Origin: Chiloscyllium plagiosum
Lineage: Eukaryota
Length of the DNA stretch: 64,000 nt
Assembly (NCBI RefSeq): GCF_004010195.1
Contig: NC_057753.1
Span: forward strand, 630,330-694,329
Direction: 5' to 3'
The notes beneath the pieces are model-generated. The model was not told the origin of the DNA, did no database searches, and saw only the letters and a list, made by a program, of their open reading frames with translations. Positions 1 through 64,000 of the stretch are shown here, piece after piece. Every line of letters starts with the position of its first letter. Position 1 is the first letter of the stretch. Both the position numbers and the translations under genes were made by a program.

Positions 1-218
1 ACAGCACAGCAGGTCAGGCAGCATCTAGGGAACAGAAGATTCGACGTTTCGGGCACATGCCCTTCTTCAGGAATGAGCAGAGAGTGTTCAGCCCAAGTCC
101 CTCCTCCCTACCTTTTATCTTCTCCTGCTGAACACTCTCTGCTCATTCCTGAAGAAGGGCATGTGCCCGAAACGTCGAATCTTCTGTTCCCTAGATGCTG
201 CCTGACCTGCTGTGCTGT
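1..218. repeat. Perfect 92-bp inverted repeat (arms 1-92 and 127-218, 34-bp spacer) made of a Penelope-like element terminus
   Basis: The reverse complement of 1-92 equals 127-218 base for base; the left arm is cut by the window edge. The same terminus family recurs at 3726, 10747, 19618, 38249 and 61460. Confidence 0.9.
145..180 (+). ncRNA. Minimal type I hammerhead ribozyme motif (PLE-associated); mirror copy at 39-74 on the - strand
   Basis: ATTC-CTGAAGA-A-GGGCA(TG)TGCCC-GAAA-CGTC-GAAT: CUGANGA core, stem II, GAAA, palindromic ACGU mini stem III, GUC cleavage triplet ending at 176, and stem I ATTC/GAAT. Confidence 0.75.
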
Positions 219-242
219 TCCAGCAATAAAGTTTCAGCTTAC

Positions 243-860
243 ACCCCATCACACTCACCCACATACTTAACCAAGCTCACACACAAATGCACATTCTCTC
301 ACATGCATTCACACTCACACACTTACTTTGTCCCTCCTGCATGCACACACATGCAATTTTATGAGGTGAATTGGTATGAGCAAAATTGTACGTTATTGTG
401 CTCAAAAATGCATAACTACAGTCAATCAATGTAAGATCCTACAAATTCCACTTCAGAAATATGACTAGTCTGTCTCAACATGAGGACGCAACCAGACTCT
501 AACCTTACACCTTTAATGCATTATCTGAGCTGAGATGACAACGTTTGTTAGAAAACCCGAAGTTATGTTGAGAATGTGTCTTAAAAGGAGTTCTGAGAGT
601 TACATATTAACGGACTGGAGCTCACAAAAGAATTCTGAAAGATGAAAGACTTAATCTAAGTATGTTTAATATATTTCAGTCGCATGACACTGTAACTTTT
701 TTGCTATAAATGCTGTGTCTTCTGGTCCTGCTCCACATCTACCTGATGAAGAAGCAGCGCTTCGAAACCTAATGCTTCCAAATGGACCAGTTAGTCTAAT
801 CTGGTGTTGTGTCATTTCTAACTTTGTTCACTCCAGTACATTATTGAATCCTCCAAATCT
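243..860 (+). mobile_element. Penelope-like element 3' region (second family) with degenerate hammerhead at 743-771
   Basis: CA-rich start, then CTGATGA-A-GAAGC(AGC)GCTTC-GAAA-CCTA followed by a terminus like those at 41410-41615 and 59200-59320. Confidence 0.6.
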
Positions 861-1319
861 TGAGAAACAATAATAACATCTCAACTCAAATAAAAAAAAA
901 ACATTTGATTTGTCTCTGTAACCCTGGCCCTTATCAGAAAAACTGTGCTATGCACAGAATGTAAAATAACGTGAAATAGACTCCTCAAGTTCATGAAATT
1001 GTGGACGTAGCTTTTGAACATGTGTGCATATTAATTGAACGTGCGATATATTAACTAATACAGAAACTAACTGAGATCACAAGGACATTCGGGAGAAAAT
1101 GGAAAATAGTAAATGCAAGATCTGGCAATATAAACGTCTGACAAGCAATTGGATTTTCCTTTGGAATAGTTACATGTTGGCGTTTTAAATAAATTATCTC
1201 TAATCACTGGCCCAAGAACATCTATACTGAATTATCAATTTTATGAATCACAATCATAAAGAAGGAACACTTGTAAAACTTCGCATTTTTTCCCTCTCTC
1301 TAACCGATCTCGACACCAT

Positions 1320-1695
1320 TCTGATCCCTGGGATGCCAAGGCTGACGTACGAAGGAAGATTGGACTGAATTGATTATTTTCACTGGAGTTTAGAAGAATG
1401 AAGAATGATCTCATAGAAATCGATGCATTTGTCATAGGTGCAGGTCAGGCACACGCAGGAAGGATGTTCTCGATGGCCAGGGAATCTAGAATCAGGAGTC
1501 AGAGATTTATGGTACAGGTAACACGTTGAAGACTGAGATGAGTCAAAATGCTTTCTGCCAATCATGGCGAAGTTTGGCAAAGATTCTGCCACTGAAAGCA
1601 CTTGAGGTCAAGCGTTGAATGTTTTTAGGAAGGAGTTCGATATTGTTCTGAGGATTAAAGGGTTTAGACAGTATGGAGAGAAAGCAGGAGCGGGT
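1320..1695 (+). mobile_element. CR1 LINE ORF2 3' fragment, degenerate
   Basis: Frameshifted IPGM...YEGR...FSLEFRRMKNDLIE, matching the C-terminus of the intact CR1 ORF at 32050-32988. Confidence 0.7.
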
Positions 1696-1725
1696 AGTTT
1701 GTTTCTTTTTAAAAATTGCTAAAGA

Positions 1726-2045
1726 GCGGAAACAGACGATTCGGCCCTGCAAGTGTGCACCGATCCTTCGAACTGCACCCCACACAGACATCCCCCCCCA
1801 CCCCACAACCCTTTCGCTGTAAGCCGACTTGTCCCATGACTAACGTACCTAACCTACACATCCCTGAACACAATGAGCAATTTAGTCGAAGCAATATGGT
1901 AACCGTACCTCTTTGGATTGTGGGAGGAAACCAAAGAACCCAATGGAAACCAAAGCAGGCATGGTGAGAATGTGAAAACTCAACACAGGCTCTTGCCCAA
2001 GCATGGAATTGAAACCAGGTTCCTGGTGCTGCACGATAGCAGTTT
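1726..2045 (-). mobile_element. HE1-type V-SINE, degenerate
   Basis: Colinear similarity to the intact SINE at 46871-47175 (ttcggccc...tgtgggaggaaacc...ggaattgaaaccagg). Confidence 0.7.
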
Positions 2046-2119
2046 GATGAAGAACAATGACCACATTGAATAGGGGAGACAGTTTGAAATGCCTAATGTA
2101 AAACCACTCTCCTATTTTC

Positions 2120-4020
2120 ATTTTTATTTGTTCATTTGTTGAATATATGTGTTCCTGGGTGGCCAGCATTTATTTCCAATACCTATTGCCCGTTAGGAGT
2201 TGTTGGTGAACAGCCATCTTGAACGACAGCTGTGCACCTACTGTAGGTTTATCCACAATGCCATACGGGAGGGAATTCCAGGATTTTGTACCAACAACAG
2301 TGAAGGAACAGATCTATACTTCCAAGTCAGATTGATGAATGGCTGGCAGGGGATTTGAATGTGGTGGTCTTCCCATATCCTTGTACTTCCAGACCGAAAT
2401 GGTGGTGGGTTTGGAGGATACTGTCTGAAGTTTTTTGGCGAATTTCCACAGTGCACCTTGAGGATAGTATACTCTGCAGGTACTGAGTGTTGGTAGTGAA
2501 GCGAGTGGATGCTTCAGGTTTTGGTGACAATCAAGCAGGTTGCTTTGTTCTGGATGATGCCCAGCTTCTTGAGTGTCGTCGGGGCTGTACCTTGTCAGGC
2601 AAGTGTAGAGTACTTCATCACACTGCTGACCTGCGCCTTGTAGATTCTGAATAGGCTTTGAGGAGTCAGAGGTGAGCGACGTTCCGCAATATTCTTAGCC
2701 TTTGACCCGCTGTTGTATCAACTATGCTCATGGGGTGAATCCAGTTGAGTTTCTGGTCAATGATAACCCCAACAATATTAATGATGGGAGATATATTGAT
2801 GGCAACAGCATTGAATGTCAAGAGGCAGTGATTATATTGTCTTTTACTGGTGATGGTCATTGCCTTGCATTTGTGTGATGCGAATGTTTCTTCACAACTG
2901 TCAGCTCAGACTGTAATTTTTTCCAGATGTTATTGTATTTGAAGATGGAATGCTTCAGCATTTGAAGAGTCATGAATAGTTCGAAAGATGTTGCAATCAT
3001 CACGAACATCTCCACTTCTGGCCTAGTGATGGAGAGAAGGTCATTGATGAAGCAGCTGAAGATGTTTGGACCAAAGTACAGTACCCTGAGGAACCTTGCA
3101 GAATTGTCTTCAACTTGAGATGACTGATATTTCACAGCCACGAACATTTTCCTGTGTGTTCTGTATGACTTTATCCAGTGGAGAGTTTACCCCTTATTTA
3201 TTGAAAGTTTACTAATTCTCACTGATGACAAACCCGGTCGAATGCTGCTTTTAGTCATCGGCTGTCACTTTCACCATAACTCTGGAATTCAGCTGTTTTG
3301 CCCATTATTGAATCAAAGCCGGCATGAGATCAGGAGCTGAATGGCACTGGCTTATCCCAAACTGGGCATGATTGAACAGGTTTTTGTTGATCAGGTGCTA
3401 CTTGATTGCACGGTTGGTGGCACTTTCTATCACTTTACTAATGATCAAGAGATCACTGATGGGAGGATGATTGGCTGCATTGGATTTTTTAGCTTATTGT
3501 GTACAAGACATAGGTAGGCAATGTCTGCCAATGTCGAGTAGACGCCAGTGTTGTAACTGTACGGGAGCAGCGAGACTACGGAAGTGGCAAGTTGTGGAGC
3601 AGATGTCTTCAATACTATTGCCAGACTGTTTTCAGGGCCTGTAGCCTTTGCAGTATCCATTGTCTACAACCGTTTCTTAATATGACGTGGAGTGAATCGA
3701 ATTGGCTGGGGAACATTGGAACAGGAGAAAGTGAGGTCTGCAGATGCTGGAGATCAGAGCTGAAAATGTGTGGCTGAAAAAGCGCAGCAGGTCAGGCAAC
3801 ATCCAGGGAACAGGAGAATCGACGTTTCGGGCATAAGCCCTTCTTCAGGAAGCCGAAACGTCGATTCTCCTGTTCCCTGGATGCTGCCTGACCTGCTGCG
3901 CTTTTCCAGCAACACATTTTCAGAACATTGGAACAGGCCAAATGAATCATCCACAAAGCCCTCCTATCTGAAGGCTTTGTGAAAACTTTAGCCTTATCTT
4001 TTGCTCCGATGTGCGAAATA
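2120..4020 (-). mobile_element. CR1/L2-group non-LTR retrotransposon, degenerate RT to 3' end, interrupted at 3726-3922
   Basis: ORF remnants DTAKATGPENSLAIVLKTSAPQLA...YSYNTGVY, FGPNIFSCFINDLLS and GVIIDQKLNW are typical RT/C-terminal segments. Confidence 0.75.
3726..3922. mobile_element. Fold-back PLE-terminus insertion with 15-bp TSD
   Basis: GAACATTGGAACAGG at 3711-3725 and 3923-3937; inverted arms at ~3760-3830 and 3853-3923; hammerhead core on the - strand at ~3817-3852. Confidence 0.85.
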
Positions 4021-5269
4021 TTAATATCAAAGTAGCTAGTGGCTAATAAAAGAGAATGAGCACTGACATTTTGTTTGAATGTGGGCACAGAGATCACAAA
4101 GGAATGACATTGAAAGCCCACCATCATTACCAGGAAAATAGTTCTCATCACTTTGCGGCTCAATGAAACATCCCTTATCATTTCAATGAAGGAAGTGAAA
4201 AGTGGACTGACTTTGTGGACGTTTAAATCGCCTTGATAGGTATTCTGCCCTGAAGCAAATTCCTCCATTGCATACAAAAGGAATTCTCATCAAGTATTGC
4301 GCAGAGACTTTCAGTTTAACAGTGAAACAACGGCAACTCAAAGGTTATAAAGACGCTGCATGAAATTTATCTATTCATTAATGCAGGAAATTATGTCTCC
4401 ATTAGCTATATGATTGAGACTGGAATCTGTTTTATACCGCGAAAATGCCACAAGGAAATGAGAGGCAATCTTCCGTCTATTCGACACAGAATTGTGCGTG
4501 CAGGATCAGATAATAGCATGAGCTATGAATTCATTTGACTCCCAAGACTGCTTGATGCTGTTGGGGTCCGGCTATATCTGTATGTGGCAATGATGAGGGG
4601 GGTGAATTGGATTTTCGTTGTGAAATGCAGACTGAGAAAACAACGGCATTGGGCTTACATTTCTACTGGGCATTACAAGGAGAGGTGGGCATTAAGTTTA
4701 ATTTAGTTTTGATAGAGGGTTTTGAAAGAAGACAGACCATTGGAGTTATTTTTTCCAGGATGCTAGACTGTGGGCTGGCGACTGAGCAATTTAGTAGTTC
4801 TCAGATATTTTTCTAGCCAATGAAGAGTGAGGGAATTGTAAGCCTACTTTGTGTCTGTTACAACGCCTGATGGGGTATTAGGCAGTGCGGTTATTTTCAG
4901 AGTGATATTGGGTAAAGGAGAGTGAGTTGAGCGCTGGTATTATTGTTCAGGACTGAAGAAGAGCCGGATGTGATACAGGTTTAATTATCATAATCTGCTT
5001 CATCAAGAACAATCCTTCCATCAGAAGGTCAGAACTAGCAATGCCTACTTATTATTTTACAAAATTCAGCACGACCTGGGACTCCTCAGATCGTGAAGAG
5101 TCCACAGGTAAATGCAACAAGCCCTTGACAGCATCCCGGCTTTGAACTTAAGTGCCAAACAGCACAGGAATGAAATAATGACCCACGTTCATCAACAGAA
5201 ATTCTCACCATTGTCTCTTTACATTTAGTGTTGTTAACCGTCCTCAAATCTGTGTGATCAATATTTTGG

Positions 5270-5900
5270 TATTTAGCACTTGACCGAAATTGACCAGAAC
5301 AATCATCTAAATACTATTGCTGCCTGAACACATCTAAATTTGGCAATTTAGCATTGTATAATTGTACTCCAGCTTCCAGAATGTTTTTCCTGAAACTACA
5401 TATCAGACGTTCCAAGTGTGATGAACATTTTTTTCCAATGACTTGAATGAGTGCAGCCTCATCTACATAATAGAAGCTGACAACCATCAAACAAAGCATG
5501 TCCATTTGATTGACATTCCATCAACCACCTTCAATAAGCACGCCAGTCACACAGCCCGACAGTTTTGATAGCGTGTAACATGAACAAAATTCACCTCACA
5601 AAACTCTTTATGAAATTAATTTCCGAACTGAGATAGTGAAACACCGACAATGGCAAGGGAAGCAGATGCATAATACCATTGCCACCCGCAAATTCTTTTC
5701 TCAGCCACACACAATCCTGACATAGCTCGGTCTCATCATTCCTTTGAAAGTTGCTGTTTGAAAATCCTGGCATCGTTTCCAACAATGCCTTTCGGTATCT
5801 TCACAGAACTGATGCAATTCGACAAGGTAGCAATCCACCACTTTCTCCTGTAAATATGGAATTGGTAATACATCAATATATAATGGCCTCGCCAACTATG
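5270..5900 (+). mobile_element. CR1/L2-group LINE 3' fragment, degenerate
   Basis: Similar to the reverse complement of 2120-2700. Confidence 0.55.
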
Positions 5901-8900
5901 AGGACTAAAAAGTGTGATAATTATCCTTATAATGCAGGGCAATGGAGGAAAGTGGAAGCTTTTGAACATTTATGAATTAGTACAGGACTAACAGAAGCAC
6001 AGAGGTTCATTTGAAAACGAGTGAAGCACATGGTTTGAAAGTGATTCTGGAAATATTATGAATTTTATTCGGATGAAGGAGAATGGCAATACATTTGGTT
6101 TGAAGTATATACAAGACTGTGCAGAGAACAAAGTGTGATTAGGTGCGATATGTAAGAAGGTCAATGGGTGAACAGAGTCCGATTAAAATGCATTGGGTCA
6201 TATCATTGAATAGTTTGTGCATCATTTAGTTTGGTACATGGCAACACTAATTCATCTCTCCCAGTCACTTTCCTGTTTTTCTGTAAGGCATGTGCAGCCA
6301 TGGAAACTGTTCACCACAGCAATCAGTGGCAGGCAGTTTTCCTACACAGACTCGCTGCCTTGCTAAAAGCTGTCAGTGCTTAAAAGGAAGTCATTCGTCA
6401 TTGTCTTCAAGCTTTTAACGATGAAAATGAACTCTGAGTATTGGGGTCATTCTAAACGTAACTACTGATTGTGTAATGCTTGTGTGGAATATTCATTTCT
6501 ATGGAGTTTACCACCTGCTATATGTTTACACATGGTATTTTGCTTTTTGTCTTTAGCTTTTATAAGTCATTCTGTCAGGTTTACTTTGCCTTGGTTGAGG
6601 TGTAAACTGGAGAAAATTAGTCGTGTCGAAAACGACTTTGTGTCCGTTGATATCCCTGCTTTACATTATGTCAGTCATCATAACATCAACCATGTTTTAT
6701 AGGTAAGAGAACATGTTAATCAACCTGCTGGACGTGTTTAGACACACATTTGGGGCAGGTGATCCTTGACACTTCAACGTCAGGATGCTTCTTACGATTT
6801 TACAGCGACGACACAACGACTGAGCGGTCTGTCATTGGATTCTCCTCATAACATTCGAATCATTTTCCAGGCAGTGCCACGAAATAATTTTGTTCTTTTC
6901 TTTCTTATAAATAATAATGACCATTTTTCATTAAAGTGTGATTATTTACTCTACAATCTTCGAATTAGCAAACATTAGTAATAATGAGAACGTTTTTGGT
7001 ATCTATCTTTCGAGAAAAACAGATAGAACAGCACAGATCACATGGAGACACCTACCTGAAGCTTGAACTCCAAAGCAACATATGCAATTATGCAAAATAG
7101 GACCCTATTTCATTGACTATCTTATATCCCAGAGGAAGATCATTCAATGTTTAAACTATTTTTCATTCAATTCCAAATTCAGTTTTAAATGAATTTAAGC
7201 ATTGCACATGACCAAATGGAAGGATTTAGATTAATGTAACGTGGTATGGAGCAAAACGTTAGAAAGGGAGTTTGATTCACATCTGAAGCCTACACCACCA
7301 TTGAAATTAATTCTGGTCTTCTACACACTATCCTATGAACCTGCCAGAACAGAACAGGTTTTTACTTGATCTCACTGAAATCGACAGAATATCTCTTGAA
7401 GTCTGTTATGACCAGTGTCCAGATGAGATATAATTGAAAATGGATAACCCTCGCTTACCTAAACATCTTTACTGATTTCATTGCTCTGTTTGTTAGCTAT
7501 AATGATACACAAATGTTTGCCTGCGAAAAGCAAAGAACTACAGAAATATGCTCAAAACGTTCACTTGTGGCATTTTCAGCGCTCCACTATACCACTTCAT
7601 ACGGGTTTATATTCATTGAAATATAAAATAAACTTATGTGAGTTTTGATCAATCATACATTTAACTGTAAACATGTGCCGCAGTCTGATGATCTGCACAT
7701 CACAATCTCCTGTACTATGCCAAACATGATTTGAACAAGACACCCGATACTTGAAAGATAGTTGTGCCTGAATATCCAAAACGAACAGTAAAAATAATGA
7801 GTATTCTGATTCCATTTTGTCCCTACTTTTACAGTCTTCTTTACTCAAACTTCAGCTTCACAACTTCAGATGATGAACAATATCATTAATTTAGAAGTTT
7901 ATTTTTCCTTGGAGTCTTTGTTTTATATTCTTCAGAGTTATTTACGCCATTTGGAACTGAACTTTATACTGCCATTTTCATTTCCTGTCGACCAATGTTA
8001 TGCCTCATTTGTAGAAAAATCCGCACGCATTTATTTTTTGTCTCATAGCACATTATGATCTTCAATCACACTGGCCTTGAAAAGTTTGCTGGACCTTCGG
8101 TTTTGTTCATCTCCTTTTCCCGTTAGGCACTTTGCAGACTCCAAGAATCAATACTGATTCCATAGCCTCAGAGCCGACCGCATGATACCCGTTATCCATT
8201 TTCCTCATGCTATTTCCCTGCGTTCCCACCCAGACGTTGACTTATTTGTCTTTTGTTTACTTTTCTCTCAGTAGAGAGGACCCGTTTTTGTCCCTTCACA
8301 CATCGAAGAACGCCTGTTATACATCTTTATTTCTCTTTCACCATAATAAACATCGCTTGTTTTTATACCAGGCCTCCACATTACGGGTTCTCTTCACACG
8401 TTCTCCACCTCTGTCAGAAGGATTAAATAAAAACACCTTTCAGCACTGGTTAGTTCTGAAGAACTGTCAGACTGGACTTGAAACATTAACTTTGTTTCTT
8501 TCTCCACAGATGTTGCCAGAAATGCTGAGTTTAATCTATCAAGTGCCTCAGTTATTTCGTAACGCTTCTTAGTCAGTCAGTTCATCCTTCCAATATACTT
8601 CATGACCAATGGGAAGTGTGGGAGAATTTCCTCATCCGGCACCCTGGAGTATGCAATGACAAACGCACACAGCACCCTTTGTAGCAGCCTGGATCAATCC
8701 ATGCAATGATTCACAAAGCTGATGGAGAATGGTGAATCCTCTCTGCGATTCCATTGCAGTTATACATATTGACAGTGTCAGGAAGCATCCCAGAGTACAT
8801 TGAGGTATGGTAGCATTGAATCTTCTTGCACAGAATGCATTCAAATGTTCAACGACAGTCAGTTGAACAAAAGGTTCTCTTTTATTCCAGTTTGTTTTTT

Positions 8901-9189
8901 TTTTAAATAAGATGAACGATAAACCTTTATTTCGATTATTTACCAACAAATGCCTGAAATCACATAATACTAGAAAGCGAGAAAAAACTGACTGTGTAGA
9001 AATTTGTATTTGTTTGCAGATTATTCTGTGGACAAGGCGAATAACACAAGTCCTCAGCAGACTATAAAAATCTCGGTGTGATTGTCTGCATAAACATAAC
9101 TGCCCATATTATGTGAAGCCGCAAATATTTATGGGTGCGTTGAGCACAAGATTCCTGAGCAAAAATTGCAAAACAAACGGATAAATTGA

Positions 9190-9540
9190 GATTTTCGACA
9201 AGATTTGTTGCTCAGGTTGTGGGGCAGGTTGCCGGTTTGCTCGCTGAGCTGGGAGTTTTGCTTTCAGACGTTTTGCTGCCATGCTAGGCAACATCATTAG
9301 TGAACATCCAGCGAAGCGTTGTTATTCTCTGTCGCTTGCTACTGATGTGTCTTGGTATGTTTTGGTCGATGTTATCATTTTCCGTTCAACTTCTGAGAGG
9401 TTGGTAACTGGAGTCCAAATCTGTAAGTTTTTTTTAATTAGAGTTCTGTTTTGAATACCAGCTCTCTCGGAATGCCCACAAGTAAGGTTTGTTTGGACTG
9501 ACACAGGATGCATGCATTACCCCAGTCGAAATTGTTTTAT
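9190..9540 (-). mobile_element. Poseidon-type Penelope 3' fragment, old
   Basis: Minus-strand FDWGN...ILCQSKQ remnant and a terminus homologous to 36870-37177; decayed hammerhead near 9262-9302. Confidence 0.6.
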
Positions 9541-10083
9541 CGACAGACAGACTGATCGACAGGCAGAGGATTTCATTACTTTCCTGTGACAGGTGTTAAA
9601 CTAAGGGTTCCACAGCTATTTGGTTTGTACTCCGGATCATTTGTCAACATGTGAACCTCACCTGGGAACATTCCAAAATGCAGGATATAATATAGATTGA
9701 AAAGCCTCACAGAGTAAGATGTTCATCCTGTTAAAGGGTTTAAGCTGCCGCATGGTGTCCATTTTTGAAATGTCTGAATTTTTGCTGGAGATGTATGCAA
9801 AATTATGAATAACTAATTGAAGAAAATAACGTGCTGGTGGACAAAATAAATAGTGTACAAGGAGAAAAGCTGCTTTTAAAATGTCATCTTTGCAGTATAT
9901 GCAGAAATGCAGTAGTCAATGATTGCGACGTATGGAAATATTAGCGTGCCAATTCGAAAGTCAATACGATTGAATGCTGGGTGTGTACAGAGGTCAATGG
10001 GAAAGTCAGGAGTCAGTATACAGAAATACTCTGATTCACAGTTGATTATTGTACAGTTGGATGAATCGATGGATAGAGGGATA

Positions 10084-10275
10084 NNNNNNNNNNNNNNNNN
10101 NNNNNNNNNNNNNNNNNNNNNNNNNNNNNNNNNNNNNNNNNNNNNNNNNNNNNNNNNNNNNNNNNNNNNNNNNNNNNNNNNNNNNNNNNNNNNNNNNNNN
10201 NNNNNNNNNNNNNNNNNNNNNNNNNNNNNNNNNNNNNNNNNNNNNNNNNNNNNNNNNNNNNNNNNNNNNNNNNNN
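10084..10275. other. Assembly gap (192 N)
   Basis: Run of N. Confidence 1.
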
Positions 10276-10429
10276 TAGAAAAACAAAACGGTACGAATGT
10301 TGTACACCTGAAATAAATACAGAAAACCCTGGAGAAACAGAACAGGTTTTCGATAATTTGTGGAGAGAAACTGACTTAAAGTTTTTGAGGCCGATATAAC
10401 TATTCTCCAAAACCTCTTCTGACTAAGAA

Positions 10430-12600
10430 GAGTCATATTTTCGTGTTGAAGACAATCTCCTTTTCGCTTTCCATCTTTTGCCTTGAAACTGTACCACCCG
10501 TTTATTGCCTCTTCTACTCACGGAAACATGTACCTTGCGAGCCATTCTATATTTGTCCCGCATAATCTTCGACAAGTCAACAATGATATTTCCCAATCTT
10601 CGCTGATCTAAAGAAAGCAACAGCAGTATATTCAAACTTTTGTTGCAGCTTACTTCCATCAACTCAGGCTGCAAGCTCATTAATCTCCTCAGCAACTTTG
10701 CTCGCGCAATCAGTATATTGCCACAACCTGGTGACTACCACTTCATGGAGAAAGTGAGGACTGCAGATGCTGGAGATCAGAGCTGAAAATGTGTTGCTGG
10801 AAAAGCGCAGCAGATCAGGCAGCATCCAAGGAACAGGAGAATCGACGTTTCGGGCATAAGCCCTTCTTCAGGACTACCACTTCATACCGATCTCAAACTG
10901 TGGTCTGACTAATGATTTGTACATTTCCAAAGTAACCGATTCCTCAACCAACAAAAGCAAATGTTCGTTATTCCTTCTTAACTATGTTATTTACTTGCAC
11001 AACAAAGTATGCCTAACTTTCCATAGTTTCCATGGTGATAACATTCATGGAATAATATCTTGCTTCGTTCACCATTCCTAAGTGCATAACACTTCAATTT
11101 TCGCCATGGAATTCCATTTACTGTTGGTCTGCATACCGTCAAGTTCTTTTAAACCCTTTTACTGTGATCGTGATGAATGGTAGAGTAGGTTCAAATGTCC
11201 GAATGGCCTCCTACTCTTCTTATTTTCAATATTCACATACTCGCTAAATTAAAAAAAAAACATGAGTAATTAATGTACACTAACCACATCACAGACCCCA
11301 GCATTGTGAAGCCTCAATGGAAACAGAATTCGCGTCACAGAAGGATCCTGCTTCCCTCATCTTGAATTTTGATACAACGTACCAATTGGCCATAGATTCC
11401 ATGGTGTCTTACTCTCTTGACATGTAGGCCATTAATGAACTCATCAAACTTTTAGCTAAAGGCATCAAGCACTTCTTCAGAAACCTGATTGACGTTTTAA
11501 AAATCTCAACTGTGAACATTGGTTTAACAAATCCATGCTGAATCTCCGTCATCAATCCATGACTCTTCAAATACAAACGTGTTCTTTCACTTCAAATCCT
11601 TTCGAATACATTCATTAGAACTGCTGCTGGACGATAGTCCTGTAGGTTTTCTGGCGATCCATTTCTTAATTTTATTTTCAAATGATGTGCCGAATTTAGA
11701 AGTACGCGATTCTCCTGAGACTTCACCGGTGGCCAGAGAGGATTCGATCCCTACTGGCAACGCCTGTGATATCTCTTCCCTGGTCTATTTCAATTTCTTC
11801 AAATAAGCTTCCCTCAGCTTTCTGGATTTATCCAAATAGGAGGCTTTTTAATCCCAGTAAACTGTTTTCTGTCTCTGTCTCTCCCCTCTTTCCTGGACAT
11901 ACACACATTCTGAGCTTTTGTCATTCTTATTAGCTTACTTCACTTCAAATGATATTATATTTTCTCAACCGTGATATCTCTACTTATTTCAGCGGTTTCA
12001 ATTGTTAAGACCATTGAGGTTTTATTGAGGATAGTGCTCATGACTTGCATTTGCGTGCACAGATTGTATGTATGTTCTGTGTTCGCTCCTACTGATTCCC
12101 AAGCTATTTCCATGCTCCATATATTTCTCTTCAATTTTCTACTTTCCTTCTAAATTCTTCCTCTGCACTTCTCTGACTCTGGGTACACTGTCGTATTCAG
12201 ACCTGGGTCTCTGCATTTGTTCATTTTTATTAAAAATCCTCAAGTTAGTAACTCTTGACATTAAATGTTATCCTTTCTTCGAGGTCATCGCTTGATTTTA
12301 TGGGAACATATTTGGTCTGAACTTCTGCTATTTTCTTCTTGACGACTCCTCGAGTTCTGACGACTTGATCTGCAAGTATTTCTCCCAGTGGACATCGACC
12401 AATTTGCATTTTTGTTATTAATTACCTAGCCAGATGTCAAGTGCTCCTATTCTCAGGCAGTCTTCGATATTTTTCCTTTACTATCCAAAATCGAACTGGG
12501 TTATGTTTATTATCTCAACATTGCTCATTTGCAAATATAACTTACCAATGTCTTCCCATATTCTTCTGTTTTGCGAGTGAACCTGTCAAGCTTCCTCATT
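10430..12600 (-). mobile_element. CR1 LINE ORF2, heavily decayed
   Basis: LLSLDQRRLGNIIVDLSKIMRDKYR resembles CR1 LFSLEQRRLRGDLIEVYKIMRG; scattered similarity continues to about 12.6 kb; boundaries approximate. Confidence 0.55.
10747..10871 (-). mobile_element. 125-bp truncated PLE terminus with 14-bp TSD, starting at a hammerhead core
   Basis: GACTACCACTTCAT at 10733-10746 and 10872-10885; the minus strand reads CTGAAGAAGGGCTTATGCCCGAAACGTCGATT at the truncation end. Confidence 0.9.
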
Positions 12601-12659
12601 GTCTTTTGAACTACGCTCATTCAGGCAAGTGATTAGTAGTCCATCGTACTCCAGATTTA

Positions 12660-13135
12660 AGCATTCTGCATAGTATAAAGGCTTTAGAATGTCAGGAGTT
12701 GAGTTATTCGCCGCAGTATTCTAAGCTTCTCAACTGCATTTACAGCAATTATGTTTGTATAGCTTCTCGAGTACACTTTCTGGTCAAGGGCAACGCCCAC
12801 GATGTTGATAATGTAACTTGTTGGACATACATATTGTCTGAGATGTTTGTGCCATGAATGCTACTTATCACTTGCCATTCCAAGCCTGAGTATTGCATTT
12901 TGCCTTTGTGCATTTGAACGTGGGCTGCTTCATTACGTAGTTAATGGTGCTAACTGTTGTGTAATTATCAGAGACCATCTCACCATATGATAAAGTAAGC
13001 ATCATTGATGAAGCAGCTAAAGATGGTTTGGGCAGGACAACAGCCTGAGGAACCCCTGCAGAGATGTTGTGGATCAGAGATGACTGATCTCCAAAATTCG
13101 CAAATAGCTTCCTTTCTGCCAGGTATGAATGCAAT
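12660..13135 (-). mobile_element. CR1/L2-group LINE RT fragment
   Basis: ISAGVPQAVVL and IFSCFIND remnants. Confidence 0.65.
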
Positions 13136-14103
13136 CATTAAACTTTTGCTTCCAAAGTGTTTTGGAAATAAAATATCAAAATGTGTAGTGTTACAATTCT
13201 GTTCGGGGTCCACCGAACACTACGAGATCTGTGAGAATACCATTAAGTCATCATGTAAGTTTGTACAACAATAAATGGATTTTAAATCAGACATCTTTTG
13301 GTTTTCCTGTTGTGTTGAGAATGTGAAGAAGACTAAATATCAGGATCTAACTATGGAAATGTCATTTTCCTATTTGCATCTCATCTGCAAGTTGTGAATA
13401 GAGATCGGAGTGCTTAATAGTGTCAAAGAGGTAGGGAAGACAGAGATAGTTGATTTGGAGGGAGTGCTACGTAATTGGGTGTAACAAGTGCCATGTATCT
13501 ACCTTCAGCCAATTAAAAGCTGACATCAGGAATCAGACTTAAATAGCATATCATGATGGTTTGCTACCTCGAACCTGATCTCTGAAAGTTCATTGATATC
13601 TCAAGTATGTAAATCCCTTAAGATGTTTCTAAAATGTGATGAGATATTCATCGATATGACAGAACAGAACTTGTCCCCATTAAGGGATTGTTCTTGATTC
13701 AGTTTCCAAAGGCATAAATAACTTATCTGGCATTGTACTTAAATGTGACAAAAAGGATTCTTTTTGAAAAAAATACGAAACGATTTCTGTCACCTTCACT
13801 TCCCAAATGTTATTCCAGGTGCGAGAAGAGAAATTCATTACCTCTACCAGATGATACATTTAACCCATAAGTTCCAAGAACGAGAGGGAATTACTCTTTC
13901 GGGAATTGCTTCGGATCGTAGAGGCAATTCCAATTCTCTTATGTGCAGGAGCAGGAATTCCGATAGTATGCATGACCTCAGTTATTACAACATCAACAGT
14001 CCACGAACTGTACATGGTCTTGACTCCCAGTAGTTGCATGTAAGTGCTGAACATTGGATGAAGGTGCATCCAAATCTTCAAACTTTGCGTTTTCTGTGAA
14101 AGA

Positions 14104-14650
14104 GTCATCGAGTCATAGAGATATACAGCATAGAAGCAGACCGTTCCGTTCAAGATGTCCCTGACAAAAAGATATTGTAAGCTATTCTAGTGCCATTTTC
14201 CAGCCCTTGGGCCATATCCCGCGCAACCCTTTCTATTCATATACCCATCCATATGTCTTTCAAATGCTGTGATTGCACCATCCTCCACCATTTTCTCTGG
14301 CAGCTCATTCCATATATGTGCCACATTCTGTGTGCAAAGGCTGCCCCTTAGGTACCATTTATATCCTCCCCTCTTATACTAAAAAAACAAATCCCTTTAA
14401 TTCTGGACTTCCCCACCTCAGGGAAAAGACTTGTCTGTTTTCTCCTACCAATGCCCCTCATAATTTCTCTAGGGTTAATAATTAGTCTCATGTTCCAGAG
14501 AAAACAGCCCCAGCCTATTCAGGCTTGCCCTATAAGTCAAATCCTCCAAAACTGGCAACATGCTTGTAATTTTTTTCCTCACACTTTTAAGTTTCACAAC
14601 ATCATTTCGATAAGAAGGAGACTAGAATTGCACTCAATATTCCAAAAGTC
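14104..14650 (-). mobile_element. CR1 LINE 3' end
   Basis: gagtcatagagat tail and 3' UTR shared with 53285-54330. Confidence 0.7.
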
Positions 14651-15156
14651 TAAAACTCCAGCCCTTTATTTCATGATCTCAAGCCCAGACTCATCACGAA
14701 GTTGCTGCCAGTACACAGTTAGGTTTCCATAAACCCCTGTTCATATTCAATATTTACCATGTTGTCAGCTTGAAAGGCAAACACACACTAATCGACTTTT
14801 TCACACTATCCTTCATCATTTCAATTACTGTTAAAATTTCTTTATACCAGTTTCTATGTCAAAGCAACATAAACCTCCCTCTGCGTCCTGCTTTCTGTCG
14901 TTCTTTTTTGTGTAGACCCCTTAAATCTTGACATCAATTTATGCAATGCTGTGATATCGCTTTAAACTATCTATACGGATTGCCCTTTCGTTATCTGTGC
15001 TGTTACGCCTCCTTTCAGTCTTATGTCTTTTGTCAAGAGAAGTGTCGATTTTCTGTCTTAAATGTAGGAACTTTGTTTCACACTACAAAAATAGAATTCT
15101 CTTTATTCACGAATTTCGATGAATTGATCTGTGGGAGCTCTACACTGAGGCGTGCA

Positions 15157-15205
15157 TACACACAGACACACACACAGAGACACACAGACAGACACACACA
15201 CACAG
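15157..15205. repeat. (CA)n/(CAGA)n microsatellite
   Basis: Directly visible. Confidence 0.9.
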
Positions 15206-16231
15206 TAGACGGAATGATGCTTATGATGTCTCTTCCTAGAAATGGTCATTGTCTGACAAGTGGCAAGAATCTAGCTTACTGCGTGTCTGCCCAAGCCTGG
15301 ATTCCATACAGTTTTCTCCTGCATTTTGGACGTGGAATGCTGATGTAGAACATCGTCAAGTTTGTTACTTTGTCAAAACAGTCAATCTCTGTTCGCAAGA
15401 GATTTGGGGAACAACAGTTGCCTCTTCTCTAGTATGTCTAAGTATGATAATATTGAATAAAATGCAAGTTTTTATATTCATATAACATATTAACCTTTAT
15501 TTATATGCTAATGTCATTAAGGACAATTGTTAAGACGCTGAATGTTAATGACCAAGTCCACTACCACCCTTTCCCTACCCAGCTAGCACTTCATCCACCA
15601 GAAGCTAGCCATTCTGTTCACCAAATGAATGCATGCAATGACACCAGCAAGTGGAATTAATGTATAAATTGTGCATAACAACCAAAGATTTTCCATCCCG
15701 TATTATACGTGGTGGAACCGTTCTGCTACCTGATTACAGTCCTGGGAAGTAAATGACATGCCAAAAAAAAAGACACGGTGCCATACGTGACCTTGATCAG
15801 AGTAAATCATCTCGATTTATGATTAATAAGAATAAAGTATTACTCCCTCACGTTAGGTATATTCTCATATTGTCCCAGGAGTTCTGTGTTCTCATCTGAT
15901 GATGCACTACTGAAAGAATCATAAAATTACAAAATATTTTCAGTCCAAACATTTTGTTATGGTGTAGCGATGGTTAAGTGCTGGAAAAAAGAATGGATGA
16001 AATTTGTCGCGACTGTTCAGTCAGGAAAGATTAAATGTGTTTCAAGATAATGGCAGCGTATGAATTTATATACCATGAATACTCTCGAATTTCTGACAGC
16101 TCTGTCTTAGTGGTTTCAATAATTTCAGCATTAGACTATGTGGTGATTAATGCATTGAACAGAAAAGGCAGAAGTATGAGATTTTCAAGAAGAAATTATT
16201 TGATGTGCAAAACAATAGCCTAATGCAGATT

Positions 16232-16650
16232 ACATAGAACATAGAACATAGAAGAATACAGCGCAGTACAGGCCCTTCGGCCCTCGATGTTGCGCCGATC
16301 CAAGCCCACCTAACCTACACTAGCCCACTATCCTCCATATGCCTATCCAATGCCTGCTTAAATGCCCATAATGAGGGAGAGTCCACCACTGCTACTGGCA
16401 GGGCATTCCATGAACTCACGACTCGCTGTGTAAAGAACCTACCCCAAACATCTGTCCTATACCTACCCCCCTTAATTTAAAGCTATGCCCCCTTGTAATA
16501 GCTGACTCCATATGTGGAAAAAGATTCTCACTGTCGACCCTATCTAAACCCCTAATCATCTTGTACACCTCAATCAAGTCACCCCTAAACCTTCTTTTCT
16601 CCAATGAAAACAACCCCAAGTGCCTCAGCCTTTCTCATACGATCATCCTT
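16232..16650 (-). mobile_element. Young 5'-truncated CR1 3' end with (CATAGAA)n tail
   Basis: ORF GLFSLEKRRFRGDLIEVYKMIRGLDRVDSENLFP...TRGHSFKLRG; heptamer-repeat tail. Confidence 0.9.
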
Positions 16651-18434
16651 GTGCATTGGATCCAAACCATGTTTTGCAAAGATTAAGGAATAAATTTCAA
16701 CCTCCTGCTTTTGGCTCTCAGCCATGTTTTGTCGACACAGAGAATTAGAAGGGAACAAGAATGATTTATGAACCGATATGTCAACGTATGAGATGCAGCA
16801 TGGGAATCTGTGGTAGCTTGCCCATCTGCATAGGAAATGAATGTATGGCGCAAATTTAACAACCGTACGTGTTTAAATATGTAATATTCAAGGGAGTTGC
16901 AAAGTAAATGTTATTTATGCCAATCACTACTGTTAAGAAAACACTTGGCTATGATGTTTTTCTCTCTCCCTGCCAACGTCACTGTGCAACTGATCCCATT
17001 GATACACAATTTCCAAGCAGCCCTGTACCAGTTGCAAAGCAATTCCATGAAAGCCCTGTCTCCTGAACGGACTACATAATTCAGAAATTTATGTCACAGT
17101 GCTTTTTTCTTTTCACATCCCTGCATCTTTCCTGACAAAATAATAATGTCTCCTTTAATTAGCTTTTGTCACTTTAAACTAACTCAAACGTGCAGCGATC
17201 CTACTATCCAGTATCATCACATATAATTCCTTTCTTCCCTTTATCTTGCATCAAACCCAAACATCGAAACCAAGCATCGACACGAGACGCCTTTCAGCCT
17301 GTAACATTCTCAAATATTTCATTTGTCCCTCCTTTCTCATTGCACTGTCGCATTCAAAGCATATCATATCAGCAATTTCTCACCCCATTGCAGAGTTTCG
17401 TTTCGATGCTATCATTCCTTTTCCCACAGGCCTGCATCATGATTGTACTAATTGCAGAAACTCACATTTGCCTATAACTATGCAGGAATGTTAACCTTTA
17501 TTTAGTAATAAAACTAGTTTCTGCTCTCTCAACATAGCTGTGTATCCATTTTCAGCTCGCCCCACATCTCTGCGCTTCACTATCAACAAAGATGAACCAA
17601 AAACACAATTGGATCGAAAATATAACATTGCCTCACATTCTCTTAAATAATATAAATTCCAATCATTGTTGTTTTCTGTAAAAACTGAAGATGAACATGT
17701 TAACAAGGAAAAAAGATACAGAATCTTCCTACTTTGTCATGCTGAATGGCGACAAGAACAGAATGGCAATCGCAGTTAAAGCACACAAAATGTGGTCGAT
17801 ATAAAACATAACATAAAAGGACGTGGAACCGAAAAAGCAACAGGTTTCAGCAGCAGAGAGAAAACAGTTCGGACTATGATCCTGGGTTGGTGCGAGAGTG
17901 CAACTTGGAAACTGGGCCTGGATTGTCTGGAGTTTTGACGAATGAGAGCTGACTCGATTGAAACTTACAAAATACTTAAAGCAATAGACAGGGTCGATGC
18001 AGGTCATGTGTTGTTCCCCCACCACCTCCACCCGCAGTCGTCGAGTTAAGAATCTGACGAACAATCTACAAATAAGGGAGTTGCGACTTTTGAGAAAAAA
18101 AAACGATACGATTCATTTTCTCCCTTCAATAGTCGTGAACTTTTGGAAATCCATCCTACAGCCTGAAAACGAATTTCAGTTTTTGAGAGCATTTAAAGTA
18201 AGCATTGATCGATTTCTGATTGCCAATGGTGTTATGCGTTATTGGAGCACTGTGGCTTTGAGCATTCTATCAGGCACGATCGTATTAAATTGCAGAGAAT
18301 CTTCAGTGGGTTAACGATTCTCCACATAGCGAAGACGTTCTTCTAAAAAATGAAACGTTTAAGAATGGAAGTACTAGTTGTCTTCACACGGTACATGCAT
18401 GACCAGTGGCATGCCTGCTCTGCAGTAGCTTAAT

Positions 18435-19560
18435 CTATGGGCTGCTAGATGCATTTGTGGCAACAACCAGCTGACTAATTTTTTCTGTATTTGCTTTCTG
18501 TTTTATCTGCCCAATGTAACGCAGATCACATCGTAAACAGGTGAAAACAATGAACTGATTCGAGTGAAGTACTGTTGATAGTGCCGGGAAGAAGGCATAC
18601 GATGTGTTAGGTTTTATTGTCAGTGGGATTGAGTTCCGGAGCTGCAATATCATGCTGCAACTGTACAAAACACTAGTGCGGCCGCACTTGGAATATTGTG
18701 CACAGTTATTGGTCGCCATATGTGGAAGCATTGGAAAAGGTGCAGAGGAGATTTACCAGGATATTGCATGGTCTGGAAGGATGGTCGTGTGAGGAAAGGC
18801 TGAGAGGCCTGGGTCTGCTTTCATTGGAAAGAGGAAGGCCAAGAGGGGATTTCATAGAGATATACAAGATGACCAGAGGATTACATAGGGTAGACAGAGA
18901 AAGTCTTTTTCCTATAATGATGACGTCACCTTGTAAGAGGGGCATAGCTACAAATTGAGGGGTGATAGATTTAAGACAGATGTCAGAGGCAGGTTCTTTA
19001 CTCAGAGATTGGTAAGGGCGTGGAATGCCCTACCTGCCAATGAAGTTAACTCAATCACATTCGGGAGATATAAGCAATCCTTGGCTAAGCACATGGATGA
19101 TGATGGGATAGTGTAGGAGGACGAGCTGAGAATAGTTCACAGATCGGCGCAACACTGAGATCCAAAGAGCCTGTTCTGCGCTGTATTGTTATATGTTCTA
19201 TGTTCTTCGTACAGATAATTCAATCGTTCCATTGGAAGCTATGTCTGGAACCTTGGGTATTAAGGAGTGTGGAGATAAATCGTAAATGTTGCACCTTCTG
19301 AGATTGCAGAGGACGACGCCATGCGGATTGTAGGAGATGTTAGTTGGAAGATGATTGGAATAGAATGTCCAAGAGTGAAATATTCGTGCAAGGGATGGGG
19401 TGGGAATATGTGAGTAATGGTAGCATCCAGTTGGACGTAATGGAAAAGATGAGTTTTGATGATTCCAATGAGGATGCCAGTGTGTGGAACGTGAGAACGA
19501 GTGGAACGTTATTGGAGGGATGAGGAGGTGTGAGGAATCGGTTATTGAAAACTGCTCTCT
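18435..19560 (-). mobile_element. Neptune-like Penelope GIY-YIG region split by a CR1 insertion
   Basis: GVVLCNLRRCN (~19290-19325) and SNQFIVFTCLRCDLRYIGQIKQK (~18495-18570) are the Cys-rich linker and YIG half of a PLE endonuclease, on either side of the CR1. Confidence 0.65.
18571..19206 (+). mobile_element. 5'-truncated CR1 3' end, same subfamily as 16232-16650
   Basis: LQLYKTLVRPHLEYCAQ and ALEKVQRRFTRIL...GDFIEIYK; ends in tatgttctatgttct. Confidence 0.9.
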
Positions 19561-19617
19561 ATCAGTAGTTGTCCATTGTGTACAACTCTTATCATTTCCT
19601 TTGCACTTTGTTAAAGT

Positions 19618-19732
19618 CATGGAAATGTGTTGCTGGAAAAGCGCAGCAGGTCAGGCAGCATCTAGGGAACAGGAGAATCGACGTTTCGGGCATTAGCCCT
19701 TCTCCAGCATCTCCAGACCTCACTTTCTCCTC
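19618..19732. mobile_element. PLE-terminus insertion with internal inversion and 12-bp TSD
   Basis: CTTTGTTAAAGT at 19606-19617 and 19733-19744; the terminal ~30 bp is inverted relative to the rest. Confidence 0.85.
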
Positions 19733-19929
19733 CTTTGTTAAAGTTACCCTTGAGCTGTAACTTCATGCACTCAATAACTTTTCCTTTAGGTTCCATTTTG
19801 TTCCACATGCACACCACCATTTCAGCATAAACACCATCACGTTTCCACCTTGTGTTTGAAACATTAATTTTATTTTTCTCCTACAATTACAACACGCCTA
19901 TTGAGCTTGTGCAGCACTTGCTGATTCTT

Positions 19930-20250
19930 CAGATAAACACGACTTTTGTTTTCTGTTCTTTTACCCAAATCAGTGACAATTCTGGTACTGTCTTTTGCAT
20001 TTCATGAACGTGAATCCCAAACTGATTGTCAATGTAATACTTCACACAATCTGGACGATCCAGAAAATGCTGTGAAAATACAGCATAATGTCTGATCTCA
20101 GCAACTGTATTTCGAGATTCACAAACACGGTCAGGTTGGATACAACACCTTGCTTCATTATAAACAGCTGGAGCGACATCTGAATGTATGTGGAATTGCG
20201 TTGAGAAACAAGTTAGGATCAGTGTTACTCTGCAACACACGAGTTTGCTG
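19930..20250 (-). mobile_element. Penelope-like GIY-YIG C-terminal remnant
   Basis: AVFSQHFLDRPDCVKYYIDNQFGI resembles the PLE segment SAIGQHL...C...Y.DNQF.I, recognised from memory. Confidence 0.5.
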
Positions 20251-21549
20251 GTAACTCTGCATAATAGTTATGCTCCCTCGTACAAGCTTACGTAATCATT
20301 CTAGGAAAAAGACTTTCATTGGCTACCCTATCTAATCTTCTGATCAGGAGGCTATTCGTTGCAGACAGATAGGTCATCTGCATGAACTGCATGTGTTTTA
20401 ATTCGACAAAAGTGACAGCCGTTTGCTTATTCCTTGATGAGGGCAATGAACTCATTGATCTGAGTCAACGGGTCTGGTTTGAAATTTAGCAAAGCCTTGT
20501 CCTTAATTATCAATCGTTATCAATGCGTATCCTCTCTGTATCCACCAATCAAAACTTGCCAAACAATCAATATTTTCCCTTCATTCAGTACAAGTGTTGG
20601 CTTTTGCTTCCACTTGAAATTGTGACATTTCCTGATTTCCTTCAATAAAATTTATGTGTTTCTTCAGACCTCAGATTCTGTCAAGTCATATTATTAAAAT
20701 CAAGTTAGTCAAACATTTGAAGATCTGCACTTATTTTCTGCATTAAACTCCATTCCCGACTGTATCTGGCGTTATATTTTCTGCATTAGTTTTGTTTTCC
20801 ATTTACTTTGCCAGTCTTTTTGCCATCTGGTGATTGCCAGAATTGGTAGCTCTCCCTTTCCTAGTTCTGCTGTTGAGCTGAAAAATATCCTGTTTGAAGG
20901 ACTTCCATATTGTACTTACGTTTTTGCCTCCAAATGATTCATTCCAATTCCCTTAGTTAAGACTTGTTTTCAATTCACTGATGCTTGCCCTGTTGTGTTA
21001 GGTATCTTAAGGCTTGAGCTTTTAGTGCATATAATTTATGGCACTTTAGCACCAGATGTTATTGTGATGAGGGTTTCTAAATTCTGGTCAACTTCAGCGT
21101 GTTCCACATAATTCCATAGACATAGATTCAGCATGAGTTCCTCCATGATTCATCTGGAAAACCTTTAATTCAGAAAATATGAAACAGGGAAAGGGACAGT
21201 AGTGGATCATTCAATCCCTCGAACATTCTCCACCATGAAGTACACCAATCTCTGATCTGTTTGCATCATCCACATTTTTCTTTGTTCGCACAGAACTGAA
21301 AATATGTTGCCTTCTGTTTTGAATGTTCTCAATGACAGAGTATCAGAGTTATCTCGTGTGGGGAAATTCCAATGTTCCCAAACGATTGTGTAAAGGATTG
21401 TCTTCGTTCCATCTATAATAAAGTCATTGTTTTGCACATGAGGAAACAGACAGTTCAGTCAAAATGTATTCCACACAGGTAACGTAAATTAATCTAGACT
21501 AATCTTTCAACATTTGGATCATATTCTTCTTAGTCCGTATTACTCATAC

Positions 21550-22685
21550 AACGATCGAGACTCTTTTTAAATGTCGTAATTGTACCAGCCTCTACACCTT
21601 CCTTTGGCAACTAATTTCATATATAAACCGCCCTCTGCATGAAAAACGGTGGGCCTCACGTAGCTTTCAAATCTTTCCCCTCTCAGCTTTAAACAATGAA
21701 TCCAGCTTTGGACTCTTCTACCAGAGTTAAAAGGCATTGTGCATTCAACCTAAACATGTCCATCATGAATTTTTAAACAGCTGAGAGGTCACCCATAAGG
21801 TGCCTACTTCCGAAGGAAATCAATCCCACACTGTTCACCCTCTCCCTATAGCTCGAACCCTTCATCCATGTCAATGTCTTTTGCATTCGTTCAACGTTAG
21901 CAACATCTTTCCAAAAGCAGAGAAACAAGCATTATCACGTTTTCCATAAATGTGAAAACCAATGTTCTGTACAGCTGTAACGTGACATCCCAACATCTCT
22001 AATCAATGCACTGAGCAAAAAAGGCCAGCCAAACAAATGCATTCTTTACGACACTGTCAACATGTAAATCCACTTTCAAGTAAGTATGAAACTGAACTCC
22101 AAGACCTCTTTGTTAGGCAACACTCCTGAGGACCTCGCCATTATGTGCAAATGTCCTGCCCTAATTTACGTTTCAAAAATATATGAAATTGTATTTAAGT
22201 AAATTATTCTCTATCTCACTTCTCGGTCCATTGGCCGACGTGATCAAGTTCGCATTGTACTGCTCACGACATCAGCAATTTTGTTGCAGCCTGTAAACTT
22301 AATAACCTTTCCTGCTATATGCACATCCAAATCATTGATTTCAATGATCGAAAGCACTGGACCCTAATGAGCCCTTGTGACACACTACTGGTCACAGGTC
22401 TCAGCCCATAAACCAATCTCCCAACATCATGCTCTGTCCCCATTCTGAAGCCAGTTTTGTGTCCAACAGATAGCTTTCTCTGGATTCCATGTGTTTTATC
22501 CTTTTTTAACCAATCTACTATGCAGTTTCTCAGAACGCCTTGTTGAAGTCCATATATACAACTTTCCCCACTTTGATTTCATCAGTCTCCTTTTCATCTC
22601 TTCAAATTACTCAATAATTTTAATGAAATACGATTGCCCACGCACAAAGCCATTTTGACTATCCCTAATAAGTCTTTGCCTTTCT
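21550..22685 (-). mobile_element. CR1 LINE RT to 3' region, degenerate
   Basis: LERQRLIRDSQNGFVRGQS and downstream RT remnants. Confidence 0.75.
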
Positions 22686-22783
22686 AGGGTAATTGTAGGG
22701 GAATGGGTCTGGGTGGGTGCGCTTCGGCGGGTCGGCGTGGACTTGATGGGCCGAAGGGCCTGTTTCCACACTGTATGTAATCT
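22686..22783 (+). mobile_element. HE1-type SINE 3' fragment inserted in CR1
   Basis: Near reverse complement of 46871-46955 (gggccgaagggcctgtttccacactgta...taatct). Confidence 0.8.
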
Positions 22784-23289
22784 CAAAAAAATACTAGTCC
22801 CATAAAACCACCGATTAAGATTTACCAAAATTCAACTTTCCAAGGACCAACCAGATTTTGAACCTCTTTCTTTCTTCTTTGGGATTTCTGCTTCAGTGGT
22901 CACCTGTCAATAGAGGTACATTTAAGACATCTATTTTCCGGGCAGTCTTCAAATGTCGTTGGCTTGGCACTTCTCCTCTCAACTGTTAAATAGTACGCCC
23001 AAAGCATCGGATTGTGTCTTTGGCTTTTATGATTGTCAGTGTACAATTCAAACTTGATTGGAGTTATTTTGCGGGTGTGATTTAAACGGTTTGGCCTAAT
23101 TCGAACTTATTTTTGTCGTCTCCGGGCAACCAAATATTTGAGTTTTCAACGAAATGTTACATCGTATCTTTTTCTCAGAACTCTTAGTGCGGCCAGGAAG
23201 ATCTGCTTACCTTTAACCCTCTTAAAGGTACAGCGCACCCACATCTTCATGACATTATGATAGGCCATTCTGTAGTCAGATTTTCCTGA

Positions 23290-26200
23290 GGCCGAGAAAG
23301 ACACAGCAGAATAGTGTTTTTTGGCCTCCCTGGTCTCAGGATTAAGAATATCTATGGGGTCACAATATTTTCACAAAAAGGGAGAGGGACTAGCAGGAGG
23401 TAATTAGACACATTGGAATTAAAAACATTGAAAGAGAAAAGGACGAGGTTATGAGAAATGAATAAACGAGGTAAGGCAGGAATATAACAAATAGTTTCTT
23501 GAGGGCAATCATCTTTGGATTACTCCCAGTACGACGTGATAGTGAGGGTAGGGAACATGAGGATAAAGCAGATGTATATGTGGCTAAGAAGCTGTGCATG
23601 CGAAAAGGATTCACATTTTTGGAAGTTTGGAATCGTTTTAGGGGTAGAAGTGAAATCTAATTTCAAAGAAATCAGTCTGAAACTGGTACAGCTAGGTAAA
23701 GGAGCAGGTCAACAGTCAGCATAGGCATGAATAAGCAGAGAATAAGATAGGACTGATTAGTAGATCACATCCACTTTAATGCAAGAAGCCTAATTGGTAA
23801 GGCAGATGAACTCAGGACAGGATTGGGAACAGGAGATTGAGATATCACATCAGTCGCGGAGAGGTAGCTCAGGGATGGACACAACTGGTAACTTAATGTT
23901 CCATGGTACATAGACTCCCAGAAGGATTTTAAGGCGGGCAAGGGAGACGGGGATTGAGTTCTTGATTAAGGATAACATTATAGCAGTGCTTCGGTACAAT
24001 ATTCCTCAGAAAATGTCCAGGGGTGATAGTTGGGGAGAACTGAGAAATAAGAAAGGGACGATCGTCTTGTTGTGATTGTAGTATCGATACTTCAATATTC
24101 AGGAACAAAGTAAGAAACAAGTTTGTAAGGCGATGTCAGTTTTCTATAAGAATAACAGGGTGGTTATGGCCGTGGATTTTGACTTTCCAAACAGGACTGG
24201 AACTGTCATAGTTTTAAAAGCGTGGATACACAGGAATTTATTAAGTATGTTCAAGATTTTTTGTCTTATTTTCGTATTCAGAACGTGGATATACCTACTA
24301 GAAAATATTCAAAGTTGACCAAAAGCTTGTAAATAAAGCAGACAGATGACTGAGGTGTCAGTGGAGGAGTACTGCGGGGCCAGCGACCATAATTCTCTCA
24401 CTATTGAAATAGTGATGGAAAAGGATAGACCTAGTCTAAAAGATAATGCTCTTAATTATAGAAAGGCCAACTTTAATGGTGTCAGTTAAAATCTTTCAAA
24501 CGTTGATTGACACAGATGGTTGCAGGTAAAGAAATGGCTGAAACATTAGAAGTCTTCAAAATGGGAGTACAGAGACAGTATATTCCTGTTTGTGTGAAGT
24601 GCAAGGCTGCTATGTGCAGGGAATGCTGGATGACTAGAGAAGTTGTGGTTTTGTTCAAGAAAGCATACTTCAGGTCTTGACAGCAGGGATCGAGCTAATC
24701 CCTCGAAGAGTATAAAGGCAGTCAGAGTATACTTAAGAGGGAAATCAGGAGGGCAAAAAGGGGACGTAGGACAGATTTGACAACGATAGTTATGGGGACT
24801 CCACGGTTATGGAGAATCCAAAGAGATTCTACACATGTATTCAGTACGAAAGAGTAATATGGGAAATAACAGACAACCTTAAACATCAGCAAAGTCGCCT
24901 ATGTGTGGAATGATAGGAGATGGGGGAAGTACTAAACGAGTATTTTGCATCAATGTTTACTGTGGAGAAGGATATGGAAGACAGAGAACGGGAAAAGTGA
25001 ATAGCGACGTCTTGAAAAATGTCTATATTACCGAGAAAGCGGTGTTGGACGTCTTAAAATGCATGAAGTTGAATAAATCCTCAAGACCTGATATGCTCAA
25101 ACTCTGTGGGAATATAGGGAAGGGATTTATCTTCGCTTAGAAAGTTACTTATACTTTTGATAGCCACAGAGGGGGTATCAAAATGTTGGAGGTTGACAAA
25201 CGCGATGCCAGTATTTAAGAAAGATGAGAAGGAAAAGGCAAAAAACGATATACCGTTGAGGCCGACATCAGTGGTGGATAATCTGTTGTCGAGAATCCCA
25301 AAGGTCAGCACTTACATGTATTTGGGAAGGTAAAGACTGATTGGGGATAGTCAACATGACTTTCTGCGTGGGAAATCGCTTCTCACTAGGTTGATTAATT
25401 TGTTTGAGAAAGCAACTTAGACGATTGATGTGGGAAGTGCAGTGGATGCGATCTCGATGAACTTCACTAACATGTTCAGCCATTTTACTCCTGGTAGACT
25501 ATCAGAATTGTTACAATACACGTAATACACATAGAACTAGCCATTGGGATGCAGAACTAGCTCGAAAGTAGAAGAGACAGGATGGTGAAAGACGATTGCT
25601 TTTCACTCTGGAGGTCTGTGACCAGCTGCATGCCACAAAACTCGGCGACGGATCAACTGCTTTTGGTCATCTACATAAATTATTTGGATGTGAGCATAGG
25701 AGTTATGGATATTAAGATTGCAGTTAACAGCAAAATTCGAAGTGTAGTGTACAGTGAATAAGGTTTTCTTAAAATACAACGACACCTTGATCAGCTGGAT
25801 CTATGGGCTGAAGAGTGCCTGATGGAGTTTAATGTGGTTAAATGTGAGGTGCTGCATTTTGGAAAGGCATATATTTAACGGTCGGATTTAGGGAGTGCTG
25901 CTGAATGAAAATACCTTGCAGTAGAATTTCACAGTTCCTTGGAAACGAAGTCCGAGGTAGGATTGAGAAAAAGACATTTGGTTTGTTTGCTTTTATTGAT
26001 CAGTAGCCTGATTGTAGAAGGCGTCATGTCATTCTGCAGTTGGACTGGACATTGTTGAGGCCACATTTTGAATACTGTGCGCAATTCTGATCTCCCTGCT
26101 GAAGGAAAGATGCTGTGAAACTTGAAGGGGTTAAAAATAAATCATAAGAATGTTGCGAGGGTTAGCGCGTGTGAGATCTTGGGAGGGGCTGAGAGCTATC

Positions 26201-26595
26201 TTCCCTGGAGCGCCGGAGGTTGAGGTGTGACCTTATAGATGTTTATGAAGCCATGAAGGGGATATTAAGGGTGAACAGACAAGGTCTTTTTTCACCTGGA
26301 TTGTGGGAGCTCAAAACCAGAGGGCATTGGTTTCAGGTTGAAGGGGAAACATTAAAAAGTGACTTGTGGGACAAAACTTTCACGCAGATAGTGTTGCATG
26401 TCTGTCAGAGAAAGTGGTGGAGGCTGGAACAACCACAACATTTATAAAAATCTAGTTTGGTATATGATTAAGAAAGTGTCAAATGGACATTGGGTATATG
26501 CTGGCAAATGGGAGTAGGTTTATTCAGGATATCTGGTTGGCACGGAAAGTAGGACAGAAATGTTTGTTTCAATATTGTATTGCGCTGGGATTTAA
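23290..26595 (+). mobile_element. Long decayed CR1 (ORF1 esterase remnant, APE endonuclease, RT, 3' UTR)
   Basis: FGLLPV.R..SEGR (ORF1), FNARSLIGKADELR and ASDHNS (APE), DLIDVYEAMKGI...TRGH (C-terminus); many stops and frameshifts. Confidence 0.85.
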
Positions 26596-26629
26596 TGAAT
26601 TTTGGTCGTTTTCCAAATAAGTAATGGGA

Positions 26630-29000
26630 AGAAATATTCATTCAGTGTCTTTCCCATCTCGTGCAATTCCACACACAGTGGAACGAATTAATCTTGAAGT
26701 CGCCCTATTCTCTCTCTACTTATTCATTTCACCTTAATTTATTTTTGCAGTCTTTTTGGATTCTCCTTAAGTGTATTTGCCAAAACTATTCAATGTCCCC
26801 CTTTCCCCTTCTCATTTCCCTCTTCAGTACACTTCTACTGGACTTATACTGCTTTAAGGGTTCACTTGATCCCAGTTGTCTATACATTCCAGGTGCCTCC
26901 TACTTTTTCTTCATTGGAGCGTCAATTTCTCTCGTCATCCAGTACTCCCTACATGTACCAGCCTTGACGTTCCCAGTATTAGGAACATATTGTCTCTGGA
27001 CTCTCGTCACCTCTGTTCCTCCGTTTTTGATGGTCTTCACTTTTTCTGACCCCCATTCACTGAGAATAACCTCTACTAATCGGCTTTTGAATATTTTTAC
27101 CTAAAACCATCAAAATCGGCCTTAATACGATTTCCATTGCTTTAAATCAGTTCGATAAGTTTGCATCTGGAAATAAGCGAGGACTGTAGATGATGAACCG
27201 TCAGAGTTGAAACATCTGGCGCTGGAAATTCGCAACCAGCCAGGCAGCATCCGAGCAGGAGGATAATCGACCTTTTGGTGATTAGCCATTCTTCAGTCTT
27301 GATGAAAGTCGTATGACCGAAACCTCGAATATTCTACTCCTCGTATGCTGCCTGATCTGCTGTGCTTTTCCAGCGCCACACCCGATAATTTTCCATAACT
27401 ATTTTAAAAGCAATATAATTATGATCACCAGTTCCAAAGTTCTTCCTTATTGATAACTCAATCGCTTGTCCCGCCTTCCGCCCAAGATGGGTCAAATTTT
27501 GCTCCTTCTCTCCTAGGTTAATCCACATACTGAATAAGAAATGTTTCTTGAACTCACTTAGCAAATTCATCTCCATCCAAGACCTTCACACGATAGACTT
27601 CATAGTTCACGTTTGGAAGTTAAAGTACCCCATTACAACCCTATTATTTGTATAGACATCTTAGATCTCCTGAAAATAAAAATCTCTTCTCAATTTCTCG
27701 CTGATCATTACAGGCCTAAATTACAAGCTAATAAGTGGACAAACCCTTCCATATTTCTCAAATTCCACCCAAAGACATTCATTGGTGTTCTTCTGGAATA
27801 ACCTCCCCAAATGCATCTGTAATGTTTTCCTTAACCATAAATACCACTTGATCTCCTCTCTTATCCCACCAGTTATCCTTCCCATAGCATCTATACCCCA
27901 GTACATGAAACTACCAGTGCAGCCATTCCCTGAGCTACGTTTATGTGATGTCTTTGATATTCCTGTCCCATGCTCCCAATCATGATCTCAGTTTATCTGA
28001 GTTACCTTTCAGGCCTCTTGCATCGAGATAAATTAAGTTTAATTTATCAGTCTTTCATAGTTCTCTGCCTTGCTTTTGCCTGCTTTTAATATTTTAGTTG
28101 CCCCTGTTCTCAACTGCACCAGCCTCAGACTTATCTCTTTGCTCACTATCTCTTTTGATTCCCATCGAGTTGTCTCACTTCCTGATTAGTATAAAGCCTT
28201 GGAAGTGGCACTGGCAAATCTCCCCGCCAGGATATTGTCCCTCTTCCAATTCTGATACAAACTATCCTTCTTATTCGGGTCGCCCTCCCCCAGAGGTGAT
28301 CCTAATGATCAAAATGTGCCAAACCCTGCCCCCGCAACAACTCATTCCTCTACTCTATTCTTCACCCCTACTGTCACTAACATGTAGAACCAGAAGTAAT
28401 TCAGATGTCGTGCCTCTTTTGAATTTTTAAAAATATTTCTGACTAGTTTCCTTAAATTCTCCTGACAGAATTGCATCCCTTTCTGTTCCTATGTCGTTGT
28501 GTACAGCGACCTCCTGCTGGTCCCTCTCCCCTTTGAGAATGTTCTGCACCGTCTCTGATAGATTCTTGACCTTGGCACCAGGGAGGGAACACGCATTCTG
28601 ATATCTTGCTCTCTGCTGCAAAACTGTGCATTTCTGCTCCTGACTATAACGTCCCCGGGCGCAATTTCTTGGAAACAGACACATCATTCATTTGCAATAG
28701 AATCAGTCTTGTTTGGCTGTCAATGCTGCCTCATTCTGAGAGCCCATCACCCCTTTAATTTTGCAGATACTACATACTTAGTTAAGATTGGGAAAGATAC
28801 AGGAGACCCCTGCACTCCGTGCCTACTGGTCCTACTTTTTCTAGAGGTAGCCCATTAACGTGATTGTCTGCATTTTTCTATATTCTGAAGCTGTCATTCA
28901 TCACACCCTCAGGTTCCTGTAAATTCTTCTTGCCTCTAACTGACGCTCCATCTGATCCATGCAATCCGATAGCATTTGTAATCAAGCATGCTTCTTGTGG
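26630..29000 (-). mobile_element. CR1 5' half (ORF1 esterase-like plus start of ORF2), degenerate
   Basis: CSLPGAKVKNLSETVQNILKGERDQQEV..HNDIG (ORF1) and FGTGDHNYIAFKIVME (APE end). Confidence 0.8.
27167..27382. mobile_element. Older fold-back PLE terminus with degraded 14-bp TSD
   Basis: CGATAAGTTTGCAT at 27153-27166 versus CGATAATTTTCCAT at 27383-27396; diverged inverted arms. Confidence 0.7.
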
Positions 29001-29654
29001 ACATAATTATTAGTGGTCAAAACTATGCGGCAATATTGTAGCAAATGCTCCCTGTTACTTGAGTGACTATGTCGCCACGAAGCAATCTCATAGTAACCGT
29101 GTAAGACCACTAACAAGTTCTCCTCTTTAAGTTATATGCACAATCACGTGGTAAAGTCAATGAAACGATGCCCCATGCAATCTTCTGAAAAATATATTTG
29201 ACATTGATTTTGACTTTATGTTCTGGATACTGCAAGGGAAAGTTGTTTTCACATTTAACGTTAAATATTTATGTATGCTGAATGTTTTACTTTCATCGCT
29301 TTTCAATCCTTACAATTCTAGGGAACATACTCCCGAGCGATACAATCGTCCTGTATGGTGATCTATATAATCTCCTTCAATTTCAAATTCCTTAAGTTAG
29401 TTCTTTTGCGTGGATTTCAGCATGTTGTCCTCTGCACTAGCTACAACATGAACCGACGAACACGGAGAAGAAGATGTGTATTTGGATCGACGGTCCTACT
29501 TTTCCGGTCAATAAGTTCATGGTTGATCTGCATTTAACCTGAAATTCCCATTTATGAGACCCTTTCATTTCCTGAATTGATCAAACTCTGCTATTAAAAT
29601 AAGTCAAAGAAATGTGCTGCTACCAATTTTTCAAAAAGAGAGTTCTCAGGATTC

Positions 29655-29758
29655 AGAAAGCGTGTGAGTGAGTGAGAGAGACAAACAGAAAGAGAGAGCG
29701 ACAGATAGAGATAGAGAGGAGAGAGACACAGAGAGGTGTGAAGAGAAAGTTAGATAGA

Positions 29759-29831
<73 letters not shown>
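29655..29831. repeat. GA-rich tract plus compound (GATA)n(GACA)n microsatellite
   Basis: Directly visible; pure tetramer part at 29751-29831. Confidence 0.95.
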
Positions 29832-30436
29832 CAAGAGAATCTCCATTAAATGGTTAAGCACTGATTTGTAAATTGTGACTCATCGTTCAAGATTCGTCCA
29901 GAAGAGAAAGGATTCTTTCGCAAGTAATTCAGGATCTTTTATATTTCAAACAGGTCAACGTTCCTTCTTTTAAATTCGAAAAGATAAAAGCCTAGCATGC
30001 ACATTTTACTTGTACATATCACTCTCCTTCCAGATGCTAAACTGGTGAACGTTCTGTGAACTGCTTCCAGCACAACTACGTCCATCCATAAATAAGGTGG
30101 AAAACACAATTCTTTTTTTTTTCATATTATGATTTTATTGACATGAAGTGATTTTATTCATTTGTGGTATATCTGTGACGCTTTCTGTGCCAGCATTTAT
30201 TGTCCATCCATGATTGCCCCTTGAGAATATCCTGGTGGTTAGCCTTCTTGAACCTTTGCCGTTCCTTTGTTTTCAGGAGACACACAACACTAAACGAGCA
30301 TTTTGGCAGTGTTTAGGAATTTCTCTCACTAATGTACTGTACAAATAAACAACTGTGCTACCCTTGAATTCAATTCCATTCACTACAAATTCTATTACAT
30401 TCTTTTTGGTTGCTGTATCTGTATGCTAACCTTTTT

Positions 30437-30889
30437 TGATTCATGCACTGGTACCCCTGCATCTCAATGCTCTGCAAACTCTCAGCACTTGGATTATATG
30501 ATTCCATATTTTAATTCTCGCCAAATGAAAAATCTCACGTTTCCAACATCGTGCTTCATTTGTCATTTTTTCCCTCTCATTGATGCCCCACTTAGCAATT
30601 GTTGAATACCCTGCTCGATTTGAATACCCTGCTCGATTCCTGTTGAAAATGTGTTCAAAGCTATTTGCCAAAATGCTTTTGAGGGTCCACTGCAAATCGA
30701 GCAGGGTATTTAACAATTGCTAAGTGGGGCATCAATGGTTTATATGAGAGGGAGAAAATGACAAATGAAGCACAATGTTGGAAAAATGTGAGATTTTTCA
30801 TTTGGCAAGAATTAAAATATGGAATCATATAATCCAAGTGCTGATAGTGTGCAGAGCTTTGAGATGCAGGGGTACCAGTGCATGAATCA
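30437..30889. repeat. Local inverted duplication (arms 30437-30622 and 30693-30889) inside a CR1 remnant
   Basis: Arms are highly similar reverse complements; 18-bp tandem TGAATACCCTGCTCGATT x2 at 30603-30638. Confidence 0.9.
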
Positions 30890-31958
30890 CCCCAGTTTTC
30901 ACTACCCCAATCAATCTAGACGAGGTCAATTGCAGCGCTAACATCCACTCAACAATATGGAAGAATGTTCATGTACGTCTTTTCCAAACAAAACAAGCCA
31001 GTACCAAATCATTCAAATGCCAACTGATCAGTCTACAGGTTGATCATCAGTAAATTGATGGAGAAGACGATCAATAATGCAGTCAAGCCACACTTGCGGG
31101 ATCAATAAACTGCTCCCTGGTGCTCAGTTTAGATATAGCCGGGCTCAAGTATCTCCTGACGACATCACAGCCCTGGTTCATTCATGGACATATTCGCGAA
31201 TGGATGAAATCTTTGAATTCACATGAGTGAGTGTCTGTTTAACTGCTGTGTGCTTGTGAAGAGTTTTCCTCAATCGTTCGACTTTTTAATACTTTCTTTA
31301 TTCTTCATTTTTCTTCTTAAGAAACTTTTTTCTTCATTACAAAAATAGTGTGAGTGAACCTTCCCTGAACAGAATCAAACACATGTACAAACATTTTTCA
31401 CCCAAGGACATTGACATCATACACAGTACTCCAGCTGTGGTCTTTCAAGGGCTGCCTATAACTACAGTACAATCTCTGTAATTTTGTGTTCTATAGCCCT
31501 CACAATAGGGAACATGTTGCTACTTACCTTCCTAAACACTTGCTGTACTGGTGTGCTAACGTTTTGTGGTTTCTGTATCAGATCTCTCAGATTTCACTGT
31601 ACATCTGAATTTTACAATTTCCTTCTAGTATTATGCAACACAATGATCCCAGTTAATTTTCCCACAAGACAAGTCAGATCCCAGACTTGGGAAAAAATAT
31701 TTAAAGTCTTTCTTAAAATATAAACACGGAAGGCATCAGACTTGGTCTCAATTGTAAAACAGGAATTTATTACATACGAACGTGAAAGCAAGACAAACTA
31801 GGCTATGCAAAACAAAGCATAACAATGTGCTATCTACCTCGAAACATTATATAATTAATCCAAATACAGAGAAAGTTTCGTTCCCCATCAATTCTGTGAA
31901 TTTAATTAAACATTTCTTTCCAGTTCTCATGCTGTGAACTGCGAAATCTTTCTTCTTT

Positions 31959-34142
31959 AATAGACAATAGACAATAGGTGCAGGAGTAGGCCATTCTGAC
32001 CTTCGAGCCTGCACCACCATTCATTATGATCATGGCTGATCATCCTCAATCAGTATCCTGTTCCTGCCTTATCTCCATAACCCTTGATTCCACTATCCTT
32101 GAGAGCTCTATCCAACTCTTTCTTAAACGAATCGAGAGACTGGGCCTCCACTCTCTTCTGGGGCAGAGCATTCCACATACCCACCACTCTCTGGGTGAAG
32201 AAGTTTCTCCTCATCTCTGTCCTAAATGGCCTACCCCTTATTTTTAAGCTGTGTCCTCTGGTTCGGGACTCACCCATCAGCGGAAACATGTTTCCTGCCT
32301 CCAGAGTGTCCAATCCTTTAATAATCTTATACGTCTCAGTCAGATCCCCTCTCAGTATTCTAAACTCAAGGGTATACAAGCCCAGTCGCTCCAATCCTTC
32401 AACATAAGATAGTCCCGCCATTCCAGGAATTGACCTCGTGAACCTACGCTGCACTCCCTCAATAGCCAGAATGTCTTTCCTCAAATTTGTAGACCAGAAC
32501 TGCACACAATATTTCAGGTGCGGTCTCACCAGGGCCCTGTACAGCTGCAGAAGAACCTCTTTGCTTCTATACTCAATCCCTCCTGTTATGAAGACAAGCA
32601 TGCTATTAGCTTTCTTCACTATCTGCTGTACTTGCATGCTTGCCTTCATTGACTGGTGTACAAGAACACCCAGATCTCTTTGTACTGCTCCTTTACCTAA
32701 CTTGACTACATTTAGGTAGTAATCTGCCTTCCTGTTCTTGCCACCAAAGTGGATAACCATACATTTATCCATATTAATCTGCATCTGCCATGCATTTGTC
32801 CACTCACCTAACCTGTCCATGTCACCCTGTAATCTCCTAACATCCTCCTCACATTTCACCCTGCCACCCAGCTTTGTATTATCAGCAAATTTGCTAATGT
32901 TACTATTAATACCATCTTCTATATCATTAATATATATTGCAAAAAGCTGCGGTCCCAGCACTGATCCTTGCGGTACCCCACTGGTCACCGCCTGCTATNN
33001 NNNNNNNNNNNNNNNNNNNNNNNNNNNNNNNNNNNNNNNNNNNNNNNNNNNNNNNNNNNNNNNNNNNNNNNNNNNNNNNNNNNNNNNNNNNNNNNNNNNN
33101 NNNNNNNNNNNNNNNNNNNNNNNNNNNNNNNNNNNNNNNNNNNNNNNNNNNNNNNNNNNNNNNNNNNNNNNNNNNNNNNNNNNNNNNNNNNNNNNNNNNN
33201 NNNNNNNNNNNNNNNNNNNNNNNNNNNNNNNNNNNNNNNNNNNNNNNNNNNNNNNNNNNNNNNNNNNNNNNNNNNNNNNNNNNNNNNNNNNNNNNNNNNN
33301 NNNNNNNNNNNNNNNNNNNNNNNNNNNNNNNNNNNNNNNNNNNNNNNNNNNNNNNNNNNNNNNNNNNNNNNNNNNNNNNNNNNNNNNNNNNNNNNNNNNN
33401 NNNNNNNNNNNNNNNNNNNNNNNNNNNNNNNNNNNNNNNNNNNNNNNNNNNNNNNNNNNNNNNNNNNNNNNNNNNNNNNNNNNNNNNNNNNNNNCAACAC
33501 CAATTCCTGGCAAATATAAATTCCCTTCTGTTCAGGTCCTTCAGCCACTGTTACCTCAGGGAGATTGCTTGTGTCTTCCCCAGTGAACACCGATCTGAAG
33601 TACCAATTCAATTCTTCTGCCATTTCTTTGTTCCCCATAATATACTCCCCTGTTTCTGTCTTCAAGGGCCCAATTTTATTCTTAACCATGTTTTTCCCCT
33701 TTCACATACCTAAAAAAGCTTTTACTATCCTCCTTTATACTTTTGGCCAGTTTACCTTCGTACCTCATTTTTTTCTCTGCGTATTTCCTTCTTAATAAAA
33801 CTGTGTTGTTCTTTAAAAGCTTCCCAGTGCTCCGTTTTCCCACTCATCCTTGCCATGTTATACTTTTTCTCTTTTGACTTTATATGTTTCTTAACTTCCT
33901 TCGTCAGCCACAGCCACCCCTGCCTCCTCATAGGATCTTTCTTCCTTTTTGGAATAAACTGATCCTGCATCTTCTGCATTATACACAGAAATATCTGCCA
34001 TTGTTCCTCCACTGTCATCCCTGCTAAGGTATTTCACCATTGAACTTTGGCCAGCTCCTCCCTCATAGCTCCACAGTTCCCTTTATTCAACTGAAATATT
34101 GTCACTACTGATTGTACCCTCTCCCTTTCAAATTGCAGATTA
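31959..34142 (-). mobile_element. Young 5'-truncated CR1 LINE, ORF2 RT largely open
   Basis: 312-aa ORF 32050-32988 with SGVPQGSVLGP, KFADNTK, DLGV and RPHLKYCVQFW; upstream ORF pieces to 34018 with one frameshift near 33770; (TAGACAA)n tail; spans the gap. Confidence 0.95.
32999..33494. other. Assembly gap (496 N)
   Basis: Run of N. Confidence 1.
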
Positions 34143-34499
34143 ACTCACGCAACTGTCCTACTTACAGACAAGTATCTTTGTATCCTAACTGTTGTGAAAA
34201 CAGTCAATTTACCGAATCGAAACCAATCGTGTTTGTGAATCAGTAGAGTTTCCTTCGAACCCATCTTTTGTTTTCTTACCTGAAATCGATCATTTATTAT
34301 TTGCTTGCTGTTTCATTAACACACCTCATTGTCATGCCAATATTTCTGTCCTGGGCTTGCTACACTTATTCCAAGTAGCACAACACAACTCAAGGAAAAA
34401 CACATACTTTCCCCTCAGGTATTTTTACAAATTCTAACGCTCATTTCTACAATTTCAGAGCCTGACCACATGATGCCTGTCCTCCATTATTCTGCAATT

Positions 34500-35160
34500 G
34501 ATAGAAACATAGCAAATAGTAACAAGAGTGATCCCTACAGCCCTCTCGACTACTCCACCATTCACTCCGGTTGTGGGTCATCATTCAGCACAGCACTTTT
34601 TTCTTGTTTTCCCACATCGTCATTTAACCCTTTCAAATTGATAACTAAATCTAAATCCTCATCGAAAACATTCGATGTTTTGGTTTCAATTGTTTACTGT
34701 GACAGAGAATTCCACCGGCTCACCAGTCCCTAGTTAAAAACATTTCTACTCATCCCAGTCTCAAGAGGCCTTGCCTGTGTACTTCACCTGTGATTTCTTG
34801 TTCTGGATCCCTAGTCACCGGGAAGATCCTTCCTGCAATTTCCCGTCTTGTCCTGCTGGAATTGTATTGGTTTCAATATGAACCTCTCTGATTCTTCTCA
34901 GTTCCAATCAATATCGTCCTCAGAAATCCAGTATCTCTTCATACATTCGTCCTGCATTCCAGGAATCGGTCTGGTAAGCCTTCAGTGCACTCCCTTCATA
35001 GCCAGAACACCCTTCCTCGGAGAAGGAGACGAATTTGTTCACAGCACTCCATGTGTAATCATCAAAGCCCTACAATTGCAATGACACATCTCTGCCCCGA
35101 ATGGGAATTCTCTCGCTGTGAGGACTAACATACCATTTATCAGCTTTACTGTTTTTTGCA
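34500..35160 (-). mobile_element. Older CR1 3' region
   Basis: Colinear, diverged similarity to 31960-32650. Confidence 0.7.
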
Positions 35161-35597
35161 GTAATGCATGTTATCCCTCTTTTTTTGGCCTTCTCAGAGT
35201 TGTTGTTCTTGTGTCTTGCAGGTCAGCTGAATGCCTGAAGTATAGTTAATGTAATGAAGACACATACGATTCCCCACGAATGCAGAATGTACTTTTTCTT
35301 TTCCTCGTGAAAATCCGGTGTCAGTTAGCTTCTGATGTATTACGTTACTCTATACGTTCATCGTGTGACATTTGATCCGCACAACAGTCGTTTGCAATAT
35401 GCTGGGAAATTAATTTAAAGCAGAAAAATGAAAGCGGGCCTAGAAATTACGAAGGCAGATTGTGAAATTGATCGGAATGAATATGTTAAGTCGAAAAAGC
35501 AACCATGATGCTAATGCTATTCGAGAAAACCACACTTGTTCAATAATATCTGTCAGGGCAGGTGATTGGTTGGATCTTCAACTTGAATGTTCGATGT

Positions 35598-35925
35598 ATA
35601 GAAGAAAGAGAGACGGAGGGAGGTAGGGAGTAAGAGAGAGAGAAAGAATGTAAGATAAAGGGGAAGATTGAGAGAGATGAGACAGACAGACAAGGCGGCA
35701 GAATGGGAACGAGAGGGAGAAAGGAAGAAATGAGAAGTGGAGAGGCGGTGTGGAAGAGAAAAAGAGAGAAATGAAAGAAGGAGAGAGATCGAATAGAGAC
35801 GGGAAGAAAGAGTTGTGTTGAGCCACACAGAGCGTGAAACATAGAGAGAAATGAAAGTCCGGAAGCGTGGAACAGAGTGAGAAAGAGAGAGAAGCAATGA
35901 AATGAGATGAGGGCGAAGAAGATGG
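35598..35925. repeat. Purine-rich (GA) low-complexity tract
   Basis: Strongly A/G-biased + strand; explains the spurious Phe/Leu/Ser ORFs on the - strand. Confidence 0.85.
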
Positions 35926-36869
35926 ATTTCATAAATTTTCATAAATTAGAGCTTCTGCGAAACCTCTCAAACTGGTACGCACAGGAAACAAAAGGCAGCA
36001 AACACTCGAGTGCAAACATTTCCAATTTTGCTTTCAAGTTAACGACCATTGTGCTTTGCAATAAATAATCTCTGACCCTTCTTTTGCTGAGCCTTGAACG
36101 TAGGATGTTGCTGAATGAAATTGAGAAAGTGCCTTCACCAGATGCCGGATGAAGAAAAAGATGGTCTCCCTAAATTGTTACATCAAAGACTGTCCGGGGA
36201 TGAATGATAGCCTTTCTCTCAAAGCTGCACGAGAGACAGTGAGGAATATAGATGTCGGAGAGTCAGATTAGAAAGTGTGGCGCTGGAAAAATAGTTCAGG
36301 CAGCATCCAAAGAGCAGGAGAGTCGAAGTCTTGGGTATAAGCCTTTCATTAGGAATGTCAAGGCCACGCCCTTAGAATTAAAAGCCCTCATTGCTTTATT
36401 CGTTCAAATACAAACTTCCAGCTTACGTTGTATGGATAGTGCCTGTTTATAAAGTTATTTTTCCCTGAAACTAACAGACAATGTTGGGAATGATTGGCAG
36501 CTTCTGTTGCTAGTAAAGGAGCTCAGGTTTAAGGCTTTCATGGTTTGTCACAGTTAACATGGTACAAAATGGTAGTAGGTGTCTCTCACGCAATCACGTT
36601 CAAGCACTTTTCAAATGTTATTTATTGATATTAACTCATAAGGTTGGCACTACTGCAAGTTTTGTGCAGAATCCGGAACCCTGAAATTTCACATTCAGTT
36701 CGGAACAGATCACAGTTTGACACGAATGTCGGAGTGGAAACCCTGTTACAGAATTTCTCATTGTCCAGTTGTAAAGGAACAAACACTGGAGGAAGTCAAC
36801 AGGTCTGACTCATCTTCGAGTTTTGCAGAAGAGTCACACTGGATTTTAAGCGTTGTCTCTGTTTCTGTC

Positions 36870-37177
36870 GTCAAAGTTTGTGAGAAGATTTGTAGCTAGG
36901 GTGCTCGTTGTTGTGGTTCTGTTCGCCGAGCTGGGAATTTGTGTTGCAGACGTTTCGTCCCCTGTCCAGGTGACATCCTCCGTGCTTGGGAGCCTCGTGT
37001 GAAGCGCTTCTGTGATGTTTCCTCCGGCATTTATAGTGATTTGTATCTGCCGCTTCCGGTTGTCAGTTCCAGCTGTCCGCTGCAGTGGCCGGTATATTGG
37101 GTCCAGGTCGATGTGCTTATTGATTGAATCTGTGGACGAATGCCATGTTCTCTGTTTGGCTTGTCCTATAATAGTAG
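36870..37177 (-). mobile_element. Poseidon-type Penelope 3' fragment with 10-bp TSD, nested in an older PLE remnant
   Basis: Minus strand encodes WHSSTDSINKHIDLDPIYRPLQR; TGTTTCTGTC at 36860-36869 and 37178-37187; hammerhead with mutated core (CGGAGGA...GAAACGTC) at ~36945-36985. Confidence 0.85.
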
Positions 37178-38248
37178 TGTTTCTGTCTCTTCAGATGCTG
37201 TCAGTTAACATTCCCAGTCTAGTAATCTTTTATCAAATATAAATTTGGTCGTTTTAATGCTGCGAGGTGACACTGCATGAATGAGACTGCAACTGAATAT
37301 CTGCAACTGGTAACATTACCAATTGGAAGTTCTCCTTAAAACCACTCACCATTCCGACTTGGACATGTGTTGCTATTTCTTCAATATTGCAGAGCCAATA
37401 CCCTGGAGTTGTCTCCCTAATGGCATTATATGTCTACCCTCAATACATTGACTGTATGGTTCAAGATGGTAGCTCACAACTATCCCTCCCAGTTATGGGC
37501 GAATATCACCCCCTAAAAAGAGTTCAAGAACATAGCCTATATCTGAGCTTCTTATTTTATAGGCAGATGTGAAGTGACTGTTCCAGGGGTAATGCAGCTG
37601 TTAACTTGATTCGTTTTACAAAACCAAAATTAACTTTAAAACAAAATTGAAAACACAAACAAAAGAAAAGAGAGTTTAGAATAACTTAACTGCTGGAAAA
37701 CTGATCAAATTCAACATAGCAACTTAATTAAGAAACTGCTGCAATCAAACAACGTTCCATAAACACACCCGTTTCAAAAGGGAAATTCAAACACGGGTCC
37801 TTACCAGTCTGAGGGAACAACTTTCAGAGAGTTCAGAGTGGTAAGTCAACTAGGAATCATCTTCTGGTGTTTGGAACGCTGCTACACAGCAACAGTTTCT
37901 CTCTGTTACTGCGAAACTAAAGTGGTAATAAGCTTGAACTGGGAGAATTGGTAACTTCCTTGTCATTGTTGCACTAGGCTTTTCCAAGACATTTTGGAAC
38001 CTCTGTCTTTACGAAATCATTGAAAAGAAAACAAGGACAAAATAACCTTTTTAAAGAGACAACATTGTCACACCTCCATCTTCTCAAGGAGAAACAAGGA
38101 TGGGCACTAAGCACTGGATCCAGACAGTGATATCCATATCACATGTAGTGACTTGTTCCCTCCGCCCCCTCCCCAGTACTGTAACCCCACGAACACTGTC
38201 AGAATCAGCAATAACATTTGAGATAAACACTGAGTACTGCACTCTCCA

Positions 38249-39188
38249 GGTAAAAACAATGACTGCAGATGCTGGAAACCAGATTCTGGATTAGAGTGGT
38301 GCTGGAAAAGCGCAGCATTTCAGGCAGCATCCGAGGAGCAGGAAAAGCGACGTTTCGGGCAAAAGCCCTTCATCAGGAATACAGGCAAATGAGAGGATGG
38401 AATGGGTGGGGAGAAAGTAGCATAGAGTACAATAGGTGAATGGGGTGGGAATGGAGGTGATAGGTCGGGGAGAAGGGTGGGGAAATGTAACAAAGAGTAC
38501 AATGGGTGGATGGGGGTGAGATAAAGGTGAAGAGCAGGATTAAAATCAACTAGGTAAAAACAACCTATACCTTCATCCCCATTTAAATTCACCTATTGTA
38601 CTCTATGCTGCGTTCTCCCCACCTCCACCCTCCTCTCATTTATCTCTCCACCCTTCATGCACTCTGCCTTTATTCCTGATGAAGGGCTTCTGCCCTAAAC
38701 GTCGATTTCCTGCTCCTCGGATGCTGCCTGAACTGCTGTGCTTTTCTAGCACCATTCTAATCCAGAATCTGGTTTCCAGCATCTGCAGTCTTTGTTTTTA
38801 CCCAGTTGATTTTAACCCGACTGTGAATTCTCTTGCAAGGATGCCTGTCTTGAAAAGTTTTCCTCCTCTCTCTACAAGAATCTCAGGGAGTCCCTCTCCC
38901 ACTGCAACTCCCAGGTCATTTCCTCTGCCCTGAAGCTCTTCACCTTCATCCCACCCCCATACATCCATTGTACTCTTTGCTACCTTCCCTCACCCTCCTC
39001 CCTGACCTATCACCTTCATCCCCACCCCCATTCACTTATTGTACTTTATGCTACTTTCTCTCCACCCCCACCCTCTTCTCATTTATCCCTCCACCCTTCA
39101 GGCACTCTGTCTGTATTCCTGATGAAAGGCTTTTGCCCGAAACGTCGATTTTCATGCTCCTCGGATGCTGCCTGAACTGCTATGATTT
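38249..39188. mobile_element. 940-bp non-autonomous PLE-derived insertion: one inverted and about 1.5 tandem units, three hammerhead motifs, 14-bp TSD
   Basis: TACTGCACTCTCCA at 38235-38248 and 39189-39202; hammerheads at 38346-38380 (-), 38672-38707 (+, GAAA changed to TAAA) and 39115-39150 (+). Confidence 0.9.
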
Positions 39189-41059
39189 TACTGCACTCTC
39201 CAACTTCATTCTTTCTGAAAAAAAAACCAGTCACGGTAACTGCAATTTAGGTTGGGAATTAGTGCATGCCTTGTTGCCGATGCCCTTATCCTCTGAACGA
39301 TTAAAAAAAAGGCCAGGAACTTGCTTCCAGGGAAAACTTATTATGAAGACAAATGCTCCATTTTCTATGAACTATGCAATTTGAAGATAGGTTCATGAGT
39401 GCAAGGAATGAGGGGCAGGTTTTTTCGACTAACCAAGAGACAATAAAGACAATTAATCATCTAGATATGATTTGCTCAACCACTGAATGTGTTCATTCTT
39501 TGTCTTCCCCAGTGAGCAGTGAAGGCTGGGCCGTACCTTTTTTGCATTAAGGAGGAAATCATGGTTTGGGAGAGCAGTCTGCAATTGGATTTAGGCTGGA
39601 ATCAAATGAGCCGTTGATTTATCACATGGTGGAACAGTTTCAAAGGACCAAATAGCCTACTGCTGCTCCTATTTCTTATTCCCTTATTTGGGATTACACA
39701 AATTCAGTCAGTTTGCTGATAAGGTTTCCCGGCAAGGCGGATGAAGGTATTAGTGTTGATCATGTGTACAAGGGAAAAGAGCAAGAATTACTGACTAGGC
39801 GTCTACGGACAATTGACGTTCACAAAATTAAGTATGCAGCACGAAATGTTTGCAAACTCCCCAATAACATACGAAGGAGACGGTTGTGTTGACGAATTGG
39901 TTCATTAAAAAAAAGGTGTAGAAAATATTCTTTTTTTACTCAGCTCTCGGGGCTCTTGCTCAATTTGATATAAATGCGCTGACTTGGATGTATCAGTAGA
40001 GGGCGCAGTTTATAGACAGGCCCAGTTGTCTCATTTTCGACTGTCAGCTGGAAGGACGAAAACGAGCTGGTATTCTTTTCATTCATTCAAGAGACAGTGA
40101 GAGTCACGAAGTAAGCAAATATTGTATTGCACATCCGCAGCTGAGATGGTGTCTATGATCCACTGCAGTCTCTGATCTTGGCAGGGACAGCCACAGTGCG
40201 AAAGTCAGTCAAAGACTGTACCCTTCAGGAATGAGCAACATTGCAGGAGCTGCGATATAACTCCAAGTCAAGACGGTGAGGGGCTTGGAAGTAACTTGAA
40301 TATAGATGTGTTCTCATGCATCTTCTGCCCCCATCATTAGAACTTGTAGAGGTCATTTGTAAACTGTATAGTTTTAAAATGTCTTAATGGGAAGGATGGA
40401 CACAAGAACATTACAGCAAAGCAAAGGTTTCGTACCCCAGTTGGCTGAATGCTTGGTTTCTGATGCAGAGAGAACAGTGTGGGTTCAATACCATTGGTAA
40501 CTTTGTGTTTACTGTCAGGGAGGATGCAATCGGGAATCTGAACGAAGAAAGAAAGAGGACTGAAAGGAAATATATTTGACACACATAAGTTGCACAACCA
40601 AGAAAGGTCGTATGTTATTTGAGAACAAGGGATGTGAGGTGAGATTTATGGAAATTCTGAACACAGTGTTTCAAGTCTAATGTTTTGAAGGAGCTTACAG
40701 AAGGGATGGCGGACCACAAATGTGAGCCTCTTATTTAGGATCGTGGAGGGGGCGTGCAGCAAACACCCGAATATCAGTAACGTCAACTGGAAGCGTTGTC
40801 ACAGGCCAAGTAAAGAACACTTGTACAGAGTATAGTTAAAAACCAACATTTGTTGTTGACTTGGTAATGACCGCATCTGAATTTCCAACGGCATTTGACC
40901 TTTTGCAAGGGCTGGAATCTCACAAAATCGGTTGGAATAGACCATTAACAGTAAAGTGTATTGTGGTATCATAGCTATAACCCTAACCCTATTGCTTTAT
41001 TGATACAAGATTTATTTTGTCCTGTTAAAAACACCGAGGACACCAATCATTTAAAGATA

Positions 41060-41895
41060 TGCAATCATAGAGTGGAAACAGACCCTTCAGTCCAGCTGTT
41101 ACATGCCAACAAGGGTTCCTGGACTGAACTGGTCTCATTTTCCTCCGTTTGGTCCATATCCCTTGAAAGCTTTGCTATCTATGTACCTGTCCAACTTCCG
41201 ATTACATGTTGCAACTGTATCTGCATATATCACTTCCGCTGGCAGCTCATTCTATAAATGCAACACCCTCTATGTGGAAAAGTTACCCCTCAGGTCAATT
41301 GTATATCTTTTTCCTCGCACCCTAAACTTTTGCCCTCTTGTTTTGGACTTCCGTACAGTGGGGAAAAGACCTTTGCTATTCAGACTTTAAATGCCACTCA
41401 TGCTTTTATGATGTGGATGAACTTGTGTTGGACTGGGGTGGACAACTTCAGAAGTCACACAACACCAAGTTACATCCCAACGGGGTTATTTAAAATCACC
41501 AGCTTTCAAAGCACTGCCCTTTCATCATATGTAGTGATGAAGAGACAGTGGTCTGGAAGGTTGTGATTACAAACAGACATGTCAAACTATAACAGGGCAT
41601 CATGTGACTTTTGACCATGACTTTATAAATCTTTTTAAGGTCACCCTTCAGCATCGTACACTCCAGGGAAGAACAGTCCGAGCTTATCGTGCCTCTCCTC
41701 ATAACTCAAGCCCTCCTGCCTCGGGAATATCCTAATAAATATTTTTTGCACTCCTACCATTTTAATGACACCTTTCCTGTCGGCCGACCTGAATTGTCTG
41801 CAGTTCGCCCAATGTGGTCTCACCAATTATGTATACATCCATAACGTGACCTCCCAAACTCATGTAATCAATGTTCTGACAGATGAAGGCAAATG
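41060..41895 (-). mobile_element. CR1 3' region containing a fold-back PLE insertion at 41410-41615
   Basis: GVQKIFIRIFPRQEGLSYEERHDKLGLF; the insertion is flanked by CATGCTTTTAT (41399-41409) and CATGACTTTAT (41616-41626). Confidence 0.75.
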
Positions 41896-41899
41896 TGAC

Positions 41900-42815
41900 T
41901 GCAGAAATAAGACAATAGAAAGTGGAGTTGCAGGTAGATAGGACAGTGAAGAAAGTATTTGCTATGCTTGCTGGTATTTGTCTTTCCATTGCATACTGAG
42001 TTGAGAGGTCATGTTGTAGCCGTTTAGAACAATGGCTAATCCAGTTTTTTTTTCGATTCGATTCGATTCCCTCCAGTGCACAAGCAGGACCTTCGGCCCA
42101 ACAAGTCCACACCGACCGTCCGCCAGGACCCATTCCCCACTCCCTACTAATGCACCTATCACTATGGGCAATTTAGCATGGTCAATTCACATGGTCTGTA
42201 TATCTTTGGACTGTGGGAGGAAACCGGACCACCCGGAGGAAACCCATGGGGAGAATGTGCAAACTCCACACAGACAGTACTGAAGGACGGTCCACAATTC
42301 TGGTCTCTCTGCTGTAGTAAGGGTGTCGTGAAAACTGAAAATGTTCACCAAAGGTTTTTAAGGATTTTGCTATGATTGGAGAGTTTGAGCTATAGGGAAA
42401 GTCTACATAAGCTGGGGATATTTTCCTTGGAACATTCGAGGCTGAGGGTGAAATTATAGCGGCTTAAAAAGTCATAAGGGTAAATGGACAAAGTATTTTC
42501 CCGAGTTAGGGAAGTCCAAAAAATCGAGGGCATACTTTGAAGGTCAGAAGGAAAAGATTTGAAAGGAGCAATTTGGGCAACATTTTCAATGAGAGGGCGG
42601 TGCATAAATGGAATGAACTGCCAGAGGAAGTGGTGGAGGCTGGCACAATTGCAACATTTTGAGGTCATCAGGGTGGGTATATGAATAAGAAGCGTTCAGA
42701 GGGATATGGGCTGAATGTTGACATATATCACTAGATTCATCTAGGATATCTGGTCAGCATAGACATGTTGACTGAAATGTCTGTTCCTGTGTTGTATACC
42801 TCTGTGACTCCATAG
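41900..42815 (+). mobile_element. CR1 3' region interrupted by a - strand HE1-type SINE (about 42053-42277)
   Basis: CR1 3' sequence ends ctctgtgactccatagctct; SINE core tgtgggaggaaaccgg...gtgcaaactccacacaga. Confidence 0.8.
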
Positions 42816-42945
42816 CTCTTACAGGAGCATTGTACCATGCAGAAATGTATTTTCGACCCTTTTCAATATTTACAATTTTTCATAACTGGCAATTTCAATA
42901 AAAGTGACCATATCAATGGCATGCTTTTTATACTAAAGGCTCTCC

Positions 42946-43121
42946 AATCCTTAAAAACCTTTGGTGAACATTTTCAGTTTTCACGACATCCTTACTACAG
43001 CAGAGAGACCAGAATTGTGGACTGTCCTTCAGTACTGTCTGTGTGGAGTTTGCACATTCTCCCCATGGGTTTCCTCCGGGTGGTCCGGTTTCCTCCCACA
43101 GTCCAAAGATATGCAGACCAT
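42946..43121 (-). repeat. 176-bp inverted copy of 42191-42366
   Basis: Three mismatches counted by eye; spans a SINE/CR1 junction. Confidence 0.9.
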
Positions 43122-43509
43122 AAAGCAGATCTCAAGTTGATTCAATGACTTTTGAGGAATGACCATGTCTTCATGGTGTATTTTTCTCAGTTCCCCTTTT
43201 AACGACACCAAAGGTTAGAGCATTTAATGTTTTAGTTGGAGCATTTAAAAGTCTCTTATCCCTTCACAGATTTGTTTCTGAAACCTCGAGGTTCATATTC
43301 TTTGAAATTAATCTGCAAAATATTGGCAAAAGAAACAAAAAGCATTTCCTGCATTTGACAGAGCTATGCTTGTATGTTTTCTTGAGTTTGCTCTCGTTAA
43401 GCACACACTTTCTTTCGAATATGTCAACCGTGATGTCGGTACGCTGCATATTTTGACATCTTCTCTTCACTGTTCACTTCCTTCAACAGACTTCACGTTC
43501 ATAATGTGA

Positions 43510-44080
43510 AACCTGAAGCAGAAGTAGGCCATTCAGTCTATTGAATCTGTTCCGCTATTCAATGAGATTATGGCTGATCTGATAAACCTGGACTTCACTG
43601 ACCTGACTTCTCCCTTTACCTATTGCTTCATTTACCGAGTAAAATTCTATCCATCACTGCTTTGAATATGTTAAATAACCCAGCACCGACTGCCCTCTAT
43701 GATAAGGAATTCCACAGATTCACAATCTTCTTGTAGAACAAATACTTCTCGACATCTCCGTTAAATAGGTAAATGCTTACACTGATTGTGTCCTGTGGTC
43801 CTCGACACTCCCACATGGGGAAACAACCTCTCCAAATCTCCTGCGGATTACAATTGGTTTGATAAGATCGCCTCTCATTCTTCTCAACCACAATATGGAA
43901 AGACTCAATCTTTTCATTATAGTTATTAAAAGAAAACTCTTCATAACCGAAATTAGCCCAATGAAATTTCTCTGGACTCTAACCAATGTCAAAACACCTT
44001 CGACAGATAAGGAGACCAAAAGCTGTTCACGGTTTTCCAGCTGTAATTTGATTGTTGCCTTCTATAGTTTTAGAAGGCCT
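43510..44080 (-). mobile_element. CR1 3' region, degenerate
   Basis: LVRVQRNFIGLI...LRRMRGDLIK; 3' UTR gtaggccattc. Confidence 0.7.
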
Positions 44081-45244
44081 CCTTCCACAGCTCATAAGGA
44101 AGATGATCAAATATGTGAAATAATTCGCAGGTGTCGATACATTTAAAGTGAGGCAGGTTTTGCCCCCAATTTACATAGTGACCTACTTATGGAAAGAAGA
44201 ATTGTGAAGTTAGTCATTCACCACGCCTTACTTAAAAATAACGACAAACTAATTATAATGTATGCCGTCATTATTTCAGCTGGATTCCAGATAATGTGAG
44301 AGCAATTTTTCTTTATATCAAGTTCACAATTGACCAACTTGTGGGTCAGTGATCTCGACCAAAACTGGAGTGACTGAGAATCAGGTGAAAAATCTATGTT
44401 GTTTCACGCCATTCCTGGCAAATGGAAAATGTTTGGAGTTGTTGGAGATCAGTAATCTCTGATCTCTGCTGAATTTCTTCAGGGGAATCATCTTAGCTGA
44501 ACTATCTTCATACGTTCCATTAATGACCTCCCCTATACCATAATGTCAGGAGCAGGGAAGTTCACTGATGATTGTACAACGTTGAGTACCATTCATGACT
44601 CTTCAAATGCTGAAACAGTCCATGTCTAAGTGTTCCACAATCTGGATTCATAGCACGTTTTGAATTGACAATTGTCAGCGAAAATCCCTGCCACTCTAAT
44701 ACCAGGCATTGATTATCTCCAATAACATTGCCCGGAGATATTCAGTGATGTTAGTTTTACAGTATCACCCAGTGTTGACAACCTGCTTGTCATCATTGAC
44801 CAGAACCTGAAACTATTGTAGTCATGTAAGTACAGTCTCAAAAACAACTGTTCAGAGGCCAGAAATCTGATTCACTAACCATAGGATCGGGCGTTGCCTC
44901 CTTGAATGGAATGATATTATGATTGGCTGCAGAATTCCTTCTCGGGAAGATGGCACTGACAGATGTCACTGTCCGCATTGATACCAACAACAGAGGCAGA
45001 TAGAAGAATGGAGAAGAAAGATTTCAACTAGTTAAGAATTAAATTGAAAAACAGATTCTCAAAGGCAGTAATCTTAGGATTTCTATCTGCCATGTATCAG
45101 TGTGCATAAGAGCAGAAGGATGTTGAAAACATCTTTGAAGAGCGGGTGTAGGAAAAGGTGCATTGAATGTCTGAGGAATCAGAATTAATTCTGCAACAGG
45201 TTGGCTCAGTGGTATCTGAACGTGCTACATCTTCACTGGTCAGT

Positions 45245-45447
45245 CTTCTCAGATGCTGGAGATCAGGATCGAGAAGTGTGGTGCTGGCAAAGCACAGCCA
45301 GTCTGGCAACCTAAGAGAAGCAGGAGAGTCTATTATTCGAATATGAGCACTTAATCAGATGAAGAGCTCATCCTCGAAACGTCAACTCTCCTGTTCCTCG
45401 AATTCTGCCTGACCGGCTGCGCTTTTGCATCACCACACTTTCTGACT
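45245..45447. mobile_element. Old fold-back PLE terminus
   Basis: Diverged inverted arms around gatgaagagctcatcctcgaaacgtc. Confidence 0.65.
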
Positions 45448-46870
45448 ATTTAGACACGAATATGTTTATACAACGCAATTATATTACACAGACACAAGTA
45501 TGTGATATATATGTATATACATTTCTATCTGCATTTATGTATATATTGAAATATATCTCCTCACTTCTGTCTACTTCAGACCCTGTTTGGTCGGTCCCTT
45601 AAATTCATTGACTTTTTTCTTCTGAAATAGAGTCATCGAGGCCTACAGCACAGTTAAAGTCTAGTCCCTCCATCTTGGGGCTAATTGTGGTTTATCCATC
45701 ATTGCTGTCCCTCAACTGCTGTAACATGTTGTCAGCGGTAAGGTTTCAAAAATTCACACAGTGCTCCATATAACAAAGCTGCTTTACAAATTAAACAACA
45801 CTTCACTACTCCTGCGATGAAAGCTAAAATTCTATCAACCTTTTAATTGCTTGTTGCATGCAGATGTTAGCCTTCAGTGCATAATTGAGAAGGGCACCCA
45901 AAGCCTTTTGTTCCTCTTTATTTTCCAACCTTTCATAATTTGGCAACTATTATGCACACCGTTTCTTTCCACAATAGTGGGTAATGTCTCATTTTGCCAG
46001 GATATTTTCAATCTGCCATGACCTGATCATTGCTTTAACATGAATTACCATAAACTCGTGGGCGATTTTACTTCATGCCTCCGGGAAACAAATCAAATGC
46101 ATTGTGTGTGTATTAATATTCTTTTGACCTTTTCTGGATATTTTATTTTTTATCTCTGTGACATTCTCGGTTTCATGTTCTTTAAGCCTTCAGAAATAAA
46201 AAAAATCCCCTGACATTGTCAATTTGATATGTAACATTCCAGGAAAAGAAAACTTCCTTCATGTTTCATAGGGGTGTTGTTTTGATCAGCCATTTCAGGC
46301 CATCTGCATCTTCCTGGAGATATCAACCGTGATATCGATAATTTGCACCTTTCATTTTTTCCTGTACGCTGTCTTTCTCAGTCTACCCATTCCAATTTTA
46401 CATGGTTGAGCACAATCTTGACCAGACACAGCTATTTTAATAAAGAGTGTGGAACCTGCTTTACGCTGACAGGTTCGCTCCTAATTTTCAATTTCTTTCC
46501 TTTTGAAATTTTAAGAAACAATATTCAGTAAGTATAGATGCCTCAAAAGTACGATTGCCTGATGCAGATGCGTACTTCCATCAGTGCATTTGAATTATCA
46601 TTCTTTGATCAATAGCGCGGAACAGCTGTTAATCTATCGATAATGTTTGCATTTTTAAAGACAGGCAACTATTGAGAATCTGCATTTTATCATGCAAACC
46701 TTGCAAAACATCTTCAAGCTTCCTGACTGCAGAATACTGATCAGTTTCTGCGGGAACTTGGATCAGCACTTGGATTAGCCATCTGCAAAGTTTGTGTAAA
46801 TTGTAATTTGTCTGCATAATGCAAGTCATTGTGTTGATTAACATTTGATATTTAACTTTAATGTTTTTTT

Positions 46871-47175
46871 TAGATTACTTACAGTGTGGAAACAGGCCCT
46901 TCGGCCCAGCAAGTCCACACCGATCCGCAACCCACCCAGACCCATTCCCCTACATTTACCCCTTCATCTAACTCTACGGGCAATTTAACTTGGCCAATTC
47001 AACTGACCTGCACATTTTTGGAATGTGGGAGGAAACCGGAGCACCCGGAGTAAATCCACGCAGACACGGGGAGAACGTGCAAGCTCCACACAGAGAGTCG
47101 CCTGAGGCGGGAATTGAACCCGGGTCTCTGGCGCTGTGAGGCAGCAGTGCTAACCACTGTGCCACCGTGCCGCCC
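46871..47175 (-). mobile_element. Full-length HE1-type V-SINE (tRNA-derived head)
   Basis: Minus strand: box A TGGCACAGTGG, box B GGTTCAATTCC, V-domain GTGTGGAGCTTGCACGTTCTCCCCGTGTCTGCGTGG...CCGGTTTCCTCCCACA, CR1-like 3' tail. Confidence 0.92.
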
Positions 47176-48405
47176 ACATGCTGTGACATGTCATTTATTT
47201 CTAATACTTTTAGGAATTTGTCAAGATTAATTTGCATTGCCATAATTCGCTCAAAGTTGATGAGTGCACACTTACACAGTTACTGAATGATGTCGATTTT
47301 GGTTGAACTCCAAAACTGGTCACGGATTTTTTTTTCGTTTTGAAAGTCTGTTTTACGGGAAAACATAGTAGAACTGAGATGTCTATCAAGCATATTTCTA
47401 ACGCGTCTCTTAATTTACTTGATGTCAACGATCAATTGCTTTGAGAGCAATATCTGTTTGAGTCACTAAGATGCTATCTGAAATAATGGAATACGTTGCA
47501 ACTTGGCTTCTCAAGTCTATCTGCAGCAAATAACTGTTAACCAGATTGCAATTGACTTAAAATGAACACAGCGCGAGGGTCAGAATATAAAACAACTTCG
47601 TGGCATCAAGAAATATTTCAAAGTAGCGGATACAGCAAAGGCTACTGTTACTGCCAATGTCCATACAGTAGATACAAATTAAAATGCTCCATACCTTTCT
47701 AGTACAAGCCCTTCCCGTACAACTGAAATGCTGTCAACTTCCAGCAACACAAAACCCTTCTTAGATGCAAGCTGTCTAGGAATACAGGGCAAAAGCCAAA
47801 ACAAAAACATAGCACCACCGTTGAAAAAAGAGGGCAATCTCAGCGATACTGCAATTAACAATAGTCTGCTCTCAGCTTGCAATTTCATTACAATTGTACC
47901 TCAAATATGAAACATCGATTTCAGTTTCTAGTTTTGGACAACTCCCAGGATTGTTGGTGATGGAGGAATTCAGTGATTGTAATGCTATCAGGTGGTGATA
48001 GCAAGATCCTTTCTTGTTGCAGATGGTTATTGGCTGACCATGTGAGGTGCTAATATTTGCCATTTTTGAGCCGAACCCTGGGCATTATCCAGGTTCTGCT
48101 GCATTGGGCCACATATTCCTTCAGTGTCTGAGGAGTTGTGAATGATGCTGAATATAGTGTCTTCTTCAGCGAACATCACACTTCTGATCTGAAGATGATT
48201 AATGAAGAAGCTGAAGGTGGTTCAATATATGACGTTGAGTAATTCCAGCAGAGATTTTCTGGAACTGAAGCATCTGATTTCCAATTGCCACAGCCATCCT
48301 ACCTTGTCATCAGTATGACTCGAGCCAGTGAAGAGTTTTGATTCCATCTGATTTCAGTTTTGTGACGGCTTCTTCATTCTACACGCGATCAAACGTGGCC
48401 TTGAA

Positions 48406-49140
48406 ATGAATTGAATTCAATTCAATTTATTGTCACGTATACTGAGGCACAGTGAAATGCTTTGCCTTGGGAGCAATGCAGGAATATCACAGAGTTAAGT
48501 AACATAGATAGTAAATAATACGTAAAACGTTATGGCGAATGCTAAGAGTTTGTGAGTCCATTCAATATCCTAACAACAGTAGGGTAGAAACTGTTACGAA
48601 ACCGGCTGGTGCGTGCGTTCAGGCTTCTGTACCTTGTCCTCGATAGTAGACGTTGTAGAAAAAACATTGCCAGGGTGGGATGGATCCTTAGGAATGCTGG
48701 TGGCCTCCCCTTGACAGCGGGCCTGGTGGATGGATTCTATGCTTGGGAGGTTAGCCTTTGTAATTATCCATGCCGAGTTCACCACTGTTTGTAGCCATCT
48801 CCATTCTTGAATGTTTCGGTTGCCATACCATGTCGTGATACATCCAGACAGAATGCTCTCCACGGTGCAGCTATAAACTTTGGCAAGGGTATTCGTTGTC
48901 ATGACAAATTTGCTCAGCTGCCTGTTGAAGAAGAAGCTTTGTTGGGCCTTTGTAACCATTGCAGCCACAAGAAATCCAATTCCCGGGAACTTGACACTCT
49001 CCTCTCGTTCCACCTCTGTACTGTTAATGTGTAGGGGGGCATGAGTAACATCCGCCAAAAGTCAATAATGAGTTCCTTGGTTTTGCGGTCATTGAGAGCT
49101 CGGTTGTTCTCAGTGCACCATTTTTCCAGGTCTTCCACCG
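48406..49140 (-). mobile_element. Rex1/Babar LINE 3' portion, inserted into an older CR1/L2-group LINE (about 47930-49700)
   Basis: LEKWCTENNRALN..KTKELIIDF, KAQQ...VESILSGCITTWYGN and KDPSHPG are Rex1-type motifs; aataaa followed by a (TTGAA)n tail. Confidence 0.85.
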
Positions 49141-51049
49141 TCTGAGATTCGGCCGGAAGGATTGACGCTTTTGCTTTACCTCTGGAATTCAGCTCACTTG
49201 TCCATATTTGAACTAAGACTGCATTGACGTCAAGATATCAAGATCTAAGCAGCCTTGGCACAAGTCATACTTACTGCAAAGCAATTGGTTCTTTTTAACA
49301 CTTGACGAGCCGTATCATCACTTTTCCAGTGATCGAGATTATAATGATTGGGTAATAATTGTTTGGAGTGGAAAAGGAAAGAGTGAGGCCATTTTCATCA
49401 TTGCTGTTTAGATAGCATTATTGCTGCTTTACCAGAACAACTAGGCTCATGGGACAGCAGGTTTTGCAAAACAAGTATTGAGTACATTTGGAGGAACTTT
49501 GTAAGTCCTCATTGAACTGTTCGGAGCCTCCAAATACTTGATGGTATGAGCAAGAATGAATCGAAACTGTAGACTGACATCTTTGAATTCTGGGGCCTCT
49601 GCAGGAGTGGAAACTTAAGAACAAAGCTGACCACCTCTCAATTGCAACAAGGAATGGGCAGTAAGTGCTAGCTCAACCATGTTATACATATCCCACAAAT
49701 TAAACAATTTAAAAGTTAGCAGGATTACAATTTTCAATGCACATATTTACTTTGACAGGAAGAGACTGGTTGTGCTAGGGATGAGAATAAATCACAATTT
49801 TCCTTCCAACCTTGATATAATACCGTGTTCTCTCACGCATTTTAAGAAGCCGCAATGGAACCTTCTGACAGAAATCTGGGATTTTATTCTGATTGTATGA
49901 AGTGATTCAAGAAGATGTCTGTCCGTTATATTCTCAGGAGTAATTTGGAACTGTAACCAAAACAGGTCGAAACATTCTCGTCTCTTTTGCAAATGTTGAG
50001 TTCAAATATGAATTTTAAAAAAAGTGTATTACTCGATCTAAAAGACGTTACGTAGCCCATGGGTAACTCATGATAACTGAGGTGCATTCCCCCCATTAGG
50101 TATTGTTTTGTGGCAAATTCTCAGTTATTATAAATTGAAAAGATTTGTCTGGACGGTAACTGGTGTAAGGAACATTAGGTATTGATTTTACGGGAACGGG
50201 AGGTTAAAGGCAATAAGAGATAAGAAACGAGCTAGTTCCTTCTTTTAGTTCCCTTATGATACCGAAATATTGGGCCATTTGTGGCATCGGGGCGAACCCG
50301 ACTGTATATTGCGGTGAACACTGCAATTATTGATTGGCTGAACTGCAGTCAGCGTTTATGTTTCGAAAAGTTAAACATTTGAAACTGTGTTCATGCATCT
50401 GGTGGACTGCAGTTGTTTGGTTTGTTTAATTGCGGTCTCACATAAAATATATCAAGTCGTGTGCATGAAGTAATGACGGTCATTAAATCTACAACAGAAC
50501 TTACATTTATATAAGTGTTTCCATGTCTCGTGCCGACTACAGAGCTTCACAAACAACGAGTATTCTTGTAGGCATTGCAGTGAAAGATATATAGTAGATA
50601 CATTGTTTTAGTCTCGACAACTAATTCTAAATATTATTTCCTGATACATTTGTTCATGTATTCAATGTTTAATATTGTTCCAGCACCACTCAGAATTGCT
50701 ATTGCATTCAAAATTGCTCCATTCTGGCATTATTAGGAATTCTAAACGTTACTATCAAACAATCAAAACAATCTGGTCAGGATTGGTTCACGAACACCGA
50801 GCTGCCATGGATTCTGAATAGAGACTGATTTACGGGCATTCTGGCGAAAATGTGACATTTCTGCTTCAAGGTTTTTGTGGATTAATGCAACAGTAGGGTT
50901 AGTGTGCTTAGTATGTGTGTGCTTAGTAAGTGTATGAATAAGTTCTGATAGAAGATATAGGAAAATTAGAGCAGGATTAAGAACCCCCATCTGACTGTAT
51001 TTACAATATTGTAAAAAACTCTGCAAAATGTGTTAATATTAAACCATAC

Positions 51050-53260
51050 TACGTAAAGAAGTGGGGGGTCAATAAGTTCATTTAGCATACTCAAACTGCT
51101 CCGTCATTCGAACATTGTTGACAGGCCCCTCAACCCCATTCTTTTGCCTTTGCTCCGTAAGCCTTCATGCCCTTCCTAATCTAGAACCTAAATCTGTCTT
51201 AAATACACTTAATGATTTAGACTCCACAGACTTTTGTGGCAAGGAGTTTCACACTTTTACTGAAGAAATTCCTCTCCATCTAAATTTTAAAGGACCGTCC
51301 TTTCATTCTGAGGCTGTGCCCTCTGGTTGAAGTCTGTTCTGCCAGTGAATTTTTTTTTCTGCGCACCCACTATATACAGGTCTCTCAGTATTCTGTAAGA
51401 TTCAATGACACTCCAACCTTATCTTGCTAAACTGCATTGAGCACAAAGGTAGAATCTTCAACTGCTCTTTATTAGATAAGCCCGGTATCCAGTGTACAGT
51501 CACTGTGTATCCCCTCCAATGCCACACGTCCTTTGTTAGACAGGAGACCAAAACTGCTCACAATAATCCAAATGTGCTCCTGATGGAACCTTATATAGTC
51601 TCAATAGTAAATCACCGTGCTTGCAGTGTAGCACTCTTGATGTGAATGATAAACCTGCATGTGCTTTTCTAAAGGCCACCTGCACCTGCATATTAAACCT
51701 TAAGAGAATCCTGAAGTTGGATTCCCAACTCCCGTCATGCTTCAAGTTTCAGAAGTCCTTCCTCATTTCGGAAGAGTTTCTCACCTTTATCCTTCCAATC
51801 AAAATTCATAACCTTACATTTACCCACATGATATTCCACCCACCACGTCTTTGCTAATCCCCCAGACTGTCCAAATCTTTCAGCACAATCCGCTTCCTCA
51901 GCATTACTTGTCCCTCATTTCATCATTGTGTCATCTGCCAACTTGACATCAATGCCCTCAGTTTCTTCGTTCAGATCGTTTATGAATAAAGCAAATCGTG
52001 CTCCCAACACTGACCTTGCAGAATTCCAGTAGTCACTAGCTACCATCCTGAAAATGACGTCTTTATCCCCACATATTGCCTTCTGCCAGTGAGCCAATTC
52101 TCAAGTTATGTCATTGAGATGTGCCAAACACCTTGATTCTTATCTCATTTAGCAGCCCCTTGTACTTGTTAAAATCATACTGGAAATCCAAATAGATCAT
52201 ATCCATTGGCTCTCCTTTGTCTTACTTCCTGGCTGTTTCCTCAAATACTTCTACCAGATTTGTGAGGCATGACTCCCCTTTGACGAAGGTATGCTGAATC
52301 AAATCTGTTTTACCAATCACATACAAGCTTTCTGAAATATCATCTTGAATAATGGAATCTAAGATCTTAACAACGACCCAGGTCAGGCTAACTAGCCTAA
52401 ATGTCCAGTCTTCTGACACCCTCCCTTCTTAAACAGCGGTTTTACATTAGCCATTTTCCAATCCTCTGGGATCCTCCCCAACTCCAGTTATTCCTAAAAA
52501 ATGCGCCACCACTGCCTTCATGATATCTTCAGTTATCTTCCCCAGAACTCAGTATTTACGTCAATCTGGTTAGGGCTATTTATCCATCTTCAGAACTTTC
52601 AGCTTCCCCAGCACTTTCTCCTTAGCCATGGACTCCTTCCCCAGCTCATTGACTTTTTGAATGTTTGCAACGTTACTTTAGTCTTCCATTGTGAAGGCTG
52701 ATGGAAAGTACCCATTCATTTCGTCCACAATTTGTTGGTTCATAATATCTCCTTCTCCAGTCTCATTTCTTTGTGGCCCAATGTCCATTCTTGCCTCTCT
52801 CTCACCTTTTGTATATCGAAACAAATTTCTTGTCATCTTTTGTAATAAAGCTAGCTTTTTTCTGACAAATCACCTTTTTAAAAATCAACTGCCTCTTGCC
52901 GCTTTTAGAGATTTTCTAATCTTTCTTTTCCCACTCACCATCACTCGCCATCATTTTCTTCTGCTGTCTCTGATTTCCCTTGTCAGCTATGATTGCATCA
53001 TCCTCACCTGAATATATTTCTTCCTCCTTGGAATGAATTTCTATTGTGCCTTCCGAATTGCCTCAGAAACACCTGACGTTGCTCTTTGGCATCTTTCTGC
53101 AAACCCTCCCTCCGAATAACAGTCTGGCCAGCCTCCACACCCCCGTGTATTTTTCGTTACTTCTGATGAGTTAAATGTCATGATCTGTTTTAAGCTTCCT
53201 ACTCTCAAACTGCAGGCTGAATTATATCACATCATGTTTATTGCCGCCGAGTAGTTCGTT
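51050..53260 (-). mobile_element. CR1 ORF2 (RT to 3' UTR), degenerate
   Basis: RLVSLTWVVVKILDSII, QHTFVKGESCLTNLVEVFEE, FINDLNE...KLADDT. Confidence 0.8.
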
Positions 53261-53284
53261 TATTCATTACCACAGGAAGGAGGT

Positions 53285-54330
53285 ATAGAGTCATAGAGAT
53301 GTCAGTACGGAAACAGACTGTGGTGTAACACATGCACGACAATCAGATAAACTAAATTAATCCACTCCCGTTTGCCAGCACTTGGCTCATATCCCTCCAA
53401 CCTCTTCCTATTCATATACCCATACATATTGGTTTTAACTGCTGTAACTCTATCAGCCTACACCAGTTCCACTGGCAGCTCATTCCATACTTGCACCATT
53501 GTCTGAATGAAAGAAGTCGCCCCTTTAGTCTCTTTTAAATGTTTCCCCTCTCAGCCCGAACCTGTACACTCTACTTCTTGACTCCCCCACCCAAGGGAAC
53601 AGACCTTGTCTATTTACCCTATTTATGCCCCTCATGATTTGAAAAACCTCTATAAAGTCACCATTCATCCCCTAACGCTACAGGGAAAAAAAAACAGCCG
53701 AAGACTATTCAGACTCTCCCTCTAGCTCAAACCTTTCAACCCTGGCAACATCCTTGCTTATCTTTTCTGAAACATTTGAAGTTTTACAGAATACTTCTCA
53801 TAGGAGAGAGACCAGAATTGCAGACAATATTCCAAAAATGGCCTAACCAATGTCCTGTACATCTGCAACATGATCTCTCAACTGCTATATTCAAGATATA
53901 TGAAGGCAAGCATACCAAATGCCTCCTTCATTATCTAACTGCGACTCCACTTTCAAGGAACTATGAACCTGCACTTCAAGTTGTTTTTCTTCAGCCACAC
54001 TCTCCAGGATCTTACTATTAAGAGTGTAGGTCCTGCTCTTATTTGCCTTTCCAAAATACAGAACACACATTAGTCTAAGTTAAACTGAATCTGACATCAC
54101 TCGGTCCATTCGCCCTTCTGATGAACTTCCTGTTGTACTGTGAGCTAACTTGCTTTGCCGCCCGGTATCCCTCCAATCTTGGTGCTGTCTGCAAATTTAC
54201 TAACTTTGACTACGATGTTGACGTCCACATTTTTCAAATAAATGACGAAAGCAGTGGACACAAAACCAATCTTTGTGGCATACCACTGGGTCCCAGGCCT
54301 CCAGCCTGAAAAACAACACTCCGCCACCAC
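53285..54330 (-). mobile_element. CR1 RT to 3' end
   Basis: VSKFADSTKIGG; gagtcatagagat tail. Confidence 0.8.
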
Positions 54331-56476
54331 CAAAACATTGAAAGTATTCAAATGTCTGCTAGGTATAACACCTAGGACAAATTGGGATCAACGCTGATGG
54401 GGAGAAATCATGATTAGGCTGTTGAGATGTTCGTGATTAATGGCAGAGAAAGCTTGAAGAGCCGAAAGGCCTCTTCCTTCTCTGATCTTGTTTCTGATTC
54501 GTGTTTCCTGTATTTGCCTTTCAGCGTTATTCGATTTATTGCACATCATGTTGATGTTGTCTTTTTAACCTAAAAGTTTTATTTAACTTATCCTGTAGCA
54601 GGTAGGTTGTGAATTTTTTTAAAGAATTCAATATAATACATCATTTTATCTGAATCTGGACAAACGTCTGTTTATTTTCCCAGGGTATAATATCTGTAAC
54701 AAACAGAAATCTGATGTCCATTCCTGGTGAGTCCCATTCATTCCTTAAATCCTAACGCAATCTTGTCAACAATGCCGGGCTGTCAACACCATACTTTCAA
54801 ACAAGTCCCACTTTCCAGTTTTTGTAAATGACTCAGTTAGAAAATCAAACTGCGCCAAGTGTCTAACAGCCTTGAAATCTCCTGTATCCACCTTCCGTCT
54901 AATAATCCACAAACTACTGTTCCCAGAGATATCAATCCAATTTTCAAGTCTTTGATGTAGAATGTCCAGGAAGCCTCCATAAAAGATGGGATTTGCAAAC
55001 ATTTCCAAATGTACTTTGCGTGCCATTTGCCTCAATGAATCCTCTTTGCTAAATACAATGGAACTCCTCTGAACACAGTTGGAACTGGATGCCCTCTCAA
55101 AATTATTACCTGAAAGGTGTGTAAGGACATTCCAAAAAGGTTAAAAACCATTCAATACGACACAACCAGGCTATTCATTCTGCAAAATTCTGAACAGTGT
55201 GGTATCAGGTTACTTTGTCTCACAGTAAAGATCTTTAACTCTCACTTCACTTGTTTATGTTTAAAACAGCATGCGATGTTGCTGAACATTTTGTATTAAA
55301 AACGGGGAAATGCTCAACAGCGTTAGCAATATCTGGGTAGAGCAGAACAAAGTTCAGACTTCACGCCATGAGTTTTAATCGGAGCCCTTCTAATGAAGCA
55401 TCCTGATATGAAGCTACAACCCTGGGAAAAAAAAAATTCACAGCGTCACAACCTTGTCGACGACGGTGTGCATTCAGCCCCTCCGAAAAAGAGTTTACAT
55501 TTAAACGTGTATGAACGGCTTCTAATTCCAGATTCTTCAACCTCTGGAACCTCTCTTTCTCAATGGAAAATCTTTCTGTTCATATTTCAAACATGTATTA
55601 TTTGAAGCAATAATTGCAGTTCTTTGAACAAAGAAAACACAATTTTCATGTATTCCTCATATTCATATTTCCACGTGTCAGGCAACATGGGAAAGAATCT
55701 CTGGTGCAACCTTTGAATTCACAGCATGCAAACTCTTGGCTGGAGTAGAACGCTGAGCTCTGATATAGTGTTGGGATTTATTGTTTGCACTATTTTGTAG
55801 TGATTTATCAAACACGAACTGGAATTTCTATTGACTGTAGAGTCGAACCAAGCTCGAACGTTATGCTCAAAAAGAAGTCTTCCTCAACAAAACAAAACAC
55901 TTTTAGCAATTCAAAGCATATCGAATCTCCTGTCGATTAACAACTCCCAAAAACCTTTTTATAATTGATCATGAATTCCGTATGCTACTTCTAAACTGAT
56001 TCACACCAATCCATCTCTGTCTCTTTGATCTTCTAATTTACTTGCCATAATTTGTAATTGAATATAACATACAAATTTCAGTAGCACCGTCTCGAGGATT
56101 ACACCCAGGTCGATTATGTCAACGTGACTGGAAGTTTCTCCAGAAGCAAATCGTTTGTGAAACTTCTGTCCGTTTTATAGTTCTGGTGAGTATAGCATGC
56201 ATACATTTGGCTGTGTGGCCACTCGGTTTTCAGAGTTCACCATATGTGGGTTGCAGTCTTAATTATTTAAGTGTGTCCCTTTGTTCATGAATTCGCTGTC
56301 TGAACATGACAGATGTTCCCAGATATGAAACTAAAATATCACCAAATTAAACACAAGGAAATTAAGCACATGCTGCTAATTTATCCATTCTAAATTGATG
56401 CAGATTTCCATGATGTGATGACGGTTCTTCTGCACAAAGCTCAGCCCATCACAATTCGTGAGTTAGAATCAACGTG

Positions 56477-56600
56477 ATTGGTTTCTCGCTCCACATGATG
56501 CAAATAAACACAGTCTCCAGTGGTTTATAAGGTCGGTGCTCCGACACACACTGTTACACAGAACAGGTGGCATTGAATTCCAGCGTTGGCTGCGTATAAA
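56477..56600 (+). promoter_or_regulatory. IgNAR V promoter
   Basis: Inverted CCAAT 56477-56481, E-box CACATG 56492-56497 abutting octamer ATGCAAAT 56498-56505, TATAA 56526-56530, E-box CAGGTG 56564-56569, and a second TATAAA at 56595-56600 (probably too close to the ATG). Confidence 0.7.
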
Positions 56601-56624
56601 GTTCTGCCTGTTGGTGCAGAAACA

Positions 56625-56667
56625 ATGAATATTTTCTTGCTTTCGTGCCTTTCAACCTGGTTACCAA
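56625..56667 (+). CDS. IgNAR: IgNAR leader exon (MNIFLLSCLSTWLP, phase 1)
   Basis: ACAATG start; MNIFLLS...WLPNVFT is the characteristic IgNAR leader; donor A/GTAAGT at 56668; 127-bp intron ending in the acceptor ttttctccgtccag at 56794; splices in frame. Confidence 0.95.
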
Positions 56668-56794
56668 GTAAGTACTGTTTCTTATAGATGTTACTCGCAA
56701 TAGAGACCGTGTTTTCATGATTGAAATGTCCTTGTCTGATACTCGCCTGTTGAGAGGTAAATGTCATGTATTAAATATATTTTTCTCCGTCCAG

Positions 56795-57069
56795 ATGTCT
56801 TTACTGCATGGGTTGACCAAACACCGAGAACAATAACGAAGGAGACAGGCGAATCACTGACCATCAACTGTGTCCTAAAAGATGCTAGCTATGCATTGAG
56901 TGGCACGTACTGGTATCTGACAAAATTGGATGCAACAAAGTGGGACCGCATATCAATTGGTGGACGATACTCTGAAACAGTGAACAAGGGATCAAAGTCC
57001 TTTTCTTTGCGACTTCGTGATCTGAGAGTTGAAGACAGTGGTGCATATCACTGTGAAGCGTATGTTGAC
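56795..57069 (+). CDS. IgNAR: IgNAR variable (VNAR) germline exon, open, canonical Cys only
   Basis: [92 protein letters not shown]; C22, W36, C83; short FR2-CDR2 region diagnostic of VNAR. Confidence 0.98.
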
Positions 57070-57107
57070 CACAGTAATAAACCTGATCTTCTACCAAGAC
57101 AAAAACA
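57070..57107 (+). other. V 3' RSS, 22-bp spacer
   Basis: CACAGTA + 22 nt + ACAAAAACA. Confidence 0.95.
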
Positions 57108-57307
57108 CCTTCAGATCGTCCATGAAGTAAATTGGCCTTGTTTCATCATGTCAACGCTCAACATGCACTTTGAGGCCATAATTTATGATACGGATTAGCA
57201 GGAGGCAGGTTCTAAATGGTTGTGAACAAAATTCAGCCGGAAAGTTCAAAGAACGTGCACTTAGATATTCAGTGTTGTTGTTGAACTTACAGTGACGTGT
57301 GAGCATT

Positions 57308-57388
57308 TGTTTTTGCCCTGGGCTTTATCACTGTGACAGCTGCGATGACCACAACAATCGAGAACTCGACTTCTGTAATACAGAAACT
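57308..57388 (+). other. IgNAR D1 (57336-57349, ACAGCTGCGATGAC) with 5' 12-RSS and 3' 23-RSS
   Basis: TGTTTTTGC-12-CACTGTG, then D, then CACAACA-23-ACAGAAACT. Frames read TAAM, QLR* and SCDD. Confidence 0.92.
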
Positions 57389-57577
57389 ACCAGCACACAT
57401 TGTTACCAGAACCGCAAACACTTTGATTTATTGGTTATCAGGATGGCCAGCTATTCTGGAGCTTGGTCGGATATCAAACCTGGTTTTCTGAAACAAATGT
57501 CAGAAAGTGTACATTGGTCGGAATCCAGCTTGCATTTTGTGTAACTACTTGAGGTTGTTGTATGAATGACAATGCGA

Positions 57578-57641
57578 CATGTTTGCACTGCTGTGTGTGA
57601 CTGTGTGGGATTGCACAGTGACACAAGGCACTGCACAAACC
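57578..57641 (+). other. IgNAR second D (most likely 57606-57613, TGGGATTG) with 3' 12-RSS and a weak 5' 12-RSS
   Basis: The 3' CACAGTG-12-GCACAAACC is clear; the 5' CATGTTTGC-12-GACTGTG is degenerate, so the 5' boundary is uncertain. Confidence 0.78.
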
Positions 57642-57954
57642 TCTCGAACAGTAATTCCCTTTTCTACGTCTGATGGACATGATTTCGTAATGAGCTTTTT
57701 GTAATGAATGCTGCTTTATGGAGTTAACATAAATACCAATTCGTTCACTTCTGGAATTCTATGCACATTTCACGTTGATTATAGCTCGGCAAGCTGACTT
57801 TCCGATGTCACCCAAACTCGTATTGGAGATAGCGGATGTATGAGTGAATTTAAACTGTTAACAAATGAAGATTTGTTAATGCTGTGAATATACATGGAAA
57901 TGGTGGAAAGGATGTGCTTTGGCTTATTTATTACAGGACTTTTGCGTCACTGAC

Positions 57955-57993
57955 GCTTTTTGAATGGCGTTGAATTGGAGCTGACGGATTGTG
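57955..57993 (-). other. J 5' RSS, 23-bp spacer
   Basis: GCTTTTTGA-23-GATTGTG on the + strand. Confidence 0.9.
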
Positions 57994-58038
57994 ACTGCTA
58001 CCATGAAGGAAGAGGCACTTTTCTGGCAGTGAAACCTA
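57994..58038 (+). CDS. IgNAR: IgNAR J segment (CYHEGRGTFLAVKP)
   Basis: G-X-G-T-X-L-X-V motif ending in VKP; phase-1 donor A/GTAAGC at 58039; preceded by a 23-RSS. Confidence 0.93.
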
Positions 58039-61000
58039 GTAAGCTACTTATCGCTATGATTTTGCAGACGAGTTAAAATAATGGTTTTTCTCTTTAAAAC
58101 AGGCTGAACTGCACAATTGAAAATCAGACCATTTCTTCATCGACAAATCTTGTATGCTGTCATTTATGTGTCTTCCATTTCAAACTCATCTGCAGATTTT
58201 GTTTGAGCAAATGTTTGTGAATATAAAGATATAAAGGTATAATGTAGCTGGAAACAAGCCAATATTTAAATATTTATCTTGCTTGGCACAAGAACATAAG
58301 ATGGTCATTTGTGTAGGTCAAGAATCATACTGTTAAGACAGGAAACTACCCAAGTTGTGAGGCTGTACTAATACATGACTGTGTGCCACAAGTATGTAAA
58401 CCCTCGCATCCAAACAATTACCATTAGTCTGGATTGAAGAAATCTTTCTGTTGACATTATTGATTTGGATTGTGTTCAAAATTAATATGTTTCAAAAGGA
58501 AAGACTTATAGTGTAAAAAATTTCGATTACATTAACATTGTCACCAAATCAGCAAATATGCCGTCCATTTTCGAAACTGCAACAATAGTGGCTTGCTAAA
58601 GGTGGGCTTGATAATAATGGTTGATTTGAGCTGTGCTCCAATTGCGCAAAACAATGAATAGTTTGTGCACTGATTTCACCAGGGCTCCATTTCAGACAAC
58701 CAGCAGAGAGTAATTTCGCTGTACTTCAGCATGAAACCAGATTACCTGAAATCTGCTCTCACAGAACCCCGTTCATCTGAGAGTCGACTATTTGAGAACT
58801 CTGCAGTCACTGGAGTTTTAGCATAAGCTTTTAGTTTGAGTTAAAGTGGAAATAATGTAGCCCATCTGTTTGGTTTTTATTGCTTGGGTGGGGAAGTGGA
58901 ATAATTTTTTCTTTGACTGACTGATTACACTCATTGCTGTACGATTCAATTATTTTAACCACATAACCCTATATAATTAGAATCTTCTGCCTTGATCTCA
59001 TGGATCCACAGGATTTAGACATCATACCAAACAAAGCAGGATCGGTGAGTTGATGTGTGCACGACAGCATTATTTTTGTAATGCAGCCACCCTGCTGTGT
59101 TATGGTTATCAGGTAGCCAGGCGTGAGGATGATCTGAGGGGAACCCCACATATGTGGTTAGTATTTGACAACAGTTAACAAAAAAAGGTCAGAAATCAGG
59201 CTGCACTTGACGAAGGGGCAGCAAGTATGTGATATAAAAAAACTTGTTCGACTATAAACTGGTGTCGTGTGAGTTCAGACCTTGATCACACAGTTCAATA
59301 CTGTCACCTCCGAATCCAAGAAAAGTCTGGATTTTCCGTATTATCAATCCCACAAAAGGAAGCATTCACTCCACTAAACAACGACTTCTACTTTTTCGGC
59401 ATTCGTAGACTAATGTGAAAAGACATACAAAAAAAATATGATATTAGTGCATTTAGGGGATGCGTGGAATAGGTTGCCCGGCAGAAGGCACTGTCACTTG
59501 TAATTGAAAAGTAACAAGACCTTTCTCTGCAGTATTGGTAGTGTGGTGTGAAATTCCAAGAATATGGCTCTATTATAGCCTGTGATTTGCCACCAACAGG
59601 CAAACAAAATTGTTAAAATTTGACCCAAAATCAAATCTGAATGGCACGATCTACGCAAATAACTGCTCTCCATCTTCCCATAAGAGAAAGTATGCGGTCA
59701 ATTTTGCAGGAAAACAGACCAGCTGGGCAGGCTAGAAAATTACGCTAACCTGAAGAATAACCTTCAATATAAAACGTGACACCTTAGAAAATACAAGTTG
59801 CAGCAAACCAGACCCTCTAAACTGCTCCAACATTCAGTATGATGGATCAGTCAGCTCAATCTTTCTACCCGTTATATCTCATGTTGTTTCATCCCTTTCG
59901 GCCTAAGGCCGATTTCGAAATGGTCTCGAAAGCAATGAATGTTTTGGCCTCAACAGTTTTCTCTAACAGAAAATCCCATAGGTTCACTACTCTCTTGGTG
60001 AAGAAATTCCTCGTTATCTTATTAGAATTTTGTAACTGTTCATGAGGGTTCCCTCATTTTTCGCTCTCCAGTGAATATGGTCTAGCTGAATATGCTCTCT
60101 CCATGCAGATCAGTCCTGCCCCCCAAGAAATAGTCTGGCACCTAGTACGGTCAGATAAGTGTTGTGTCTGAAGGGAAATCATAGACACATATGGTTCTGA
60201 GAAAAAAAAAAAAGATTTGGAGTTTCATTTATTTCATCGTCAAGGTAGAAGAATAAATTGCAGGTCGGAGATTTTCTGGAGGGGAAGAGGAAAAGATACA
60301 GTGCGATAATCATTTGGCTTCGGGTAATTTATTACTACCTGAAACTCTCCCAAAACAATTGTTTCCATGCCTGCTTGAACAACTATAGAACCGATTTTAA
60401 TTTTGTATGTATGTTACTTTATTTCATTCAGTTAATAGTTATTTTGAAAATTTCATAGAATACCGAAATGATGCAAATTGAGCTTCAAATGTATTTTCCT
60501 AAAATGGCCGACAGAAATTTTCAGGGTTAATTTGACGTTTGTTTTCTCTCACTGAAAACACTGAATAAGACGATGGTATATTCGCTGTGCCAGCTGCGTT
60601 TTCACGGAAAACGTATATTTAATATTGAAATTTGCCAGCAGTATGAATCTAATACCTGCATTATTGGTTATCTTCAAGCTAATTACTCTCACTGTTTCTA
60701 ACTTGTTATTCCTTTACCATCTCTGTTGTTACTTAATTAGCTCTGCTATTTTTATCATTGTCGTCAAATACTACTCACTGTAATGCATCCATTTGGATCT
60801 GAAGTTTCCAATATTTCATGGAAATTCCTCTCCTTTCCACCAACGCAGGGAATGCTGCTTATGTTATAAATATTGCATTTCTTAAGAATATCTATCGATT
60901 TGATTAAAAATAAGACCCTTAAGATGTCGGTATCACCAGCAAATTTTCACACCAGCAAATTTAGGATATAAATGCACTCTACCCTATAAAATATGGCATT

Positions 61001-61459
61001 AACTTTGCTGCGTTCTCCAGAATTATTTAGCAATTTTATTGCAGTTATTGGCAAATTAGACCAAGCTGGTCCTCCAATCCAGCATGCAATGTCATAAAAT
61101 TCGTGACAATGACCTGCTGCTCCATAAGAATCATTAACAGTGTTTTCTTGGACGTCTCAAATATTACTGGGAAATTGTATACTGACTTCTTCTGATTTGT
61201 AGTATTTTTTATGAACATGATAACGTAATATCTCCGTACATATGCAGCATTCCAGTAAACATTCAGCCAGGAGGCTGCAAAACCATTCCTCATAAGATAA
61301 GTGGTTCATTCCATGGAATTGTCAGGTAACCCTTTTCTGAACATCCTCTGATGCAATTGCATCTTCTGTGAATGAGATGAACAGTCTGACACACTACATT
61401 CCAGGGCTAATCTAGCATATATCTGGTTTATCTGAAACAAAAAATGACTTCTGTAGATT

Positions 61460-61608
61460 GTGTCGAGAGTGTGGTGCTGGAAAAGCACAGCAAGTCAGGC
61501 AGCATCCGACGATTCTCCTGCTTCTCGGATGCTGCATGACCTGTTTTGCTTTTTCCAGCCCCACACTGTCGACTCTGATTTCCAGCATCTGCACTCCACA
61601 CTTTCTCT
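61460..61608. mobile_element. Fold-back PLE terminus lacking the hammerhead, inside a decayed - strand CR1 (about 61300-63200)
   Basis: Inverted arms at ~61463-61509 and 61526-61573; flanked by TTCTGTAGATT (61449-61459) and TTCTGTACATT (61609-61619). Confidence 0.75.
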
Positions 61609-64000
61609 TTCTGTACATTCGGATTCAGTTTTCCTTTTGATAAGTGCTATCATTGCCTTAATTTCCTGAGTTATTTGCTGGCCATGTGTGCGAACCTCAA
61701 GCAATCCATCCATTAGGAAACCGTGGTCCTTCTGCACCTTCGTGTTGTACAATCTGTCATCGTTTTGATTGTTGTTTTCTCTTCCTCTTGCCAACTGGTC
61801 ATCTTGTTCACCAAACCCCACAATCAGTTTTTGTATTATTATTCACACATGTCACGATAATCTTTTAATTTCCTTGTGCCCTCTGAAGACTTAATTCCCC
61901 TTTTTTTATATTTGAGAGCTCAGTAAATTTGGCAAACGGAACATGTCCGTCTTCATCCAAGACATATATTGCAAACAGTTGCAATTCCCACATTGGTTCG
62001 TCTGGCACACCACTTGTCAACTTTAGGATTACTCCTGCACACCCATTGTCAATTTCAGCTACTCAGCTATTCTCTTGTCCTCTTCAATATTCTAACCCCT
62101 TGGTCTTTCATTGTCCACAATTAACTTTGATGTCGCATTTTATTGAATGTCTTCGCAAACCAACACACAGTGCAACCACTGATTCCCCTTTATCCAGCAG
62201 AAGTCTCAATTATGATTTCTCTTTCATAAAGCTATGATTTTCTTGAACTTATCCTGTTGCTATTCATTTTAAATAGCTTCGAATATTTTGCTATGACAGT
62301 TTCGAAAACAGACATGTGCTATTTCTTGTTTGCTTTGTCAAAATGTTTTGATGAACTTGTTAAATGTGACATCTTGCAATCTAAAGGGCCTTTCCAGCAT
62401 TGAGGATCATCTGCAACAATAAACTCAAAACGTTAGCTATTTCACTATCATTTTATGTTCGAACGCAGGGATGATGCCACGAGGGGACCGGCAGGTGTTG
62501 GCCCCCCGAGCTGTACATTTTAACCCAGTCCTGTTTTTCTGTTACATGTCATTTCCATGCTTTTTTTTCCTTCCTTTCATTTATCGATTCATTACAGTTC
62601 CTGGAATGTTGTTGTATTCCCTACCGTGAAACCTCATGTAAATTAAGTATTCTATTCATTTTTGTTTTGTCTCCTTGGTTTTATAGCATGATTTGCCCAC
62701 ATTCATTTTCTGCATTACCGACGTTCACTTTGTCAATTACTTTGTTTTCAAAATAATTGCAGGGATTGGTATTCTCTGATTTAATCTCTGGTGAGCTTCC
62801 TATCAAAACCCGATGATTCAAAAGTTAATAATTTTCATATCTTTCATTTCTGCAAATTTTACTATTCTGCCTAACTTTCTGACTTACCATCTGTTTGTCC
62901 ATAATCACATCCATTTTGCTTAATGTTAATCTTAAACCACAGATAATAGTCCGAACTTGGAATTTTCCGTCATCTTTGGAATGTACCTATTTATGTGATC
63001 TGAAATGTCTCCTTACAAATCTGCCACTATATCATGGATAAATTCTCCTCTAAGATTATTTTGCAATTCCCTTCAGCCGGTTCTGCTTTCGTGCCCTCAT
63101 AATACCCTACGCTAAACAGCAGTTTTCTCTCCCTCAGTTTGAATGTGAATGCAATCACGTTAATGTTGCTAATCACTTGGGGGGGCCTTTACAATGTAAT
63201 GATGAATTAATCCTACCTCCTTGCACCGCTGAAGGAGGTTCAACATATGTCGAAAACGTGCGATTCGAATGAATTATTCAAACATTTTTTTTACGGAGCT
63301 CCATATGTAGGCTGTCTTTGCACATCTCCCTTTCACAGCTTGTTTTTTTTACAGATAATGCCTCCCATAATGATTGTCTGATAATAAAAATTATCAGACA
63401 ATCTCTCATAACGTTTACCTCTATGCCCTCCCTATCTTATAAACACACAAGGCTGACTCGAACACCACTCCCACAAATAACTTCTTGAATGCTAATTTCT
63501 TAACTTTACTTAAAAACCCATTCCACGGACTGCTTTCCTGAAATGGTGGACACTCATCTGCCTTTCATAAAATAAGAACAGCCAGAACATTTCTGGCAGC
63601 GTTTGTGACGAGTCAGAGGCAGAGTTTGTTTCCAGTCTAATTGACTCTGTTACACCTCTTTCTGTTCTGCAAATAGCATTATGAGTGGACTTTTGCACTT
63701 GTATAGGTGTCTTAGTCTCCCGTCTTTTCTACATCATCTGTACGAATCCAATCCGTATCGTCTTGCAGGAAGGATAGTGGTGAAGGCCAAGAGCAGTTTC
63801 ATAACCTATTGGCATTGGCATGTGCTGAATATGAGTGTGAACGTCGTTCATGTGAATTCAATCGAATGTACCTGTTGGAATACTTGTTGGAAGGTATCAC
63901 AAACTGTTGTTTCCACAATGAATGATAGCGAGGACATAAACACATGCATGAGAACCTCATTTGCAGTTGGAGTCAGTTATTATGCAGGTGTATTTGGTTA

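What the first reader, a model, noticed from the sequence alone, without database searches (positions are those of the whole stretch)
38249..39188. Retrozyme-like tandem mini-element: hammerhead-delimited 443-nt unit plus a 304-nt terminally redundant inverted unit
Seen: one TSD-bounded insertion with two + strand hammerheads whose GUC sites (38703, 39146) are 443 nt apart. The unit is terminus + short ORF-start-like piece + 3' region, with no RT. The inverted arm is a shorter variant with GGTAAAAACAA at both ends (38249-38259 and 38553-38563, period 304). Both orientations contain the same GCTCTTCACCTT join. Known: non-LTR retrozymes are small tandem hammerhead repeats that yield circular RNAs and are thought to be mobilised by PLEs. 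Inference: the template was a small internally deleted, possibly circular RNA, which would make this a shark non-autonomous ribozyme element. The 38676 copy is mutated (TAAA) and stem I is weak.
Basis: partly seen in the sequence, partly recalled or inferred. Interest (0 to 1): 0.7.

Follow-up and report, generated by a model that had tools for sequence, protein, structure and literature searches.

The report
Gutted Penelope copy with recurrent shortcut
This 940-base insertion is an old, decayed copy of a common Penelope-type jumping gene with its protein-coding middle skipped; in the sample examined nearly all copies that keep the gene's start carry such a shortcut, likely made by the element's own copying enzyme jumping along its RNA, and nothing found shows a circular-RNA retrozyme family.

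Summary
The anatomy is real: a 14-bp target duplication, three minimal hammerheads, cut sites 443 nt apart, and the same join in both arms. All parts come from an abundant Penelope-like element (PLE; 11,197 exact hammerhead copies). The layout, two direct pLTRs plus one inverted, is the published PLE layout. The 304-nt unit is unique to this locus. The 443-nt join recurs at 8 other places, but these are not one family (AU p=5e-6), and none has the 443-nt unit. Both direct hammerheads are mutated in conserved positions.

The larger result is population-wide. 86 of 98 sampled ORF-start copies skip from the ORF start (74 within 170 nt) to the 3' end. Breakpoints have hot spots reused across subfamilies. 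One source lineage yielded 11 joins in 18 daughters, and small families inherit joins with a mutated left hammerhead, which indicates linear templates.

Best reading: reverse-transcriptase template jumps make these shortcuts. This locus is likely a twice-primed copy of one already-joined linear RNA. The scan noted similar deleted PLE copies on other DNA before.

The parts
38235..38248 (+). Left target-site duplication (14 bp)
   Evidence: D14; TSDs of 13-16 bp are common at other copies
38249..38563 (-). Inverted arm (cDNA 1, inferred). In sense: last 11 nt of the upstream pLTR tail, ORF +1..+16, skip of about 114 nt, GCTCTTCA, join, 3' region with a 24-nt deletion, hammerhead, full tail ending at the canonical +126 site
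   Evidence: its ORF-skip join is unique in the genome
38349..38376 (-). Minimal type I hammerhead, core intact; position 1.2 A->C weakens helix I
38524..38535 (-). Second copy of the GCTCTTCA|CCTT join (break 38528/38527)
38249..38283 (-). PLE 'tail' (about 34 nt) between the two canonical right-end sites, +92 and +126
   Evidence: right ends of other copies cluster at about +90-95 and +124-128; tail described in PMC11167929
38564..38802 (+). Left direct pLTR, 5'-truncated at -112 from the hammerhead core, with full tail
38676..38703 (+). Minimal hammerhead with G12->U at 38696 (predicted dead)
38803..38942 (+). First 140 nt after the tail: PLE ORF start (ATG 38841, frameshifted by a 1-nt loss; reads KFSSSLYKNLRESLSHCNSQVISSALKLF)
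   Evidence: matches the start of near-full-length copies L102 and L106
38940..38942 (+). Join: ORF +140 to 3' region -176; TCA is shared by both parents (3-nt microhomology within an imperfect CCCTGA..TCA..CC match)
38943..39118 (+). 3' region of the element with two about 70-nt subrepeats (same type as L025)
   Evidence: (D2, D6)
39119..39146 (+). Minimal hammerhead with G10.1->A at 39127, breaking the G10.1-C11.1 pair (predicted impaired)
39147..39188 (+). Right end stopping at about +67 to +70, short of both canonical sites; 6 of the next 8 target letters match the element (second priming by microhomology, inferred)
39189..39202 (+). Right target-site duplication (14 bp)
   Evidence: D14

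Best explanation
This is one old insertion of an internally deleted Penelope-like element, likely copied twice (once from each end of the cut target) from a linear RNA that already carried the ORF-start-to-3'-end shortcut, a shortcut that the element's reverse transcriptase likely makes again and again by template jumping. Shown: all parts are PLE-derived; the layout and TSD are PLE-typical; such joins are the rule among ORF-start copies, have hot spots and recur across subfamilies; joined copies can be re-inserted with their join. Inferred: RT starts internally at the tail, stalls or runs off a short way upstream, and lands on the ORF-start segment just downstream of a tail (the region the protein needs in vitro in the Anolis PLE). 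It then copies ORF start, tail and hammerhead again. A joined copy that sits upstream of another ORF start is transcribed and re-mobilised in trans. Here cDNA 1 started at +126 and skipped twice more, cDNA 2 started at about +68 by microhomology, and the two were sealed head to head. The hammerheads are passengers and do not delimit the unit.
For: Layout equals the 'typical Penelope structure' with direct and inverted pLTRs, tail and TSD (PMC3846280). 86 of 98 ORF-start loci are joined; 74 of 86 break within ORF +170; overlap is mostly 0-4 nt. Hot spots lie at ORF +139 (10 of 86), 3' -74..-80 (19 of 86) and -3..-10 (13 of 86). The +139/-76 join has 33 exact copies spread over many subfamilies (AU p=2.6e-6); the window-type join is likewise polyphyletic (9 rows, AU p=4.7e-6). 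In a lineage marked by an A9->G left hammerhead, 18 of 30 fetched copies are joined, with 11 different joins; all 18 have the mutant core on the left and the normal core on the right. Identical joins with private variants and different right flanks show inheritance: L293/302/315/321 and L299/304/305. Successive different joins occur within one insertion (L224, L256, L320). The three window arms are equally diverged, 11-12% pairwise. RT initiation is internal and hammerhead cleavage is not needed for insertion in vitro (PMC11167929).
Against: No source copy or sibling with the 443-nt unit was found among 9 places matching the join with up to 2 mismatches, so the pre-existing joined source is inferred, not seen. 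Template jumping was not observed; it is read from breakpoints. In some loci the left pLTR starts exactly at the join's 3' breakpoint (9 of 51 vs 1.9 expected; 4 of 23 vs 1.3), and L105, L150 and L280 repeat one join in direct tandem. Both fit a self-closing fragment or circle better. Left/right pLTR distinctness could not be shown for the window itself (one weak site). The samples favour young copies on two or three contigs, and many flanks read N.
Confidence: 0.62

Rival explanations
1. The join was made within this insertion. A short protein-protected RNA fragment with fixed ends (5' end at -176, 3' end at ORF +140) was closed on itself, by end-to-end RT jumps or by ligation at the join, and was copied by both RT subunits. 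The circle, if any, closes at the join and not at the hammerhead.
For: The left copy starts at the join's 3' breakpoint more often than chance: 9 of 51, 0 of 20,000 shuffles; 3 of 37 outside the -16..0 hot zone, p=0.016; replication 4 of 23, p=0.014. The same join appears twice in 3 of 9 multi-join loci not selected for a join (L075, L105, L280) against 0.55% by chance. Two joins start exactly at the hammerhead cut site, +28 (L042, L074). No sibling was found for the window.
Against: The left copy is longer than the fragment model allows in 3 of 51 and 3 of 23 loci, plus L247. All four replication matches fall in the -2..-14 zone where solo copies also stop. Six loci have different joins in their arms. 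Inheritance from linear sources is directly seen and explains shared joins without new assumptions.
Confidence: 0.22
2. Non-LTR retrozyme: a 443-nt monomer cut out by dimeric hammerheads, circularised, and reverse-transcribed round the circle by PLE RT, forming a non-autonomous family.
For: Two direct hammerheads one unit apart; no coding capacity; a long TSD. It would meet the geometric screen of the 2026 preprint (two consecutive units with hammerheads) if the cores were intact. Circular PLE intermediates were proposed in PMC4209133. Young tandem units exist elsewhere (L105).
Against: Neither arm goes more than once through the join. No family was found. The hammerheads are of the minimal PLE type with low in vitro activity, and both direct cores are mutated. 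Inherited joins elsewhere keep a mutated left hammerhead and unlike pLTRs. In the preprint 8 of 9 tested dimers did not cleave.
Confidence: 0.09
3. A full-length insertion lost its middle later by microhomology-mediated DNA deletion, and the join reached the inverted arm by fold-back copying or gene conversion.
For: Microhomology-mediated deletions are described for Penelope copies (PMC3846280); there is a 3-nt microhomology at this join.
Against: Breakpoints cluster in the first 170 nt of a body of about 2.7 kb and at single-base hot spots with 0-1 nt homology. The arms are no more alike round the join than elsewhere (87-95%). Joins are inherited by independent insertions.
Confidence: 0.07

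Closest known systems
Endonuclease-bearing Penelope-like elements: typical insertion (Pen2a_Av and its deleted derivative, PMC3846280; PAc, PMC11167929)
   Same: Two direct pLTRs plus an adjacent inverted pLTR, a 30-40 nt tail on one end, a TSD, a minimal hammerhead in the pLTR, two right-end sites about 34 nt apart, and internally deleted derivatives.
   Different: The passages I read treat deletions as occasional decay. Here the ORF-start-to-3' join is the majority state of ORF-start copies (86 of 98), has hot spots and is partly inherited.
SIDEs, short internally deleted elements of R2/R1 (PMC3414825; CR1 SIDE PMC6740152 seen as listing only)
   Same: 5' and 3' ends of an autonomous retroelement joined, ribozyme retained, mobilised in trans; a template jump was proposed as one origin.
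   Different: SIDEs are rare, single-origin, long-lived families. Here joins arise repeatedly and the families seen are small (2-4 copies among 30 fetched).
Metazoan non-LTR retrozymes (PMC7229834; bioRxiv 10.64898/2026.07.22.740005)
   Same: 150-450 bp hammerhead-bearing non-coding unit, long TSD, PLE kinship; the preprint derives retrozymes from PLE pLTRs and reports them in one chondrichthyan.
   Different: Retrozymes have canonical, efficiently cleaving hammerheads, multi-copy tandem families and abundant circRNA. This locus has minimal, mutated hammerheads, 1.4 direct units, no family and no RNA evidence.
L1 twin priming and R2 template jumping (twin priming recalled; R2 jumps from PMC3414825 passages)
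   Same: An inversion with a microhomology-primed second end; RT moving between templates with little homology.
   Different: Initiation here is internal at a tail and not at poly(A), and the jump lands on the element's own ORF start.

Membership tests
EN+ Penelope-like element (derivative) | Parent ORF with PLE-type RT | tested here: met
   The ORF start continues for about 2.7 kb to the same 3' end in L102 and L106. Pfam RVT_1 E=4.4e-4 on a partial natural stretch, below the curated cut-off.
EN+ Penelope-like element (derivative) | C-terminal GIY-YIG endonuclease in the parent | tested here: inconclusive
   No Pfam or PDB hit for a frameshifted 147-aa piece. A VIY...YIGETG motif is visible in it (motif recalled).
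EN+ Penelope-like element (derivative) | pLTRs direct and inverted, optional 30-40 nt tail, TSD | tested here: met
EN+ Penelope-like element (derivative) | Minimal type I hammerhead in the pLTR | tested here: met
   against the description in PMC4209133
EN+ Penelope-like element (derivative) | Clade (Poseidon or Neptune) | not tested
   No RT tree was built. A Cys-rich stretch before the nuclease motif suggests Neptune (recalled).
Non-LTR retrozyme | Non-coding unit of 150-450 bp with a type I hammerhead | tested here: met
   443-nt unit, ORF remnant frameshifted
Non-LTR retrozyme | Intact hammerheads in at least two consecutive tandem units | tested here: not met
   G12->U at 38696 and G10.1->A at 39127; only 1.4 direct units. 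The ancestral state was probably intact.
Non-LTR retrozyme | Canonical hammerhead (6-bp helix I, tertiary contacts) | tested here: not met
   Helix I is 2 bp + U-U + 1 bp; no Rfam hit at E<=5
Non-LTR retrozyme | Multi-copy family by descent | tested here: not met
   304 join 1 place; 443-type join 9 places, not one clade
Non-LTR retrozyme | Self-cleavage and accumulation of circular RNA | not testable with these tools
   Only poly(A) single-cell raw reads and contigs were available
SIDE-type non-autonomous element | Ends of an autonomous element joined, ORF lost | tested here: met
SIDE-type non-autonomous element | The deleted form itself re-transposes | tested here: inconclusive
   For this locus only the shared join in both arms points to it. 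It is shown for other joins in the genome.

The most novel reading that the evidence does not exclude
Penelope-type RT routinely jumps back onto its own protein-bound ORF-start RNA and can loop repeatedly on a short fixed-ended fragment, in the manner of telomerase or DRT2 repeat synthesis. Most insertions that contain the ORF start would then be freshly made mini-elements, and this process would be the nursery from which non-LTR retrozymes arise; young tandem units such as the 265-nt L105 unit would be retrozymes at birth.
Probability: 0.25. Interest if true: 0.72.

Novelty: new variant of a known kind. Interest (0 to 1): 0.4.

Why it matters
The locus alone is decayed PLE debris. The population pattern bears on two open questions: how PLE insertions get their tandem and inverted layouts, and how PLEs give rise to non-autonomous hammerhead repeats. 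It gives exact donor and acceptor sites (3' -76, -3..-10, +28; ORF +139) that can be tested in the published in vitro PLE assay. It also warns that two hammerheads a few hundred bases apart in such genomes usually mark a shortcut copy and not a circRNA element.

Tried and rejected
Rfam scan: no hammerhead family at E<=5. RNA: no RNA holder was listed on record. On a young pLTR-ORF stretch, raw poly(A) single-cell reads of one run gave 864 reads on both strands, 95% running on into unlike sequence, with no place where many molecules begin or end; the second raw run gave none. Contigs laid on the window gave no piece spanning it. None of this tests circles. An apparent cluster of left ends at +91..+98 was largely an edge of N stretches and was dropped. 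A YpA-cleavage or initiator rule for breakpoints was considered, not tested. Independence of the two hot spots was not rejected (Fisher p=0.10). A strict self-closing-fragment model for all joins was rejected by loci whose left pLTR is longer than the join allows and differs from the right one. The family hypothesis for the 304 unit was rejected. Pfam and PDB searches for the nuclease were empty. Two scripts stopped with errors part-way; right-end and TSD statements rest on the 81 rows of 100 that one search printed. Literature searches returned no paper that, from listings and the passages read, describes this systematic join in PLEs. Subscription papers and the preprint's supplements (which list its chondrichthyan retrozyme families) could not be seen.

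Full report
OBSERVATION. A 14-bp duplication (38235-48, 39189-202) bounds 940 bases. Plus-strand hammerhead cores start at 38676 and 39119, with cut sites 443 nt apart, and a third core lies on the minus strand at 38376. The join GCTCTTCA|CCTT is in both arms. Rfam reports no hammerhead. The motif matches the minimal PLE hammerhead described in PMC4209133 (parts 1-2 of 4 read). The left direct core has G12->U and the right has lost the G10.1-C11.1 pair. The three arms differ by 11-12% pairwise, which fits one old event.

WHAT IT IS MADE OF. Every piece belongs to one abundant element. An exact 34-mer of its hammerhead occurs 11,197 times and an ORF-start 31-mer 1,384 times. Near-full copies L102 and L106 run about 2.7 kb from the same ORF start to the same 3' end. 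A natural stretch scores weakly as RT (Pfam RVT_1 E=4.4e-4, below cut-off); the nuclease was not confirmed by search. Right ends of copies cluster at about +92 and +126 from the hammerhead core (81 of 100 rows printed). This is the PLE tail that PMC11167929 ties to two internal RT start sites (parts 1-2 of 4 read). Two direct pLTRs plus an inverted one with tail and TSD is the 'typical Penelope structure' (PMC3846280, passages; also PMC8557442, passages). The species and PLE clade were not determined.

IS IT A FAMILY? The inverted arm's extra join occurs only here, with up to 2 mismatches allowed. That arm is the 443 unit minus two further skips, so 304 is not an independent unit. The main join has 6 exact matches and 9 with up to 2 mismatches, the window included. 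The others join to the single or last subrepeat and carry markers of different subfamilies. On a 62-row tree of the shared 166-nt pLTR segment, 9 window-type rows need 9 changes and are rejected as one clade (AU p=4.7e-6). In that tree the window is represented by its left pLTR, L208 was left out for lacking the segment, and L118 was added by hand reading. The tree is shallow and many forks are weak.

THE JOIN IS THE RULE. I took the first 100 listed ORF-start matches, which are 98 loci on two contigs, biased to young copies. In 86 the ORF piece is followed directly by a 3' piece (79 by script, 7 set by hand from printed sequence, and one scripted value corrected). The other 12 are four long copies, three masked by N, one joined into the RT region, one interrupted and three ending at the target. 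74 of 86 break within ORF +170; overlaps are mostly 0-4 nt; the median unit is 326 nt. Hot spots lie at ORF +139 and at 3' -74..-80 and -3..-10. The +139/-76 join has 33 exact copies; 25 usable rows are rejected as a clade (AU p=2.6e-6). Among 30 hammerhead-anchored copies only 2 show such a join, and about 7 stop at -5..-8, so joins begin where cDNA often ends. A second sample anchored at the tail-ORF junction gave 31 joined of 51 new anchors.

MADE ANEW AND SOMETIMES INHERITED. A young lineage carries A9->G in its left hammerhead (102 exact copies). Of 30 fetched, 18 are joined, with 11 different joins, and all 18 have the mutant core left and the normal core right. Some joins are shared, with private variants and different right flanks: L293/302/315/321 and L299/304/305 (L310/320 and L303/307 look similar, part of that output was cut). 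Several right ends run a few bases into ORF-start sequence. Joined copies therefore re-transpose, and they do so from linear templates: a hammerhead-to-hammerhead circle would need the left ribozyme and would not keep two different pLTRs. Single insertions also hold successive different joins (L224, L256, L320).

EVIDENCE THAT PULLS THE OTHER WAY. The left pLTR starts at the join's 3' breakpoint in 9 of 51 unmasked loci (1.9 expected; 0 of 20,000 shuffles) and in 3 of 37 outside the -16..0 zone (p=0.016). The replication gave 4 of 23 (p=0.014), all in the hot zone. I dropped three rows there: two tandems and L247, which later proved to be a real counter-example. Left copies longer than the breakpoint number 3 of 51 and 3 of 23. 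Among multi-join loci the same join is reused in L075, L105 and L280 (not selected for a join), in L150 and L162 (selected) and in the window; six loci have different joins. Chance sharing is 17 of 3081 pairs. L105, L150 and L280 repeat a join in direct tandem. A minority of templates may therefore be short fixed-ended RNAs copied end to end, or circles. L042 and L074 start exactly at the hammerhead cut site.

HOW THIS LOCUS MOST LIKELY FORMED (inferred). A linear transcript pLTR-ORF(140)|-176-pLTR-tail was primed twice at a 14-nt staggered cut. One cDNA began at the canonical +126 site, crossed the join, skipped twice more and stopped 11 nt into the upstream tail. The other began at about +68 by microhomology with the target, crossed the join and stopped at -112. 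The two were sealed head to head. Each arm crosses the join once, so no circle or multimer is needed. The Anolis protein cleaves and extends both strands, needs RNA downstream of the start site, and does not need hammerhead cleavage in vitro. That the jump lands on the protein-bound segment is my inference. Two-sided priming is modelled on L1 twin priming (recalled).

COMPARISON. It works like an R2 SIDE (PMC3414825, passages) inside a PLE layout. It fails three tested retrozyme features: intact tandem cores, canonical hammerhead, and family by descent (PMC7229834, passages). The 2026 preprint (parts 1-3 of 5 read) already argues that animal retrozymes derive from PLE pLTRs and counts any two consecutive hammerhead units; its supplements were closed. 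PMC6155905 and PMC6765202 were seen as passages. Searches surfaced no description of the systematic, hot-spotted join. RNA data could not test circles. Earlier notes of this scan read similar loci as deleted PLE copies.

VERDICT. The feature is real, the locus is ordinary decayed debris, and it is not a retrozyme family. The recurrent shortcut is an apparently undescribed and testable trait of this PLE. Interest 0.40.

Noticed in passing
L105 2200-2900, L110, L111: Very young 265-nt unit with an intact hammerhead; the same join three times at one locus (tandem plus inverted, 14-bp TSD) and at two other loci. Best retrozyme-like candidate seen.
   Followed up: partly
L292-L321: Lineage whose left pLTR hammerhead has A9->G yet has about 100 copies; an active source does not seem to need that ribozyme.
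   Followed up: partly
L293, L302, L315, L321: Rearranged PLE array (inverted ORF fragment plus joined unit) that has re-inserted at four places as a unit.
   Followed up: partly
L234, L243: Minisatellite with a unit of roughly 34 nt seeded from the PLE ORF start, at two loci on one contig.
   Followed up: no
L042, L074; L230 left end: Breakpoints or left ends exactly at the predicted hammerhead cut site (+28), a possible trace of cleavage in vivo.
   Followed up: partly
L172, L183, L188, L192, L193, L199 and others: Solo pLTR copies often start 5-8 nt upstream of the hammerhead core.
   Followed up: partly
L241, L260, L268, L279, L235: Insertions whose right end lies 11-30 nt past the tail, inside the ORF start.
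   Followed up: no
window 3-225, 3738-3915, 10759-10877, 19627-19702, 27217-27379, 36274-36356, 45250-45439, 61468-61596: At least eight further pLTR stubs of older subfamilies, several as head-to-head palindromes.
   Followed up: no
window 32053-32994 (-): 314-codon open stretch that looks like a CR1-type LINE reverse transcriptase (label recalled).
   Followed up: no
ORF +128..+141 (window 38931-38942): The ORF-side hot spot lies in a short palindrome, TGAAG-CT-CTTCA.
   Followed up: no
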